Origin: an uncultured Chloroflexia bacterium
GTDB lineage: Bacteria; Chloroflexota; Dehalococcoidia; UBA2979
DNA length: 64,000 nt
Assembly: GCA_963728205.1 (NCBI GenBank)
Contig: CAVSIV010000001.1
Span: forward strand, 320,001 to 384,000
Direction: 5' to 3'
A program made the position numbers and the translations under genes. The notes beneath the pieces were generated by a model, which searched no databases, had not been told where the DNA came from, and was given only the letters and a program-made list of their open reading frames with translations. Shown one piece after another: positions 1 through 64,000 of this stretch. Numbering within the stretch: the first letter of the stretch is position 1; each line of letters starts with the position of its first letter.

Positions 1-606
1 CTGCAGCGCCTCGATGAAGTGCGTGTCGCTGCCGCCGGTCTCGGCGAGCCCGTAGCGCTCGCGGTTCATGCGGTGCGCGCGGGCGCGCGTCACGCGGCCG
101 GCCGGCGAGAGGTTCGCGATCTCGATGCCGTCGGGGCGCGTCTCGGCGTCGTTCTGCGCCAGCACGCCCTCGAGCGTGCGCTGGCCGATCGAGCGCGTGA
201 GGTACGAGAACGGGTGCGGGACGACGGCCAGCCCGCCGGCGTTGTGGATCGCGGCGACGGTCTCGTCGAAGCGGCGCAGCGGCTTGATCGGCGCCTCGAC
301 CCAGAGCGCGAGGAGGTGGCCCGAGCGCGTCGTGACCTCGATCCCGGGCACCAGGTCGAAGTGGTAGCGGCCCCGCGCGTGCGCCTCGCGCGCCGCGAGG
401 GCGCCGCGAATGTCGTCGTGATCGACGATCGCGATCACGTCGAGGCGGCCCTGCTGCTCGGCGCGGTCGAAGAGCTCGGTCGCCGTCGCGGTGCCGTCGC
501 CGTAGGCGGTGTGCACGTGCAGGTCGGCTCGCCCGAAGAGGGGCGCTTCGTCGCGAGCGAGCCCGCGGGGCGAATCGACCGGCCGGGTGCCGGCGTCCAT
601 GGCCAT
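1..606 (-). CDS. PHP-domain metal-dependent phosphoesterase (3' end runs off window)
   Basis: Manual translation: ADLHVHT..GDG, IVDHD, PGIEVTT..GHLLAL, VPHPF, GGSDAH; not in the ORF track because the stop is outside the window; start could also be 600 or 615. Confidence 0.85.
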   Translation of the reverse strand, partial: MAMDAGTRPVDSPRGLARDEAPLFGRADLHVHTAYGDGTATATELFDRAEQQGRLDVIAIVDHDDIRGALAAREAHARGRYHFDLVPGIEVTTRSGHLLALWVEAPIKPLRRFDETVAAIHNAGGLAVVPHPFSYLTRSIGQRTLEGVLAQNDAETRPDGIEIANLSPAGRVTRARAHRMNRERYGLAETGGSDTHFIEALQ

Positions 607-822
607 CGCAGCCATTGTACGGAGAAAACGGGGTTGTGCCGCCGCCTTGCGCGGGGGCGAGCGGGGTCTCGAGGCCGGTGTTTCCGGGCTCATCCGCGCC
701 GGGGGCGGCGGGGTGCGATGGAGGGGCGGAAGCGGCGGGCGGGGGCGGAACACAGTCGCTGCGTCACCGATGTGCGTGCCGCGCCCGCGGTGGCGGCGCG
801 GTTGCTGCCGGAAACAGCCGGC

Positions 823-1699
823 TCACGCCCCCTGCTCGCCCCAGATTGGCTCCAGGGGGAACCACTGGTCGGGCGCCTCCCGGATGCCCGCCTCCAGGCG
901 CGCCACCAGCGTGCGCATGCCGGACTCGAGGTCGGCGTCGCGGTCGCCGGTCTTCGGCGGGAGCGGGACCTGCTCCAGGTAGATGCGATAGCGCCCCGCG
1001 CCGGACCGCAGCACCCAGCCGTTCACGATCGTGGCGTTCGTGCGGCGCGCCAGCTCGACGGCGCCGGACGGCATCGGCGCCGGCTCGCCGAAGAACGGGA
1101 ACGGGCGCGCGGTGCCGAGCACGTCGCGATCCGAGACGGCGGCCACCGCGCCGCCCTCGCGCAGCACCGCGAGCGCGGCGCGCACGCCGCCCAGGTCGGC
1201 GGGCACGAACTCCACGCCGCCGCGCCCGCGCACGTGGTTCACGAACTCGAGCACGCGCGGCGGCTCCAGCGGCTCGGTGAACACGAGCGTGCGGAACGCC
1301 ATGAAGCCGATTGCCTGCAGCACGAACTCCGGATTGCCGAGGTGCGACGACGTGAAGATCACGCCGCAGCCGCGGTCGAGCGCATCGAAGAAGCGGTCGA
1401 GGCCGTCGATTCTCGTCGACGCACGCGAAGACGTCCTCGGGCGCGAGGTGGTAGTAGCGCGCGAAGTCCGTGTAGTAGCGCGCGGCGCTGCGCACGGCCC
1501 CGCGCGCGGCGCGGTCGACGGCGCGCCGCGGTGCGCTGCGGCCGAGCACGCGGCGCATGTGGCCGCGCGTCGTCGCGCGCAGCCGGGGCGACGCGTACCA
1601 GGCGAGCGTGCCGCCGGCGCCGGCCGCCGCGTCGAGCAGACGCGCCGGCAGCCGCCCGACCACGTGGACGAGGAGCCACAGCATCCAGTATCGCGCCAC
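823..1699 (-). CDS. Lysophospholipid/lipid A lauroyl-type (PatA-like) acyltransferase, frameshifted at ~1410
   Basis: N-terminus in ORF 764..1699 and C-terminus (SHLGNPE, DRD, FFG, PDQWF) in ORF 823..1362; removing one base at GATTC 1408-1412 gives a continuous 291-aa protein. Confidence 0.8.
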
Positions 1700-1702
1700 G
1701 CC

Positions 1703-2593
1703 TCAGGCCGTCCGCGCCGCCGCTCGGCTCGCCGCCGCGTCCGCGAGCCAGAGGTGCCGGAAGATGTACCACTGGTCCGGGTACCGCCGGACGATCTCCT
1801 CGAGCTGCGCGAAGATCGCCTGTGTCAGGTCGTGCACGTCGCGCTCCGTCTCGCCGCTGGGCGTGAACGCCACCGGCGCGACGATGCCGGAGACGCGGTC
1901 GTTCCACGGGGCGATCCGTGGCAGTGCGCCCACGACGACGGATGCGCCGGTGCGCAGCGCGATGCGCGCCGGTCCGTCCGACACCGCGACGGCCCCGTCG
2001 AAGAACTCGACCTCGACGCCGCGGTCGAGCGCCGGGATGTCCGCCAGCACAGCGACGACGTCGTTGCGCCGCAAGGCGCGCAGGATGCCGGGACCCATGC
2101 GATCGGCGGGGATGATCGTCATGCCGAGATGCTCGCGCGAGCCGAGCACGAGCCGGTTGAGCCGGTCGTTCGCGAAGCGGTCGGCGATCACCGCGATGGG
2201 GAAGTCGCGCAGCGCGAGGATGGCTGCGCCGAGATCCCAGTTCCCGAAATGGATCGTGACGAAGACGATGCCGTTGCCGGTGCGGTGCGCGCGCACGCGG
2301 TCCCAGTCGTCGAAGACGACGCGTTCCTCGATCTCGCGCGGCGTCGTGCTCGTGAAGCGCAGGAAGTCGACGATGTAGGCGGCGTAGTTCGCGAACGAGC
2401 GACGCGCGTAGCGTCGGGCGAGCCGCTCGTCGCCCCCGGCGACGTGCCGCATGTTGTCGACGCAGCGCCGCCGGCCCCCGGGCCACGCGGCATATGCGGC
2501 CAGTCCGCCGGCGCGGGCGCAGGCATAGCCGACGCGAAGCGGCAGGACGCGCAGGAACGCGGAGCCGGCACGGAACAGGAGGTAGAGCAGCAT
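1703..2593 (-). CDS. Lysophospholipid/lipid A lauroyl-type (PatA-like) acyltransferase
   Basis: HFGNWD motif, VEFFD, PDQWYIF; start set at MLLYLLFR. Confidence 0.85.
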   Translation of the reverse strand: MLLYLLFRAGSAFLRVLPLRVGYACARAGGLAAYAAWPGGRRRCVDNMRHVAGGDERLARRYARRSFANYAAYIVDFLRFTSTTPREIEERVVFDDWDRVRAHRTGNGIVFVTIHFGNWDLGAAILALRDFPIAVIADRFANDRLNRLVLGSREHLGMTIIPADRMGPGILRALRRNDVVAVLADIPALDRGVEVEFFDGAVAVSDGPARIALRTGASVVVGALPRIAPWNDRVSGIVAPVAFTPSGETERDVHDLTQAIFAQLEEIVRRYPDQWYIFRHLWLADAAASRAAARTA

Positions 2594-2697
2594 TCGCGCG
2601 AGGCTACTATGCGTCGCGCGTCCGGGGGAGAGCGAAACGACGGAGCGACGCGTTCGCGCGCGAGCGAGGGACGTCGTGCCGCGCAACACGACGACCC

Positions 2698-2794
2698 GCG
2701 GCGAGCGGAGGGCGTGCCGCCCTCCGACTCACCCCGACGTGATCTCGTGGCTTGCGGGACGAAGTCGGAGGGCGGCACGCCCTCCGCTCGCCGC
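2698..2794. repeat. Perfect 32-bp inverted repeat, each arm itself a hairpin (REP doublet-like)
   Basis: gcggcgagcggagggcgtgccgccctccgact (2698-2729) is the exact reverse complement of 2763-2794. Confidence 0.9.
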
Positions 2795-2805
2795 CGGGAA
2801 CGCCG

Positions 2806-4158
2806 CTACTCCTTGACGTACTCGTCCTGGTAGTACTCCTGGCCGAGGTGAGTGATCTGCTCCTCGCCCATGAGCCAGCGCAGCGTGTTCTTGAGCTTCG
2901 TCTGCTGAATGAACAGGTCGTTCTCCGGGTAGAGGTTGGGCGCGTGCTGGGGGCTCTTGAAGTAGAACGAGAGCCACTCCTGGATCCCCTTGAGCCCGGA
3001 TCGATGCGCCAGGTCCATGAACAGGGCGAGGTCCAGCACGATCGGGGCCGCCAGGATCGAGTCTCGGCAGAGGAAGTCGACTTTGATCTGCATCGGGTAG
3101 CCGAGCCACCCGAAGATGTCGATGTTGTCCCAGCCCTCTTTGTTGTCACCCCGAGGCGGGTAGTAGTTGATGCGCACCTTGTGGTACAGGTCGCCGTACA
3201 GGTCCGGGTAGAGTTCGGGCTGCAGGATGTGCTCCAGCACGCCCAGCTTGGACTCTTCCTTCGTCTTGAAGTTCTCCGGGTCGTCCAGCACCTCCCCGTC
3301 CCGGTTGCCGAGGATGTTGGTGGAGAACCAGCCGTTGAGGCCGAGCATGCGCGCCTTGAACATCGGCGCCAGCGCGGTCTTGAGCAGCGTTTGCCCCGTC
3401 TTGAAGTCCTTGCCGCAGATCGGCAGCCCCCGGTCGTTCGCCAGCTTGACGAGGGCCGGGATGTCGACCGTGAGATTCGGCGCGCCGTTCGCGAGCGGCA
3501 CGCCTTCCATGAGCGCCGCGTAGGCGTAGAGCATCGACGGCGCAATCCACTCGGAGCCGGCCTCGATCGCCGCCTCGAAGTCCTCGAGGTTGCGGTGCTC
3601 CGGGTGCTCCTCGATGAAGATCTCCGTCGACGCCGCCCACACCATCACGAGGCGGCTGCAGTTGTGCTTCGCCTTGAAGTCGCGAATGTCCTGGCGGATG
3701 CCCTCCACCAGGTCCATCTTCGAGGTCGACTGCTTCACGTTGGTGCCGTGGATCGCCTTGGCCCAGCGATTGTCGAACGCCGCGGTCATCGGCTCGATCG
3801 ACTTCAGAAAGTCGGCGATGGGCTCGATGTGCTCGTAGCGGTCGAGAACGCCGCAACGCAGCGCGGCCTCGTAGGCGTTGTCGGCGATGGGGTCCCAGGC
3901 GCCGAACACGAGGTCGTTCAGGTCGGCCAGCGGCACGAAGTCCTTGATCAACGGCATGTTCTCGTCGGTGCGCTTGCCGATGCGGATCGTGGCGCCCTGC
4001 GTCAGCGTGCCGAAGGGCTTGGCGCCGCGTCGCAGGTGCTCGACGCCGGCGAGGAACGTCGAGGCGACGGCGCCGAGACCGACGAGGAGGACGCCGAGCT
4101 TGCCCTCCGCCGGAGCGATGCTGTGAGCCGCGCCGCGAACCGAGTCGTTGGCTTCCAA
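2806..4158 (-). CDS. ino1: myo-inositol-1-phosphate synthase
   Basis: LVGLGAVAST, GKDFKTGQT, NILGNRDG, CRDSILAAPIVLDL; TTG start preceded by GGAGAGG. Confidence 0.93.
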   Translation of the reverse strand: MEANDSVRGAAHSIAPAEGKLGVLLVGLGAVASTFLAGVEHLRRGAKPFGTLTQGATIRIGKRTDENMPLIKDFVPLADLNDLVFGAWDPIADNAYEAALRCGVLDRYEHIEPIADFLKSIEPMTAAFDNRWAKAIHGTNVKQSTSKMDLVEGIRQDIRDFKAKHNCSRLVMVWAASTEIFIEEHPEHRNLEDFEAAIEAGSEWIAPSMLYAYAALMEGVPLANGAPNLTVDIPALVKLANDRGLPICGKDFKTGQTLLKTALAPMFKARMLGLNGWFSTNILGNRDGEVLDDPENFKTKEESKLGVLEHILQPELYPDLYGDLYHKVRINYYPPRGDNKEGWDNIDIFGWLGYPMQIKVDFLCRDSILAAPIVLDLALFMDLAHRSGLKGIQEWLSFYFKSPQHAPNLYPENDLFIQQTKLKNTLRWLMGEEQITHLGQEYYQDEYVKE

Positions 4159-4378
4159 GGTGATTCCTCTCCGTCGTGCCAGCGCGATGAGCGCCTCACG
4201 CCACTGCGCTGGGAACGATCCGTACTGGCCCGGTGCTGCAGGGCGCTTCGCTTCCGTCGCAGCAGGATGGCCAGAGCGCGTTGCCCTCATGTCGACGTGC
4301 GAGCGGGTCACGCGCCGACTGAAGGCAGGATAGGGAGGCGTCGTACCTTCAATCCAATGGAACTATTGTCTACAATCG

Positions 4379-4393
4379 ATAATGATGACTTAT
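4379..4393. promoter_or_regulatory. LysR-type operator (ATAA-N7-TTAT)
   Basis: ataatgatgacttat in an AT-rich patch between divergent ino1 and LysR genes; T-N11-A dyad. Confidence 0.55.
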
Positions 4394-4423
4394 GAGACTC
4401 TGGGCGTGTCGCCGGTCCCGAAC

Positions 4424-5269
4424 GTGCACTTCCAGCAGCTCGTCTACGTGCGCGAGCTGGCGCGTGCCGGCACGCTGACGGAGGCCGCCGAGCGGCTCCA
4501 CGTGAGCCAGCCCGCGTTGTCGCAGGCGCTCGGCCAGCTCGAGCGCCGGCTGGGCGTGACGCTCTTCGAGCGCGCGGGGCGGCGTCGCGTCTTCACCGAG
4601 GCGGGACGCGAGGTGGTGCGCTTCGCGGAGACGGTGCTCGGCGAGGCGTCGGAGCTGCAGGAGCGGCTGGCGGCGCGCGGGCGGGGCGACGGCGGGACGC
4701 TGCGCGTCGGCATGATCGACGCCGCGAACCTGTACGTGCTCCCGGACACGATTCGTCGCTTCCGCGCGGAGCACCCGGGGGTCGACCTGCGGCTGCTCGT
4801 GCATACCAGCGCCGCGCTGCTGGAGCGGCTCGAGGCGTTCGAGCTCGACCTTGCGTTCGTGGTGGGGCCGCTCGAGGGCGACTACCAGGTGGTGGAGGTG
4901 CTGGACGAGCCGCTCTACCTCTACGCGCCGCGCGGGGTGCGCGAGCGGCCCGAGGACGGCAACTGGGTGCTCTACCCGGCGGGGTCGCAGACGCGGGCCG
5001 CCATCGACCGGGGGCTGGCGCGGCTGGGTCTGCGGCCCGAGGTCACGCTGGAGAGCAGCAACCCGGAGATCCTGCGCCAGATGGTCGTGCTGGGCCTGGG
5101 CTGGAGCGTGCTTCCCGAGGCGGTCGCGACGTCGAACCGCCCCGTGCTCGAGCGGCACCGTGACGACCCGGTGGCGACGCGCACGCTGCTCGGCGTGCGC
5201 CGCCGCCAGGCGCCGCCCGACGCGCGCGCCGCGGCGTTCCTCGCACTGGCCGGCGCGCCCGCGCGCTGA
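4424..5269 (+). CDS. LysR family transcriptional regulator
   Basis: HTH LTEAAERLHVSQPALSQ..LE..LG..LFER plus substrate-binding domain; GTG start at 4424 preferred over 4382. Confidence 0.92.
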   Translation: MHFQQLVYVRELARAGTLTEAAERLHVSQPALSQALGQLERRLGVTLFERAGRRRVFTEAGREVVRFAETVLGEASELQERLAARGRGDGGTLRVGMIDAANLYVLPDTIRRFRAEHPGVDLRLLVHTSAALLERLEAFELDLAFVVGPLEGDYQVVEVLDEPLYLYAPRGVRERPEDGNWVLYPAGSQTRAAIDRGLARLGLRPEVTLESSNPEILRQMVVLGLGWSVLPEAVATSNRPVLERHRDDPVATRTLLGVRRRQAPPDARAAAFLALAGAPAR

Positions 5270-5360
5270 CGCGCCGCCCGCCTCCCCTCGCGGCCGCTCA
5301 CCGCGTCGACCGCCGCCGATTCAGCATCGCCGCGGCAGCGCCGACCCGCGCGACACAACA

Positions 5361-5380
5361 ACGCCGCCCGGGGGCGGCGT
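5361..5380. terminator. GC hairpin between convergent genes
   Basis: acgccgcc-cggg-ggcggcgt, followed by TGTTGT on the minus strand. Confidence 0.5.
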
Positions 5381-5410
5381 CGCTGCTGTCTGCTCGGTTG
5401 GTCGGGAGTC

Positions 5411-5563
5411 TTAGGTGTGAGCCGCGGTCTTGCCGATCTTGAACATCTTCGTGCCACAGACCGGGCACTTCCCCTGCGTCGCGGGCTTGCCGTTCTTCAT
5501 CGTGATGGCCTCGGCGTCGGCCATCTCCCGCTTCTCGCGGCACTTCAGGCAGTAAGCCTCCAT
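5411..5563 (-). CDS. DUF5679 small zinc-finger protein (50 aa)
   Basis: Manual translation MEAYCLKCREKREMADAEAITMKNGKPATQGKCPVCGTKMFKIGKTAAHT; RBS GAGGAGG. Confidence 0.85.
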   Translation of the reverse strand: MEAYCLKCREKREMADAEAITMKNGKPATQGKCPVCGTKMFKIGKTAAHT

Positions 5564-5702
5564 GCATCCTCCTCGAGTGGCCCCGGCGCCGTCGGGCGCA
5601 TGCGGGTGCGTGGTGGCGCGTCCGGTCCCTCGTCGAGGCTGGGGCCTCGACCCGGGCGGCCAACTGGTGGGTCACACTCGTACCGCTCGTCCGGTTGGCC
5701 TG

Positions 5703-6677
5703 TCAACGCGTTTCAGGTTGCGAGTGAGACGCCGTCTCAGTTGACGCCGGGTGCGGATCGTGCGGGATCACCCGGTACGGATGCCACGATCCGACCGGCC
5801 CGGCCGGCCGCACGACCGCCACGAGCTCCCCGTCCGGGCCGTACGCGCGCACCCGCGACGGCGCGCTCGACAGCCGCACACCGCGACCGGGCATCGCGAC
5901 GACGTCGCGCCCCATGCGCAGGTCGGCGACCTGGCGCCGGCCCAGCAGCAGCGCCGGCCACCCCGTCATCACCGCGTCCGGCGCGTGCACGATCGTCTCG
6001 CCCTCGCCGCGTTCGAGCAGCGCGACCGCGAGGTCGAGCGGCACGGCGTCGCTGATCAGGAACGGGCCGACGGCTGTGCGGGTGAGCTCGGCCAGGTGCC
6101 CGCCGACGCCGAGCACCGCGCCGAGGTCGTGCGCCAGCGAGCGCACGTAGAATCCCTTGCTGCACTCGATCTCGACCGTGAGCCGCGGGCGCGCGGTCCC
6201 GATCCCGGCGAGCTCGACGCACTCGAGCGCGAACACGGTCACCGGCCGGGCCTCGAGCACGTGGGGGTTGCCGCGGCGCGCGGCGGCGTAGGCGGGGACG
6301 CCGGCGCGCTTCACCGCGCTGTAGGCCGGTGGCACCTGCCACTGCGGACCGCGGAACGGCGCGAGCGCCGCCGCGATCGCCTCCGCCGTGACGTGCGACG
6401 CGTCGTTCTCGGCGGTCACCGCTCCCTCGCCGTCGTAGGTCTCCGTCGCCACGCCCAGCGCGATCACGCCGCGGTACCGCTTGCGCGCGTCCACCAGCTC
6501 GTCGACGAACCGGGTGGCGTCGCCGATGGCGACGGGGAGGACTCCGGTGGCGTTCGGGTCGAGCGTACCGGCGTGGCCGACGCGACGCGTGCGCGCGGCG
6601 CGTCGAACGGCGCGCACGACGTCGAACGACGTCGGCCCGCGCGGCTTGTCGACGTTGAGGAAGCCCCGCAGCGTCAC
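5703..6677 (-). CDS. truB: tRNA pseudouridine(55) synthase TruB
   Basis: GFLNVDKPRGPTSFDVV, VGHAGTLDP, CSKGFYVRSLA; follows rbfA. Confidence 0.95.
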   Translation of the reverse strand: MTLRGFLNVDKPRGPTSFDVVRAVRRAARTRRVGHAGTLDPNATGVLPVAIGDATRFVDELVDARKRYRGVIALGVATETYDGEGAVTAENDASHVTAEAIAAALAPFRGPQWQVPPAYSAVKRAGVPAYAAARRGNPHVLEARPVTVFALECVELAGIGTARPRLTVEIECSKGFYVRSLAHDLGAVLGVGGHLAELTRTAVGPFLISDAVPLDLAVALLERGEGETIVHAPDAVMTGWPALLLGRRQVADLRMGRDVVAMPGRGVRLSSAPSRVRAYGPDGELVAVVRPAGPVGSWHPYRVIPHDPHPASTETASHSQPETR

Positions 6678-6682
6678 CGGTG

Positions 6683-7048
6683 CTAGAGCTCGCGACCCTC
6701 GGAGCGCGCGACCTCGCGCATCATCGCGGTGAGGCGATCGCCCTCTTCGATCGAGCGGTCGCGCAGGAAGTGCAGGCGCGGCACGCGGCGCATGCGGAGC
6801 TGGCGCATCATCTCGTGGTGGAGGAACGGCTCGACGCGCGCGAGCGCCGCGAGCACCTCCTCGGCCCGGTCGTCGTCCACGCCGAGCAGGCTGACGTGGA
6901 TGCGCGCAGTGGCCATGTCGGGCGCGACCACGACGCGCGTGATCGAGATCATCACGTCCTCGAGCACCGGGTCCTTCACCCGCCGCTCGAGCAGATCCGC
7001 GACGATGCCCTGGATGGTGTCGGCGACCTTCTCCGTGCGTCGCGTCAT
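6683..7048 (-). CDS. rbfA: Ribosome-binding factor A
   Basis: VKDP..ISITRVVVAPD, LRMRRVPRLHF; between infB and truB. Confidence 0.93.
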   Translation of the reverse strand: MTRRTEKVADTIQGIVADLLERRVKDPVLEDVMISITRVVVAPDMATARIHVSLLGVDDDRAEEVLAALARVEPFLHHEMMRQLRMRRVPRLHFLRDRSIEEGDRLTAMMREVARSEGREL

Positions 7049-7089
7049 GGTGGTGATCCTGTCCCGGTCCGCCCCCGGCGAATGCCCCC

Positions 7090-7182
7090 GGCGAACGGCC
7101 CCGCGTCAGCGGGCTGAGCGGCCACGCCCCGCGAGGCTTCTCAGCCCCAGGACGCGAGCCCTTCGCCCGCGGGCCGTTCGCC
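7090..7182. repeat. MITE/REP-like element, copy 1
   Basis: Termini ggcgaacggcccc / gcgggccgttcgcc with internal gctgag..ctcagc; homologous to 18947-19027. Confidence 0.7.
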
Positions 7183-7219
7183 CGCTGGACGCTCGCTCGC
7201 CGGGGCGCCGTCGATGGTC

Positions 7220-9016
7220 CTACCGCGTCTGCTCCATGTGGAAGGTCCGGATCTCGTCGCCTTCCTGGAAGTCCTCGAAGCCGACGACCTGGATGCCGCA
7301 CTCGAAGCCGGACGCGACCTCGCGGACGTCGTCGTTAAAGCGCTTCAAGCTCGCGAGGTCGGCCTCGTGCAGCTGCTCGCCGCCGCGGAAGACGCGCGCG
7401 CGCTGGCCGCGCCGCACCGTCCCGTCGCGCACGTAGCAGCCGGCGATGGCGTTGCGGCGGCCGAGCCGGAACACCTGTCGCACCTCGACGGTGGCGTCGG
7501 CGCGCTCCTCGTAGATCGGCTCGAGCATGCCCTTCACCGCGTTCTCGACGTCCTCCACGATGTCGTAGATGACGTTGTAGAGGCGGATCTGCACGCCTTC
7601 CTGGTCGGCGAGCCGCTTCGCGCCGGGCTCCGGCTGCGTGTTGAAGCCGATGATCACGCCCTTCGACGCGACCGCGAGCTGGACGTCCGACTCGGTGATC
7701 GAGCCGACGGACGCGTGGATCACCTTCACGTTGACCTCGTCGAGGCTGAGGTCTTCGAGCGTCTCCACGAGCGGCTCGACTGAGCCCTGCACGTCGGCCT
7801 TCAACACAAGGTTGAAGTCCTGCACGTTGCCCTTGTGGATCTCGCCGAACAGCGACTCCAGCGTGACGGCGGAGGCCTGCGTGCCGCCGGCCTCGGACGC
7901 GCGCCGGAGCCGGTCTGCCTCCGCGCGCGCCTCCTTGTCGCTCTTCCGCACGACGAAGCGCTCGCCCGCGGGGGGCACCTCGCTCAGTCCAAGGATCTCG
8001 ACCGGGGTCGACGGCCCGGCCTCCTTGATGCGGTTGCCCTCCGCGTCGGTCATCGCCTTGATGCGACCGTAGGCCAGGCCGGCGAGCACCGCGTCGCCCT
8101 GGTGCAGCGTGCCCGTCTGCACGAGCACGGTCGCGACCACACCGCGGTTGCGGTCGGTCGCCGCTTCGAGCACGACGCCGACGGCGTCTCGCTTCGGGTT
8201 CGCCTTGAGATCCTGCAGGTCGGCGACCGCGAGCACGTTCTCCAGCAGCGCGTCGATGCCCTCGCCCTTGAGCGCGGAGACCGGCACGACGATCTGGTCG
8301 CCGCCGAACTCCTCGGGGACGAGGCCGACCTCGGTCAGCTGGGTCCGGACGCGGTCGGGGTTCGCGTTGTTCGCGTCGATCTTGTTCAGCGCGACGACCA
8401 TCGGCACGCCGGCGGCCTTGGCGTGGTCGATCGCCTCGCGGGTCTGCGGCATCACGCCGTCGTCGGCCGCGACCACGATGATGGCGACGTCGGTGACGCG
8501 GGCGCCGCGGGCGCGCATCTGCGTGAAGGCCTCGTGGCCCGGGGTGTCGATGAACGTGACCAGGCGGCCGTCGGGGGCCTTCGCCTGGTAGGCGCCGATG
8601 TGCTGGGTAATGCCGCCGGCCTCGCCCTCGGTGACCTTGGTGCGGCGGATGGTGTCGAGCAACGTGGTCTTGCCGTGGTCGACGTGGCCGAGCACGGTGA
8701 CGACGGGCGCGCGCGTCACGAGGTCCGCGGAATCCTCCTCGACGACGCGCATCGAGGTCGACTCGGCCTCCGTCTCGCCGTCGGCGGACGGCGCCTCCGC
8801 CGACTCCTCCTCCTCGGGGGTGAAGCCGAGGTCGGTCGCGACCACGGCCGCGGTGTCGAAGTCCACGACCTGGTTGATCGTGGCCATGACGCCGTTCTTC
8901 ATCAGCTCCTTGATCACGTCCACTGCGGTGACGCCGAGGAGCTCTGCGAGGTCGCCGACGGCGAGCGCCTCGGGAATGCGAACCGGCCGGATCCTGGTCT
9001 GTGGTTCTGAAGTCAT
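7220..9016 (-). CDS. infB: Translation initiation factor IF-2 (short form, 598 aa)
   Basis: [31 protein letters not shown]; start MTSEPQ overlapping the ylxR stop. Confidence 0.97.
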
Positions 9017-9408
9017 GCCGCTCCGCTCTCCCCTTCGTCTCGTTCGTGTTGTGACGCCGTTCCCGCGGCCGGGGCCGCGGTCGCGACGGCGTGGTCGTGC
9101 GTCGCTGCGGCGGCGCTGGTGGCGAGTTGCTGCTCGTACGCCGCAAGCGTGCTGCGGTCGCGGTCGTCGAGCGTCGCGCGCAGCGCGTGGCCCAGGGCGC
9201 CCCCGCCGCGGGCGAGCGACGTCTCTCGCGCGCGCTGCCAGCACGCGGGCCGCCGGCAGAGGTACGCGCCCCGGCCCGGCGCGCGACGCGCCTCGTCGAC
9301 GACGAGGCCGGCGTCGCCCAGCGCGACGCGGATCAGCTCGCGCTGATCCATTGTCTCGCGGCAGGCGACACAGGTGCGCTGTGGGCGGTGGCGCGCCTTC
9401 ACGGGCAC
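9013..9408 (-). CDS. ylxR: YlxR/RnpM family RNA-binding protein
   Basis: [20 protein letters not shown]; between nusA and infB. Confidence 0.88.
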
Positions 9409-9473
9409 TCCCTGCCTTCCGGCCCGCTCGCCGCGGATCGCCGGGAGACGAGGGCGCGACGCTCGGGCGCTCA

Positions 9474-9498
9474 GCCTTCCGCCCGCCGGGCGGAAGGC
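9474..9498. other. Strong intergenic hairpin between nusA and ylxR
   Basis: gccttccgccc-gcc-gggcggaaggc, 11-bp perfect stem, no U-tract. Confidence 0.55.
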
Positions 9499-9508
9499 GT
9501 GCGACGAG

Positions 9509-11152
9509 CTACTCGTCGTCCCCGGATTCGTCCTCGTCCTCGATGAAGTCCTCGCCGTGGAGGGCCGCCTCGATCTCCTCTTCGTCGAGATCGAGCTCGA
9601 AGCGGCGACCGCCGCGCGCGGGGCGCACGGGCCGCACCGGCGTGGCCTCGCGGCGCACCGGGCCGCCGCGACGCCGGCTGCGCGGGCCGCCGCCGCGGGC
9701 GCGGCCGGCCTCTTCTTCCTCGTCCTCGGGGCGCAGCTCGCGGATCTCCTCCGCGAAGCGCAGGCCGCCGGGCTGCGGGGCCGTGCGCGGGCGCTCCTCG
9801 CGCGTGGGCGCCGGCGCGACTTCGGCCGCGGGGGCTTCCTCCTCGGCCTCGACGAGCTCCGCGAGCACCTCCATCTCGGGGGTGAGGCGGGTGGCCTCCT
9901 CCTCGCGCTGCAGGCGTTCGCGGCGTGCCGCCGCGGCGGCCTGCTCGCTCGGCAGGCCGGGGCGCGCGTAGGCGGCCTGCGACGGGGCAACCTCCTCGGG
10001 TGGCTCGAGCGTCTGCTGCACGGTGGGCACGCCCGGCTGCACGCGCAGCGGGATCGCCTCGAGGTTCGGCTCGGGCGGCGGGTACATGTCCTCGCCGGCC
10101 TTGATCAGCGCGCTCTCCGGGCGAATGTCGATCCGCCAGCCGGTCAGCTTCGCCGCGAGGCGGGCGTTCTGGCCCTCCTTGCCGATCGCGAGGCTGAACT
10201 GCTTGTCCGGCACCGCCAGGAACGCCGTGTGGTTCTCGTCGTCGAGCCGCACCGAGACGACCTCGGCCGGGCTCAACGCGTTGGCGACGAAGGCCCCCTC
10301 GTTGGGGTCCCAGCGAATGAGGTCGATGCGCTCGCCGCCGAGCTCGTTGACGATGTTCTGGATGCGCGACCCGCGCACGCCCACCGACGCGCCGATTGGG
10401 TCGATGCCGTCCTGCCGCGAGATCACGGCGACCTTCGAGCGGTAGCCGGGCTCGCGGGCGATGCCCATGACCTCGACGGCACCGCGCGAGATCTCGGGGA
10501 CCTCGAGCTCGAAGAGTCGCTTGATCAGCTGCGGGTTGGCGCGCGAGACGACGACCTGCGGGCCCTTGGACGCCTTGTAGACCTCCTTCACGTACACGCG
10601 CAGCCGCTGGCCGACGCGGTAGTGCTCGGGCCGGACCTGCTCGGACGCGGGAAGGACGGCCTCCGTGCGGCCGAGGTCCAGGATCACCTGGCGGCGGCCG
10701 CCCTCGACGCGGAGGACGGTGCCGGAGACCAGCTCGCCCTCCTTGCCGGTGAAGTCCTCGAAGACCGACTCGCGCTCGGCCTCGCGCAGGCGCTGCAGAA
10801 CGACCTGCTTCGCTGTCTGCGCGGCGATGCGCCCGGCGTTCGGGTTCTCGGCGAGCGCCTCGCGGACGACGTCGCCGATCTTCGCGTCGGGCTGCCCCAT
10901 CGCGCGGGCGCGCTCCGGCGAGACCTGGATCTCGTCGTCCTCGATGTCGTCGTCGCTCATGACCTCGTAGAGGCGCCAGGCGTGGATGTCGCCGGTCTCG
11001 CGGTCGATCTTGACGGCGATGTCCGCGTACTGGAGGTCGTCCTTCTTGAAGGCCGACGCCATCGCGGCCTCGACGGCCTCGAACACGGTATCGGCGTTGA
11101 GGTTCTTCTCGGCCGACAGCTGCGCGATCGCGGTGACGAACTCGTTCTTCAT
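9509..11152 (-). CDS. nusA: Transcription termination/antitermination factor NusA with long acidic C-terminal tail
   Basis: [54 protein letters not shown]; start MKNEF. Confidence 0.96.
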
Positions 11153-11249
11153 CAGTTCCTGCCAGGCATTCCTCGGGGTCGTCACCACGTCGCCGCGACC
11201 GGATCGCGAGCGTCCGACTGCCGCCCCTGGGTGCGTGGTTGCGTCCAAC

Positions 11250-11275
11250 AAAAAACGTGGGCTGCACGCCCACGT
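11250..11275 (-). promoter_or_regulatory. rimP/nusA-operon leader terminator-like hairpin
   Basis: Minus strand ACGTGGGC-GTGCA-GCCCACGT-TTTTT, ~100 nt upstream of nusA; extended -10-like TGCTACGAT at ~11308-11316. Confidence 0.7.
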
Positions 11276-11485
11276 CTCTGGTGAAGGAGGCGGGTGACTG
11301 GTTGCAATCGTAGCACCGCGCATGGAGGACCGACAAGGAGGAGAGGGCGCCGGGCGCGACCCCGCCGCGTGCTGCGACCCGGAAAGGTGACGGTCCGAGG
11401 CCGATCGATCGTCGGCGGTAAGAGCGCGGCAAGAGCCGCTCCGTAGGGTGCGCGCGCAGGGCCGGTGCAGCGGGGGGCGAGCCTG

Positions 11486-11746
11486 ATGCCGTACGAAAGT
11501 CACGTCGAAGTGTGGGAGTTCACCCCGCGGCAGCGGGACATCGTCGGCCGGATGTTGCGCGGCACCGCGCCCAAGCAGATCGCCCAGCGGCTGGGGCTGG
11601 ACGTGCGGACGATCTACTGGCACGTCGAGAACATCTACCGCATGGCGGACGTGCACAGCCTCGGGGAGTTCTTCGCGTGGGCGAACGACCACCGCGAATG
11701 TTGCAGCCTCCAGCTCGTCTGGAGCACCCCCCGCAGGAGTGCCTGA
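11486..11746 (+). CDS. Stand-alone LuxR/GerE-type HTH regulator
   Basis: FTPRQRDIV..MLRG..PKQIAQRLGLDVRTIYWHVENIYR. Confidence 0.8.
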   Translation: MPYESHVEVWEFTPRQRDIVGRMLRGTAPKQIAQRLGLDVRTIYWHVENIYRMADVHSLGEFFAWANDHRECCSLQLVWSTPRRSA

Positions 11747-11860
11747 CTGCGTTGCCGGAATTGCGGGCCGCGCCCCGGTGGCGCCCGGGCTCGTGCGCCT
11801 GGCGCTCTCCCTAGCATCACGGCATCCAGTCGAGGGCCGGTGATGCGAGAGGAGAGCGGA

Positions 11861-12124
11861 ATGCTTGCCACGATGTCGCCGACGCTGGAGCTGCCGTTCG
11901 ACGCCGTCGAGCTGCCCCGGAACGCCTCGCTGGTTCCGTGGGAGGCGCCCTGGATCGACCTCAGCGGCCGCGAGGTCGAGGGGGACGAGTTCGCGTTCCT
12001 GGCCGCCTGCGTCGTGTGCGTGGCGATCATCAGCGTGGTCGCGGTGGCGGCCATGGTGACCGGCAGCTCGATGGACGCCGGGGTCAACCTCGGCCCGTTC
12101 GGGCTCGAGATCTCGGTCAACTAG
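11861..12124 (+). CDS. Putative RiPP/bacteriocin precursor peptide (87 aa)
   Basis: RBS GAGGAG; acidic/Pro-rich N-half then hydrophobic C-half; directly upstream of an ABC exporter and an RRE-protease. Confidence 0.65.
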   Translation: MLATMSPTLELPFDAVELPRNASLVPWEAPWIDLSGREVEGDEFAFLAACVVCVAIISVVAVAAMVTGSSMDAGVNLGPFGLEISVN

Positions 12125-12191
12125 GGCCGAGCGCACCACGTCGTCTCGGCGGTCGTCGACCGTCGAGGCGACGAACGGAACGAGGACGGGC

Positions 12192-12983
12192 ATGACGGGA
12201 GACAGCGAGCACGTGCCGGTGTGCGCGATGGGCGGCGTCTGGTTTGGCTACGGGCGCGTGCCGGTGCTTCGCGGACTCAATCTAACCGTTGCCCCTGGCA
12301 CGGCGGTGGCGCTGATCGGCCCGAACGGGTGTGGGAAGACGACGACCCTCCATGTGCTGTCGGGCCTCCTGAGGGCGTCGCGCGGCACGGTCGCGATCGC
12401 GGGCCGCGGGGTGCCGGGTCGCCCGGAGGAGGTCAACGCACTCCTGGCATACGTCCCGGATACGCCGACGGGGTTCGAGCACCTCGCCGTCTCGGAGTAC
12501 GCACGGCTCGTCGGCGCGGTGCACCGGGCGGACACGGACTACGCCCGGCGCGTTCGCGACCTGGTGCGCATTCTCGCGCTCGAGCCGTACATCTCGCAGC
12601 CACTCGGCACGCTCTCGTACGGCACGCGTCGCAAGGTCGCGCTCGTCGCGGCAGCGGCCCTCGATCGCCCCCTCCTGATGCTGGACGAGGCGACCAACGG
12701 CCTGGACCCGGAATCGGTGAACGTCGTCGAGAAGCTGGTTCGCTCGATCGTCGCACGCGGGCGAGGGGTGCTGGTCGCGACGCAGGACGTCTATTTCGCC
12801 GAGCGGACCTGCGACGAGGTGGCGCTGCTTCGCGACGGTCGAGTGGTGATCAGTGGTCTGGTGTCCGACGTGAAGCGCGAACGGGGCGCGGCAACCCTCC
12901 GCGACGTGTTCCTTGCTGCGACCGGCCTGGATGTCGAGGATGGAGCGCTCGATGCCGCCCTGGCTCGCGCTGACGCGCGCTGA
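12192..12983 (+). CDS. ABC transporter ATP-binding subunit (exporter type)
   Basis: Walker A GPNGCGKTT, signature LSYGTRRK, Walker B LMLDEATNGLD. Confidence 0.92.
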   Translation: MTGDSEHVPVCAMGGVWFGYGRVPVLRGLNLTVAPGTAVALIGPNGCGKTTTLHVLSGLLRASRGTVAIAGRGVPGRPEEVNALLAYVPDTPTGFEHLAVSEYARLVGAVHRADTDYARRVRDLVRILALEPYISQPLGTLSYGTRRKVALVAAAALDRPLLMLDEATNGLDPESVNVVEKLVRSIVARGRGVLVATQDVYFAERTCDEVALLRDGRVVISGLVSDVKRERGAATLRDVFLAATGLDVEDGALDAALARADAR

Positions 12984-14373
12984 GTTCCTGAGACTGCGAA
13001 CCCTGTCGGCGCTCGCGCGGCGAAATCCGCTCCTCCCGCTTGCCGCCGCCGCGGCGCTGGTCCTGGGAGCGTGGCTCTCGGTTCGAGCCGGGATCGCGAC
13101 GGGCGGCCTCGTCGCGGGGGCGCCTCCGGCGCTGCTCCCGCTCCACACCCTCTTCCTCCTCTCCGCCGGCATGCTCGGTGGTGGGTCCGCCCTCCTGGCC
13201 CCCCGCGCATCTCGACACGATGAGCAGTTGCGGCTGCTGCCCTTGCCGCCGTCGCGCGTCTTCCTCGGCACCACGGCCGTTCCGCTGACGGCTCTCTGGG
13301 TCGGATCGCTCCTGCCCTTCGCGTGCTTCGTCGGGCCGTTCTACTGGCAGATCCCGGTGCCGCATCGGGGCGGCTGGTTTGCAGTGCTCTGCGCCGCGTA
13401 CCTCGCTGCGTGTGTGGTGGGAGCGTCGGTCGCGGAGGCCATCCGCCTGCTCTGGCACGCCCGGGCAAACCCCCGCCAGGCGGCCTTCGCGTGGGTGGCG
13501 TTGCCGATGCCGGCGGCGCTGCTCCTCGTTGCGGTGGTGGGCCGGCGCCCGTGGTGGTCGGGCACGGCCGCGTGGCTCCCCGGCGCGGTCGGGCGACCCT
13601 TCCACGCCGAGAGCGGACTGCTCGCGATCACGGCGATCCTCGCGTCCGGCCTGGTCGCCGGGGTCGTATGGGTCCTGCTCGGCGGGCGGGTGGTGCCAGC
13701 GGCTCGCGCGGAGCGGATCTGGATCACCCTGTCCCCCCGGCATTCCGGGCGATACGTGCTCCTGGGGTGGTGGCTCGTCACGGCGTTCCTGCGCGACACC
13801 CCGCTTTTCCTGAGTGCCATCCTCGCGACATGTGGGGCTGCGGTCCTGGCGTTCGCCAACGTCTTCATGGGGCGCGAAGGTGGACTGCTGGCGCCCCTCG
13901 CCCTGCTGCTCGCGCTTGCCGGCGGCGGGCAGGTTGCCATGACGCTCTCCGAGCGGCTGCAGGCCTCCGGGTGGTTCTGGCGCCTGGCGCCGAGTCCGCG
14001 CGAGGTTCCCGGCCTCTGGTGGTGGGTCGGCGCCTCCGCGCTGGCGATCGCCGTCTCGACTGTGGCTGTTGTGCCGGCGGTCCTGCGCTCGACCGTGCAA
14101 CCCGCGGACGCGGCCGTTCTCCTCGCCGCAAGCAGTTTCGGCGTGTCGGCGCTCGGGCGAGCCACTCCATGGAATAGCCGGTCCCAGTTGCAGCAGGCCG
14201 GGTCGACCGTCCTCTACTTCGGCGGCCTGCTCGGGGTCGGCGGGCTGTTCGACTGGGTCGGCGGGCGCGTGCCGGCACTCATGGCCGCATCTCTCGTCGT
14301 GCTCCTCGTCGCAGCGCTGTCCGCCGGGTTGTGTGCGTATCTGCCGTGGAGGAACTCATGGCGGCAGGCGTAG
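12952..14373 (+). CDS. Polytopic membrane protein, probable ABC exporter permease
   Basis: Many hydrophobic segments; overlaps the ATPase gene; start uncertain (12913-12952). Confidence 0.7.
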   Translation: MPPWLALTRAEFLRLRTLSALARRNPLLPLAAAAALVLGAWLSVRAGIATGGLVAGAPPALLPLHTLFLLSAGMLGGGSALLAPRASRHDEQLRLLPLPPSRVFLGTTAVPLTALWVGSLLPFACFVGPFYWQIPVPHRGGWFAVLCAAYLAACVVGASVAEAIRLLWHARANPRQAAFAWVALPMPAALLLVAVVGRRPWWSGTAAWLPGAVGRPFHAESGLLAITAILASGLVAGVVWVLLGGRVVPAARAERIWITLSPRHSGRYVLLGWWLVTAFLRDTPLFLSAILATCGAAVLAFANVFMGREGGLLAPLALLLALAGGGQVAMTLSERLQASGWFWRLAPSPREVPGLWWWVGASALAIAVSTVAVVPAVLRSTVQPADAAVLLAASSFGVSALGRATPWNSRSQLQQAGSTVLYFGGLLGVGGLFDWVGGRVPALMAASLVVLLVAALSAGLCAYLPWRNSWRQA

Positions 14374-15188
14374 AACGAGCCCGGCTCCCGAGCGACGTCA
14401 CAGTCGCGCCGACGGCGATTGTCGATACCGCGCTCGAGCAGATCTATCCGATCTCGCCGTCGGGCCGGGAGGTGCTGACGCTGCTCCTCGAAGGCAGAAC
14501 GTTCTCGGAGGTCGCCGATCGAATCGCCGCGGACCACCGCCTCGCGCCCGAGCGGGCGGAGCGCCACGTTCGCGAGTTCGCGTACCAGCTGAACCACACG
14601 GATCTGCTCAACGTCGACCCTGGAGGCCTGCGTCGGGAGACGTTGCAGGTCGCGCACACGCTAGCGCTGGCCGCACTTGCACGGCGGCTTCCGAGGTTGC
14701 GGCGGCACCGGTATCCGCTCCGCAATCGGTCGTTTCTGCCGCTGCAGGTCGATGTCGCGCGGGGGATCTTGGTTGGTCTCTGGCCCTGCTGGGCGCTGCT
14801 GGCGGCGATCTACTGCGTCGGTCTCCTTGCCTCGCCCGGGCGAATCGCGGCGCTGTCGTTTGTCCCCGCCCTGCTCGTCGCAACCGTCATTCACGAGTCC
14901 GGTCACGCATTTGCCGTGGGACGGCGCGGTGGGGGCGCGTTCTTGAGCATCGTCGGGATGTCGGTGCGCGTGATGCACTCGCCGCGCTACTCGGGCTTCT
15001 TTGTACACGCGGCCGGCAGCGGGTTCGCCGTCGGATGTGGATTGCTCTGCCTGGCGGTTGCGTACTTGTCGGGCGCTGGGGCCTTCGCGATTGCAAGCGG
15101 TCCATTCCTGGTGAATGCCCTGGCACTGACCGTCCTATCGGCCGATGGACGGCAACTCGTTGTGGGCCCGTGGGAGAGGGAGTCCTGA
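14358..15188 (+). CDS. RRE/PqqD-like domain fused to M50 (site-2) intramembrane metalloprotease
   Basis: N-term YPISPSGREVLTLLLEGRTFSEVADRIAADHRLAPERAERHVREFAYQL (PqqD-like); IHESGH zinc motif, AAG, N..ALTVLSADG; RBS GGAGGA. Confidence 0.75.
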   Translation: MAAGVERARLPSDVTVAPTAIVDTALEQIYPISPSGREVLTLLLEGRTFSEVADRIAADHRLAPERAERHVREFAYQLNHTDLLNVDPGGLRRETLQVAHTLALAALARRLPRLRRHRYPLRNRSFLPLQVDVARGILVGLWPCWALLAAIYCVGLLASPGRIAALSFVPALLVATVIHESGHAFAVGRRGGGAFLSIVGMSVRVMHSPRYSGFFVHAAGSGFAVGCGLLCLAVAYLSGAGAFAIASGPFLVNALALTVLSADGRQLVVGPWERES

Positions 15189-15189
15189 G

Positions 15190-15453
15190 ATGCTCGCGCT
15201 TCGAGCCGGTGCGATTGGCTTCGTCGTGGTTCTGCTCATCGAGGTTGCCTTCAGCGTGGGGCTGATGGTGGTTGCCCAGGCATCGGGGTGGGGTCACATC
15301 CACCTCGCGCTGGGGTCTCTCGACTTCCTGGAGATCACCACGAACACGCCTCGAACGCGCATCGTGATCGGCACCGGCGTCAGCCTGCTCGCCATGGCGG
15401 CGGGCCTGCTGAATGCGGCGGGCGCATACTGGCTGCGCCGTGCCGAGAGGTAA
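15190..15453 (+). CDS. Small membrane protein (2 TM), hypothetical
   Basis: ATG 1 nt after the previous stop; two hydrophobic helices. Confidence 0.6.
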   Translation: MLALRAGAIGFVVVLLIEVAFSVGLMVVAQASGWGHIHLALGSLDFLEITTNTPRTRIVIGTGVSLLAMAAGLLNAAGAYWLRRAER

Positions 15454-15772
15454 GAACAGCCGCCGCAGCGCCCGCGAGCGCTCCAAGGATCCGCCGCCGC
15501 GCCGGCGGCCCGGGCTCGCGACGCGTGTCGTCGTGCAACTCGGACCCGCGATCGTCGGCGTCTACGGCCTCGGCCAGATCCTGGGTAGTGGGTGGCCGGC
15601 CCCGTGGCGTCCACTCGCGGCGACCGCCTGGATCCTCGTTGTCCTGCTCGTGGCGTGGGCGGCACTGTACCGGTGGGGCGGCGAGAAGGAGCGACGCGAC
15701 GTCGCGAGCGCTGCCCAATCCGCGCGCCGCTTCGCCGCGCGGACAGCGGGCCGAAACTCCGGCCGTCGCTAG
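15440..15772 (+). CDS. Small basic membrane protein (2 TM), hypothetical
   Basis: GTG start overlapping the previous gene; hydrophobic VVVQLGPAIVGVYGLG and AWILVVLLVAWAALY. Confidence 0.5.
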   Translation: MPRGKNSRRSARERSKDPPPRRRPGLATRVVVQLGPAIVGVYGLGQILGSGWPAPWRPLAATAWILVVLLVAWAALYRWGGEKERRDVASAAQSARRFAARTAGRNSGRR

Positions 15773-17517
15773 TCCGCGCGCCACTCCGCGAGGAGCGCGT
15801 CGCGCAGCGAGCGCACATGGGCGACGACGTCCGCCCGCTGCACCGGCTCCGCCAGCCCGTCCGCGCGGCGCTGCAGCTCGACCACCCCTGCCTTGTGGTT
15901 GCGGGTCGACACCGTCAGTCGCACGGGGACGCCCAGGAGGTCGGCGTCGTTGAACTTCACGCCGGGCGACTCGTCGCGGTCGTCGAAGAGGACGTCGACT
16001 CCCGCCGCGTGCAGCTCGGTGTAGAGCTGCTCGGCGTCCTCCCGGACGGCGGCATCGCGGTCGAGGCCGAGCCCCACGAGGTGCACCTCGTACGGCGCGA
16101 TCGCCGCCGGCCACGCGATCCCCTTGTCGTCGTGGTGCGCCTCCACGGCGGCGGCGACGATGCGGCCGAGCCCGATGCCGTAGCAGCCCATGACCGGCGT
16201 GACCGGCTTGCCGTCAACCCCGTCGACGGTCACCTCCATCGCCGTGGTGTAGGTCGTGCCGAGGCGGAAGACGTGCCCCATCTCGATGCCGCGTTCGACG
16301 CGCAGCGTCCCGCCATCGCAGCGGGGGCAGCCGAAGCCCGGGCGCGCGAGGGCGATGTCGGCGACGGTCGCGGCCGTCCAGTCGCGGCCGTAGTTCACGT
16401 TGCGCAGGTGCTCTCCGATGCGGTTCGCGCCGGCGACGAGGTTCGGCGACTCGGGGAGCGAGATGTCCGCGACGACCTGTACGCCGCTCGGCGCATCGAT
16501 GGGCGAGGCGTAGCCGGCGACGAGGCCGTGCTCGGCCACCTCCGGATCGAGCATGGGCCGCAGCTCGCGTCCCCCGAGGGCATTCATGAGCTTCACCTCG
16601 TTGACGTCGAGGTCGCCCCGCACCACCGCGAACACCGGCAAGTCGGACTCGCCGTGCTTGCCCTTCGCCATGAAGAAGACGGCCTTCGCGGTACGCCGCG
16701 GCTCAACCTCGAGGAAGCGCGCCAGGTCCTCGATGGTCGTCATGCCGGGGGTCTCGACCGGCTCCAGGGGCAGCGGCGCCTCGCGCTCGGCGGGCGGTCG
16801 GACGAACTCCGCCTTCTCGGTGTTGGCCGCGTAGTCGCAGGCGTCGCAGACGACGATCGTGTCCTCGCCGGTGTCCGACACGAAGATGAACTCCTGTGAC
16901 CCCTTCCCGCCGATCGCGCCCGAGTCGGCCTCCACGGGGACGACCGGCACGCCGCAGCGCGCGAAGACGCGCTTGTAGGCGTCGAACATGAGGCGGTACG
17001 AGTCGTCGAGGCCGGCGTCGTCGAGGTCGAAGGAGTACGCGTCCTTCATCGTGAACTCACGCACGCGGATGAGGCCGCCTCGTGGACGCGCCTCGTCGCG
17101 GAACTTCGACTGCACCTGGTAGAGGATGACGGGGACATCGCGGTACGAGGACGTGTGCCGGTCGAAGAGCTGGGTGACGACCTCCTCGTGCGTCGGCCCG
17201 AGTGCGAGCCCGCGCTCGCGCCGGTCGACGAGCTGGAAGAGGACGTCGCCCATCGCCTCCTTGCGGCCGGTCTTCTCCCAGAGCTCGATGGGCTGGATCA
17301 CCGGCATGCGCACCTCGAGGGCGCCGGCGGCGTCCATCTCCTCTCGGATGATGCGCTCGACCTTGCGTTCGACGCGCCAGCCGAGCGGAAGATACGAGTA
17401 CACGCCCGCCATCAGCTGATCGATGAAGCCGCCGCGCAGCAGCAGCGAGTGGCTGGCGGTCTCGGCCTCCCCGGGTGCTTCGCGGAGCGTGCGGCCGAAC
17501 AGGCGCGTCATTCTCAT
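15769..17517 (-). CDS. proS: Proline--tRNA ligase
   Basis: LGPTHEEV, FRDEARPRGGLIRVREFTMKDAYSF, GIEMGHVF, MGCYGIG. Confidence 0.97.
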   Translation of the reverse strand: MRMTRLFGRTLREAPGEAETASHSLLLRGGFIDQLMAGVYSYLPLGWRVERKVERIIREEMDAAGALEVRMPVIQPIELWEKTGRKEAMGDVLFQLVDRRERGLALGPTHEEVVTQLFDRHTSSYRDVPVILYQVQSKFRDEARPRGGLIRVREFTMKDAYSFDLDDAGLDDSYRLMFDAYKRVFARCGVPVVPVEADSGAIGGKGSQEFIFVSDTGEDTIVVCDACDYAANTEKAEFVRPPAEREAPLPLEPVETPGMTTIEDLARFLEVEPRRTAKAVFFMAKGKHGESDLPVFAVVRGDLDVNEVKLMNALGGRELRPMLDPEVAEHGLVAGYASPIDAPSGVQVVADISLPESPNLVAGANRIGEHLRNVNYGRDWTAATVADIALARPGFGCPRCDGGTLRVERGIEMGHVFRLGTTYTTAMEVTVDGVDGKPVTPVMGCYGIGLGRIVAAAVEAHHDDKGIAWPAAIAPYEVHLVGLGLDRDAAVREDAEQLYTELHAAGVDVLFDDRDESPGVKFNDADLLGVPVRLTVSTRNHKAGVVELQRRADGLAEPVQRADVVAHVRSLRDALLAEWRAD

Positions 17518-17635
17518 GCGCGCGAGTCTAGGGTCGGGGGTATGGGCGGGCAACGCGCGCGGCGCGCGCTGCACCCCGAAGCGCCGCCGCGCTACCCTCG
17601 CGGCCATCCTACCGGGGCACGAGAGGAGAGACGAA

Positions 17636-18559
17636 ATGGCGGGACGGCTCGAAGGCAAGGTCGCGATCGTGACGGGCGCCGGGCGCGGCATCGGCCGCGG
17701 GGAGGCGCTGGCCCTGGCGTCGGAGGGCGCGGCCGTGGTCGTGAACGACCTCGGCGGATCGACTTCGGGCGAGGGCTCGGACCAGGGCCCGGCACAGGAC
17801 GTCGTCTCCGAGATCGAGAAGGCGGGCGGCCGAGCCGTCGCGAACACGATGGACATCACCGACCACGAGGCGAGCGCGGAGATCATCCGCCAGGCGCTCG
17901 ACACGTTCGGGCGGCTCGACATCGTCGTGAACAACGCCGGCATCCTGCGCGACCGCATGATCTTCAACATGAGCGAGGACGAGTGGGACGACGTGATCCG
18001 CGTCCACCTCAAGGGCACGTTCAACATCTGCAAGCACGCGTCGGTGGTCTTCCGCCAGCAGCGCGGCGGTCGCTTCATCAACACCGGATCCGAGTCCGGC
18101 CTCGGCAGCCCCGGCCAGCCGAACTACGCCGCGGCGAAGGAGGGCATCGTCGGCCTGACGCGCTCGCTCGCGTCCGCGATGTCGCGCTACAACTGCACGG
18201 CAAACGCCGTGCGACCGCGCGCGGCGACGCGCATGACGCTGTCGCCGGAGATGGAGGCCGCGGCGCGCGCCCGCGAGGCCCGCGGCGAGGTGCGGGAGGG
18301 CGGCATGAACATCGCCGCGCTCGACCCGAACGTCGTGGGCGCGCTCGTCGCGTTCCTGGCGTCGGACGCCGCGCAGGACATCAACGGGCGCGACTTCCTG
18401 GTGGGCGGCGGCGAGATCGGCGTGTTCACGATCCCGACGGTGGAGGCGCGCATCTTCTCGGCGACGGGCCAGTGGACGGTCGACGAGGTGTTCGAGCGGT
18501 TCCCGTCGACCATCGGCGCGGTGGTGAAGGCGGGCCGGGGGCCGGGCATCGGCGGATAG
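17636..18559 (+). CDS. SDR family NAD(P)-dependent oxidoreductase
   Basis: TGAGRGIG, NNAGILRD, NYAAAK; RBS GAGGAG. Confidence 0.93.
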   Translation: MAGRLEGKVAIVTGAGRGIGRGEALALASEGAAVVVNDLGGSTSGEGSDQGPAQDVVSEIEKAGGRAVANTMDITDHEASAEIIRQALDTFGRLDIVVNNAGILRDRMIFNMSEDEWDDVIRVHLKGTFNICKHASVVFRQQRGGRFINTGSESGLGSPGQPNYAAAKEGIVGLTRSLASAMSRYNCTANAVRPRAATRMTLSPEMEAAARAREARGEVREGGMNIAALDPNVVGALVAFLASDAAQDINGRDFLVGGGEIGVFTIPTVEARIFSATGQWTVDEVFERFPSTIGAVVKAGRGPGIGG

Positions 18560-18604
18560 GGCGGCGGCCGGCTCGACGCGAGGATGGGACGAGCGGCGGC
18601 GGTG

Positions 18605-18916
18605 TCAGCCGCCGCTCGCAGCGTCCAGGGGCACCGACGCGAAGTGCTGCACGAGGGGGAACGGGTCGTAGAAGTGGTGCAGGAGGGCGCGCCAGCGCTC
18701 GTACTGCGGTGAGCCGCGAAAGCCCTCGGTGTGATCCTCGAGCCGCCGCCAGCGCACGAGCAGCAGGTAGGTCGATGGCGCCTCGACGCAGCGCTGGAGC
18801 TCGTGTCCTCGATAGCCATCGATCGATGCGATGAGCGGCGAAGCCTCGCGGAAGGCTGCCTCGAACTCGGCCTCTCGGCCGGGCAGCACGTGGAGCATCG
18901 CGGCTTCGAGAATCAT
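18605..18916 (-). CDS. Antibiotic biosynthesis monooxygenase (ABM) family protein
   Basis: MILEAAML.V.PG...FE, YLLLVRW..LEDHTEGFRGS..Y..W..LLHHFYDPFP. Confidence 0.88.
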   Translation of the reverse strand: MILEAAMLHVLPGREAEFEAAFREASPLIASIDGYRGHELQRCVEAPSTYLLLVRWRRLEDHTEGFRGSPQYERWRALLHHFYDPFPLVQHFASVPLDAASGG

Positions 18917-18946
18917 CAGCGGACCTCCGGCCATCCCTGGCTGGCG

Positions 18947-19027
18947 GGCGAACGGCCCCGCATCGGCGGGCTGAGCAGGCAGTCGTGGCCGGCGGGGTCC
19001 TCAGCGCGCTGACGCGGGCCGTTCGCC
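18947..19027. repeat. MITE/REP-like element, copy 2
   Basis: Same termini and internal gctgag/ctcagc as 7090-7182. Confidence 0.7.
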
Positions 19028-19047
19028 GCGGTGGGTACGATAGGCGC

Positions 19048-19545
19048 ATGGCCGACCAGCCCGCCCCCACGCCCGCCCCGCGGCCCAAGCCGTCCCGCCC
19101 GCGCGACGAGCTCGGACGCCCGCTGCCGGCCGGCTCCGCGAACCGCATGGAGCTGCCCGACTTCGACGCGAACACGCTCGAGGAGAACCACGCGCTCGCC
19201 ATCGACTACTTCGACGCCGGCAGCTTCTTCGCCGCGCACGAGGCGTGGGAGACGTGCTGGGGCCAGGCGAAGGGCACCGACGAGGAGGAGTTCTTCAAGG
19301 GGCTCGCCCAACTCGGCGCCGGCTACACGCACTACCGACGCGGCAACGCGCACGGCGCGCGTGCCCTGATGCAGCGCGCGCTCGACCGCATCGGCTCGCG
19401 CGGCTCGCCGCACCGCGGGATCGACGTCCGCAACTTCCTCCACGAGATCCGCGTCACGCAGCAGGTCGTGGCGATCGTCGAGCAGCGCGGGGGTGAGCTT
19501 CCGCCGCTGCGGCACGACCGCGTGCCGCGCGCCGAGAGTCGTTAG
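19048..19545 (+). CDS. DUF309 family protein
   Basis: RPRDELGRPLP, FFAAHEAWE.CW, FFKGLAQL..G..H..RGN. Confidence 0.85.
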   Translation: MADQPAPTPAPRPKPSRPRDELGRPLPAGSANRMELPDFDANTLEENHALAIDYFDAGSFFAAHEAWETCWGQAKGTDEEEFFKGLAQLGAGYTHYRRGNAHGARALMQRALDRIGSRGSPHRGIDVRNFLHEIRVTQQVVAIVEQRGGELPPLRHDRVPRAESR

Positions 19546-20120
19546 ATCTCCAGCAGCGCGCGAAAGGCCTCGTGGTCGCCATCGGCGCAGGCGGCGCAGG
19601 CGCGCGCGTACTCCTCGCGGGCGGCACGGCCTCGCTCACGTGCGGCAGCGCGCTCCCCCTCGTCGCCCGGCCACGGCGCCGGGTACACGGTGACGGCGTA
19701 GCCGGGACCGCAGACACGCCCGAACAGCCAGGCGCCGAGCTCGGCGTGCCCCTCGGTCGAAACCACCGCCACGCGACGCCAGCCGCGCGGGAGCAGCGTC
19801 TCGACCTTCGCCCAGTACGCGTTGCCGATCGTGTTCACGGAGTGCGTCTCGACGAGCACGGCCCCGGCGGGGACACCCATCGCTATGGCCAGGTCTCGCA
19901 TCACCTCGGCCTCGGTCTTCGGCGGCGGGTCGGCGAGGTGGCGGACCGAGCAGCGGCCGGTCATCAGCAAATTGGGCGCCACGCCGTGGCGCCACAACTC
20001 GACGGCGCGCGTCACACGGGCGCGCGTGACCGGGTGGTCCGGGTCGGTGTTGAAGCCGAGGACGACGATGATGTCGGCCGGTGCGTCCGGCACGGGGGCG
20101 TCAATCGGCGGTTCGGGCAC
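19542..20120 (-). CDS. YdcF/DUF218 family protein
   Basis: IIVVLG, LLMTG, EAEVM, VETHSVNTIGNA. Confidence 0.85.
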   Translation of the reverse strand: MPEPPIDAPVPDAPADIIVVLGFNTDPDHPVTRARVTRAVELWRHGVAPNLLMTGRCSVRHLADPPPKTEAEVMRDLAIAMGVPAGAVLVETHSVNTIGNAYWAKVETLLPRGWRRVAVVSTEGHAELGAWLFGRVCGPGYAVTVYPAPWPGDEGERAAARERGRAAREEYARACAACADGDHEAFRALLEI

Positions 20121-20142
20121 TTCCGCTCCTCAGCGCGCCTGC

Positions 20143-21132
20143 CTACGACACGACCCCCGCCGCGCGCAGCACCTCGAGGCCCCGCGCAACGTCCTCGTCT
20201 GACTCGTGCTGGTCAATCTCGAAGGTGCGCCCCGCGGCGGCCGGGATCCGCGCGGCGAGCCACGCGTAGTCGACGTCGCCGTTGCCGGGTGCGCGGTGGT
20301 CGGTGAGGCGGCGTACGTCGTGCAGGTGCAGCGCCACGAGCCGCTCGCCGAGCAGGTCGAACCAGGTGCCGCGGTCGACGAGCCCGAGGCGGTGCAGTAC
20401 CTCGGCGTGGCCGACGTCGTGCAGGTAGCCGGCGATCTCCGGCGGATAGGGCGCCAGCAGCGACGCCGCCTCCTGCGGCAGCGGAATCTCGTGGTAGTGC
20501 AGCCGGCATTCGAGGCCGATCGTGACGCCGCGCGTGAGCGCGCGCTCGGCGAGCGTCGCGAGGCTGCGCTGCGCGGCCTCGAGGTGCGGCGCCGCGAGCG
20601 CCGCGCGTTCGCGCAGCGTGTCGTCGACCGCGCGGTCCCACTCCTCGCGCAGCGCGTCGGCGGATCGGCCGGTCGCGCCGTCGGCCGCGACGGCGGTTGC
20701 CGCGGGCATGCGCTCGAAGAGCGAGCGCAGCCGCCGCTCGCCGGCCAGCGCGCGCTTCCCCACGCCGCCGAGGTGCACGACGACGTGCCTCGCGCCGGCC
20801 TCGGCCGCGAGGTCGACCGACCGCAGGTGCGCCGCCACCGAGGCCGCGCGCTCGCCCTCGTCCGTCGACGCCAGGTTCAGCTCGCGGTTCCACCCGAAGT
20901 TGGCGTCGCGCTCGAGCGGCGCCGGCCCGTGCACGCCGGTCACCGGCAGCCGCCCGAAGCCGAGGATCGCGCCGATCTGCTCGCGGTCCATCGAGTGGTT
21001 GATCTCGATGCCGCGGTAGCCGAGCTCCGCCGCGCGCTCCATGAACGCGTGCATGTCGCGCTCGAAGCGCTGCTGCACGGCCCACATCGTCGAAAGCGAG
21101 GGGACCGGGCCGGCGGGCACGGCGTCGCTCAC
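20143..21132 (-). CDS. Sugar phosphate isomerase/epimerase (TIM-barrel) family protein
   Basis: GIE, VVVHLG, IGLE, HDVGH, HLHD, DHRAPGNGDVDY. Confidence 0.8.
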   Translation of the reverse strand: MSDAVPAGPVPSLSTMWAVQQRFERDMHAFMERAAELGYRGIEINHSMDREQIGAILGFGRLPVTGVHGPAPLERDANFGWNRELNLASTDEGERAASVAAHLRSVDLAAEAGARHVVVHLGGVGKRALAGERRLRSLFERMPAATAVAADGATGRSADALREEWDRAVDDTLRERAALAAPHLEAAQRSLATLAERALTRGVTIGLECRLHYHEIPLPQEAASLLAPYPPEIAGYLHDVGHAEVLHRLGLVDRGTWFDLLGERLVALHLHDVRRLTDHRAPGNGDVDYAWLAARIPAAAGRTFEIDQHESDEDVARGLEVLRAAGVVS

Positions 21133-21193
21133 CGAGACACCACCCTGCAACACGTCGCCACGCGTCGACCGGCGAGGCCGGGAGGAACGGGGG

Positions 21194-22357
21194 TCACGAG
21201 GTGGCGGCCGCCGTCGAGCGGCCGCCGGCCGCGATCACCTCGTCGAGCAGCAGGCGGGTGCGCTCGAGCACGGTGTCGTACGGGAAGTGGCCCACGAGAT
21301 CCGAACCGTGCTTGAGGTTCACCCCGGTGGGGCCGCACCACAGGCCGATGTCCGCGCCGTCGGTCTCGCCCGGACCGTTCACGCGACACCCCATCACGGC
21401 GATCGTGACGTCGTGCGACTTCGCGTACTCCGACATGCGCTTCACGTCCTGCGCGAGCTCGATGAACGCCTCGTTCTCGACGCGCGAGCAGGAGGGGCAC
21501 GAGATGATGTTCAGCCCCTCGCCGAAGTGCGCCGGCACCGAGCGGAAGCGCCCGGCATAGATGTCGTCGACGATCTCGCGGCCGGCGCGGATCTCCTCGC
21601 CCTTGTCGTCGAACGGGAGGGTGAGCGACACGCGGATGGTGTCGCCGATGCCCTCGGCGATCAGCTGCTCGAAGGCGATGCGCGTCTTGATGATGCCGTC
21701 GGGCGGCATGCCGGCCTCGGTGACGCCGAGGTGCAGCGGGACGTCGGGGCGCTGCGTCGAGAAGCGGCGGTTGCCCTCGACGACCTTGCGCCAGTCGGAG
21801 TCCTTGAGCGATACGACATAACGGGTGAAGCCGAGGTCGTCGAGCATCTGCGCGTGCTCGAGCGCGCTCTCGACCATGGCGCCGACGTCGTCCGCGCCGA
21901 ACTTCGCGATCTTCTGGGGGTCGACCGAGCCGCAGTTGACGCCGACGCGGAGGGCGACATCGTGCTTCACGGCCTGCTCGGCGATGAAGGCGACCTTGTC
22001 GCGCACCGACTTCTCGCGCTCGTGATGGTGCAGGTGGCCCGGGTTGTAGCGGACCTTGTCGACGTGCGGGGCGACCTGCCCGATCAGGCGGTAGTTCTCC
22101 TGCAGGTCGACGGAGAGGGTGGCGTCGGTGCGGCCGCGGATCTCGGCGAGGGCCTCCACGTCCTTCTTCGAGTCGACGGCGATGCGGACGACGTCGGCGC
22201 CGGCGGCGGCGATCAGGGTGACCTGGCGAACGGTTGCTTCGACGTCCTGGGTGCGGGTCGCCGCCATGGACTGCACGGCGATGGGCGCGCCGCCGCCGAT
22301 CTGGATCGGTCCGACGCGCACGGCACGGGTCGGCTTTCGGCGGATCTTCTGGGGCAT
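21194..22357 (-). CDS. ispG: (E)-4-hydroxy-3-methylbut-2-enyl-diphosphate synthase
   Basis: [54 protein letters not shown]. Confidence 0.95.
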
Positions 22358-22738
22358 GCGTTCTCCGGCCTGAGCGGTGTCGGCTACCAGCGTACGGCGT
22401 GGGGACGAGGGTCGCCAGACGCTCCGGCGCGTGCAGGGCGCGCTCCGGTGCGCGGCAGGCGTGATGCCTGCCGTGTGATCGACCGCGCCGGAGGCTGCGC
22501 GAGTCGCGCACTGCACACGGCGGGCCTGAAGCCCGCCGCGGGCCGACGCGGGGCGGCCTCGGAGCGGCGGGTGCGCGGGGCGGGGTTCAGAACGGGGCGG
22601 GCTGCCGAACGGGGCGGCGCCGAACGGGCGGCGCGGCCCCACCCGTTCGGGCGATCCGGCGCGCCGCGCTGCGCGGCACGCTGAGTGCACGCATCAACCG
22701 GGCGCATCGCCCGTGCGCAACGACGAAGGAGCAGGCAG

Positions 22739-23683
22739 ATGACCTCGAGCGACGCGATCGTGCTGCAGCAGGTGTCGAACGGGCTCGCGGAGGCCGTCGG
22801 ACGCGCGAGCGGCTACACGGTGCTCGTGAACGCACGCCGACGCATCCCCGCCAGCGGCGTGTCGTGGGGCGGCGGGCTGGTCGTCACGACCGACCACGCG
22901 CTCGAACGCGAGGAGGAGATCACGGTCGGCCTGCCGGACGACCGCGAGGTGCCCGCCACACTGGTGGGGCGCGACCCACGGTCGGATCTCGCGGTGTTGC
23001 GGGTCGAGGGCGCGACGGACGTACTCGTCGCGGCGGACCGGGCGCCGGACGGCGCGGTTCGCGTGGGGGCGCTCGTGCTCGCGATCGGGCGGCCGACGGC
23101 GGGCGGCGTCCAGGCGTCGCTCGGTGCCGTGAGCGCGATCGGTTCGCTGGCCGGGCCCTGGCTCGGGCGGCGCGGCCGCGAGGGAGCGGGCGGCGGTCCG
23201 TCCGACGACTACGTGCGCGCGGAGACGACCCTGTTCCCCGGTTTCTCGGGCGGGCCGCTCGTCGACGTGCAGGGTCGCATGGTCGGCCTCAACACGTCGC
23301 GCGGCCGGGCCGGGGTCGGCGTCACCATCCCGGCAGGCGTCGTCGCGCGGCTCGTGGAGTCGCTGGCCGCGCACGGGCGGATCCGCCGCGCCTACCTCGG
23401 CATCGGCAGCCAGGCGACGCGGCTCCCGGCCGCGCTGGCCGCCCACGCGGGCGGGCGCGAGGCCGGCCTGCTGATCGTCGGCGTCGAGGACGACAGCCCG
23501 GCCGCTCGTTCCGGCCTGATCGTCGGCGACATCATCATCGCGATCGACGACGCGGCGGTGGGCGGTACGAACGACCTGCAGTCGGCGCTGGCCGTGACCG
23601 AGGCCGGCGCGACCGTGTCCGTGCACGTGCTGCGCGGCGGCGAGCCGCGTGAGGTGAGCGTGACGCTCGGCGAGCGCCCCTAG
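22739..23683 (+). CDS. Trypsin-like serine protease with PDZ domain (HtrA-like, no signal peptide)
   Basis: TTDHAL, DLAVL, PGFSGGPL catalytic triad; C-terminal PDZ (SPAARSGL.VGDII). Confidence 0.9.
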   Translation: MTSSDAIVLQQVSNGLAEAVGRASGYTVLVNARRRIPASGVSWGGGLVVTTDHALEREEEITVGLPDDREVPATLVGRDPRSDLAVLRVEGATDVLVAADRAPDGAVRVGALVLAIGRPTAGGVQASLGAVSAIGSLAGPWLGRRGREGAGGGPSDDYVRAETTLFPGFSGGPLVDVQGRMVGLNTSRGRAGVGVTIPAGVVARLVESLAAHGRIRRAYLGIGSQATRLPAALAAHAGGREAGLLIVGVEDDSPAARSGLIVGDIIIAIDDAAVGGTNDLQSALAVTEAGATVSVHVLRGGEPREVSVTLGERP

Positions 23684-23785
23684 GCGCGCCCGCGACCCGC
23701 GTACGCCCGACCGCCACCCCCGGCGGCCGGGCGTACGCTCGATCCCACTCAGAGCCGCCCGGGGGTTGCAGCGGAGGGCACTCGG

Positions 23786-24406
23786 TTGGCGTCGAACGTG
23801 CTCCGCGTCCTCGTCTTCGCGCGCTACCCCGCGGTGCGCGCCGGCCTGCGTGAGCTCCTCGCGGCCGCGGGCTTCGAGGTGGTCGCGGAGATCGGCGCGA
23901 ACGAAGCGGCGGAGCCGCCGCCCGACGCCGACGTGCTCGTCGCGGATCTGGCCGGCCTCGCCGCCGACGTCGGGCTCGCGCCGGAGCTCGCCGCGCTGCC
24001 CGCCGTCTATCTCGCCGACGACGCTTCCGCCGCGGACCTGGGCGACGGCGACGACGCGCTGCCCACCGGCTGGCTGCCGCGCGACGTGGATGGCGCGGCG
24101 CTCGGCGCCGCGGTGCGGGCCGTCGCCGCCGGGATGGTGGTGCTCGACCCGGCGTTTGCGCGCGCGCTCGCAGCGGGCCCGCGCCCGCCGTCGTCCGACG
24201 GCGACGACGCCGGCCTCACTCAGCGCGAGGTCGACGTGCTCCGCCTCGTCGCCGACGGCCTGCCGAACAAGGGCGTCGCGCTCGCGCTCGGCATCAGCGA
24301 GCACACCGTGAAGTTCCACCTCGGATCGGTGCTGTCCAAGCTCGACGCGCACTCGCGCACCGAGGCGGTCACGATCGCCGCGCGGCGCGGGTTGCTCGCG
24401 CTCTAG
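23786..24406 (+). CDS. NarL/LuxR-type response regulator with degenerate receiver domain
   Basis: LTQREVDVLRLVADGLPNK..ISEHTVKFH; receiver lacks the N-terminal acidic pair. Confidence 0.85.
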   Translation: MASNVLRVLVFARYPAVRAGLRELLAAAGFEVVAEIGANEAAEPPPDADVLVADLAGLAADVGLAPELAALPAVYLADDASAADLGDGDDALPTGWLPRDVDGAALGAAVRAVAAGMVVLDPAFARALAAGPRPPSSDGDDAGLTQREVDVLRLVADGLPNKGVALALGISEHTVKFHLGSVLSKLDAHSRTEAVTIAARRGLLAL

Positions 24407-24469
24407 CGCGAGTTCGAAGTCGGCATGCCGCCGGCGAGCAGCGGGCTCACGCCTCCGCCGCGAACCGGC

Positions 24470-25690
24470 CTACCGGAAGATCGACTGGCCGCTCGCGATG
24501 CGGCTGATGTCGAAGAAGGTGACGACGACCGCGAACGCGATGAAGACGGCGAAGCCCACGAGGTGGACCAGCGCCTCCTTCTCCGGCGCGATGCGCTTGC
24601 CGCCGCGCACGATTCCGATCAGGACGAACAGCACGCGACCGCCGTCGAGCATCGGCAGCGGCAGCAGGTTGAGGATGCCGAGGTTGATCGAGAGGAGCGC
24701 GGCGAGCTCGAGCAGCGGCGACACCGCGCCGGCGGCGCTCCCGCCCTCGCGCGCGACCTCGCCCGTGGTCTGCGCGATGCCCACCGGGCCCGCGAGCTGC
24801 GGCCCGCCCGCCCCCTTGAACCACGTCAGCACCTGGTTGCGGGCGAGGATGAACGTGTCCCACGTCTGGCGGAACCCGTTCGGGATCGACCGCCAGGGCG
24901 GCTCCGCCACCGTCTCGGTGAACGGGTACTGCGACGCGATCGAGATCCCGGTCGGCCCCTGCCCCGACGGCGGCGCCCAGCGCGCGTACACGTGCAGGTC
25001 CAGGAACTCCCCGCCGCGCTTCACCTTCACCTCGACGGTCTGGCCGAGCGCGAGGTTGATGTAGCGGCTCGCCTCCGCGACGTTCTTCGTGGTGCGCCCG
25101 TTCACCGCGTAGATGACGTCGCCGTACTTCATGCCGGCCTCGGCGGCCGGGGCGTTCGGCACCACCGCCGTCACCATCGCATGGCCAATCGACTCCTGGT
25201 GCGGGAACGACAGCGCGAGCGCGAACAGGAAGATCGGGAGGATCAGGTTCGACACGGCCCCCGACGCGAGCACGATGATGCGCTGCCAGCGCGGCTTCAC
25301 CGAGAGGGAGCGTGGGTGGTCCGACGTCTCCTCGCCCTCGAGCCGCACGAACCCACCGATCGGCAGCCAGTTGAGCGAGTACTCGGTCTCGCCGATGCGC
25401 TTCGCCCAGATGCGCGGGGGGAAGCCGAGGCCGAACTCGTGGACGTAGATCCCGAACAGCTTCGCGGTCGCGAAGTGCGCGAACTCGTGAATCCAGACCA
25501 GCCCGATGAGGATGACGAGGAAGAGCGTCGCGGACAGCAGAGCCGAGCGCGCGAAGACGAAGCCGCCGATGATCACGAGCGCGAACAGCGCCGCCCCGAT
25601 CAGCGGCGAACCGCCGCCCCCGTCGCGCTCGCCGTCGGACGGGGCGCCGCCGGGGCGGGTCGCCGTGTCGTCGCGCCAGTTGTCGTTCAT
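24470..25690 (-). CDS. rseP: RIP metalloprotease RseP (M50 + PDZ)
   Basis: HEFAH, LPIGGFV, PDZ, NLLPLPMLDGG; downstream of dxr. Confidence 0.92.
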   Translation of the reverse strand: MNDNWRDDTATRPGGAPSDGERDGGGGSPLIGAALFALVIIGGFVFARSALLSATLFLVILIGLVWIHEFAHFATAKLFGIYVHEFGLGFPPRIWAKRIGETEYSLNWLPIGGFVRLEGEETSDHPRSLSVKPRWQRIIVLASGAVSNLILPIFLFALALSFPHQESIGHAMVTAVVPNAPAAEAGMKYGDVIYAVNGRTTKNVAEASRYINLALGQTVEVKVKRGGEFLDLHVYARWAPPSGQGPTGISIASQYPFTETVAEPPWRSIPNGFRQTWDTFILARNQVLTWFKGAGGPQLAGPVGIAQTTGEVAREGGSAAGAVSPLLELAALLSINLGILNLLPLPMLDGGRVLFVLIGIVRGGKRIAPEKEALVHLVGFAVFIAFAVVVTFFDISRIASGQSIFR

Positions 25691-26862
25691 GCGGTCCCCG
25701 CGGTTCCGGCCATCACGGCCTCGTCAACGAAGTGGCGGCCCCAGCGTTCCGCCGCGAGCAGGTCGTCGAGCGACGGCTCCGCGACGGCCGCGTGCGCGTC
25801 GAGCGCGCGCGCGAGCAGCCGGGCGATGTCGGTGAAGCGGCAGCGGCCGGCGAGGAAATGCGCGACCGCGGACTCGTCGGCGCCGGCCACGGCCGCCGCC
25901 GACGTGTCGTTGCGGCGGCCGGCCTCGAGCACCACGCCGAGCGCGGGGAAGCGCACGCCGTCGACGTCGCCGAAGTGCAGCGCCCCCCGTCGGGCGAGGC
26001 TCATCGCCGGCGCCGGCCGCGCCGGCAGCCGGCCCGGGTAGCCGATGGCGACCTGGATCGGCAGGCGCATGTCCGGCTCCCCGAGCTGCGCCTTCACCGA
26101 GCCGTCCACGAACTCCACCATGCTGTGCACCACCGACTCACGATGCTGGAGCACGTCGATGCGGTCGAGCGGAACGTCGAACAGCCAGCGCGCCTCGATG
26201 GCCTCGAGGCCCTTGTTGAAGAGCGTGGCGCTGTCGACCGTGATCTTCGGCCCCATGCGCCAGGTGGGGTGCTCGAGCGCCTGCGCCGGCGTGACGGCGT
26301 CGAGCGCCTCCAGATCGTAGTCGCGAAACGCGCCGCCGGACGCGGTGAGCACGAGCCGTGCGACGTCCTGCGGCGCCTCGCCCCAGAGGCACTGCCAGAT
26401 CGCGGAGTGCTCGGAGTCGACCGGGCGCAGCTCCGCGCCGCGGGCGCGACCGGCGTCGAGCGCGGCGCGCACGGCGTGCCCCCCGACGACGAGCACCTCC
26501 TTGTTCGCGATCGCGACCGGCTTGCCGGCCTCGAGCGCCGCGAGCGTGGGCGCCATGCCGGCGAGGCCGCTGGTCGCGACGACGACGAGGTCGACGTCGT
26601 CGCGCGTGGCCATCACGTCAATCGGCTGCCATGCCGCGCTTCCGACCTCGGTGGCGAGCGCGTCGGCGTCGCGGCCGGGGCGCGCCCAGGCCGCGGCCGG
26701 GCGGAACTCGCGCACCTGGTCGCGCAGCGCGCCGACGTTCGAGCCGGCGCCGAGGGCGGTGACACGAAAACGGTCCGGGAGCGCCCGGACCACGTCGAGG
26801 ACCTGCTGCCCCACGGACCCCGTCGATCCGAGGACGGCGAGGCGGGTCAGGTCTGGAACCAT
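25687..26862 (-). CDS. dxr: 1-deoxy-D-xylulose-5-phosphate reductoisomerase
   Basis: LGSTGSVG, ANKE, PVDSEHSAIWQ, HPTWRMGPKITVDSAT. Confidence 0.96.
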   Translation of the reverse strand: MVPDLTRLAVLGSTGSVGQQVLDVVRALPDRFRVTALGAGSNVGALRDQVREFRPAAAWARPGRDADALATEVGSAAWQPIDVMATRDDVDLVVVATSGLAGMAPTLAALEAGKPVAIANKEVLVVGGHAVRAALDAGRARGAELRPVDSEHSAIWQCLWGEAPQDVARLVLTASGGAFRDYDLEALDAVTPAQALEHPTWRMGPKITVDSATLFNKGLEAIEARWLFDVPLDRIDVLQHRESVVHSMVEFVDGSVKAQLGEPDMRLPIQVAIGYPGRLPARPAPAMSLARRGALHFGDVDGVRFPALGVVLEAGRRNDTSAAAVAGADESAVAHFLAGRCRFTDIARLLARALDAHAAVAEPSLDDLLAAERWGRHFVDEAVMAGTAGTA

Positions 26863-27650
26863 CGTAGAAGCCAGTATAGCAACGGCCCGGTGAGCAGCAG
26901 GGAGTCCAGGCGGTCGAGTAGCCCGCCGTGCCCCGGCAGCAGGTGCGACATGTCCTTCACGCCGAGCTGCCGCTTGATCGCGGACTCCAGCAGATCGCCG
27001 ACGAGCGCCGCGACCGGCAGCCCAGCCGCGACGAGCGCGCGCCCCGCGGGCTGCAGGTGCAGGCCGAGGACGAGCGGTAGCAGCGCGCCGGCGAGCGCGC
27101 CGAAGGCGATCCCGCCGGCCGCGCCCTCCCACGTCTTCTTCGGCGAGATCGCCGGGGCCATGAGGTGGCGCCCGAGCAGGCGCCCGACCGCGTAGGCGCC
27201 CGTGTCGGTCGCGAAGTTCGCGGCGAGCAACACGAGCAGCCACTGCTGCCCCTGCGGGAACGCGCGCGTGAGCACGAAGCTCGCGCCGAGCACGCCGGGG
27301 TAGAGCGCGCCGACGAGCCACCACGCCGGCAGCGAGCCGGCGAGCGTCCCGCGGAGATCGCGCGGGCGCAGCGCCATCGTCAGGAGCAGCGCGAGCACGA
27401 CGAGCATCCACGGCAGCGACGACTGCGCGTGCCGCTCCACGCGCACGACCGAGACGAAGAGCGCCGCGGTGGCGGCGGCCCCCAGCGCGTAGGCGCGGTC
27501 GGTGTCCGGCGCGGCGGCGCGGAAGAGCTCGAACGCCGCGGCGGCGAGGATGAGCTCGACGGCGGCTGAGAAGACGCCCTCGGGCGCGAGGAGGAGCAGG
27601 CCGAGGAGGGGGAGTCCGACCGCGGCGACCGCGAGGCGCTGGCGCAGCAT
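26847..27650 (-). CDS. cdsA: Phosphatidate cytidylyltransferase
   Basis: DTGAY..G, ISPKKTWEG, GDLLES.IKR..GVKD...LPGHGGLLDRLDS. Confidence 0.95.
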   Translation of the reverse strand: MLRQRLAVAAVGLPLLGLLLLAPEGVFSAAVELILAAAAFELFRAAAPDTDRAYALGAAATAALFVSVVRVERHAQSSLPWMLVVLALLLTMALRPRDLRGTLAGSLPAWWLVGALYPGVLGASFVLTRAFPQGQQWLLVLLAANFATDTGAYAVGRLLGRHLMAPAISPKKTWEGAAGGIAFGALAGALLPLVLGLHLQPAGRALVAAGLPVAALVGDLLESAIKRQLGVKDMSHLLPGHGGLLDRLDSLLLTGPLLYWLLRWFQT

Positions 27651-27662
27651 GCAGGCTCCGAC

Positions 27663-28490
27663 CTAGGTGCGTGCGTCCCCGGCGCCTGGCGCGGCGCCGT
27701 GCTTGCCGGGCGCGTGTCGGGGGGGCGCCTCACCGGGGACATCGTCCGCCGGTCCATCGTCCGGCACCAGCCCGAACCGCCGCTGGCGGCCGCTGAAGTC
27801 GGCGAGCGCGGCGTCGACCTGCGGCGGGCCGAAGTCCGGCCACAGCGTGTCGGTGAAGTAGTACTCGGTGTAGGCGGACTGCCAGACGAGGAAGTTCGAC
27901 AGCCGGTGCTCGCCGCCCGTGCGGATCAGCAGGTCGGGCTCGGGCAGCTCACCGGTCGCGAGCCGCGCGGCGATGGCCTCCTCCGTGATCGCGTCGTCCG
28001 CGACGCCGTCGGCGACCAGCCGTCGCACCGCCTGCACGATGTCGGCACGGCCGCCGTAGTTGAACGCGACGTTCACGACCATGCGGCTGTTCGGCTGCGT
28101 GCGCTCAATCGCGCGCCGCATCCGTGAGCGCAGCGCGCTCGGCAGGCGGTCGACGTCGCCCAGATGTCGCAACTGGACGCCGCTGGTGTCGAGGTCGCCG
28201 AGGTAGCGGTCGATGAACTCGCTGCCGAGCCGCAGGATGGCCTCGACCTCGTGGCGCGGCCGGCCCCAGTTCTCGGTGGAGAACCCGAACAGCGTCAGCA
28301 CCTCCACCTCGTAGTCGGCCATGCGCTCGACGACGGGCAGGATGGCCTCGGCGCCGGCGCGGTGGCCGTCCGTGCGCTTGAGGTCGCGCGCGGCGGCCCA
28401 GCGGCCGTTGCCGTCCATGATGATCGCGACGTGCCGGGGGATCGCGCGCAGGCGCAGCAGCGGTGACGTCGACGCCGGTTGGGTGACCAC
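27663..28490 (-). CDS. uppS: Polyprenyl diphosphate synthase UppS
   Basis: HVAIIMDGNGRWA, FSTENWGRP, NYGGR, IRTGGE.RLSNFL. Confidence 0.95.
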   Translation of the reverse strand: MVTQPASTSPLLRLRAIPRHVAIIMDGNGRWAAARDLKRTDGHRAGAEAILPVVERMADYEVEVLTLFGFSTENWGRPRHEVEAILRLGSEFIDRYLGDLDTSGVQLRHLGDVDRLPSALRSRMRRAIERTQPNSRMVVNVAFNYGGRADIVQAVRRLVADGVADDAITEEAIAARLATGELPEPDLLIRTGGEHRLSNFLVWQSAYTEYYFTDTLWPDFGPPQVDAALADFSGRQRRFGLVPDDGPADDVPGEAPPRHAPGKHGAAPGAGDART

Positions 28491-28569
28491 TGTGATCCCG
28501 CCTGCCGCGAGGCGCTGCGTGCCTGCCGTGCGAGCGATGGTACGGGGTGCCGCGCTCGCGCGCGCCGGC

Positions 28570-29127
28570 TCAGACCTCGAGGAGCTCGCGCTCCTTGTCC
28601 TTCGCCAGCGACTCGATCTGCTCGATGTGCTGGTGCGTGAGGTTCTCGACCTCGGCGGTGGCGCGGTGCTCGTCGTCCTCCGAGACCTCGCCGTCGCGCA
28701 GCTGCTTCTTCAGCTCGTCCATCGCGTGGCGGCGGATGTTGCGCACCGAGACGCGCGCCTCCTCGGTCTTCGTGTGGACCTGCTTCACGAGGTCCTTGCG
28801 GCGGTCCTCGGTGAGCGGCGGGATGGGGAGGCGGATCAGGTTGCCGTCGCTCTGGGGCGTGATGCCCAGGTCGCTGGCCTGGATCGCCTTCATGATCCCG
28901 TTGATCGTGCTCTTGTCCCAGGGCTGGACGGTGAGCAGCGTCGCGTCGGGCGCGTTCAGCGTGGCGAGCTGGTTGAGCGCCATCGACTGCCCGTACTGCT
29001 CGACGTGGAGGTGCTCGATCAGGCGCGTGTTGGCGCGGCCGGTGCGGATCGAGCTCAACACCTGCTCGTAGGCCGTGACGGCCTTGTCCATGCGATCTTC
29101 GGCGTCCAGGAGGATCTCGTCGGTCAT
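28570..29127 (-). CDS. frr: Ribosome recycling factor
   Basis: IRTGRA, QPWDK, IPPLTEDRRKDLVK, VRNIRR. Confidence 0.96.
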   Translation of the reverse strand: MTDEILLDAEDRMDKAVTAYEQVLSSIRTGRANTRLIEHLHVEQYGQSMALNQLATLNAPDATLLTVQPWDKSTINGIMKAIQASDLGITPQSDGNLIRLPIPPLTEDRRKDLVKQVHTKTEEARVSVRNIRRHAMDELKKQLRDGEVSEDDEHRATAEVENLTHQHIEQIESLAKDKERELLEV

Positions 29128-29226
29128 GTCGTCCTCCGTTCGAGCGGGAGCGGATGGGGCGTGCGCGCGTGCGCGACCGTCCGCTCCCGCCGTCGACTCG
29201 CCCGCGGCGGATGGCGCCGCGGCGGC

Positions 29227-29733
29227 CTAGCCCCCGAGCTCGAAGCGGGCGAAGCGCGCGATGCGCACGTTCTCGCCCGTCGTCGCGATCGTCTCCTGCA
29301 CGAGATCCTGGATCGACTTGCCGGCGTCCTTGATGAACGCCTGCGTCATGAGGGCGTGCTCCTCGGGCTTGCCGGGGGCGTCCGCCGGTACGTCCTCGGG
29401 GTTGAGGGCGAGCGGGTTCATCGCCGCGACCTGCATCGCGACGTCGCGCGCGAGCTGACGGAAGCCGTCGGTGCGGGCGACGAAGTCGGTCTCGCACTGG
29501 ACCTCGACGAGCGCGCCGATCCGGCCGCCGCCGTGGATGTAGGACTCCACCATGCCCTGGCTCGTCTCGCGCTCGGAGCGCTTGGCGGCGGCGGCGACGC
29601 CCTGCTCGCGGAGGATCTTCTTGGCCTCCTCGAAGTTGCCGCCGGCCTGCTCGAGGGCGCGCTTGCTGTCCATGACGCCGGCGCCGGTCTCTTCCCGGAG
29701 GCGCTTCACGTCGTCGGTTGTGACCACCGTCAT
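29227..29733 (-). CDS. tsf: Elongation factor Ts (short form)
   Basis: VKRLREETGAGVMD.K, SYIH, CETDFVART, GENVRIARFARFELG. Confidence 0.96.
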   Translation of the reverse strand: MTVVTTDDVKRLREETGAGVMDSKRALEQAGGNFEEAKKILREQGVAAAAKRSERETSQGMVESYIHGGGRIGALVEVQCETDFVARTDGFRQLARDVAMQVAAMNPLALNPEDVPADAPGKPEEHALMTQAFIKDAGKSIQDLVQETIATTGENVRIARFARFELGG

Positions 29734-29865
29734 GCTCCTTGTGCCGTCGACGCGCCCCGGGCGCTTCTCGCCCCGGACGCGCCGCGCTGTCGATGCCGCT
29801 GTGACCGCGAGGGAGCGGCCGGCGCACCGGGCCCGTCCCCTCGATGTGTGGCTGGAGAGCCGGGG

Positions 29866-30675
29866 TTAGTTGCCGTCGCCCGCGGGCGCCGCCGCTGCGG
29901 CCGCCTCGGGCTCGTCCGACGCGGCGACCGCGTGGAACTCCTGCTCCACCTCGCCGACCGCGATGCCCTCGAGGACGGCGTCGGCGATCCGGCCCGTGAT
30001 CAGCTGGATGGCGCGGATCGCGTCGTCGTTCGACGGGATCGGGAAGCTGATCTCGTCCGGGTTCGCGTTCGTGTCGCACATCGCCACGATCGGCAGGTGC
30101 ATGCGGTTCGCCTCGTGGATGGCGATCTCCTCCATCGTCGGGTCGACGACGAAGAGCAGGCCGGGCAGGCGGCCCAGCGTGCGCATCCCGTGGAAGGAGC
30201 GCGCCAGGCGCTCGAACTCCTTCTGCAGCACCATGCGCTCGCGCTTGGTGAGGCTGGTGTCGGCCGCGATCACCTCGGCGGCTTCCTCGGTCGCGCCGGC
30301 GGCCACGCCGAAGCGGCGCTCGAGGCTCTTGTAGTACTCGATGCGCTTGGCGATGGTCGCGAAGTTCGTGAGCGTGCCGCCGAGCCAGCGCGTGTTGATG
30401 TACGGCATGCCGCAGCGCTCGGCCTCTTTCTGGACGATCGCCTGCGCCTGCTTCTTCGTGCCGACGAAGAGCACCTGCTCTCCGCTGGAGACCACCTCGC
30501 GCACGGTGTCGACGGCGTAGTCGAGCCGATGCACGGTCTGGGCGAGGTCGAGGATGTGGATCCCGTTGCGCTCGGTGAAGATGAACTGGCGCATCCGGGG
30601 GTTCCAGCGGCGAGTCTGGTGGCCGAAGTGGACTCCGGCTTCCAGCATCTGCCGCATGGTGACGCCTGCGGCCAT
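29866..30675 (-). CDS. rpsB: 30S ribosomal protein S2
   Basis: LEAGVHFGHQTRRWNP, RWLGGTLTNF, IPSNDDAIRAI. Confidence 0.97.
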   Translation of the reverse strand: MAAGVTMRQMLEAGVHFGHQTRRWNPRMRQFIFTERNGIHILDLAQTVHRLDYAVDTVREVVSSGEQVLFVGTKKQAQAIVQKEAERCGMPYINTRWLGGTLTNFATIAKRIEYYKSLERRFGVAAGATEEAAEVIAADTSLTKRERMVLQKEFERLARSFHGMRTLGRLPGLLFVVDPTMEEIAIHEANRMHLPIVAMCDTNANPDEISFPIPSNDDAIRAIQLITGRIADAVLEGIAVGEVEQEFHAVAASDEPEAAAAAAPAGDGN

Positions 30676-30776
30676 CTGTGCTGCCTCCTGTGTTCACACT
30701 GCCGTCGCATAGATTTGGCCCCGCTGGCGGCGGGGACAGGCGTCGGCCTCTCGGTTCTCGTAACCGAACGAGTATA
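30676..30776 (-). promoter_or_regulatory. rpsB promoter (-10 TATACT) and structured 5' leader
   Basis: TATACT on the minus strand at 30771-30776; leader with ccccgc..gcgggg stem; leader function inferred from known S2 autoregulation. Confidence 0.4.
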
Positions 30777-30932
30777 GGCGGGCGCGCCGGACACGAGGAA
30801 GGGTGGGGGAAGCGGTGCGCCGCGCTCCGATCCGCCCTCCCGCGCGCGGCGGCTGACGCCGTTATGGGCTCCGGGCGGCGCGCGGTCGGGCAGGGGCGCC
30901 GGGAGGGCCCGGGGCCGGCAGGGCGACCGTAC

Positions 30933-31859
30933 CTAGGGCAGCTTCCCGCGCTCGTGCGCTTCCTCGATCTCGTACCGGACCTCGAGCTCGCGCTCGTGCT
31001 CGGCCGCGGCCTCGCCGCTGAGCACCTCCTCGGCGGCCTCATCGGCCGGCGCGCCGTGGACGGCGTGCCCGTACTTCAGGAGCGCGACGAAGCACGCGCC
31101 GCCGAGCGCGTTGCCGATCGTCGTCCACAGCAGGAAGCCGCCGAGCGTGAGCGGGTCGAACTGCTTGAGCGCGAACATCGCCGCGCCGACCTCGACCGCG
31201 CCGGCGATCGAGTGACCGAGGCGGGCGATGCCGATGGACGCGGTGACGAGCCAGACGAAGACGATCTGGCTGAGCGTATCGCGCGTCGCGGAGACAAGCC
31301 ATGCCAGCAGCCCCATGAGCCAGCCGGCAACGACGCCGCTCAGCAGCAGCAGCCACCAGGCATGCGCCGTGAGCGGCGTCGCGATGCGCTTGAAGGCGTC
31401 GGGCGTCGCGAACCCGAGTCGCGGCCCGATGAACGCGAGCATGGCGGCGAACAGGAGCGCCCCCGCGATGTTCGCCACGTAGAGGAGCGACCACAGCCGC
31501 GCGAGCGCCGCCACCGTGGCGCGCCCGGCGAGCACCGGGAAGACGGCGAGCGACGTGTGCTCCGTGAAGAGCTCCGACCGCCCGAGTACGACGAAGATGA
31601 AGCCGACCGCGTAGAGGTTGGCGAGGATGAGGCGCTCGAGCGCCGGGTCGACGCGCTCGCCGAACTCCGTCGCGATCGCGGACATCAGCAGGACGCCGAA
31701 CCCGATGTCGAGCCCTGCCGAGAGCCCCGAGATGAGGAGCCCGATCGCCGGCCGGCGCAGCTCGCCGAGCCCGGAGATGATCTCCTCCACGAGCATGTCG
31801 TGGTACGGCCGCAGGGAGTGCGCATACGAAGGTGGCTCTTCGACGGCGGGGCGGGCCAT
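30933..31859 (-). CDS. Formate/nitrite transporter (FNT) family protein
   Basis: LLISGLSAGL, GFIFVVLGRSELFTE, GHSIAG, TIGNALGG. Confidence 0.88.
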   Translation of the reverse strand: MARPAVEEPPSYAHSLRPYHDMLVEEIISGLGELRRPAIGLLISGLSAGLDIGFGVLLMSAIATEFGERVDPALERLILANLYAVGFIFVVLGRSELFTEHTSLAVFPVLAGRATVAALARLWSLLYVANIAGALLFAAMLAFIGPRLGFATPDAFKRIATPLTAHAWWLLLLSGVVAGWLMGLLAWLVSATRDTLSQIVFVWLVTASIGIARLGHSIAGAVEVGAAMFALKQFDPLTLGGFLLWTTIGNALGGACFVALLKYGHAVHGAPADEAAEEVLSGEAAAEHERELEVRYEIEEAHERGKLP

Positions 31860-31969
31860 GAATCGAATCGTACGAGTGTGATGCATCCGGTCGGAGTCGG
31901 GCGGCGGCGGAGGCTCGGGATCCGAGCCTGGCGTGGTTGAAGGGGATGGCCGGCCAGATCGGCCGCAAA

Positions 31970-32299
31970 CACCGTCCGACCGCGGCCGACGGAGTCCGCG
32001 CCCCGGCGCCGGCCGACGCCGCGACCCCCACTGCCCGACCGCGCGCCGACGGAGTCCGCGCCCAGCGCCGGCCGACGCGCCGCCGCGGCCCGCACTGCCC
32101 GACCGCGCGCCGACGGAGTCCGCGCCCAGCGCCAGCTGGCGCGCCGCCGCGGCCCCCACTGCCCGACCGCGCGCCGACGGAGTCCGCGCCCAGCGCCAGC
32201 CGCCGCGCCGCCGCGGCCCGCACTGCCCGACCGCGCGCCGACGGAGTCCGCGCCCAGCGCCAGCTGGCGCGGACGGAGGAGGATCCCGAGCGCGGCGAA
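31970..32299. repeat. Tandem array of a 64-bp GC-rich unit (about 5 copies)
   Basis: cactgcccgaccgcgcgccgacggagtccgcgcccagcgcc starts at 32029, 32093, 32157 and 32221, with a degenerate copy at 31970. Confidence 0.92.
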
Positions 32300-32412
32300 A
32301 CATTGTCGGATCCGGTGCTCCTGCCTACACTGATTCATCTGGCAGGTGCTCGCCTGCGCCTTCAACATCCGGCCCCTACCGGAATCGGGCGCACCGCCCA
32401 GGAGGAATTCGC

Positions 32413-32727
32413 GTGCCTCTGTATGACTATCGTTGTGAAGCCGGACACAAGTACGAGCTGCGCCAGCCGTTCGGCTCGCCGTCCGAGCATCCCTGCGAGA
32501 AGTGCGGCAAGCCGGCCCGCCGCGTCCTCCACGCGCGCCCGCTGCTCTTCAAGGGCTCCGGCTTCTACTCGACCGATTCGCGCGGCTCCAGCTCGCGCCG
32601 CACCTCGAGCGGCGCGTCGTCGAGCGCGTCCTCGTCCGACGACGCACCTGCCGCGTCGGAGTCGAAGGGCAGCAGCGCGAAGGCGGAGAAGCGGGCCGCG
32701 AAGGCCGCCGAGCTCTCCTCGGACTAG
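32413..32727 (+). CDS. FmdB family zinc-ribbon protein
   Basis: [27 protein letters not shown], Ser-rich tail; RBS AGGAGG. Confidence 0.9.
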
Positions 32728-32740
32728 CCGGCGGCCCCCG

Positions 32741-33238
32741 GTGCGCGCGGTCGTCCAGCGGGTGACGCGCGCCTCGGTCACGGTCGACGGCGACCGCATC
32801 GGCGCGATCGACCGGGGGCTACTCGCCTACGTGGGCGCCGCACCGGGCGACGGCGCGGCCGAGGTCGAGTGGCTCGCACGCAAGCTCGCCGAGTTGCGCG
32901 TCTTCACCGACGACGCCGGCCGCATGAACCGCTCTGTCGAGGACGTCGGGCGGGCCGTGCTCGTCGTCTCGCAGTTCACGCTCTACGCCGACACCCGCAA
33001 GGGCCGCCGGCCGTCGTTCTTCGATGCCGCGCCGCCCGACGTCGCCGCGCCGCTGATCGACGCGTTGGCGGCGGCGCTGCGCGCGCGCGGGCTCCGCGTC
33101 GAGAGCGGTCGCTTCGGCGCGCACATGCTCGTGGACGCCGTGAACGACGGCCCGGTGACAATCATCCTCGACAGCGCGGAGCGCGACCGCCCGCGCCGCT
33201 CCGCTCACACAGGCGAGCCGCCTGCCGGCGACGCGTAG
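32741..33238 (+). CDS. dtd: D-aminoacyl-tRNA deacylase
   Basis: [35 protein letters not shown]. Confidence 0.95.
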
Positions 33239-33996
33239 ACCGCGACCGTCACGTTGTCGACGCCGCCGCGCGCGAGGGCCGCGTCGACGAGCCGCTGCGC
33301 CACGCCGGTGGAGGGGTCGCTCAGGAGCGCGGCGATCTCGTCGTCGGGCAGCATGCCGTGGAGCCCGTCGGAGCAGAGCAGCAGCACGGCGCCGGGCGGG
33401 AGCTCGATGTGATCGAAGACGTCGGCCAGGCCGTCGTTCCCGGCGCCCGTCTCCGTGGCGTCGCCGTCGCGTCCGCCGCGCGTGGTGGGGCCGCCGAGCG
33501 AGCGCGTGATCACGTGGCGGCGGACGGGAACGATGGGGTCGTCGGGCGCGAGCCTGCCGGCGCGGATTTCCTCTTCCACCCACGAGTGGTCGTGCGTGAC
33601 GCGGTGCAGCGGGGCGCCGTCGGCGCCCGCCACGTACGCGCGGCTGTCGCCGACGTTGGCCACGCACGCGCGGCCGTCGCGCACGAGCGCGGCGACGAGC
33701 GTCGTGCTCATGTGCGCGTGTGCGCCCTGCTGGCCGGCGAGGATGCGCCGCCGCGCCTCGGCGATCGCGGCGCGGAGCGCGCCGGCACCGGCGTCGCCAT
33801 CGTCGGCCGCGTCGTCCGCCGCCAGCCGCTCGACGAGCGTGTCCACGGCGATCCGCGACGCGACCTCGCCGCCCGGGTAACCGCCGAGCCCGTCGGCGAC
33901 GACGAGCAGCGCGCCGTCGCCCGGCAGCGCGCGCGTCGCCACGGCGTCCTCGTTGCCGCTGCGCACGAGCCCGCGGTGGGTCGCCTGCTCGAGCAT
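33205..33996 (-). CDS. PP2C/PPM family Ser/Thr phosphatase
   Basis: [32 protein letters not shown]. Confidence 0.93.
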
Positions 33997-34121
33997 GCGC
34001 GTTCCTCCCGGCGTCCGATGCGACGGCCCGCGCATCGCGCGGCGGCCGCTTCACTCCTATCGAGCGTACCCGTGGCGCTCACCCGTAGACGCGCGGGATC
34101 GCCCCGACTAGGCTGACCTCC

Positions 34122-35039
34122 ATGTCGCCGGACGCCCCCGACTCTCCGCCTGCGCGGGTCGTCCTTCCCGACGGCCGTGCGCTCGCCTACGCCGAGTTCG
34201 GCGACCCCGCCGGCGTCCCCTTCATCTTCATGCACGGCGTCCCGTCCTCGCGGCTCGCAGGAATGCTCTTCCACGACGGCGCGTGTCGCCGCGGCGTGCG
34301 AGTGATCGCCCCCGACCGCCCGGGCTACGGGTGGTCGGACCTCAAGCCGGATCGCGCGATCCTCGACTGGCCGGCGGACGTCGTCGCGCTGGCCAATCAC
34401 CTCGGCATCGGGCGCTTCGGCGTCGTGGGGATCAGCGGCGCCGTGCCGTACGTGCTCGCCTGCGCGATGAAGCTGCCGCAACGCGTCAGCCACGTCGCGA
34501 TCATCAGCGGGCTCGGTCCGGTCAAGGAGCCGGGCGTGATGGACGGCATGAACGCCGAAACCGCCACGCTCTACAAGCTCGCGACGCGCTCGCCGCGACT
34601 CGGTCGCATGTGGATGAAGATGCTGGCGCAGACCGCGAAGCGCGCGCCGCTGCTCGTCTACCGGCAGCAGCTGAGCTACCTGCCCGAGGCCGACCGCGCG
34701 GTCTTCGAGCCGACGCACATGCGCGACCACCGTCTCGCCGACTTCGCCGAGGCGTTCCGCCAGGGCTCGACCGGTGCCGGCCAGGAGGCCGTGCTGCACA
34801 TGACGGACTGGGGCTTCCAGCTCTCGGAGGTGCCCGCCGAGGTCTTCCTGTGGCAGGGCGAGGTCGACCGCCACCACCCGCTCGCGATGGGCCGGTACCT
34901 CGCCCGCGAGCTGCCGCGCTGCCGCGCGGAGTTCGTGCCGGAGGTCGGCGCGTTCGGCTTCATCGAGCGCCTCGACCACATCTTCGACGCGCTCATCGGC
35001 TGCCCCGCGGACTTCCGCCTGGATGCGGCCGGGGGTTAG
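34122..35039 (+). CDS. Alpha/beta hydrolase
   Basis: LAYAEFGDPAG, HG.PSSRL, DRPGYG, GISG nucleophile elbow. Confidence 0.88.
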   Translation: MSPDAPDSPPARVVLPDGRALAYAEFGDPAGVPFIFMHGVPSSRLAGMLFHDGACRRGVRVIAPDRPGYGWSDLKPDRAILDWPADVVALANHLGIGRFGVVGISGAVPYVLACAMKLPQRVSHVAIISGLGPVKEPGVMDGMNAETATLYKLATRSPRLGRMWMKMLAQTAKRAPLLVYRQQLSYLPEADRAVFEPTHMRDHRLADFAEAFRQGSTGAGQEAVLHMTDWGFQLSEVPAEVFLWQGEVDRHHPLAMGRYLARELPRCRAEFVPEVGAFGFIERLDHIFDALIGCPADFRLDAAGG

Positions 35040-35233
35040 GCGAGCAGGGGCAGGCGGCTGCTCCCGGCCCCAGCGAACACCGACGTTCCTCTCCAACGTT
35101 CATGTTTCGCGAGCTGCTATGAGCGCGAGCGCGCCCGGCGATCGCCGTGCTCGGACCGGGCGCATGCCCCCTGCTTGCCGCGCCGCCGGTCACGTCCCCG
35201 TCGCCGTTTGACGTCGACGCCGATCCTGTTCGT

Positions 35234-36685
35234 ATGGCCCAGATCACCGAAGTGCGTGTCGAGCCGAAGCCCCTGGAGCGGTTCGCGCCGCTGATCGGCG
35301 CGGACGCCGTGGCGGCAGCGGACGAGCACGCGCAGCGCGTGCGCGAGCGGCTGGGCGCGCATTCCGTGTGGAACGTGAACTCGACCGCGACCGGCGGCGG
35401 CGTCGCGGAGATGCTCGCCACGCTGCTCGCCTATCCGCGCGACCGCGGCATCGACGTCCGCTGGGTCGTGATCGAGGGCTCGGTCGAGTTCTTCCGTATC
35501 ACGAAGCGGCTGCACCACGCGCTGCACGGGTCCCCCGGCGGCAGTGCCGCGCTCGACGACGACGACCGCGCCATCTACGAGCTCGTGCTCAACGACAACG
35601 CCGAGGAGTTGCTTCGCTTGATGACGCCCGGCGACGTCGTGATCCTGCACGACCCGCAGACCGCCGGGCTCGCGCCGCGCCTGCGCGAGGCGGGCATGTT
35701 CGTCATCTGGCGCTCCCACGTCGGCACCGACGACCACGCGAGCCGCGACGTCGTGCTCGGCTGGCGCTTCCTCCTGCCGTACGTGCGCGGCGTGCCGATC
35801 GCGATCTTCAGTCGCCGCGCGTACATCCCCGACGCGCTCGGCGACGGGCGCGCCCTTGTGATCCCGCCGTCGATCGACCCGTTCTCGCCGAAGAGCGAGC
35901 CGCTCGACCCCGTCACCGTCCGCGCGGTGCTCGAGCGCGCCGGCCTGCTCGCGGGGCCGGGCGCCGACAGGCCCGCGACGTTCACCGGCGTCGACGGGGC
36001 GCCGCGCACGGTCGACCGCAGCGCCGACGTGGTGCGCGACGGCGGGCCGGCGGCGCCGGACGCGCCGCTGGTCGTGCAGGTCTCGCGGTGGGATCCGCTG
36101 AAGGACCCGATCGGGGTGATGGACGGGTTCGCGCGAATGGTCTCCGCCGGCCGCGGCGGCGCGGGCGCGACCCTGCTGCTCGCCGGCCCGCAGGTCACCG
36201 GCGTCGCCGACGATCCGGAAGCAGGCGTCGTGCTCCGCGACGCGATTGGCCACTGGGAGTCGCTGCCCGACGCGGTGCGCTCGCGCATCCAGCTCGCGTC
36301 GCTGCCGACGGCGGACGTCGTCGAGAACGCGAGCATCGTGGACGCGCTGCAGAGTCACGCGAGCGTCATCGTGCAGAAGAGCCTGCGCGAGGGGTTCGGG
36401 CTGTCCGTGACCGAGGCGATGTGGAAGGCGCGGCCGGTCGTCGCGAGCGCGGTGGGCGGCATCGTCGACCAGGTCGAGGACGGTCGGTCGGGCGTGCTCG
36501 TGGACGACCCGCGCGACCGCGACGCGTTTGCGACGAAGCTCGCCGGGCTGCTCGAGAACCCCGAGCGCGCGGAGTCGCTGGGCGCGGCGGCCCGCGAACG
36601 GGTGCGCGAGGAGTTCCTCCCGGTGCGGCACCTCGTGCAGTACGCGCAGCTGATCGAGCGCTGCATGGAGGCGGCATCGACGTAA
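35234..36685 (+). CDS. GT4 glycosyltransferase, trehalose synthase (TreT)-like
   Basis: NSTATGGGVAEML, HDPQ, IWRSH, QVSRWDPLKDP, QKSLREGFGL..TEAMWK. Confidence 0.85.
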   Translation: MAQITEVRVEPKPLERFAPLIGADAVAAADEHAQRVRERLGAHSVWNVNSTATGGGVAEMLATLLAYPRDRGIDVRWVVIEGSVEFFRITKRLHHALHGSPGGSAALDDDDRAIYELVLNDNAEELLRLMTPGDVVILHDPQTAGLAPRLREAGMFVIWRSHVGTDDHASRDVVLGWRFLLPYVRGVPIAIFSRRAYIPDALGDGRALVIPPSIDPFSPKSEPLDPVTVRAVLERAGLLAGPGADRPATFTGVDGAPRTVDRSADVVRDGGPAAPDAPLVVQVSRWDPLKDPIGVMDGFARMVSAGRGGAGATLLLAGPQVTGVADDPEAGVVLRDAIGHWESLPDAVRSRIQLASLPTADVVENASIVDALQSHASVIVQKSLREGFGLSVTEAMWKARPVVASAVGGIVDQVEDGRSGVLVDDPRDRDAFATKLAGLLENPERAESLGAAARERVREEFLPVRHLVQYAQLIERCMEAAST

Positions 36686-36827
36686 TGCGCGCCGGTCCGA
36701 CGCGGGCATGCTGCCGCGCCGCCGCGCGGCCCGCCCACACACCTGCCGAGGGATCGACCGTCCCGGCGGCCCGGCCTAGACTCGAGCCCCCACCGTCTCC
36801 GCTGATGCCCGCCTGAAGGGCCGCCGC

Positions 36828-37964
36828 ATGCGCCTCCGCCGGATCGCGATGCTCGCGCTCACCGCCGCCGCCGTCGCGGCCGTCGCGGCGCTCGCCGCCT
36901 GCGGCGGCGGGCACGCCACGCCGACCGTGTCGCCGCAGCAGTTCGGCGACCTCGCGGTCGACGTCGGGACGGCGCTCGACACGCCCGCTCCCGACTTCGC
37001 GCTCACCGATCAGTTCGGGCAGCCCGTGTCGCTGAGCCAGTTCCGCGGCAGGGTCGTTGTGATGGCGTTCATCGACAGCGAGTGCACGACGATCTGTCCG
37101 TTGACGACGGAGTCGATGCGCAACGCCGTGCGGTTGCTGCCGGCAGACCAGCGGACGAACGTCGTGCTGCTGGGCGTGAACGCGAACCCGCGGGCGACGG
37201 CCGTGAGCGACGCGAAGGCGTACTCGATCGCACACGGCATCGAGAACGCGTGGCGGTTCGCGACGGGGACGCCGGCGCAACTCGAGGCCGTGTGGAAGGC
37301 CTACTCGATCGATGTGCAGGTGCGGCAGGGCGAGATTGACCACACGCCGGCGCTCTACGTGATCGACCCGCAGGGCCGCGAGCGCCGGCTGTTCCTGACG
37401 AGCATGCAGTTCTCGGCGCTCGCGCCGGAGACGTGGGTGCTCGCGCAGGCGGTGGCGGACCAGCTGCCGGGCCACCCGTCCGTGTCGCAGCCGAGCGACG
37501 TCGTGCACCTGCCTCCGGCGATGACGGCGGCGACCGCGCCCTCGCTGCCGAACGCCAACCCCGCGGCGGCGGCCGTCGCCGGCGCCACGCCGATTGTGCT
37601 GGGGAGTGGCGAGCCGCGGCTCGCCATCTTCTTCGCGACATGGGTGCCGGGCGCGGCGCAGGCGCTGGCGGACCTCGGGACGTACGGGGGCGCGGACGGG
37701 GGGCTGCCGCCGCTGGTCGCGGTCGACATCGGCAACACGGAGCCGTCCGCCGACGCGCTGCCCACGTTCCTGGCGAACGCGCCGTCGCGGATCGCGCTGC
37801 CGATCGTCGTTGACGCGCGCGGCGCGATCGCGGACGCGTACGGCGTCGAGGACCTGCCGTGGATCACGCTGACGTCGGCGACCGGCGAGGTGCTGTGGTC
37901 GCACGCCGGCTTCGAGCCGGCCGACCAGCTGGCCCGCGACGTGAAGGCGGCGCTGGGCGGGTAG
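36828..37964 (+). CDS. Lipoprotein with SCO/SenC domain and a second thioredoxin-like domain
   Basis: Lipobox LAAC; APDFALTDQ, CTTICP (CxxxC), IDH; second domain FFATWV lacking CxxC. Confidence 0.8.
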   Translation: MRLRRIAMLALTAAAVAAVAALAACGGGHATPTVSPQQFGDLAVDVGTALDTPAPDFALTDQFGQPVSLSQFRGRVVVMAFIDSECTTICPLTTESMRNAVRLLPADQRTNVVLLGVNANPRATAVSDAKAYSIAHGIENAWRFATGTPAQLEAVWKAYSIDVQVRQGEIDHTPALYVIDPQGRERRLFLTSMQFSALAPETWVLAQAVADQLPGHPSVSQPSDVVHLPPAMTAATAPSLPNANPAAAAVAGATPIVLGSGEPRLAIFFATWVPGAAQALADLGTYGGADGGLPPLVAVDIGNTEPSADALPTFLANAPSRIALPIVVDARGAIADAYGVEDLPWITLTSATGEVLWSHAGFEPADQLARDVKAALGG

Positions 37965-37990
37965 GCGGCAGGACCGCGGGCATCACCCAC

Positions 37991-38038
37991 AGCGGCGGCA
38001 GATATGCCGCCGACCCGCCGGGGGCAGATCTGCCGCCG
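37991..38038. repeat. REP-like palindrome doublet (CGGCGGCA-N4-TGCCGCCG family)
   Basis: agcggcggcagatatgccgccgac; its reverse complement matches 47332-47355 with one mismatch. Confidence 0.75.
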
Positions 38039-38108
38039 TTGCCCGAGGCACGGTTGGCGAGCGCCGCGATCCGGTCGCTTCCGCTCCCGGCTCGAAGCGC
38101 CCCCCGCG

Positions 38109-38180
38109 CCGACCGCGTGCCGACGGAGGCCGCGCCCGGCGCCAGCCGACGCGGCCGGAGGAGGATCAGAGCGCGGCGAA
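38109..38180. repeat. Single diverged copy of the 64-bp array unit plus its 3' tail
   Basis: ccgaccgcgtgccgacggaggccgcgcccggcgccagc..ggaggaggatc..gagcgcggcgaa matches 32227-32299. Confidence 0.75.
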
Positions 38181-39362
38181 TCACGGCACGCGCAGCGCCT
38201 GGCCGATCCGGATGTACCCCCGGTCGCTGATGCCGTTCACCTGCGCGATGCGGTCCGGCGTCGTGTGCCAGCGCGCGGCGAGCCCGATCAGCGTGTCGCC
38301 GGGCTGCACCTGGTAGGTCGTCGGTGCGGGCGGCGGCGCATGGCCAGACGGCGGCACCACGAGATGCTGGCCGATGCGCACCATGTTCGCGTCCGACAGG
38401 TGGTTCCACTGGACGATCGCGTCGACCGACGTCCCCCAGTCGATCGCGAGGGCACCCAGCGAGTCGCCGGAGCGCACGACGTAGGTGCCGGGCGGCGGGT
38501 TCTGCTTCAGCAGCTCGAGGACGCGCGTCGACGTCGTGCCGAGCCGCCAGACGGAGATCGAGCGCGCGCGATGCGAGTACGACTGGTCGATGAACTGCTT
38601 CCAGGTCTTCGTGCTGTCGTCGATGCCGGGGCCGATCGGCATCAGCGGCATCGCGGGCAGCTCGAGGGCGCCGATCTTGCGCGCGGCGGCGTCGAGCGCG
38701 AACGCCGGGGTGACGCCGGCCGCGCCCGGGTCCTCGCCCTCGCTGCGGTACTTCTTGATGTTGTTCGCCGTCGCGAAGTCGGTCCAGTAGACCTGCGGCG
38801 CGATGGCGCTGGCGAACGACGCGAACTCGCGCAGCGGGATGCGCGACATCTCCCACGGGCGGGCGTCGACGGTGACGAGCACCGACGCGTCCGGCCGCAG
38901 CTTGCGCAGCAGCTTGCCGTAGAGGCCTGCCGCCGCCGCCGATCCCGTCCAGAAGCCGGGGTACGACTCGAGGTCGACGAAGAGGCCGCGCGTGCCGGCG
39001 CCGAGGACGTCGGCGGCCATCGTCGCTTCCCTGACCGGGTCGGTGCCGTGGACGACGCACCAGCAGTAGAAGGGCACGCCGCGCGACTCGAAGGTGTCGG
39101 CCAGCTGCGCGATGCGCTTCGGTCCGCTGACGGCGGACTTCGAGTGGTCGTACTTCGCCATCCACTCGACGCCGTCGTGGCTTTTCAGCGCGATGCCGAG
39201 CCCGTAGGCGGCCAGCGTCTCGATAATCGGCTCGGGCGGGCCGTCGCGCGTGAAGTCCCACACCCAGGCGAGGTGGCTCGATGGGAGGACGAGCGCGCCC
39301 GCGGCGCCGGCTGCGCCCGCGAGAAAGCGACGGCGCGTGACGTGTCGTGGGGAGCCGGGCAT
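38181..39362 (-). CDS. Tat-exported protein with putative glycoside-hydrolase-like domain and two C-terminal LysM domains
   Basis: TRRRFL Tat motif; YVVRSGDSL..IA and YQVQPGDTL LysM repeats. Confidence 0.8.
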   Translation of the reverse strand: MPGSPRHVTRRRFLAGAAGAAGALVLPSSHLAWVWDFTRDGPPEPIIETLAAYGLGIALKSHDGVEWMAKYDHSKSAVSGPKRIAQLADTFESRGVPFYCWCVVHGTDPVREATMAADVLGAGTRGLFVDLESYPGFWTGSAAAAGLYGKLLRKLRPDASVLVTVDARPWEMSRIPLREFASFASAIAPQVYWTDFATANNIKKYRSEGEDPGAAGVTPAFALDAAARKIGALELPAMPLMPIGPGIDDSTKTWKQFIDQSYSHRARSISVWRLGTTSTRVLELLKQNPPPGTYVVRSGDSLGALAIDWGTSVDAIVQWNHLSDANMVRIGQHLVVPPSGHAPPPAPTTYQVQPGDTLIGLAARWHTTPDRIAQVNGISDRGYIRIGQALRVP

Positions 39363-39596
39363 CCGAGCGGGCCTTCCCTGGGGAGACGCCCGGAGCATAG
39401 AACTGCTAAAGCGCGAAGATCGATTCTCGTTATCGTCGCCTCCGAGCGGCCAACGGCGAGCGAGGTGCCGCGGGCGTGGAGAGCGCGCGGATTCAGCCAA
39501 GTTCGCGGATTTGCGGGACTTAGCGCGCGAGATCGCGAGCGACGGCACCGGCGAGCGTCCGTCGGGAGACGGAGCTCCTCGCCTGCCTGGAGACGA

Positions 39597-39627
39597 AACC
39601 GGGGTGGCTCGACGAGCCACCCCGGTT
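39597..39627 (-). terminator. Intrinsic terminator of the solute-binding protein gene
   Basis: 14-bp perfect stem aaccggggtggctc/gagccaccccggtt, 25 nt after the stop. Confidence 0.75.
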
Positions 39628-39651
39628 CGGTTCACCAACCGGCTCGCGGCG

Positions 39652-41433
39652 TTAGGCGTCGAGCCAGTACCACATCACCGACTCGGTGCCGCCACCGTAG
39701 CCGCGGGTGCGGCGCACGCCGTGCACCCGCGCGCCGAAGCCGTCCCACGTCGTGGTCGAGCTCGACTGCGCCGGCACGTAGTACATCTGGTCGCCCTGCT
39801 TGCGCTGCATGTCGTAGAAGATCTGCGTCCGCGCCTGCGGGTCGAGCTCCACGGCCTGCTTCTTGACCAGGTCCTCCATCTCCGGCTCGAGGACGCGCCC
39901 GTGGTTGGCGGGGTCCTTCGAGAACAGCCGCTGGGCATAGCCGCCCGGGGTCAGCGTGCTCTCGAGGCCGTAGACGATGCCCTGGAAGTCGCCCAGGAAC
40001 GTGTGCGTGATGTACTTGCTGTTGTAGTCCTGCACCTCGGGCGTGAGCTTGAAGCCCGCCTCCGTGAGCATGTTGCCGGCAGCCTCCGCCAGGCTCACGA
40101 ACGTGTCGCCGTAGCGGTTCGTGTACTGGTACGGCATCGCCGTGTCGGTCACGCCCGCCGCCTGCAGCAGCTTCTTCGCCTCGTCCGGGTTGTGCTTGAA
40201 GTACTTCGTGAAGTCGCCGTTCGACGCCTGGCTCGGGTCGAGCCAGTAACGCGGCCCGAAGGCGCACGGCTCCGGGATGTTGTTCCAGCGCACGAGGATC
40301 GGCGAGTCGAAGCCGGCCGCCCGCAGCGCCTTCGCGTTGCCGGCGAGGTCGAGCAGGCCGTCGCGGTCGATGGCCATCGACGCCGCCTGGCGGACGCGCG
40401 CGTCGCGCCACGGGGCGTCGGGGCTCACGTCCTTGCCGGAGAACGCGAGCCACGACATGCCGTTGCCCGTGCCCGGCTCCCACGAGAACTTCGGGTAGCG
40501 CTTCTTCATGTCGAGCAGGTCGTTGGCGGCGATCGACGCGTGGTCCACGTTCCCGGCCTCGAACTGCGCCTTCACGGCCGCGTTCTCCGGGATGATCGCC
40601 TGCTCGATGCCGTCGAGGTACGGCAGGCCCTTCACGAAGTAGTCCGGGTGCTTCGCCATCGTCAGCTTCGACGAGGCGACGTACTCGGTCATCATGAACG
40701 GCCCGCTGCCGATCGGCTTGAGCGACGGGTCGAATCCGCCGTCGGCCTCCTGCGGCTGGATGTAGAGCAGGTTCGCGTCGGCGAGCAGCTCGTGGAACTC
40801 CGGCGAGGGTGCGGCCAGCGTGAACTTCAGCGTGTAGTCGTCGACCGCCGTCACGTCGGTGACGTTCTTCACCTGCACGCCGTTTGGCGACTTGGGGTCG
40901 CTCAGGCGCTTGAACGAGAAGACGACGTCCTGGGCGGTCATCTCGCGGCCGTTGACCGGCGCGATGTTCTGGAACTTGATGCCCTTCTTGAGCTTCACCG
41001 TCCAGTGCTGGCCGTCCTGGCCCTCGACGCTCTCGGCGGCGTCGGGCGTGGGCAGGCGGTCGAAGGGGTCGGCGCCCTCGGCCGTGTCAATCTTCATCAG
41101 GCGGCTGTAGACGTAGGCCGAGAAGGTCTTCGTCGTGAAGCTGCCGGCCTTCATCGGGTCGAGGTTGGTGGGGTCGCCGCCAATCGCGTCGCGGTAGGTG
41201 CCGCCCGACTTCGGCTGCATCGCGGCGGCGGTGCCGGAGGCGGCCGCGCTCGCCGCTGCCGTCGCCGCGCCGCCGGTGCCACCGGCTGCTGCCGTGGCGG
41301 TCGCGTCGTTGCTGCTGCCGCAGCCGATCAGTGCCGCACCGGCGAGGCCGGCACCCGCGACGCCGGCGCCGCGGAGCACCGTGCGCCGTGAGACGCGTCG
41401 CCGCGCCTGTCCCGTCCAGTAATTCGTGTCCAT
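39652..41433 (-). CDS. ABC transporter substrate-binding protein, family 5 (Tat lipoprotein)
   Basis: SRRTVL Tat motif, LIGC lipobox, NLDP, PIGSGPF, DARVRQA..MAIDR. Confidence 0.9.
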   Translation of the reverse strand: MDTNYWTGQARRRVSRRTVLRGAGVAGAGLAGAALIGCGSSNDATATAAAGGTGGAATAAASAAASGTAAAMQPKSGGTYRDAIGGDPTNLDPMKAGSFTTKTFSAYVYSRLMKIDTAEGADPFDRLPTPDAAESVEGQDGQHWTVKLKKGIKFQNIAPVNGREMTAQDVVFSFKRLSDPKSPNGVQVKNVTDVTAVDDYTLKFTLAAPSPEFHELLADANLLYIQPQEADGGFDPSLKPIGSGPFMMTEYVASSKLTMAKHPDYFVKGLPYLDGIEQAIIPENAAVKAQFEAGNVDHASIAANDLLDMKKRYPKFSWEPGTGNGMSWLAFSGKDVSPDAPWRDARVRQAASMAIDRDGLLDLAGNAKALRAAGFDSPILVRWNNIPEPCAFGPRYWLDPSQASNGDFTKYFKHNPDEAKKLLQAAGVTDTAMPYQYTNRYGDTFVSLAEAAGNMLTEAGFKLTPEVQDYNSKYITHTFLGDFQGIVYGLESTLTPGGYAQRLFSKDPANHGRVLEPEMEDLVKKQAVELDPQARTQIFYDMQRKQGDQMYYVPAQSSSTTTWDGFGARVHGVRRTRGYGGGTESVMWYWLDA

Positions 41434-41702
41434 GCAGTCCCCTCTCGTCCGGTCCGGTGAGCGAAATGGCGCGCACCCACCGCCCCCGCCGCCGGCGGAC
41501 GCGCACCACGAGGTGCGAGCCTAGGGGGCTCCCGGCGTTGGGAGACTTCACGCGGAATCAGTCCACTATTGCAATTGCTTATTAACGGGCGGCCCGCGCG
41601 ATGCGTACCGAATGTACGCGATCGCCACGCGTTCCCCATTGAGCGGTCCGGCTATTCACGCGGCGACTACATATGCAATCGAAGTGCCGACGACGCGACA
41701 CG

Positions 41703-42605
41703 TTACGGCTGTAGCCGCAGCCAGGCGCGCGAGAGCACGTACGCGCGCAGCAGACGCAGGCTCGCGGACTCGTGCGGCGTCACGCGGCTGACGAAGAAGA
41801 GCGTGCGATGCGGCGGTTCCGTGATCGGGCGCACCACCAGGTCGCGCGTGCCGGCCGCGTGCTCGCCCGGCACGATGGCGACGCCGACGCGCCGCGCCAC
41901 CAGCTCGCGGATCGCGATATGACTGTTCGAGATCACGCGGCGCTCGGGCTCGACGCCGGCCTGAGCGAACCAGCCGTCGACCTGGTTCTGCGTGAACGTC
42001 GCCGTCTGATCCTGGAAGCCGACCACCGGCTCGCCGGCAAAGTCGCGCGGCGACAGCATCTCCAATCGCTCGAAGCGGTGCCCCGGCCAGGCGAGCGCGA
42101 CGTACTCCTCCTCGTAGAAGGACTGCTTCGCCAGGCCGTCCACCGGCGCCGGATCGCTGTGCATCCCGACGTCGGCGCGACCGTAGGCGATCTCGCGGTC
42201 GAGGTCGCGCGGCGTGCGGGCCGTCACGCGCAGGTCGACGATGAGGTCGGGATGCTCCTGCTGGAAGCCAACGCAGATGTCCGGCACCGGGAACTCCGAG
42301 AGGCTGTGGCCGACGAGCATCGACAGCGTGCCGCCCGCCGCGGGGTCGCCGCCGGCGGCGAGGGCGTCGTCCAGCAGCCGCAGCTGCCGGATCACCTGGC
42401 GGGCATGGCGGTAGACGACCTCGCCCATCGGCGTGAGCTGGACCCGCCGGCCGGCCCGGCGCACGAGCGGGGAGCCGACCGTCGCCTCGAGCCGCTGCAG
42501 GCGCTGGTACACGGCGGGCTGGCTCATCGAGAGCGTGCGCGCGGCACGCGTGTAGCCGCCCTCATCCGCGACGGCGACGAGTGTCTCGAGCAGGTCGACG
42601 TTCAT
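41703..42605 (-). CDS. LysR family transcriptional regulator
   Basis: GYTRAARTLSMSQPAVYQRLQRLE HTH. Confidence 0.92.
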   Translation of the reverse strand: MNVDLLETLVAVADEGGYTRAARTLSMSQPAVYQRLQRLEATVGSPLVRRAGRRVQLTPMGEVVYRHARQVIRQLRLLDDALAAGGDPAAGGTLSMLVGHSLSEFPVPDICVGFQQEHPDLIVDLRVTARTPRDLDREIAYGRADVGMHSDPAPVDGLAKQSFYEEEYVALAWPGHRFERLEMLSPRDFAGEPVVGFQDQTATFTQNQVDGWFAQAGVEPERRVISNSHIAIRELVARRVGVAIVPGEHAAGTRDLVVRPITEPPHRTLFFVSRVTPHESASLRLLRAYVLSRAWLRLQP

Positions 42606-42738
42606 GCGCCTCCCGTGGCATTCAGCGGAACAGTGAAAGGTCGCGCCAGCATAGGCAGCGCGAATGCAGGGTCAATCGCACGCGCCGCCGGGTACTGACT
42701 CGGTTTGCGCGTGGGGAGATTCGCTAGACTGCGAGGGT

Positions 42739-43290
42739 ATGTCGGAACACCGATGCGCCCGACCGATCCCCGCGCCGCCGCATTCACCGCCGGGGGGCGC
42801 CGCGCGATCGCTGCCGGACACCCGACCGAGGCTGGTGTTGCTGTGCGGCCTGCCTGCATCGGGCAAGACGACGCTCGCGCGCGAGCTTGCGCATGCCTAT
42901 GGCGCGGTGCGGCTCAACCCGGATGAGTGGGAGCTGGCGCTCGACGTCGATCCGTTCGACGAGGGCTTCCAGGCCAGGCTCGAAGCGGAGTTCTGGAAAC
43001 TGACGCAGCGGCTCCTCGAGCTGGGAACCTCGGTGGTGCTCGAGTGGGGTTTCTGGGCTCGCTCGGAGCGCGACGAGAAGCGCGAGGCCGCACGAACGCT
43101 CGGGACAGCCGTCGAACTCCGTTTCCTCGATGCGCCCTACGACGAGCTGGTGCGGCGGGTCGTGGCTCGTCACGCCGCCGGCGGCATCGCCATCACCGAG
43201 CGTCACATGGAGCGGTATCGAGGCATCTTCGAGCCGCCGACTGACGACGAGCTCGCCCTCTACGACCCCCCGCTCCCAGATTCGAACTAG
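42739..43290 (+). CDS. AAA_33-type P-loop kinase
   Basis: LLCGLPASGKTT, DEW, VVLEWGFW.R.ER. Confidence 0.85.
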   Translation: MSEHRCARPIPAPPHSPPGGAARSLPDTRPRLVLLCGLPASGKTTLARELAHAYGAVRLNPDEWELALDVDPFDEGFQARLEAEFWKLTQRLLELGTSVVLEWGFWARSERDEKREAARTLGTAVELRFLDAPYDELVRRVVARHAAGGIAITERHMERYRGIFEPPTDDELALYDPPLPDSN

Positions 43291-43945
43291 GACACTGCCC
43301 GCGGCCGGCGCACGCCCGGACGTGCTCGTCGTACGCGAGCGCAGCCAGCCCGGCGCCCCCGCGTCGACGTCATCGACCGATTCCAGCGCGATGCGCGTTG
43401 ATGGCCGCGTTCCCGACGCCGGCGGCCGCTCGCAGCCGCGACCGCGCCGGGCCGGCGAGCCGCTCCCAGGTTCGGATCTCCGCGGGATGGTGGCCGGTCG
43501 ACCCGGGCGACCTGCGAGCCGATCGCAGCCTCACTGCGGCTGCGTGAACGCGATCGCAACCGGTCGCCTCCTACCGTGGAGGCGTCTCGCCAGAGACCGC
43601 CGCGACGCACCACATCGGAGGCTTGCTGTGCGGATACGACACTCGAACGACCCCGTGCCCGCGGCGCGGCCCGGCAACGGCGGGACCGCGTTCGGCATCG
43701 CCGGGCCGACCCACCTGCCCCACTCCACATCGCGGCGGCGCCCGCCGACCGCGCGCTCGGCGCCGGATCTGCTCCACGTTGCGCACCCGTCGCCGCCGCG
43801 ACACACCTGCGCGGGCGGCGGCCGCGGTACGCGATCGTGCCTGCGCGAGACGTGGCACCGCCCCGCTTCGCCGCCACCCGACGCCTAGCGTGAGCGGCTC
43901 CTCCCGGCGAGTGCAGCCGCGCGACCCCGTGTGCGGCCGGCGCGT

Positions 43946-44981
43946 ATGACCGAATCGTTGCGCGATCGCCTCGGCGCGAAGGACCTGTCGCTCGCCGATG
44001 CGATCGCGGGCGTGATCGCAGCCGCGGATGCTCTCGCGGCAGAGCACGCGCGGGGCGTCACACGCGGCCGGCTCGCACCCGAGGACTGCCTGCTCGGGCG
44101 TCGCGGCCGTGTGACGCTGCGCGCCCCGTCGCCTGCACCGGCGGGCGTCGACGCGGCGCGATATGCGGCGCCCGAGGTCGTGGCCGGGGCCCCGGCCGGC
44201 GTGGAGGCCGGCGTCCACTCGCTCGGCGCGATCCTCTACGCGCTGCTCTGCGGCGAGCCGCCGGCGCGGCCGGTGCCGCGCGCGCCGAGCGCGATCAACC
44301 CGGCGGTGCCCGCGGGCGTCGAGCGCGTGGTGCTGCGAGCGCTCGCGTCGCAGCCCGGCGAGCGGTACGCGAGCGCCGCCGCGTTCCGCGACGCGCTCGC
44401 CGGCGCCGCGCGCGAGCGCCCGGGGTTGCCGATGCCGGCCGTCCGGCCGCGGTCGTCGGCTCCACCCGCGGCGCCGGTGCCTCCGCCCGGCGCGGCGGGC
44501 GGGCGCGCCGGGCGCCTGGTGCTCGGCGTCGCGACGGCGCTCGCGCTCGCAGCAGCGACCGTGCTGCTGCTGGGGACGGGCGGGGCGGCGAGCGCGCTCG
44601 GTGGGCTGCACCTCTTTCACCCGTCGGATTCCGGGGGGGCTCCCCGCCGCCGCGGCGACGGCCACCCTCTCGCCCGTCGTGACGTCGACGGCGCCGGCGT
44701 CGCAGCCGTCGGCGGTCGCGTCCGCCGCCGCATCCCCGCGCCTCCCCACGCGGACGCGCACCGCACCCACGACGGCGCCCGCCACACCGCCCTCGCCCAC
44801 GCCGCCCCCCACCGCTTCGCCCACTCCGACGACGACGCCCGCGGCGTCGCCCTCGGCCGTCGCGACCGCGCCTCCCACGACCAGCCCCGCGCCGTCGCCG
44901 ACTGCGACGCCGACGCCGACCGCGGTGGCGGCCACCGCGCCGGCCGTCGTGACGACCGCCACCCCGGCGCCCACGCCGTAG
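43946..44981 (+). CDS. Membrane-anchored Ser/Thr pseudokinase (C-lobe only) with Pro/Thr-rich tail, frameshifted at ~44630
   Basis: YAAPE, SLGAILYALLCGEPP, RY.SA; TM helix; Pro/Thr tail in the alternative frame ending at 44981; one-base deletion gives 344 aa. Confidence 0.7.
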
Positions 44982-45068
44982 TCGACGGTCAGCCGGCGCC
45001 TGAATCGGACGAGCGCCCGACGCTGCGCGCCTCCGCTCGTGGCGCTCGCGGTGCAGGGGTGACGTCGG

Positions 45069-46653
45069 CTAGTCGAGCAGGCCGTGCTCCATCGCGAAGA
45101 GGGCGGCCGCGGCGCGCGTGGAGACCTCGACCTTCGCGTAGATGTGCTCGAGGTGCGCGCGCACCGTGCTCTCGCTCACCACGAGGCGGGCCGCGACCTC
45201 GCGGCGGGTGAGGCCGCGCGCCGCGAGGCGCAGCACGTCGACCTCGCGGTCGGTGAGGCCGGCGGGCCAGCGGGCGGCCGGCGGCCGCGCACCGGGCCCG
45301 CGGTGCGCGGCCGCCGCATCCGGGGCACCGCAGACGGCGCCGAGCGCTGCGAACACGCGCGGGTCGTACCGCGTGCCGACCTCGTCCCGCATCGACTCGA
45401 GCGCATCCCGCGCCGCCTGCGCCGCGTGATCGGGCGCGTCGTGCGTGAGATTGTCGAAGCGGTCGACGGCGGCGACCACGCGTGCGCCGAGCGGGATTCT
45501 GTGCGCCGGCGAGACCGTGCGGGAACCCGGAGCCGTCGAGGTGCTCGTGGTGCGCGGCCGCGATCGCCGCGATGCGTTCGTGGCCGGGCATGCGCAGCAG
45601 GATGCGTTGCGTGTGGCGCGGGTGCAGCTCGAACGCGTCGCGCTCGGCCGCCGAGCGCTCGGCGCGCGGCTTCTCCAGCACCCACGACGGGATCCCCACC
45701 TGGCCGACGTCGTGCACCAGGGCTGCCAGCCGGATCTCGCCGACGTCGGCGGCCGGCAGGCCGAGGTGCTCCGCGACGCGCTCCGCGAGGCCAGCGACGC
45801 GCCGGGAGTGGCCCCCCATGTGCGGCGCCTTCATGTCGGTGAAGTCCGCGAGGTAGGCGGTCACCGCCTCGGCGAATGCTTCGGGCGCGGCCACCGTCCC
45901 GCCCTCCGGCTCGAGCGCGCGCACGGCTGACCAGACGCCCTCGCTCTCCAGCGGCTCCCAGAAGCCGGTGCGCTCCGCCGCCGCCAGGAACGCGTCGACC
46001 ACGACGGGCGAGAAGGCAACGCCGCGCCGGTCGCGTGCGAGCTCCAGCGCGAGGTCGGGACCGCCGCGCTGGTGGAAGACCTCGAGGAAGATCGCCGCGT
46101 GCACGGCGCTCGCCGGGACCGGGATGTCCTCGCCGGCGAGGCCGGCCGGCATGCCCTTGCCGTCCCAGCGCTCGAACGCGTGACCGAGCGTCTCGCGCAC
46201 GCCGACCGGCATGCCGAGCCGCCGGGCGAAGCGCTGCGCGACCTCGATGGTGTTCGCGAGCCCCTCGCGGAAGAACGCGTCCTTGCGCCGCGACACGTCG
46301 ACCATGCGAAACACCCGGCGCGGCAGCGAGGCGTCGCGCGCGACGTATCGCGCCATCCAGTTCAGGGTGTCGAGCTGCCTCGTGAAGTCCGAGTAGAACA
46401 GCAGCGCGCGGCGCGCGGCGATCTCGTCGCCGAGGAAGTGGTTCGCCAGCTGGCTCGTCCACGCGGTGCAGCCCGCGTCGGTGAGCAGGCCGGCGTAGTA
46501 GACGTCGCGGCGCTCGTGCGGCGCGAGACCGAGCTCGTCGGCGATGCGCGAGGCGATGTAGCAGCAGCGCGCCGCGTGCTCGCCGGGCAGGCCCATCGCG
46601 AGGTCGGCGGCCATCGAGACGGCCTCGAGGAAGTCGACGGTCTGAACCGGCAT
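45069..46653 (-). CDS. HD-GYP domain protein with C-terminal LuxR HTH, frameshifted at ~45497
   Basis: FERWDGKG.P, GHSRRVA, VHDVG, HHEHLDGSGFP; LTDREVDVL HTH in ORF 45069..45479; one-base deletion gives 527 aa. Confidence 0.85.
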
Positions 46654-46946
46654 CGCCACCCCCACGCGGCGACGCGCGGCCCCCGCGTACCGATGCTGCA
46701 ACGCCGTGTCAACCGCGGGCCGGTACGGGGCGGTACGCGCGGGACCGGCGCCCCGTTCGTGCGAATGGCGGGCGCCGGCTGCGCGGAACCGCGAGGCCGG
46801 TCGTGACCTTGGTCCGTGACCCCGTCGCGCGCGGGCGGCCACCCTGTACCCATGGCCCGCATGCGTCCCACCGGAAGCGGTTTGCACCGCGGCGCGGATG
46901 TCACGGTGCCGACGCCTCCCGTCGCCGACGGGGGAAGGAAGCGATC

Positions 46947-47213
46947 ATGTCCGGGGAGACCGTCGCCGGGTTGTGGGGCTGGATCGCGATGGTGGGCGTC
47001 CTCACCGTCGTGTGGACCGCGGCCGTGCTCGTGATCGCGTGGCAGCTGCGGCCCGGAACCGATCGCAGCCGCGGCGCCGGCCGTGCCTGCCGCGACGACG
47101 CGCTCGCGGTCGCCCAGCGCGCCTACGTGCGCGGCGAGCTGACGCACGATCGCTACCTCGAGGTCGTGGCGGACCTCCACGGCGCGGTGCCCCGCCCGCA
47201 CACGAGCGGCTGA
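46947..47213 (+). CDS. Small membrane protein with SHOCT-like domain
   Basis: TM helix then ALAVAQRAYVRGELTHDRY; RBS AAGGA. Confidence 0.7.
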   Translation: MSGETVAGLWGWIAMVGVLTVVWTAAVLVIAWQLRPGTDRSRGAGRACRDDALAVAQRAYVRGELTHDRYLEVVADLHGAVPRPHTSG

Positions 47214-47306
47214 GGGGGCGCCGCCGGCGCGAGCGGCCGTCGTGCGGCTGCGGCGTGCCCGAGCCGAACGCGATCGTTCATCGACCCGCGGATCGCACCT
47301 GACGCC

Positions 47307-47355
47307 GGCGGCGGCAAGACGCCGCCGATCTGTCGGCGGCATGTCTGCCGCCGCT
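47307..47355. repeat. REP-like palindrome doublet (CGGCGGCA-N4-TGCCGCCG family)
   Basis: ggcggcggcaagacgccgccga and gtcggcggcatgtctgccgccgct between convergent genes. Confidence 0.75.
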
Positions 47356-47417
47356 GCGCGTGCGGCGGGGAAGCCGGACGGCCCGCAATCCGGCCGGCCC
47401 GAGAGCCGGGCGGGAGG

Positions 47418-48494
47418 CTAACTCGCCGGCGCGTCGGGCAACTCGAGCGGCGGGTACATCGGGATGCCCGACGAGAACGCCTCGCGCATCGTCATGCCGT
47501 AGTCGCGCTCGATGTCGCCGAGGTTCCAGGCCTGCCGCTTGTAGTTCCAGTTGTCCGGTTTGAGCTCATGTGCGCGCTTGAAGTGGCCGATCGCCGCCTC
47601 GGGCTGTCCGTGCTCGTGCAGGTACACGCCGAGCCGGAAGTGCGCATTCGCCTCGCCGTTCGCCGGGTCGGGCGCACCCATGCGCCGAGCGGTCTCGGCC
47701 GCCGCCGTGACGTAGACGCTCGCCGCGCCGTTGTGCACCCAGTCGCGCACGGCGTTGAGATACGCCTCGTTGACGGTCGTCTCGCCGGTCTCGCGGTTGC
47801 GGCGCTGGATGTAGATGGGGTCGTTCGCGCGGACGATGCGGCCCGACTCGTCGATCCAGAACGCGGCCGGCACGTTGCGGGTGTTGTAGCGCTCGGGCAC
47901 GACGTGGTTGGTGTCGATGAGCGACGGGTGCGCGGGGTGTGCGGCGGTGATAAACGGCTCGGCGGCCGCGGCGCCCTTCGTGTCACACGCGACCGTGATC
48001 AGCTCGAAGCCGTCGTCCTGGAGCTCATTGCGCAGCGCCTGCCAGACCGGCAGGTCGAAGCGGCAGCCTCACCACGAGGCCCACGCGAGCAGGAACACCT
48101 TCTTGCCGCGATGGTCCGAGAGCCGGTGGACGCGGCCGTCGAGGTCGGGCAGCGCGAAGTCGGGCGCCGTGAGCGTGAGCATGCGCGTCTGCGCGTCGCT
48201 CGATGGCGCGCCGAAGTACCAGGCGCCGGCGTCGTCGTCGTGGGCGACGGGCTGGCCCATGTAGCGTGCGAACGCCGCGAGGTTGAGGGCGGCCTCGGCG
48301 CCGTCGTCGCGGACCATCGCGGCGCGGTCGCCGACGACGGGCACGCAGACCTCGGCGCGGCAGATGCCCTCGGGCTTGATCTCCCAGTCGGTGGCGGCGG
48401 CGAGGTCGGTCGCCGACAGCCAGAGGTCGTCGCCGTCGGCCTGGGCGCCGGGGAGCGTGGTGGGCCGATTGCCGTAGATGACCGTCGCGGGCAT
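47418..48494 (-). CDS. Predicted selenoprotein: ResA/TlpA-like redoxin with WASW-U-GC motif and C-terminal TPR
   Basis: ORFs 48069..48515 and 47418..47900 are one frame joined through TGA 48069-48071: APDFALPDLDG..LLAWASW*GCRFDLPVWQ. Confidence 0.85.
48038..48054 (-). promoter_or_regulatory. SECIS-like hairpin
   Basis: CCTGCC-GGTCT-GGCAGG, 14 nt after the UGA. Confidence 0.75.
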
Positions 48495-48576
48495 GGGGCG
48501 CCTCCGTCGAAGCATGGTTGGGGAGCCGGCGCATGGTACGCGCCTGCGGGGCGGCGGGAGGGGGCTGGTCGGGCGG

Positions 48577-48777
48577 TCAGCTCGGCGTGCGGCGGCGCAG
48601 CCCGGAGGCGACCAGCGCCAGCCCGAGCGCGGCGACGACCGCCCCGATCAGCAGCCACTGCGAGTGGCCGCTCATCGCGTTGCCGCCGAGCACTCCGCCG
48701 CCCTGCAGCGCCCACACGAGTCCGGCGAGCAGGAGCAGCCCCCCGCCGATCAACCTGATGACGCGCACCCGAGCCAT
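48577..48777 (-). CDS. Small two-TM membrane protein
   Basis: GLVWALQG.G.LGG..MSG..QW; two hydrophobic helices. Confidence 0.7.
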   Translation of the reverse strand: MARVRVIRLIGGGLLLLAGLVWALQGGGVLGGNAMSGHSQWLLIGAVVAALGLALVASGLRRRTPS

Positions 48778-48822
48778 GGTCGCCGCCTTCCGCGGTGGGG
48801 GTCGTGGGTTGCCGGCCGGCCG

Positions 48823-49380
48823 CTAGTAGCCGTAGCCGCCGGCACTGCCCGCGCTCGAAGACGGCGCGGACGTGGCGCCCGCTCCCATCGCGCGCGCCAG
48901 CGACCAGACGCCGCCGACGCCGTCGCCGCTTGTCTGACCGGCCTGCGCGTCGCCGGCGTAGTAGTACAGCGGCATGCCGTCGAGGGTCACCTGGCGGTCG
49001 CCGTCGGCGCGTGCGATCGTCCCGAGCTTGCCGGCGACGCCGGACGCGGCCGACGGCGCGCCCGTCACCTCGAGCGGCGGCCAGTTCTGCGCGCAGCCGC
49101 CCGAGCAGTTGCTCGTCCCGGCGGTGTCGCGCGCGTAGACGTAGAGCGCGTGGCCGGTCGGGCCGACGAGGTGCAGGTGCGCGGGGTCGCCGGCGAGCGC
49201 AAGCGTGACGCCGGACCCCGCGGTGGCGGCGGGTGCCGCGGCCGTCGCGGTCGAGGCCGACGCGGCGCCGCCGCTCGAGCCGTAGCCGCCGGAGCAGGCC
49301 GCGAGCACGGCGGCCGCGAGCAGCGCGGCGGCGGCGCCGAGCGCGCGCGTCCATCGGAATTCTGACGTGCTCCGGGGCAT
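48823..49380 (-). CDS. Secreted lipoprotein with Lipoprotein_15 (COG4315) repeats
   Basis: Lipobox LAAC; ALY.Y..D, CSGGCAQNWPP, QVT..G.PLYYYAGD, GDGVGGVW. Confidence 0.85.
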   Translation of the reverse strand: MPRSTSEFRWTRALGAAAALLAAAVLAACSGGYGSSGGAASASTATAAAPAATAGSGVTLALAGDPAHLHLVGPTGHALYVYARDTAGTSNCSGGCAQNWPPLEVTGAPSAASGVAGKLGTIARADGDRQVTLDGMPLYYYAGDAQAGQTSGDGVGGVWSLARAMGAGATSAPSSSAGSAGGYGY

Positions 49381-49519
49381 AGGGGTCTCCTCGGTGGGTG
49401 GGGCGCTCGACAGTGTCTCGCGCGGGCGGCCCGCCCGGATCACCGGGCGCCCGGGCAGAACCGGACGGGAAGCGTCGCGGCGCGCTAGTGTGCTCGCCGC
49501 GCAGGAGGAGGAACCGCCC

Positions 49520-50104
49520 ATGGCACGCATGCGTCCGCTGACGAAGGACGAGGTCCCCGACGACATCCGCGCGGTGCTCGACGCCGGTGAGCGCTGGCTC
49601 GGCGAGACACCGCTATCGACCGGCATCCAGGCGCGCACCCCGGCGATCCTCGACGCCAGCCGCGCGCTCGGCGCCGCGCCGGCGAAGAGCGGGCTGCTCG
49701 ACCCCCAGCTGCGCGCGCTGGTGTGCCTGCGCGCGGCGGAGATGATCGGCTGCCCGTTCTGAATGGACACCAACACTGCCGGGAGCAGTGTCAGCGGGGC
49801 ATCGGACGACAAGATCGCCGCGCTCGAGGCGTTTCGCACGAGCGACCTCTTCACGCCGGCCGAGCGCGCGGCGCTCGAGCTGGCGGAGGCGATGACCCAC
49901 ACGCCGCCGGACGTCACCGACGCCATGTTCGACGCCGTGCGCGCGCACTTCGGCGAGGCGGAGACGGTGGAGCTGGTGGCGACGATCGCGATGGAGAACT
50001 ACCGCGCGCGCTTCAACCGCGCGTTCGACGTCGAGGCGCAGGGGCTGTGCCGGCTCCGCGGTATCACCCCGCCGCCGGCGTTGCGGGAGCGCGAGAGGGA
50101 GTGA
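49520..50104 (+). CDS. Predicted selenoprotein: AhpD/carboxymuconolactone decarboxylase family (CPF-U)
   Basis: In-frame TGA 49760-49762 in GCPF*MD; both halves are CMD-like; RBS GGAGGAGG. Confidence 0.85.
49773..49791 (+). promoter_or_regulatory. SECIS-like hairpin
   Basis: ACACTGC-CGGGA-GCAGTGT, 10 nt after the UGA. Confidence 0.7.
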
Positions 50105-50108
50105 CGCG

Positions 50109-50903
50109 ATGAACGACGTCGACGTCGCGGCCGTCGCCGCGCGTGCCGAGCGGCTGCGGGACCACCATGCCGGCCCGGGCATGCTCGTGCTCCCCAATGC
50201 GTGGGACGCGGCGTCGGCGCGCGTGTTCGCCGCCGCGGGCTTCCCCGCGATCGCCACCACGAGCGGGGGTGTCGCCGGCGCGCTCGGCTACGAGGACCAC
50301 GAGCAGGCGCCGGTCGAGGAGATGCTCGCCGCCGCGCGCCGCATCGTGCGCGCGGTGGAGATCCCGGTGACCGTCGACTTCGAGGCAGGGTACGGGCTCG
50401 CGCCGGAGGACGTGGTCCAGCGGCTGGTCGCGATCGGCGCGGCCGGCATGAACCTCGAGGACACCGATCACCGCGGCGCGGGCGACGGCCTCGTCGACGC
50501 CGAGCGCCAGGCGGAGCGGCTGGCCGCGGTCAGGGCCGCGGCGCGCGCCGCGGGCGCGGACCTCGTGCTGAACGCGCGGGTCGACGTCTTCATCCAGCGA
50601 CGCGGGACGTCCGACGAGCAGCTCGCGGAAGGGCTTCGCCGCGCCCGCCTCTATCGCGAGGCCGGTGCCGACTGCGTGTACCCGATCCTGCTCGGCGACC
50701 CCGCGGCGATCGCCGAGATCGTGCGCGCGGCGGGCGTCGTGAACGTGATGGTGCGGCGCGGCGGGCCGTTGTCGCTCGCCGCGGCCGCGGCCGCCGGTGC
50801 GCGTCGCGTCTCCTACGCGACGAGCCTCTTCCGGGAGACGATGGGCTGGCTCGAGGGCGTCGCGGGCGAGATTGGCGCGGCCGCCGGCGGGCAGTCCGGC
50901 TAG
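50109..50903 (+). CDS. Isocitrate lyase/PEP mutase family protein
   Basis: LPNAWD..SAR, ATTSGGVA, VTVDFEAGYG, GMNLED, LNARVD. Confidence 0.9.
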   Translation: MNDVDVAAVAARAERLRDHHAGPGMLVLPNAWDAASARVFAAAGFPAIATTSGGVAGALGYEDHEQAPVEEMLAAARRIVRAVEIPVTVDFEAGYGLAPEDVVQRLVAIGAAGMNLEDTDHRGAGDGLVDAERQAERLAAVRAAARAAGADLVLNARVDVFIQRRGTSDEQLAEGLRRARLYREAGADCVYPILLGDPAAIAEIVRAAGVVNVMVRRGGPLSLAAAAAAGARRVSYATSLFRETMGWLEGVAGEIGAAAGGQSG

Positions 50904-50968
50904 ACGCGCAACCCGCCGACGCCGGCGCAAGTGCGTGAGCGGCATTCGCGTTACGATCGGCGTCCACC

Positions 50969-51057
50969 GAGAAGGGGAGTAGCCCCCCGCGCGTCATCGT
51001 CAACACGGCCCCCGGGCCCGGTGACGCCCCTCGATCGCGAGGCGGGCAAGACCTTCG
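50969..51057 (+). ncRNA. yybP-ykoY (Mn2+) riboswitch
   Basis: aaggggagtagc..cgtcatcgtcaacacgg..ccggtgacg..ggcaagaccttc directly upstream of terC. Confidence 0.85.
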
Positions 51058-51090
51058 GCTGGCTCGATGGAGTCAACTGGAGGATTGCGC

Positions 51091-52110
51091 ATGCCGCTCG
51101 CACTCGCCGCCTGGTCGGGATTCATCGCGCTCGTCGGAGCACTGCTCGCGCTCGACCTGCTCGTGCTGCATCGGAACGCGCACGCGGTCGTGCTCCGCGA
51201 GGCCGCGGCGTGGAGCGCGTTCTGGATCGGGCTGGGGCTCGCCTTCGGCGGGGTGATCTGGTGGGTGGCGGGCGGGACGGCGGCAGGCGAGTACTTCGCC
51301 GGCTACCTGATCGAGAAGAGCCTCTCGGTCGACAACGTCTTCGTCTTCGTCCTGATCTTCTCGTACTTCGCCGTGCCGGCCGCCTATCAGCACCGCGTGC
51401 TGTTCTGGGGCGTGCTCGGGGCGCTCGTGCTCCGCGGCGCCTTCATCGTCGTTGGCGCGGCGCTGCTCGAGACCTTCCACTGGGTCCTGTACCTGTTCGG
51501 CGCGTTCCTGCTCTATACCGGCGTGAAGATGTTTCGGCACCAGGACCTGGCCATCGATCCGAGCGAGAACCGCGTGCTGCGCTGGCTGCAGCGGCTCGTC
51601 CCGCTCACGACCACTTACCACGGCCAGCGGCTGTTCGCGCGCGAGGCGGGCGTGCGGGTCGCGACGCCGCTGTTCGCGGTGCTGGTGATCATCGAGACCA
51701 CCGACCTCGTGTTCGCCGTCGACTCGATCCCGGCGATCTTCGCCGTTACGCGCGACCCGTTCATCGTGTTCACGTCGAACGTCTTCGCCATCCTCGGGCT
51801 GCGCGCGCTCTACTTCCTGCTCGCGGGGGTTGCCCATCGGTTCATCCATCTGAAGACGGGGCTCGCCGCGATCCTCGCGCTCGTCGGCGTGAAGATGCTG
51901 CTGACCGACCTCTACCACGTGCCGGTCTGGGCCTCGCTCGCGGCGATCGCGGTGATCCTGGCCGTCGCGGTCGGCTGGTCGCTGCGCGCGCGCGTCGAGG
52001 TCGACCGCGTGCACGAGGTTGCCATCCCCGATCCGTTCCGCCTGATCACCGAGCCGCGCGCGGAGCCCGGGAGCGAGCCCGCCGCGAGCCAGGACGCCGC
52101 GGAGGTGTGA
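51091..52110 (+). CDS. TerC/Alx family metal homeostasis membrane protein
   Basis: GYLIEKSLSVDNVFVF, QHRVLFWG, DLVFAVDSIPA, NVFAILGLRALYF. Confidence 0.93.
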   Translation: MPLALAAWSGFIALVGALLALDLLVLHRNAHAVVLREAAAWSAFWIGLGLAFGGVIWWVAGGTAAGEYFAGYLIEKSLSVDNVFVFVLIFSYFAVPAAYQHRVLFWGVLGALVLRGAFIVVGAALLETFHWVLYLFGAFLLYTGVKMFRHQDLAIDPSENRVLRWLQRLVPLTTTYHGQRLFAREAGVRVATPLFAVLVIIETTDLVFAVDSIPAIFAVTRDPFIVFTSNVFAILGLRALYFLLAGVAHRFIHLKTGLAAILALVGVKMLLTDLYHVPVWASLAAIAVILAVAVGWSLRARVEVDRVHEVAIPDPFRLITEPRAEPGSEPAASQDAAEV

Positions 52111-52204
52111 GCCCGGCGTGCGGCCGCTCTCAGGCCGAAGGTCATCCGCGCACCATGACCTTCGTCCTTGTCGGCGTCGGTGAGCGTGCGGCAGTGTGAC
52201 CCAC

Positions 52205-52226
52205 ACCCCCTGGGTGGGGGTACAGT
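52205..52226 (+). promoter_or_regulatory. CsoR/RicR-type G/C-tract operator overlapping a -10 box
   Basis: ACCCCC-TGGGT-GGGGGT then TACAGT, upstream of the copper operon. Confidence 0.6.
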
Positions 52227-52258
52227 GGGGCAAGTGTTGGAGCGAAGGGAGATTCGTG

Positions 52259-52405
52259 ATGGCGAAGGATCCGATCTGTGGGATGACCGTCGACCCGGCG
52301 TCGGCCGCGGGGAAGAGCGAGCACGGCGGCGCGACCTACTACTTCTGCAGCGACCACTGCCGGAAGCAGTTCGAGGCGAAGCCGGCGCAGTACGCGAAGA
52401 GCTGA
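52259..52405 (+). CDS. YHS/TRASH domain small metal-binding protein
   Basis: KDPICGM.V, YYFCS..C...F...P..Y. Confidence 0.88.
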   Translation: MAKDPICGMTVDPASAAGKSEHGGATYYFCSDHCRKQFEAKPAQYAKS

Positions 52406-52435
52406 AGTCCCGGCCGGGGCTGAAGGGCGAGCGCG

Positions 52436-52711
52436 ATGTGGTACGGGTATCACGATGAAGGTCCGTGGGGCCGGCTTGCGATGGTCGTGATGATGGCGCT
52501 GTTCTGGGTGCCGCTGATCGTCGCCGTCGCGTGGCTCGTCGGATGGACTCGTCGCTCGGATCACGGCGGTCCACCGTCGCGCACGCCGGGCGAGGACGAC
52601 CCGCTCGAGATCGCGCGGCGTGCGTACGCGCGCGGCGACCTGCCGCGCGCGCGATACCTCCAGATCGTGGAGGACCTGCGCGGCACGGCGGATCCGCGGG
52701 GCGGCGGGTGA
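52436..52711 (+). CDS. SHOCT domain membrane protein
   Basis: TM helix, DPLEIARRAYARGDL. Confidence 0.8.
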   Translation: MWYGYHDEGPWGRLAMVVMMALFWVPLIVAVAWLVGWTRRSDHGGPPSRTPGEDDPLEIARRAYARGDLPRARYLQIVEDLRGTADPRGGG

Positions 52712-52738
52712 GCGCCTCACGCGTAGTGGAGGTGCACC

Positions 52739-55510
52739 GTGACGGTGGCGGAAGTCCTGGTGTCGGCCGCCGGGGCGGCACTGGCCGCCCTGCTGGCATG
52801 GTTCTTCTTCGCCCCGCGCGAAACGCGCCGGGCGACTGAGCGAGGCGGCGTCCAGGAGATCACGGTCACGGTGCGCGGCGGGTACTCGCCGAGCCTCATC
52901 GAGGTGCGGCCCGGCGTCCCGGTGCGGCTGCTCTTCGACCGCCAGGAGAACAGTGACTGTTCCTCGCGCGTCGTGATCCCCGACTTCCACGTGACGAAGT
53001 CGCTTCCCGCGTTTGCGACCACGGCGGTCGAGTTCACGCCGGAGCGCGCGGGCGAGTTCGGGTTCGCGTGCGGAATGAACATGCTGCACGGGACCCTAGT
53101 CGTGCGCGCCGCCGACGGCGCCAACGCGCCCGGCCCGGAGCGCGCGATCGCAGGGCCCCGCGCGCACGGGGGTGATCACGCCGACCATGCGACTGCGGCG
53201 GCGGTTGGGGTCGGACCCACGGTCCCCGCCGCCGCGGCAGCCACGGCGGCCCTGCGCGAGAGCGAGTTCGCGCTGTTCGGCGGCGGCGTGAACTGCCCGA
53301 CCTGCGTGCGCAACATCGAGGGCGTCGTCGGTGACCTGCGCGGCGTCGACCGCGTCGACGCGAACTTCGCCGCCGAGCGCGTGACGGTGGTGCACGACCC
53401 GGCCGAGATCTCGGCCGAGGACGTCGCTCGCACGATCGAGGCGATGGGGTACCGGGTGCGCGCGCGCACCGAGCCGGGCGCTGCGAAAACCGAGGACGCC
53501 GAGGCCGCCGGGCGCCGCGCGGAGGTGCGCGACCTGGCGCGACGCGTGATCGTCGGCGCGGTGCTGACGGCGCCGGTGCTCTACGCGGTGATGGTCAGCG
53601 ACTTCGTCGACCGCTCGCTCGTGCCGGGGTTCCTGCTGCGGCACTGGGTGCAGTTCGTGCTCGTCACGCCGGTGATGCTCTACACGGGGTGGCCGATCCA
53701 CCGCACCGGGTGGCTGACGCTGCGCCACCGCACCGCCGACATGAACACGCTCGTCACGGTCGGCGCGATCGCGGCGTACGCCTTCAGCGTCGCAGCGACG
53801 TTCGCGCCCGGCGTGCTGCCGGCGAGCGCGCGCGACGTCTACTTCGAGGCGGTGGGGACGATCCTCACGCTGATCCTGCTCGGGCGGCTCCTCGAAGCGC
53901 GCGCCAAGGCCGGCGCCGGCCAGGCGATCCGGCGGCTGATGGGCCTGCAGGCGCGGAGCGCGCGCGTCGTGCGCGACGGCGAGGAGCGCGACGTGCCCAT
54001 CGAGGATGTGCGCGCGGGAGAGCTCGTGATCGTGCGCCCGGGCGAGAAGGTGCCGGTCGACGGCGACGTGGTCGAGGGGCGCTCGACCGTGGACGAGTCG
54101 ATGGTCACCGGCGAGCCGATGGCGGTGACGAAGGAGCCGGGCGCGCGGGTGATCGGCGCGACCATCAACCAGACCGGAACGTTCCGCATGCAGGCGACGC
54201 GCGTGGGACGCGACACGATGCTGTCGCAGATCGTGCGGCTCGTGGAGCAGGCGCAGGGCTCGAAGGCGCCGATTCAGCGGCTGGCCGACGTCGTCGCGAG
54301 CTACTTCGTGCCCGCCGTCCTGTTCGCGGCGATCGCGACGTTCGTTGTGTGGTTCGACGTCGGCCCGGCGCCGGCAGGGACGCACGCACTCGTGGCCGCG
54401 GTCGCGGTCCTGATCATTGCGTGCCCGTGTGCGCTCGGCCTCGCAACGCCGATGTCGATCATGGTCGCGACCGGGAAGGGCGCCGAACGCGGGGTGCTCA
54501 TCCGCTCGGCCGAGGCGCTGGAGACCGCGCAGCGTCTCGGCGCCCTGGTGCTCGACAAGACGGGGACGATCACGCGCGGCGAGCCGGCGCTCACCGACGT
54601 TGTCGCCACCGGCGATGTGCCCGAGGACGAGCTGCTCCGCCTGGTCGCCTCGGCCGAGCGCGCCTCCGAGCACCCGCTCGGGGCGGCGATCGTCGCCGGC
54701 GCGCGCGAACGCGGGCTCGGCCTGGCCGATGCGAGCGACTTCGCGTCGGTGACGGGGAAGGGCATCCGCGTCTCCGTGGACGGCCGCGGCGTGCTCGTGG
54801 GAAATGGCGCGCTGCTCACCGACGCGGCGATCGACATCGCCGCGCTCGAGCCCGAGCGCGACCGACTCGCCGCGGAGGGCAAGACCGCGATGCTCGTCGC
54901 GATCGACGGCCGCCCCGCGGGGGTCGTCGCCGTGGCCGACACGGTCAAGCCGGAGTCGCGCGACGCGATCGCCGCGCTGCGCGCGATGGGACTCGAAGTA
55001 GCGATGATCACCGGCGACCAGCGCAGCACCGCGGAGGCGATCGCGCGGCAGGTCGGCATTGACCGCGTGCTGGCCGAGGTGCTCCCGCAGGACAAGGCGC
55101 TCGAGGTGCGGCGGCTGCAGGACGAGGGCAAGGTCGTCGGCATGGTCGGCGACGGCATCAACGACGCACCTGCGCTGGCGCAGGCCGACGTCGGGATCGC
55201 GATCGGCACCGGGACGGACGTCGCGATCGAGGCGGCGGACGTGACGCTGATTTCCGGCGAGCTCGATGGGGTCGTCACGGCGATCGCGCTCAGCCGCGCG
55301 ACGATGCGAAACATCCGCGAGAACCTCTTCTTCGCGTTCGTCTACAACGCCGTCGGGATCCCGATCGCGGCCGGCGTGCTCTTCCCGTTCGTGGGCGTGC
55401 TGCTCAGCCCGATGATCGCCGCCGCCGCGATGGCGCTGAGCTCGGTATCAGTGGTGACGAACGCGAACCGCCTGCGCCGCTTCCGGCCCGCGCGGGCGAG
55501 CGGCGCGTAA
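52739..55510 (+). CDS. copA: Copper-translocating P1B-type ATPase with N-terminal cupredoxin and HMA domains
   Basis: GGYSP..FACGMNM cupredoxin; CPTC HMA; [30 protein letters not shown]. Confidence 0.93.
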
Positions 55511-55514
55511 CCGC

Positions 55515-56279
55515 ATGCCCACCACGACGAACGACCCCACGCGGGCGGGCCGGTCGCCCCTCACCGCAGGCAGCGGGGCGCGCGACACTGTGAGCATGTT
55601 CGTCTCGCCGCGCGCCCGCGCCTTGCTGCTCGCCGTCACCGCGATCGCCGTCGCCATGCTGCTCGTGGCCTGCGGGAACACGTCGCCCGGCGGAGCCACC
55701 TCCGGCGGGCCGGGCGGCGGCCCGAGCGGCGGCCCGGGCGGCGGCATGGCGATGGGCGGCGGCATGATGGGCGGCGCGGCCGCAGGGGCGGGCGTAGCGC
55801 CGACCGCGGTCGCGCCCGACGTCGCCTCGCGGCTGGGCGCGGCGGTGCCGGCCGGCGCGACGGCCGATCGCCCGTCGAACACGCTCACGTTCAGCGGCGT
55901 GGCGGTCGACCTCGTGGTGCTGGCCGCGCCGTCGGACGGCCCCGACGAGACCTTCCGCGTTGCCGGGATGACCAACCCGACCATCGTCGTCCCACGCGGG
56001 GCGCACGTCACGGTGGAGCTCGTCAACGCCGATGCCGGCATGCCCCACGACTGGCTCGTGACGACCGCCGCGCCGCCGTACCCCGACGCGATGATGATGG
56101 GCCCGCCCCTCGCGTTCGACGCAGCGACGCCGACGCTCGCGGAGGCATCGAAGACGGCGATGCTCGCGACCGTCGTGACGTTCGATGCCGGCACGCCCGG
56201 TCGCTACACGTACCTGTGCTCGGTGCCGGGCCACGCGCAGGAGGGGATGTATGGCGCGCTCGTCGTCACGAGCAGCTGA
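55515..56279 (+). CDS. Rusticyanin/sulfocyanin-like cupredoxin lipoprotein
   Basis: LVAC lipobox, Gly/Met-rich linker, PHDW and YLCSVPGHAQEGM type-1 Cu ligands; true start may be ATG 55596. Confidence 0.82.
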   Translation: MPTTTNDPTRAGRSPLTAGSGARDTVSMFVSPRARALLLAVTAIAVAMLLVACGNTSPGGATSGGPGGGPSGGPGGGMAMGGGMMGGAAAGAGVAPTAVAPDVASRLGAAVPAGATADRPSNTLTFSGVAVDLVVLAAPSDGPDETFRVAGMTNPTIVVPRGAHVTVELVNADAGMPHDWLVTTAAPPYPDAMMMGPPLAFDAATPTLAEASKTAMLATVVTFDAGTPGRYTYLCSVPGHAQEGMYGALVVTSS

Positions 56280-56473
56280 TCCCGCCGGCTCGCCGGCAGC
56301 TTGCGGCGGGCCGCTCGGTCGCATCGGCTCCACGACGCGCCGCCATGCCGCCACCGCGCGCCGCCTCGAGGTCCGCGGGGGGTCACGCGCTTGACCATCC
56401 GCTCGCGGAGGCGCTCGCGCTGGTAGATCGGCATCCGCTCCAGCGCCTGCGTGACGACCGGGTCCCAGTCCAT
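56204..56473 (-). CDS. Small ORF with PCP-reductase-like N-terminus, possibly a remnant
   Basis: MDWDPVVTQALERMPIYQRERLRE; RBS GGGAG; tail overlaps the cupredoxin gene. Confidence 0.35.
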   Translation of the reverse strand: MDWDPVVTQALERMPIYQRERLRERMVKRVTPRGPRGGARWRHGGASWSRCDRAARRKLPASRRDQLLVTTSAPYIPSCAWPGTEHRYV

Positions 56474-56503
56474 GTCGCTCCCGCCGCCCTGCGGTGACCG
56501 ACG

Positions 56504-57037
56504 CTACTCGAAGTCGGCGAGGACCTCCATCGCCAGGGACTCGTCGCCGAACTGGTCGGACGCCACCGGCAGGGTGAGGCGGAAGTGGTGCGGCCCCTCC
56601 ATGCCGGGGTGCATCATCGTCTCGATCGACAGGGTGGTCGTCTCGCCGGGCTGCAGGGTCGTGGCACCCACGACCGGGTCGGGCGGTCAGCAGCCGTCCA
56701 GCACGGCAATCCCCGCGCGTCCGAGGTGCACGGGCGTCGCGCCCTCGTTCGTCACGCGGAACGCGTGCGCTACCTTGGTGTCGAGTGGCACGCGGCCGAA
56801 GTCGACGCTCGCGGCGTCGACGCGCACGCCGCTCTGACTGAGCACCGTCCCGCTGGCGACGGGCGTGAGGTTGCTGACGGGCGCGTCGCTCATGGAACCG
56901 GTGGCTGCGGGGCCCGCGCCGCCGCGGGTGAGCGCCCACCCGAACAGCAGCGCCACGACCGCCAGCGAGCCGGCCAGCCACCGGGCGCCGCTGTTCGACG
57001 TGCCCCGGCGCCGCGCGTTGCGTCGTCGTCTGCTCAT
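56504..57037 (-). CDS. Predicted selenoprotein: membrane-anchored DUF1573-like Ig-fold protein with C-U motif
   Basis: VDFGRV..HAFRVTNEG..VLDGC*PPDPVVG..LQPGE..MMHPGMEGPHHF..ADFE; the frame stays open 60 codons past TGA 56687-56689. Confidence 0.8.
56657..56675 (-). promoter_or_regulatory. SECIS-like hairpin
   Basis: GGTCGTG-GGTGC-CACGACC, 11 nt after the UGA. Confidence 0.72.
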
Positions 57038-57459
57038 GGGGTCGCCGCCTCCCGGGGCCGCGTCGGCGGTCCCACCTGCGCGAACTGGGCGTCGATGCGC
57101 TGCGCGATCGCCTGCGCGGGGACGCCTTCGCCGTTCCATTGCTCGACCAGAATCGCCTCCGCCTGGCAGATGCCGCAGCCGGCGCCGTGCGGGTCGAATC
57201 CGCCGTCGTCGCGGACGAAGCAGTCGCGCAGCTGCCGATGCTGCAACTCTGGGCCACAGCCGCAGTAGCAGGTGACCTGCTCCGCGAGCGTTTCGTGTGC
57301 GGCAACGAAGCGATACCGGTCGGCGATCTGCGCGGGCTGCGTCGAGAGGTCGAGCGAAGGCGGCGCCGGCGCCGCGCCGGTGCCGCACGATGCGAGCACC
57401 GCGAGCGCTGCGATTGCCGCGAGGGCGACGAGAACGGCTTGGACGCGCGAGGCGTGCAT
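57034..57459 (-). CDS. PCYCGC-motif lipoprotein
   Basis: LASC lipobox; VTCYCGC..H..LRDCF..DPHGAGCGIC; ATGA overlap with the downstream gene. Confidence 0.85.
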   Translation of the reverse strand: MHASRVQAVLVALAAIAALAVLASCGTGAAPAPPSLDLSTQPAQIADRYRFVAAHETLAEQVTCYCGCGPELQHRQLRDCFVRDDGGFDPHGAGCGICQAEAILVEQWNGEGVPAQAIAQRIDAQFAQVGPPTRPREAATP

Positions 57460-57597
57460 CGATGCTCCATCGACCGCGCCCTCGACACGGTGCGGGCGCC
57501 GCGGTCTCCAGCGCGAGTGTTCGCCGCGGCCGTCCCCAGCGCGTCGGGCGGAAGTCCGAACGCCGGTACGACGTCTGGCCAACGCCGTGAGCATGCT

Positions 57598-57978
57598 CTA
57601 CTGCGCCGGTCCGCCGAACCGGCCGCCCATCATCCCGCCGTGCCAGCCCGCGCCGGGGCCGGGGGCCGGCGGGGCGGACGAGCCGTCGCCGGCGGCGCCG
57701 CCGGTCATCCAGCTCCACATCTGCTCGAACGTGCGCTGGCCGTGAAACTGGTCCATCCACTCGTGCATCGCGTCGAGGTCAAACGTGCCGTCGCCGGTGA
57801 GAAACGGACAGCCCCACCCGGGCGCCGGCGTCGCGGTCGCCTGCGCCACCGCGGTGGCCTGCGTTGCCTGCCCCGGCGAGCCCGCCGCGAGCGCGCCCGT
57901 CGAGGCTGCGCCGATGCCGAGCGCGCCGACGAGCATCCCGATTGCGACCGCGGTGACGACCAGGTTCCCGCGACTCAT
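57598..57978 (-). CDS. Secreted Met/His/Gly-rich small protein
   Basis: Signal peptide; AMHEWMDQFHG..FEQM..WM, GWHGGMMGG; RBS GAGGGGAG. Confidence 0.7.
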   Translation of the reverse strand: MSRGNLVVTAVAIGMLVGALGIGAASTGALAAGSPGQATQATAVAQATATPAPGWGCPFLTGDGTFDLDAMHEWMDQFHGQRTFEQMWSWMTGGAAGDGSSAPPAPGPGAGWHGGMMGGRFGGPAQ

Positions 57979-58336
57979 GGTGTGCTCCCCTCACGGCGCA
58001 GCCGCCTGCACCGCCGAGGGGAACGTCGCGCGCTCGTGTGAATGTTCTGTGAAGACGTCGGAGGTGCGGGGGGGAGGCATGCGGGGACGGTGCGCGGGAT
58101 GCGAACGAGCCGCCCGTTGGCCGGGCGGTGGGCTTCTCAGGCCCCTGGCGCTGGCGGGGCTGACTCATCCGGCGCCCGCCGTCCGCGCGATCCCCCACCT
58201 TGCGGCAGCACTGCTCGCACGGCCCGGAACGGAAGCGGTGATCGCTTCCGGGCGAGCCGCTGCATGCCTGCGGATTGCCTATTGCCTCGCCCCGTCAGGG
58301 GAGGAGGCGAGACGAGACGGCATGCGGTGGTAGGCG

Positions 58337-58421
58337 CGGAGGGGGTGGGATTCGAACCCACGGTGGCTTGCGCCACGGCGGTTTTCAAGACCGCTCCCTT
58401 CAACCACTCGGGCACCCCTCC
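58337..58421 (-). tRNA. tRNA-Ser (anticodon TGA)
   Basis: GGAGGGG/CCCCTCC acceptor stem, anticodon arm GCGGT-CTTGAAA-ACCGC, long variable arm, GGTTCGAATCC; CCA not encoded. Confidence 0.95.
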
Positions 58422-58475
58422 GGGACCACATCGTACGTGCCGCTTCCGCCGCGCGCGCGGGTGCCCGGCGGCCGC

Positions 58476-58859
58476 TTAGTCCTCTCCGGTCATCGCCACG
58501 GTGATCAGCAGCGCCGACTCTTCCGTCGCCGTCAGCGAGTGAGGCACCCCGGCCTTCACGACGGCGATGCGCCCGGCGGGCAGCACCTCCTCGCGGCCGC
58601 CCGCGTGCAGCCGCACCGCACCGTCCAGCACCTGGATCGAAGCGGCGCCGCGGATCGCATGCTCCGACAGCTCCGCGCCGCGCGCGATCACCGTGAGCAC
58701 CACGTTCAGCCCCTGCTCCTTCACCAGCGCGATGCCGTTGCGCTCGCGGCCCTCCGGGATCGGCCGCAGCGCCGCCACGCGCTCGGCGAGGTCGCTCACC
58801 ATCTCGTCGCCTGCGAGCTGGTGGTCATCGAGGTAGGCGTGTCCGCCGTCGGTCGTCAT
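58476..58859 (-). CDS. Cupin domain protein
   Basis: G.ELSEH....AASIQVLDG, AGVPHSLTA.EESALLIT. Confidence 0.85.
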   Translation of the reverse strand: MTTDGGHAYLDDHQLAGDEMVSDLAERVAALRPIPEGRERNGIALVKEQGLNVVLTVIARGAELSEHAIRGAASIQVLDGAVRLHAGGREEVLPAGRIAVVKAGVPHSLTATEESALLITVAMTGED

Positions 58860-59024
58860 GTGCGCTCTCCGATCGTCGCTGCGCGTGCCGGGCGGCGCGA
58901 CCGCCGCGCGCCCACCGGCCGTTGTGGTCACGATCTCCAGGCTAGACCCGGCTGCGAAGTGTCCCGCGGGGAGTGCGAAGGTGAGTCGGAGGACGGCGTG
59001 TCGTCCGCTCGCCGGACGGGAGCG

Positions 59025-60479
59025 TCAGCGCAGGAGGACGACCTCGGTCGCGTCGCCGCCGCCGGCACCGTCGCCGCCGATCAGCACCGCGCCACGCGAT
59101 GTCACGGCGAGCCCCGACACCCGGGCGAGCGGGAGCGCCGACCGGCGCACGACCGTCCCGCTGCGCGGGTCGAGCACCGCGATCTCCCGGCTGCCCGCGA
59201 CGAGCAGCCCGTCCGCGGTCAGCGCCGGCGGCGCGACCGCCGTCCCGGCGGGGAGCGTCCACCCGGCCGCGCCCGTCGCGAGGTCGAGCGCCGTGAGCGA
59301 ACCGTCGGCGCCGGGGACGAACGCGCTGGCGGTCGAGGCGGCGGGCAGCGGCCGCGTCGTGACGCCCACGGGCTGCGGCGACTCCAGCGGCGTGCCCCAG
59401 AGGTGGGGGAAGCGCGGCGGCCGGTGCGCCATGCCCCAGATGTACGCGTTCGCCCAGGCGCCGCGCAGCCCGTACCACCACGGCGTGCGCGACGACGGCT
59501 CGTAGGCCATCACCGCGTGCGGGGCGATCGCCACCACCAGCGCCGGCGTCGCGACCAGCGCGGTGACCTCGCGCAGCGGGTAGACGAACGTGCGGGCGCC
59601 GGTGCGGCGGTCGTAGAACTCGACCTGCCGGCTCGTGGCGAGCGCGATCACGTTCCCGGCGACGACGGGCTCCACCTGCATCCACCCGCCGCCGATGCCG
59701 GTCGACCAGAGGACGCGGCCGGTCGCGGCGTCGATGCCGGAGAGGTGGCCGAAGCTCGCCACGTACACGGTGCCGTCGAAGACGACCGGCGTCGCGTAGA
59801 CCGGCACGGCGACCTGCGCACGCCAGCGCTGGCGGCCGGTCGCGCGGTCGAGCGCGAACACCGCGCCGTTGCGCAGCGCGAGGTAGAGCGCGTCGCCGGC
59901 GACGGCCGGCGCGGAGTCGACGGGCGCCGGCAGCGCGAGGTCCCAGCGCACGGCGCCGTCGGCGAGCGCGAGCGCCGCAAGGCGGTCGTCCGCGCGGCCG
60001 ACGTAGACCGCATCGCCGTCGACGACGGGCGCGGTGGTGATGCTCGCGTCGAGATGCTGCCGCCAGGCGACGCTGTCGAGCGCGCCGGGCGCGGCGGTGG
60101 TGGCGCGTGTTGCGCCAAGGTCGCCGCCGGGCAGCGGCCAGGCGGCCGCGGATGCGGCCACCGAGAGCGTGCTCGACGGGCGCGGCAGCGTCGCGGCCGG
60201 GCGCAGGCGGGCGAACGCGAACCAGGCGACGGCCACGAGGACGAGCGTCGCGACCGCGGTGCGCCAGGGGTGGCGTCGCAGCGCGGCGCCGACCCGCCCG
60301 CCGCGGCGGCGGAGCGCGGCGCGGGGAGGGGTGGGGGCGGCGGGGGCGTCGGGTGCGGCCGGCGGCGCGGCCACGACCGGCACGTCGTCGAGACGGCGCA
60401 GGCACGTCGGACAGAGCGCGCGCGCGGCCGCGACCTCGCGGCCGCAGGTAGGGCAGTGCCGGATCGTGTCGCTGGCCAT
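59025..60479 (-). CDS. Membrane-anchored PQQ-like beta-propeller protein with N-terminal zinc ribbon
   Basis: CPTC..CPTC, TM helix, repeated ALDxxTGxxxW motifs. Confidence 0.8.
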   Translation of the reverse strand: MASDTIRHCPTCGREVAAARALCPTCLRRLDDVPVVAAPPAAPDAPAAPTPPRAALRRRGGRVGAALRRHPWRTAVATLVLVAVAWFAFARLRPAATLPRPSSTLSVAASAAAWPLPGGDLGATRATTAAPGALDSVAWRQHLDASITTAPVVDGDAVYVGRADDRLAALALADGAVRWDLALPAPVDSAPAVAGDALYLALRNGAVFALDRATGRQRWRAQVAVPVYATPVVFDGTVYVASFGHLSGIDAATGRVLWSTGIGGGWMQVEPVVAGNVIALATSRQVEFYDRRTGARTFVYPLREVTALVATPALVVAIAPHAVMAYEPSSRTPWWYGLRGAWANAYIWGMAHRPPRFPHLWGTPLESPQPVGVTTRPLPAASTASAFVPGADGSLTALDLATGAAGWTLPAGTAVAPPALTADGLLVAGSREIAVLDPRSGTVVRRSALPLARVSGLAVTSRGAVLIGGDGAGGGDATEVVLLR

Positions 60480-60725
60480 CACGGGCGTGTTCCCGGGGAG
60501 GTCGGCGGCCCGTGCCGCCGCTGGGGGGTGTGCCCACGATAACGTCCGTGGCGGTCGCGTGCGCCGGGTTCGCCCCACGGCAGCGGCGCCGCGCCCGGTA
60601 GTCGCAGAACGGCGGGCTGCGCCGCGTCCGACCGGCCCTACGTCGAGGGACGTTCGCCCGGTCTGTCCGAACCTGTCCCGCACCTACGCTGCATCGAACC
60701 CGGTGTGCACGTGGGAGGGTCGCCC

Positions 60726-62129
60726 GTGGACGCGCTCGCGCTGTCGCGGTGGCAATTCGGGATCACCACCGTCTACCACTTCCTCTTCGTCCCCATCACG
60801 ATCGGCCTCGGCTTCATCGTCGCCGGCTTCCAGACCGCCTGGGTGCGCACCGACGACCAGCGCTACCTCAAGCTCACCCGCTTCTACGGCGAGCTCTTCC
60901 TCATCAACTTCGCGCTCGGCGTGGTCACCGGCATCGTCCAGGAGTTCCAGTTCGGCATGAACTGGAGCGCCTACAGCCGCTTCGTCGGCGACATCTTCGG
61001 CGCGCCGCTGGCCATGGAGGGCCTGCTCGCGTTCTTCCTGGAGTCGACGTTCCTCGGGCTCTGGATCTTCGGGTGGGGGCGGCTGCCGAAGCGCATCCAC
61101 CTCGCGACGATCTGGGTCGCCGCCGTCGGCACGCTGCTGTCGGCGCTGTTCATCCTCGCGGCGAACTCGTGGATGCAGCACCCGGTCGGGTACGCCGTGA
61201 ACGCGACCGCCGGGCGCGCCGAGCTCAAGGACTTCGTCGCGGTCCTCACCAATTCGACCGTGCTCTTCATGTTCCCCCACACGATCTCGGCGGCGTTCCT
61301 CACGACCGGCGCGTTCGTTGCCGGCATCGCGCTGTGGCGGCTCGCGTTCCGCCCCGGCGCCGACGAGCAGGCCTTCCGCACGGCGGCGAAGGTCGGCGCG
61401 GTCACGGTGCTGGTCTCCGGCATCTTCGTCGCCATCACCGGCGACGCGCAGGCGCGCATCACGACGCAGCAACAGCCGATGAAGATGGCCGCGGCCGAGG
61501 CGCTCTACGAGACGAAGCAGCCCGCGTCGTTCTCGCTGTTCACGATCGGGCCGCTCGACGGCCACGACGAGGTCTTCTCGATCCGCGTGCCGCACCTGCT
61601 GTCGTTCCTCGCGACCGCGAACCCGAACGGCAAGGTCGAGGGCGTGAACGACCTGCAGGCGCAGTACGTCGCCGAGTACGGGCCGGGCAGCTACACGCCG
61701 TACATCCCGCTGACGTACTGGACCTTCCGCTGGATGATCGGCGTCGGCGTGCTCGCCGCGGGCGCGGCGGCGTGGCTCCTGTGGATGCTGCGACGCCCGC
61801 GCTTCCCCGTCGGTCCCGAGGCCGCGGCGGTCGGCATCGTGCTGCCGTTCCTGCCGCTGCTCGCGAACTCCTTCGGCTGGATCTTCACCGAGATGGGCCG
61901 CCAGCCGTGGCTCGTGTTCGGGCTGATGCGGACGTCGGCGGGCGTCTCGCCGAATGCGAACGCCGCGGTGGTGTTCACGTCGATGGTCGGCTTCACCGTC
62001 CTCTACGGCGTGCTGGCGGTCGTCGAGGTGGGGCTGCTCGTGCGGCGCATCCGCGCCGGCATCGCGGAGGAGCCCCCGCCGTCGACCGGCCCGGCGGCGC
62101 CCGACCGGCCGCTCCCGTTCGCCTACTAG
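60726..62129 (+). CDS. cydA: Cytochrome bd ubiquinol oxidase subunit I
   Basis: SRWQF...YHFLFVP, QEFQFGMNW, ANSWMQHP, QPMKMAAAE, TEMGRQPW. Confidence 0.96.
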   Translation: MDALALSRWQFGITTVYHFLFVPITIGLGFIVAGFQTAWVRTDDQRYLKLTRFYGELFLINFALGVVTGIVQEFQFGMNWSAYSRFVGDIFGAPLAMEGLLAFFLESTFLGLWIFGWGRLPKRIHLATIWVAAVGTLLSALFILAANSWMQHPVGYAVNATAGRAELKDFVAVLTNSTVLFMFPHTISAAFLTTGAFVAGIALWRLAFRPGADEQAFRTAAKVGAVTVLVSGIFVAITGDAQARITTQQQPMKMAAAEALYETKQPASFSLFTIGPLDGHDEVFSIRVPHLLSFLATANPNGKVEGVNDLQAQYVAEYGPGSYTPYIPLTYWTFRWMIGVGVLAAGAAAWLLWMLRRPRFPVGPEAAAVGIVLPFLPLLANSFGWIFTEMGRQPWLVFGLMRTSAGVSPNANAAVVFTSMVGFTVLYGVLAVVEVGLLVRRIRAGIAEEPPPSTGPAAPDRPLPFAY

Positions 62130-62156
62130 CGCGCTGAGCGGGGAGGAGACGCCACC

Positions 62157-63278
62157 GTGGAACTGACGACCGCCTGGTTCTGGCTGATCGCGATCCTCTG
62201 GATCGGCTACTTCGTGCTCGAGGGCTTCGACTTCGGCGTCGGCATCCTGCTGCCCGTGATCGCGCGCGGCGACCGCGAGCGGCGTGCGCTGATCAACACG
62301 ATCGGCCCGGTGTGGGACGGCAACGAGGTGTGGGTGCTCGTCGCCGGCGGCGCGACCTTCGCGGCGTTCCCCGAGTGGTATGCGACGCTCTTCAGCGGCT
62401 TCTACCTGCCGCTGTTCCTGATCCTCGTGGCGCTGATCGTGCGCGGCGTGGCGTTCGAGTTCCGCGGCAAGCGGCCCGACCCGGCATGGCGCGCGCGCTG
62501 GGATCTCGCGATCTTCCTCGGGTCGCTGGTGCCGGCCGTGTTGTGGGGCGTCGCCTTCGCAAACATCGTGCGCGGCGTCCCGATCGACGCGTCGCACGAG
62601 TACACCGGCGGCTTCTTCAACCTCCTCAACCCGTACGCGCTCCTCGGAGGCGCCGTCACGCTGATGCTCTTCGTCACCCACGGCGCGGTGTTCCTCGCGC
62701 TGAAGACGACGGGCGACCTGCGCACGCGCGCGAACGGGATCGCGCTGCGGGCGGGCGTGCTGGCGGCGGTCGTGGCGGTGGCGTTCCTCGCGTGGACGCA
62801 GGTGCTGCGCGGCAACGACGCGTCCCTCCTGCTCTCGATCGCGGCGGCGGCGCTGCTGGTGGCCGCGCTCGGCGCGAACCGGCTGGGGCGCGAGGGCTGG
62901 GCGTTCACCGCGAGCGCCACGACGATCGGGCTGGCGGTCGTCGCGCTCTTCGCGGCGCTGTTCCCCGAGGTCATGCCGTCGTCGACGAGCGCGGCGTTCA
63001 GCCTGACGACGACGAACGCATCGTCGACGCCGTACACGCTCAAGATCATGACCGTGGTGGCGGTCGTCTTCACGCCGCTCGTGCTGCTGTACCAGGGCTG
63101 GACGTACTGGGTCTTCCGCCGTCGCATCGGCGCGGAGTCGATTCCCGACGACGCGGCCGTGCCGGCGCACGACGTACAGCCGGGGCCGGGGGCGCCCGGC
63201 GCGGGCGGCCCCGGCTACGCGCGCGGCACGCGACGCCGGCGCGGCGAGGGCGCCGCGGAGGCGCACGGCGGGGACTGA
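62157..63278 (+). CDS. cydB: Cytochrome bd ubiquinol oxidase subunit II
   Basis: LEGFDFGVG, IGPVWDGNEVW, FAAFPEWYA. Confidence 0.96.
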   Translation: MELTTAWFWLIAILWIGYFVLEGFDFGVGILLPVIARGDRERRALINTIGPVWDGNEVWVLVAGGATFAAFPEWYATLFSGFYLPLFLILVALIVRGVAFEFRGKRPDPAWRARWDLAIFLGSLVPAVLWGVAFANIVRGVPIDASHEYTGGFFNLLNPYALLGGAVTLMLFVTHGAVFLALKTTGDLRTRANGIALRAGVLAAVVAVAFLAWTQVLRGNDASLLLSIAAAALLVAALGANRLGREGWAFTASATTIGLAVVALFAALFPEVMPSSTSAAFSLTTTNASSTPYTLKIMTVVAVVFTPLVLLYQGWTYWVFRRRIGAESIPDDAAVPAHDVQPGPGAPGAGGPGYARGTRRRRGEGAAEAHGGD

Positions 63279-64000
63279 TGCGACCGTTCGACCCGCGTCT
63301 CCTGCGCGCCGCGCGCGGCACCGCGGTGGTGCTCGTCGTCGCCGTCGCACTGGGCGCGGTGACCGCCGGGCTCGCGATCGCGCAGGCGGCGCTGCTCGCG
63401 CACGCGATCGCCTCCGCGTTCCAGGGTGGCGCGGGCGTGGGTGCGCTGCGCGGCACGCTCGTCGCGCTGGCCGCGGTGCTCGCGGCGCGCGCCGCCGTCG
63501 GGTGGGGGCGCGAGGCGGCCGCCTACCGCGCGTCGGCGTCGGTGAAGTCGACGCTGCGGCGGCGCCTGCTCGAGCGCACCGCGACGCTGGGGCCGCGCTG
63601 GTCGTCCGAGGCGCGCAGCGGTGAGGTGGTCGCGCTGGCGACGCGCGGCCTCGACGCGCTCGACGGCTACTTCGCGCGCGTCCTGCCGCAGCTGGCGCTC
63701 GCGGCGATCGTGCCGGTCGCCGTCGTCGTGGCGCTCGCCACCGCGGATCTGCTCGCCGCCGCGACCGTCGCGCTCACCGTCCCGCTCATCCCGCTGTTCA
63801 TGGCGCTCGTCGGGCGGGCCAGCGCCGACCGCAACCGCGCGCGCTGGGACGCGCTGGCGCGGCTCGCGCACTACTTCGTCGACGTCGTGACCGGCTTGCC
63901 GACGCTCAAGGTGTTCGGGCGCTCGCGCGCGCAGGTCGACGCGCTGCGGCGCGTCACCGACGACTACCGCCGCGAGACCCTCGCGACGCTGCGCGTGGCC
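63278..64000 (+). CDS. cydD: Thiol reductant ABC exporter subunit CydD (partial)
   Basis: Manual translation MRPFDPRLL..ATRGLDALDGYFARVLPQL..LIPLFM..GLPTLKVFGR; follows cydB. Confidence 0.88.
   Translation, partial: MRPFDPRLLRAARGTAVVLVVAVALGAVTAGLAIAQAALLAHAIASAFQGGAGVGALRGTLVALAAVLAARAAVGWGREAAAYRASASVKSTLRRRLLERTATLGPRWSSEARSGEVVALATRGLDALDGYFARVLPQLALAAIVPVAVVVALATADLLAAATVALTVPLIPLFMALVGRASADRNRARWDALARLAHYFVDVVTGLPTLKVFGRSRAQVDALRRVTDDYRRETLATLRVA

What the first reader, a model, noticed from the sequence alone, without database searches (positions are those of the whole stretch)
11486..15772. Minimal RiPP/bacteriocin-like island between nusA and proS, with no modifying enzyme
Seen: seven co-oriented genes, the last five overlapping or abutting (LuxR HTH, 87-aa peptide, ABC ATPase, permease, RRE-M50 protease, two small membrane proteins). 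They lie antisense inside a housekeeping cluster and by eye have more A/T-ending codons than the flanks. Known: RRE/PqqD domains bind RiPP leaders; membrane metalloprotease plus ABC exporter occurs in the Bacillus epipeptide (yyd/epe) cluster and in daptide clusters, which also encode tailoring enzymes. Inference: no radical SAM, YcaO, Lan, dehydrogenase or aminotransferase gene is present, so the protease may be the only maturase (leader removal, possibly cyclisation). This would be an undescribed peptide class.
Basis: partly seen in the sequence, partly recalled or inferred. Interest (0 to 1): 0.85.

Follow-up and report, generated by a model that had tools for sequence, protein, structure and literature searches.

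The report
TMcin-like membrane bacteriocin cassette, RRE-guided
The island is a small gene cassette that most likely makes, trims and exports a membrane-spanning peptide of the recently described TMcin bacteriocin type, here in an unusual form with a leader-binding domain on the protease and no disulfide in the peptide.

Summary
Seven co-oriented ORFs lie between nusA and proS, and no tailoring enzyme is among them. GC3 is 0.79-0.87 from the ABC gene onward, against 0.95-0.96 in the flanks.

The N-terminal PqqD/RRE fold and the site-2-protease (S2P) fold of the 276-aa protein are both confirmed.

The "undescribed class" reading is out of date. Gene order and architecture match the core operon of TMcins (tmcA-B-C-P-E), TMH-containing bacteriocins described in 2025-2026. 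That operon encodes a precursor with leader and transmembrane helix, an ABC ATPase, a permease, an S2P-clan leader protease and a 2-TMH escort.

Homologous RRE-S2P cassettes occur in Thermogemmatispora, two Bacillota genomes and a Paraclostridium plasmid. They carry canonical Trp/Cys TmcA-like peptides. Those peptides share a leader motif, [YW]xAPx[VI], 16-18 residues before the helix, and the window's 87-aa peptide has it too (WEAPWI).

The window differs in three ways:
- the protease is RRE-fused and is not DUF3267;
- the peptide lacks the "universally conserved" Cys pair and the flanking Trp;
- the host is Chloroflexota.

LuxR is ancestral context and not part of the inserted cassette. A congener keeps a decayed, peptide-less copy.

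Verdict: a new variant of a known kind.

The parts
11465..11746 (+). LuxR/GerE-type stand-alone HTH regulator (alternative start ATG 11486). It is neighbouring, ancestral context: a possible regulator, not part of the inserted cassette.
   Evidence: PF00196, 33.4 bits, E 3.6e-8. It is present between nusA and proS in G002 and G003, which lack the cassette, at 68-71% identity. G001 has two copies.
11861..12124 (+). tmcA-like precursor, 87 aa (ORF open from GTG 11840). It has a leader of about 43 aa, one TMH and a 21-aa tail. It has no Cys pair in the tail and no Trp flanking the helix.
   Evidence: ORF. SD-like GGAGAG lies before ATG 11861. There is a single hydrophobic segment. It hits no Pfam or NCBIfam family. 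It sits in the same position as the TmcA-like peptides of homologous loci.
11939..11956 (+). Leader motif WEAPWI, an instance of [YW]xAPx[VI], 16 residues before the TMH. It is the predicted RRE recognition sequence.
   Evidence: The motif-plus-TMH scan hit only this ORF in window 9-18 kb over six frames, and hit the TmcA-like ORFs in 5 other loci. In the complex model, peptide residues 34-41 sit on RRE residues 28-39 and 70-83.
11993..12058 (+). Predicted transmembrane helix of the precursor (22 residues, contains CxxC).
   Evidence: Translation and hydropathy.
12059..12121 (+). 21-residue C-terminal tail (TGSS...ISVN). It is the positional equivalent of the TMcin beta-hairpin loop but has no cysteines.
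   Evidence: Translation. Compared with the CK-terminated peptides.
12192..12983 (+). tmcB-like ABC ATPase. Walker A is GPNGCGKT, the signature is LSYGTRRK and Walker B is LLMLDEA. The H-loop position reads Gln (ATQD).
   Evidence: PF00005, 86.5 bits. TIGR01188 DrrA-like, E 3.6e-42, below its cut-off. Motifs.
12952..14373 (+). tmcC-like polytopic membrane permease, 473 aa (ORF open from TTG 12913). It overlaps the ATPase gene by 32 nt.
   Evidence: No Pfam or NCBIfam family. There are many hydrophobic segments by crude hydropathy. Only G001 has a sequence homologue, at 33% identity. The database gene call is 473 aa. The fold could not be tested: AF2 pLDDT was 40.
14358..15188 (+). RRE-fused site-2-type intramembrane metalloprotease, 276 aa (ORF open from GTG 14331). 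It is the functional counterpart of TmcP and of daptide MpaP.
   Evidence: AF2 pLDDT 92.4, pTM 0.88. Fold matches. The family has 90 representatives.
14373..14615 (+). PqqD/RRE winged-helix domain (residues 6-86 of the 276-aa protein).
   Evidence: PF05402, 24.7 bits against a gathering score of 23.4. VIA Z 12.1, rmsd 1.2 A over 81 residues to lasso B1 with its leader (6jx3_B). Z 10.8 to TbiB1 and 9.4 to PqqD.
14892..14906 (+). HESGH zinc-binding/catalytic motif.
   Evidence: Translation. E180 and H183 are invariant and H179 nearly invariant in 58 aligned relatives. HExxH is present in 88 of 90 representatives.
15144..15152 (+). DGR motif: the distal Asp expected as third zinc ligand in S2P-clan proteases.
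   Evidence: G264 and R265 are invariant and D263 nearly invariant. The protease domain (residues 115-276) gives Z 9.4 to mjS2P 3b4r_B, 8.9 to SpoIVFB and 8.2 to an RseP orthologue. The role as zinc ligand is inferred.
15145..15453 (+). sm1: tmcE-like 2-TMH partner of the protease. The likely start is ATG 15190, giving 87 aa. The loop between the helices has three strand-like stretches.
   Evidence: Two hydrophobic segments. SD-like GGGAGAGGGAG lies before 15190. It is conserved in G001 at 40% identity. It is homologous to the C-terminal extension of longer, fused family members (hhalign 94.5%, E 7.7e-8).
15413..15772 (+). sm2: a possible small membrane protein of unknown role (an immunity function is a guess). 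It is not conserved in G001 or in any other locus examined.
   Evidence: ORF. The codon-position GC pattern is compatible with coding. tblastn finds no relative in the other loci.

Best explanation
The cassette at 11.86-15.45 kb (perhaps to 15.77 kb) is a TMcin-type biosynthetic operon, in which a ribosomal peptide is matured inside the membrane.

The proposed steps are:
1. The 87-aa precursor inserts into the membrane with its ~43-aa leader in the cytoplasm.
2. The RRE domain of the 276-aa protease binds the leader motif WEAPWI as an added beta-strand.
3. This places the segment just before the helix (GREVEGDEF/AFLAAC) at the HESGH...DGR zinc site of the 4-helix S2P domain.
4. sm1, a 2-TMH TmcE-like partner, supplies the two "gate" helices that this short S2P lacks. 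It probably escorts the product.
5. The ABC ATPase and permease pull the helix-containing product (about 43 residues) out of the membrane and export it.
6. By analogy with TMcins, the product would enter other cells' membranes and form pores.

What is shown here: the folds, the catalytic motifs, the synteny, the shared leader motif and the fused P-E forms.

What is inferred: cleavage, the cleavage position, export and any antimicrobial activity.

The window's peptide lacks the disulfide that TMcin needs for activity, so its final activity is the least secure step.
For: (1) The gene order peptide-ATPase-permease-S2P protease-2TMH protein equals the TMcin core operon roles A, B, C, P and E. Those roles come from the Results and Discussion of PMC13252029 and from passages of PMC12328743.

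(2) The protease has both expected folds. The RRE domain gives Z 12.1 and the S2P domain Z 9.4, 8.9 and 8.2. The model has pLDDT 92.4. HExxH and DGR are conserved.

(3) Full-length homologues of the protease sit in the same cassette elsewhere. They occur in 4 Thermogemmatispora genomes, in two Bacillota genomes and on plasmid CP124688.1. They lie next to peptides with a TMH flanked by W...WC and a C-terminal ...C(S)K. That is the TmcA description.

(4) Those peptides and the window's peptide share [YW]xAPx[VI] 16-18 residues before the helix.

(5) The complex model supports binding but does not show it.
- Score 0.63; best of 3 controls 0.00. The mark was reached by 58 of 80 solved complexes and 2 of 110 mismatched pairs.
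- The runs agree in at least 2% of contacts. The partner's pLDDT is at least 37. One of the three runs scored 0.00.
- Peptide residues 34-41 lie on RRE beta3/alpha3. Residues 43-57 lie at residues 172-220, which include H179, E180 and H183.

(6) sm1 is homologous to the extra C-terminal part of 345-377-aa fused relatives. This matches the published idea that TmcP and TmcE derive from a 6-TMH ancestor.

(7) The closest named family of the protease is the daptide RRE-S2P leader peptidase NF041824, at E 2.9e-5 to 5.8e-8.

(8) The cassette is accessory. It is found in 1 of 40 relatives searched. It is absent from G002 and G003 at the same site. Its GC3 is lower than the flanks'.
Against: The window's peptide lacks both "universally conserved" cysteines and the two flanking tryptophans of TmcA. 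The published disulfide is required for antimicrobial activity.

The protease is not a DUF3267/PF11667 member, unlike S. aureus TmcP. There was no hit at E<=1, and only 3 of 58 relatives gave weak hits.

Profile comparison found no sequence homology between the window's permease or sm1 and those of the Cys-type loci. Probabilities were 0.7% and 0.2% with shallow alignments.

The one congener with the cassette (G001) has no peptide gene. Its ATPase lacks the Walker B region. So the cassette can persist without a precursor.

The ATPase H-loop reads Gln instead of His.

The complex pass may reflect likeness to solved RRE-leader and SpoIVFB-substrate complexes. One of its three runs failed.

I could not compare directly with S. 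aureus TmcA, TmcP or TmcE, because pCT545 is not in the held collections.
Confidence: 0.68

Rival explanations
1. It is a decaying or non-producing remnant. The cassette is a TMcin-type operon whose precursor has lost the features needed for activity (disulfide, Trp anchors), or whose transporter is impaired. It would persist only as immunity/escort genes or as neutral baggage.
For: The congener G001 keeps the cassette without any precursor and with a Walker-B-less ATPase. Thermogemmatispora copies show frameshifts or internal stops in the ATPase, permease, protease or peptide copies. The window's peptide lacks the Cys pair. The H-loop is Gln.
Against: In the window all six cassette ORFs are intact and translationally coupled. 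The catalytic motifs of the protease and Walker A/B of the ATPase are present. The leader motif and its spacing are preserved. The peptide's codon usage is strongly coding-like, with GC3 0.98.
Confidence: 0.15
2. It is regulated intramembrane proteolysis used for signalling, not a bacteriocin. The small single-pass protein would be an anti-regulator or signal precursor. Cleavage by the RRE-S2P would release its cytoplasmic N-terminal part, which would act on the adjacent LuxR-type regulator or elsewhere. The ABC system would clear the membrane stub.
For: S2P proteases classically act in signalling. This is established knowledge for RseP and SpoIVFB, which are the fold matches. A LuxR-type HTH gene sits directly upstream. 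The peptide lacks the TMcin pore-forming hallmarks.
Against: LuxR is present at this site in congeners without the cassette. No regulator accompanies the cassette in the Thermogemmatispora, G655 or G437 loci as far as the ORFs were read. The homologous cassettes carry canonical TmcA-like peptides in one to three tandem copies, typical of bacteriocin precursors. A dedicated ABC exporter is conserved throughout.
Confidence: 0.08
3. It is a daptide-type cluster that has lost its tailoring genes, or whose tailoring genes lie elsewhere in the genome.
For: The nearest named family of the protease is the daptide intramembrane metalloprotease NF041824. Daptide precursors also have an ...EAP leader motif and an aliphatic core. 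Their clusters include ABC transporters (passages of 10.1101/2023.03.08.531785).
Against: The NF041824 score is 23.4 bits against a cut-off of 300. The peptide ends in Asn, not the invariant Thr. No aminotransferase, dehydrogenase, methyltransferase or MpaB-like gene lies between nusA and proS. The same tailoring-free cassette recurs in three lineages. I did not search the rest of the genome for daptide enzymes.
Confidence: 0.04
4. One reading: a wholly new RiPP class in which the protease also cyclises or otherwise modifies the peptide.
For: No tailoring enzyme is present. The peptide is unlike described TmcA in its tail.
Against: The architecture is explained by the published TMcin pathway, in which the protease only removes the leader. 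Nothing in the sequences points to a ligase or cyclase function.
Confidence: 0.03

Closest known systems
TMcin biosynthetic gene cluster (tmcA, tmcB, tmcC, tmcP, tmcE, +/- tmcD), S. aureus G1905 pCT545 and homologues (PMC12328743; PMC13252029; PMC13712780)
   Same: Five roles appear in one operon: a precursor with leader plus transmembrane helix plus short C-terminal loop, an ABC ATPase, a large permease, a 4-helix S2P-clan HExxH...D leader protease, and a 2-TMH partner required for cleavage. There are no classical tailoring enzymes. The published leader is 45 residues; here it is about 43. Related loci found here (Thermogemmatispora, G655, G437, Paraclostridium plasmid) carry peptides that fit the published TmcA description, some with a DsbA/thioredoxin gene.
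   Different: The window's protease carries an N-terminal RRE and is not a Pfam DUF3267 member. The words PqqD and RRE do not occur in the main text of the three TMcin papers; figures and supplements were not seen. The window's peptide lacks the conserved Cys pair and the Trp flanks. There is no DsbA gene. The host phylum is Chloroflexota, whereas TMcins were reported from Bacillota and Actinomycetota. Direct sequence comparison with the S. aureus proteins was not possible.
Daptide leader peptidase MpaP/DapP (NCBIfam NF041824; 10.1101/2023.03.08.531785)
   Same: An RRE is fused N-terminally to an intramembrane site-2 protease. It acts on a hydrophobic, helix-forming peptide with a leader motif containing EAP. 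It is accompanied by ABC transporters. Homology is detectable but weak over both domains (E 2.9e-5 for the window's protein, 5.8e-8 for G655's).
   Different: The scores are far below the family cut-off (23-32 bits against 300). The protein is shorter (276 against about 379 residues). There are no MpaB/C/D/M genes and no C-terminal Thr. A separate 2-TMH partner gene follows the protease.
Lasso-peptide B1 / PqqD RRE proteins (6jx3, 5v1u, 5sxy)
   Same: The N-terminal domain has the same winged-helix RRE fold (Z 12.1-9.4). The predicted mode of leader binding is also the same, along beta3/alpha3.
   Different: Here the RRE is fused to a membrane protease rather than serving a cysteine protease and cyclase pair. 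The recognition motif is different.
Canonical site-2 proteases (mjS2P 3b4r, SpoIVFB 8vjl, RseP 7w6z)
   Same: Same core fold, with HExxH and a distal Asp.
   Different: The last two gate helices are missing and appear to be supplied in trans by sm1. There are no PDZ or CBS domains. The substrate is a dedicated small peptide recognised through an RRE.

Membership tests
TMcin BGC / TmcA precursor | Precursor with an N-terminal leader, one transmembrane helix and a short C-terminal segment | tested here: met
   87 aa with one hydrophobic segment at residues 52-73 of the 94-aa ORF and a 21-aa tail. The leader is about 43 aa if cleavage is where the model places it.
TMcin BGC / TmcA precursor | Two universally conserved cysteines forming a disulfide that pins the C-terminal loop to the top of the TMH | tested here: not met
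   There is no Cys after the helix. The only two Cys lie inside the N-terminal half of the helix as CxxC.
TMcin BGC / TmcA precursor | [quoted passage not shown] | tested here: not met
   The flanks are ...DEF|AFL... and ...AMV|TGS.... The W...WC pattern is present in the Thermogemmatispora, G655 and Paraclostridium peptides.
TMcin BGC / TmcA precursor | C-terminal two-stranded antiparallel beta-sheet loop | tested here: inconclusive
   The tail has alternating strand-like stretches around GPFG. However, the peptide's own fold in the complex runs had pLDDT of only 38-54.
TMcin BGC / TmcP | S2P-clan intramembrane metalloprotease with HExxH and a distal Asp, with four TMHs and lacking the gate helices | tested here: met
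   HESGH and DGR. Z 9.4 to mjS2P over residues 115-276. The model ends after the helices that align to the first ~160 residues of mjS2P.
TMcin BGC / TmcP | Membership of Pfam PF11667 (DUF3267) | tested here: not met
   There was no PF11667 hit at E<=1 for the window's protein. Among aligned relatives, 3 of 58 hit it, with best E 6.9e-5.
TMcin BGC / TmcBC | ABC ATPase plus single-chain 12-TMH permease (type V fold) | tested here: inconclusive
   The ATPase is clear. The permease is polytopic by crude hydropathy, but it has no family hit and the AF2 model was unusable at pLDDT 40.
TMcin BGC / TmcE | 2-TMH protein encoded with the protease, with a beta-sheet between the helices, standing in for the missing S2P helices 5 and 6 | tested here: met
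   There are two hydrophobic segments with a 28-residue loop. The gene abuts the protease gene. It is homologous to the C-terminal extension of fused relatives. Homology to S. aureus TmcE itself was not testable, because that sequence is not held.
TMcin BGC | Secreted, leader-less, antimicrobial, pore-forming product | not testable with these tools
   Needs expression, fractionation, mass spectrometry and an activity assay.
RRE / PqqD (PF05402) | Winged-helix fold with a three-stranded sheet and three helices, scoring above Pfam's gathering threshold | tested here: met
   24.7 bits against 23.4. 52 of 58 relatives hit PF05402. Z 12.1, rmsd 1.2 A over 81 residues to 6jx3_B.
Daptide BGC | Invariant C-terminal Thr on the precursor, with MpaB/C/D(/M) tailoring genes | tested here: not met
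   The peptide ends in Asn. No such genes lie between nusA and proS.
Daptide BGC | Protease scores as NF041824 equivalog (cut-off 300 bits) | tested here: not met
   23.4 bits.
Peptidase M50 (PF02163) | Score above Pfam's gathering threshold (27.2 bits) | tested here: not met
   There was no hit for the window's protein. 18 of 58 relatives hit weakly, with best E 0.0049. The relation to the clan rests on fold and motifs.

The most novel reading that the evidence does not exclude
The RRE-S2P protease, its 2-TMH partner and the ABC extractor form one ancient, membrane-embedded "leader removal and extraction" machine. This machine underlies both TMcins and daptides. It would recognise its substrates through a short ...AP... 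leader motif set at a fixed distance from a transmembrane helix. The window's Cys-less, Trp-less peptide would then be a third kind of product of this machine: a disulfide-free helix peptide in Chloroflexota, whose activity (pore, signal or other) differs from that of TMcin.
Probability: 0.3. Interest if true: 0.65.

Novelty: new variant of a known kind. Interest (0 to 1): 0.45.

Why it matters
TMcins were found by phenotype, and were said to escape genome mining because their cluster resembles no other. This analysis shows that many TMcin-type cassettes carry a bona fide RRE on the leader protease. They also carry a short conserved leader motif at a fixed distance from the helix. Together these give a simple mining handle and a testable recognition mechanism.

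The RRE fusion also links TMcin processing to the daptide leader peptidase. In addition, the family now extends to a third phylum (Chloroflexota).

The window's Cys-less precursor is a natural test of whether the machinery and the pore-forming hallmarks can be uncoupled.

For the genome itself, this is an accessory, fast-evolving competition or membrane-peptide module inserted into a housekeeping neighbourhood.

Tried and rejected
With single proteins it gave one genome locus and nothing in two metagenome scans.
- Word-based protein searches found only the query itself for the RRE-protease and for the permease.
- The peptide has no paralogue or homologue in G000-G003; the best foreign E was 0.04.
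- hhalign of the window-plus-G001 permease against the Cys-type loci gave 0.7% probability. The same comparison for sm1 gave 0.2%. This may only reflect shallow alignments.
- The AF2 model of the permease from a 2-row alignment was unusable (pLDDT 40), so no fold search was made.
- The ESM Atlas lookup for the peptide gave only a 0.76 hit, which is uninformative. For the protease it listed PqqD/M50 look-alike clusters from Actinomycetota, Bacillota and Ca. Saccharimonadota; these are leads only.
- pCT545 (NZ_LFNJ01000005.1) is not in the held collections.
- No sigma-70-like promoter was found, and there is no terminator inside the island. No Rfam family matched in 9-18.5 kb. No convincing flanking repeats mark an insertion.
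- Cyclisation, lasso, lanthipeptide and sactipeptide readings were rejected because no matching enzyme is present.
- Supplementary files and figures of the TMcin and daptide papers were not seen. They may show RRE-type proteases or the operon variants.

Full report
WHAT IS THERE

Between infB-nusA (- strand) and proS (- strand) lie seven + strand ORFs.
- A LuxR/GerE HTH protein at 11465/11486-11746 (PF00196, E 3.6e-8).
- A small ORF at 11840-12124. Its best start is ATG 11861, behind GGAGAG, which gives 87 aa.
- An ABC ATPase at 12192-12983 (PF00005, 86.5 bits).
- A polytopic membrane protein at 12952-14373.
- A 276-aa protein at 14358-15188 with an N-terminal PqqD domain (24.7 bits against a gathering score of 23.4) and an HESGH motif.
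- Two small membrane ORFs, sm1 (15145/15190-15453) and sm2 (15413-15772).

The genes from the ATPase onward overlap or abut. None of the ORFs matches a RiPP tailoring enzyme in Pfam or NCBIfam at E<=1.

GC3 is 0.79-0.87 from the ATPase to sm2, against 0.95-0.96 in infB, nusA and proS. LuxR (0.93) and the peptide (0.96-0.98) look host-like.

THE PROTEASE

A full HMMER scan of 1.84 billion representatives found 90 proteins at E<=1e-3, 32 at E<=1e-10 and 5 at E<=1e-30. Nearly all are 250-300 aa and aligned end to end.

HExxH is present in 88 of the 90. The exceptions are P0059 and a 71-aa fragment. In an alignment of 58 members, E180, H183, G264 and R265 are invariant, and H179, H207 and D263 nearly so. 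This gives HExxH plus a distal DGR, as expected for the site-2 protease clan.

Of the 58, 52 hit PqqD, 18 hit Peptidase_M50 weakly, and 3 hit DUF3267.

An AlphaFold2 model built on this alignment is confident (pLDDT 92.4, pTM 0.88).
- Residues 6-86 superpose on the lasso-peptide RRE protein B1 bound to its leader (6jx3_B: Z 12.1, rmsd 1.2 A, 81 residues). They also match TbiB1 (Z 10.8) and PqqD (Z 9.4).
- Residues 115-276 superpose on M. jannaschii S2P (Z 9.4, 141 residues), on SpoIVFB (Z 8.9) and on an RseP orthologue (Z 8.2).

The closest named family is the daptide RRE-S2P leader peptidase NF041824, but far below its cut-off (23.4 bits against 300).

Ten representatives were looked up. The names that sources gave them were only "hypothetical protein" or "PqqD family protein", and most come from metagenomes.

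RELATED LOCI

Among 40 relatives, only one (G001, same genus) has the protein, at 38% identity.

A profile search of 401 genomes of the window's phylum gave many partial hits to ordinary M50 proteases or to PqqD proteins. Hits spanning both domains came only from G000 and four genomes of one genus. A later search names that genus as Thermogemmatispora, phylum Chloroflexota.

In the phylum of a Bacillota MAG that carries a family member, 2 of 401 genomes had a full-length hit.

A tblastn of the G655 peptide found Paraclostridium and Clostridium plasmids. I opened CP124688.1.

Nine loci are therefore held.
- In Thermogemmatispora the order is: 1-3 small ORFs, ATPase, a ~510-aa permease, RRE-S2P, and a 114-aa 2-TMH protein.
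- G655 has peptide, ATPase, permease, RRE-S2P and a 93-aa protein.
- The Bacillota MAG has peptide, RRE-S2P, ATPase, permease, a 101-aa protein and then a DsbA-like gene.
- The Paraclostridium plasmid has peptide, ATPase, permease, a "PqqD family" protein (PqqD 51.6 bits), a 94-aa protein, thioredoxin fragments and a DUF3267 protein.

The relevant flank is held for 8 of the 9 loci; in G246 it is cut by the contig end. Of those 8, 7 have a small TMH peptide gene, and G001 has none.

The peptides of these other loci share one pattern: a leader, a helix bracketed by W...WC, about 20 residues, and then ...C(S)K.

THE LITERATURE

A full-text search brought up the TMcin family.
- PMC12328743 (passages read) describes TMcins as secreted bacteriocins. 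Their mature form keeps a transmembrane helix flanked by two conserved Trp, followed by a two-stranded beta loop pinned by a disulfide between conserved Cys. The locus encodes tmcA, a metalloprotease tmcP and the ABC subunits tmcBC. It was found in Bacillota and Actinomycetota.
- PMC13252029 (Introduction, Results and Discussion read) and PMC13712780 (passages) add the biosynthesis. TmcP is a 4-TMH S2P-clan protease of Pfam DUF3267 that removes a 45-residue leader. TmcE, a 2-TMH protein with a three-stranded sheet, is required for cleavage and sits where S2P helices 5-6 would be. TmcBC extracts the peptide. The disulfide is needed for activity but not for export.

The peptides of the Thermogemmatispora, Bacillota and Paraclostridium loci fit this TmcA description. 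The five roles map one to one onto the window's genes.

The words PqqD and RRE do not occur in the main text of these three papers. I could not see their figures or supplements.

WHAT TIES THE WINDOW'S PEPTIDE TO THE FAMILY

It has no detectable sequence relatives. It does have the same build: a leader, a 22-residue helix and a 21-residue tail.

It also carries WEAPWI 16 residues before the helix. The TmcA-like peptides have YVAPVV, YAAPQV or YNAPVI 17-18 residues before theirs.

A scan for [YWF]xAPx[VIL] followed by a hydrophobic stretch hit only this ORF in 9 kb of the window over six frames. It hit the peptide ORFs in five other loci, gave one low-complexity false hit, and hit nothing in G001.

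A complex prediction of protease plus peptide reached the mark.
- Score 0.63; best of 3 controls 0.00. The mark was reached by 58 of 80 solved complexes and by 2 of 110 mismatched pairs.
- The runs agree in at least 2% of contacts. The partner's pLDDT is at least 37. One of three runs scored 0.00.
- The model supports binding but does not show it. It may draw on solved RRE-leader complexes.
- It puts residues 34-41 (WEAPWIDL, numbered from the GTG start) on RRE strand beta3 and helix alpha3. It puts residues 43-57 at the HExxH site.

sm1

It has two hydrophobic segments and a 28-residue loop with three strand-like stretches. It is conserved in G001 at 40% identity.

Four longer family members (345-377 aa) continue past DGR into a region that aligns with sm1 (hhalign probability 94.5%, E 7.7e-8). 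These are natural fusions of protease and partner. They independently echo the published proposal of a 6-TMH ancestor of TmcP and TmcE.

WHAT DOES NOT FIT

- The window's peptide lacks the Cys pair and the Trp flanks. Its two Cys form a CxxC inside the helix.
- The protease is not DUF3267.
- The permease and sm1 show no profile-level similarity to those of the Cys-type loci. The permease fold could not be modelled.
- The ATPase has Gln at the H-loop position.
- G001 keeps LuxR (twice), an ATPase without the Walker B region, the permease, the protease and sm1, but no peptide.
- Several Thermogemmatispora copies carry frameshifts or stops.

Such cassettes evidently decay, and the window's copy may be functional in processing yet different in product activity.

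GENOMIC STATUS

G002 and G003 (same genus) have nusA-luxR-proS with no cassette. LuxR is therefore ancestral, and the cassette sits between luxR and proS.

Between G000 and G001 the flanking proteins are 73-86% identical (LuxR, NusA, ProS, SDR). The cassette proteins are only 33-45% identical. That suggests fast evolution or replacement at a shared site.

No insertion scars, promoter-like sites, internal terminators or Rfam elements were found.

VERDICT

It is not a new class, though. It is a divergent variant of the TMcin pathway.

The new points are:
- the RRE fusion and its leader motif across many TMcin-type cassettes;
- the link to the daptide peptidase;
- the presence in Chloroflexota;
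- a precursor without the defining disulfide.

Unpublished genomes G380, G182, G308 and G264 were only counted within one search's tallies. No specific claim rests on them.

Noticed in passing
L003 (G001:C93) 6274-7587, minus strand: The congener G001 has two tandem LuxR-type genes, 73% and 53% identical to the window's. The second occupies the place of the peptide gene. Its ABC ATPase has an in-frame gap of about 38 residues that removes Walker B. This looks like a peptide-less, probably inactive copy of the cassette.
   Followed up: partly
window 11458-11489 and 11833-11864: A 32-nt direct repeat (75% identical) covers the start regions of the LuxR gene and of the peptide gene, 375 nt apart. 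It may be a trace of the LuxR duplication seen in G001, or it may be chance in GC-rich DNA.
   Followed up: no
window 11692-11746 and L003 LuxR copies: All three LuxR-type proteins end in a conserved H-x-E-C-C-x-L-x-L tail after the HTH. A Cys-Cys pair in a stand-alone 93-aa regulator might be a redox or metal switch.
   Followed up: no
window 12777-12788: The ABC ATPase has Gln where the H-loop His normally sits (ATQD). G001 has the same change. The four other cassette ATPases aligned keep His.
   Followed up: no
L046 (CP124688.1) 8424-10838: The Paraclostridium plasmid cassette encodes both an RRE-S2P protein and a separate DUF3267 protein (PF11667, 68 bits), plus thioredoxin fragments. So it holds two S2P-clan proteins in one TMcin-type cluster. 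The same pairing appears on C. perfringens plasmids, judging by the hit lists.
   Followed up: partly
L034 (G309:C2) 9500-13320; L035; L036: Thermogemmatispora cassettes hold 1-3 tandem TmcA-like genes. One copy lacks a canonical start codon, and others seem frameshifted. In G309 the ATPase, permease and protease are each split. These are either decay or sequencing errors.
   Followed up: partly
L003 (G001:C93) about 1222-1990, minus strand: G001 has a SAM-methyltransferase-like ORF between the SDR gene and proS. The window lacks it at the corresponding place.
   Followed up: no
window 15413-15772: sm2 ends 4 nt inside the convergent proS gene's end. It has an Arg-rich N-terminus and two hydrophobic segments. 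It is not conserved anywhere else that was examined, so both its reality and its role are open.
   Followed up: partly
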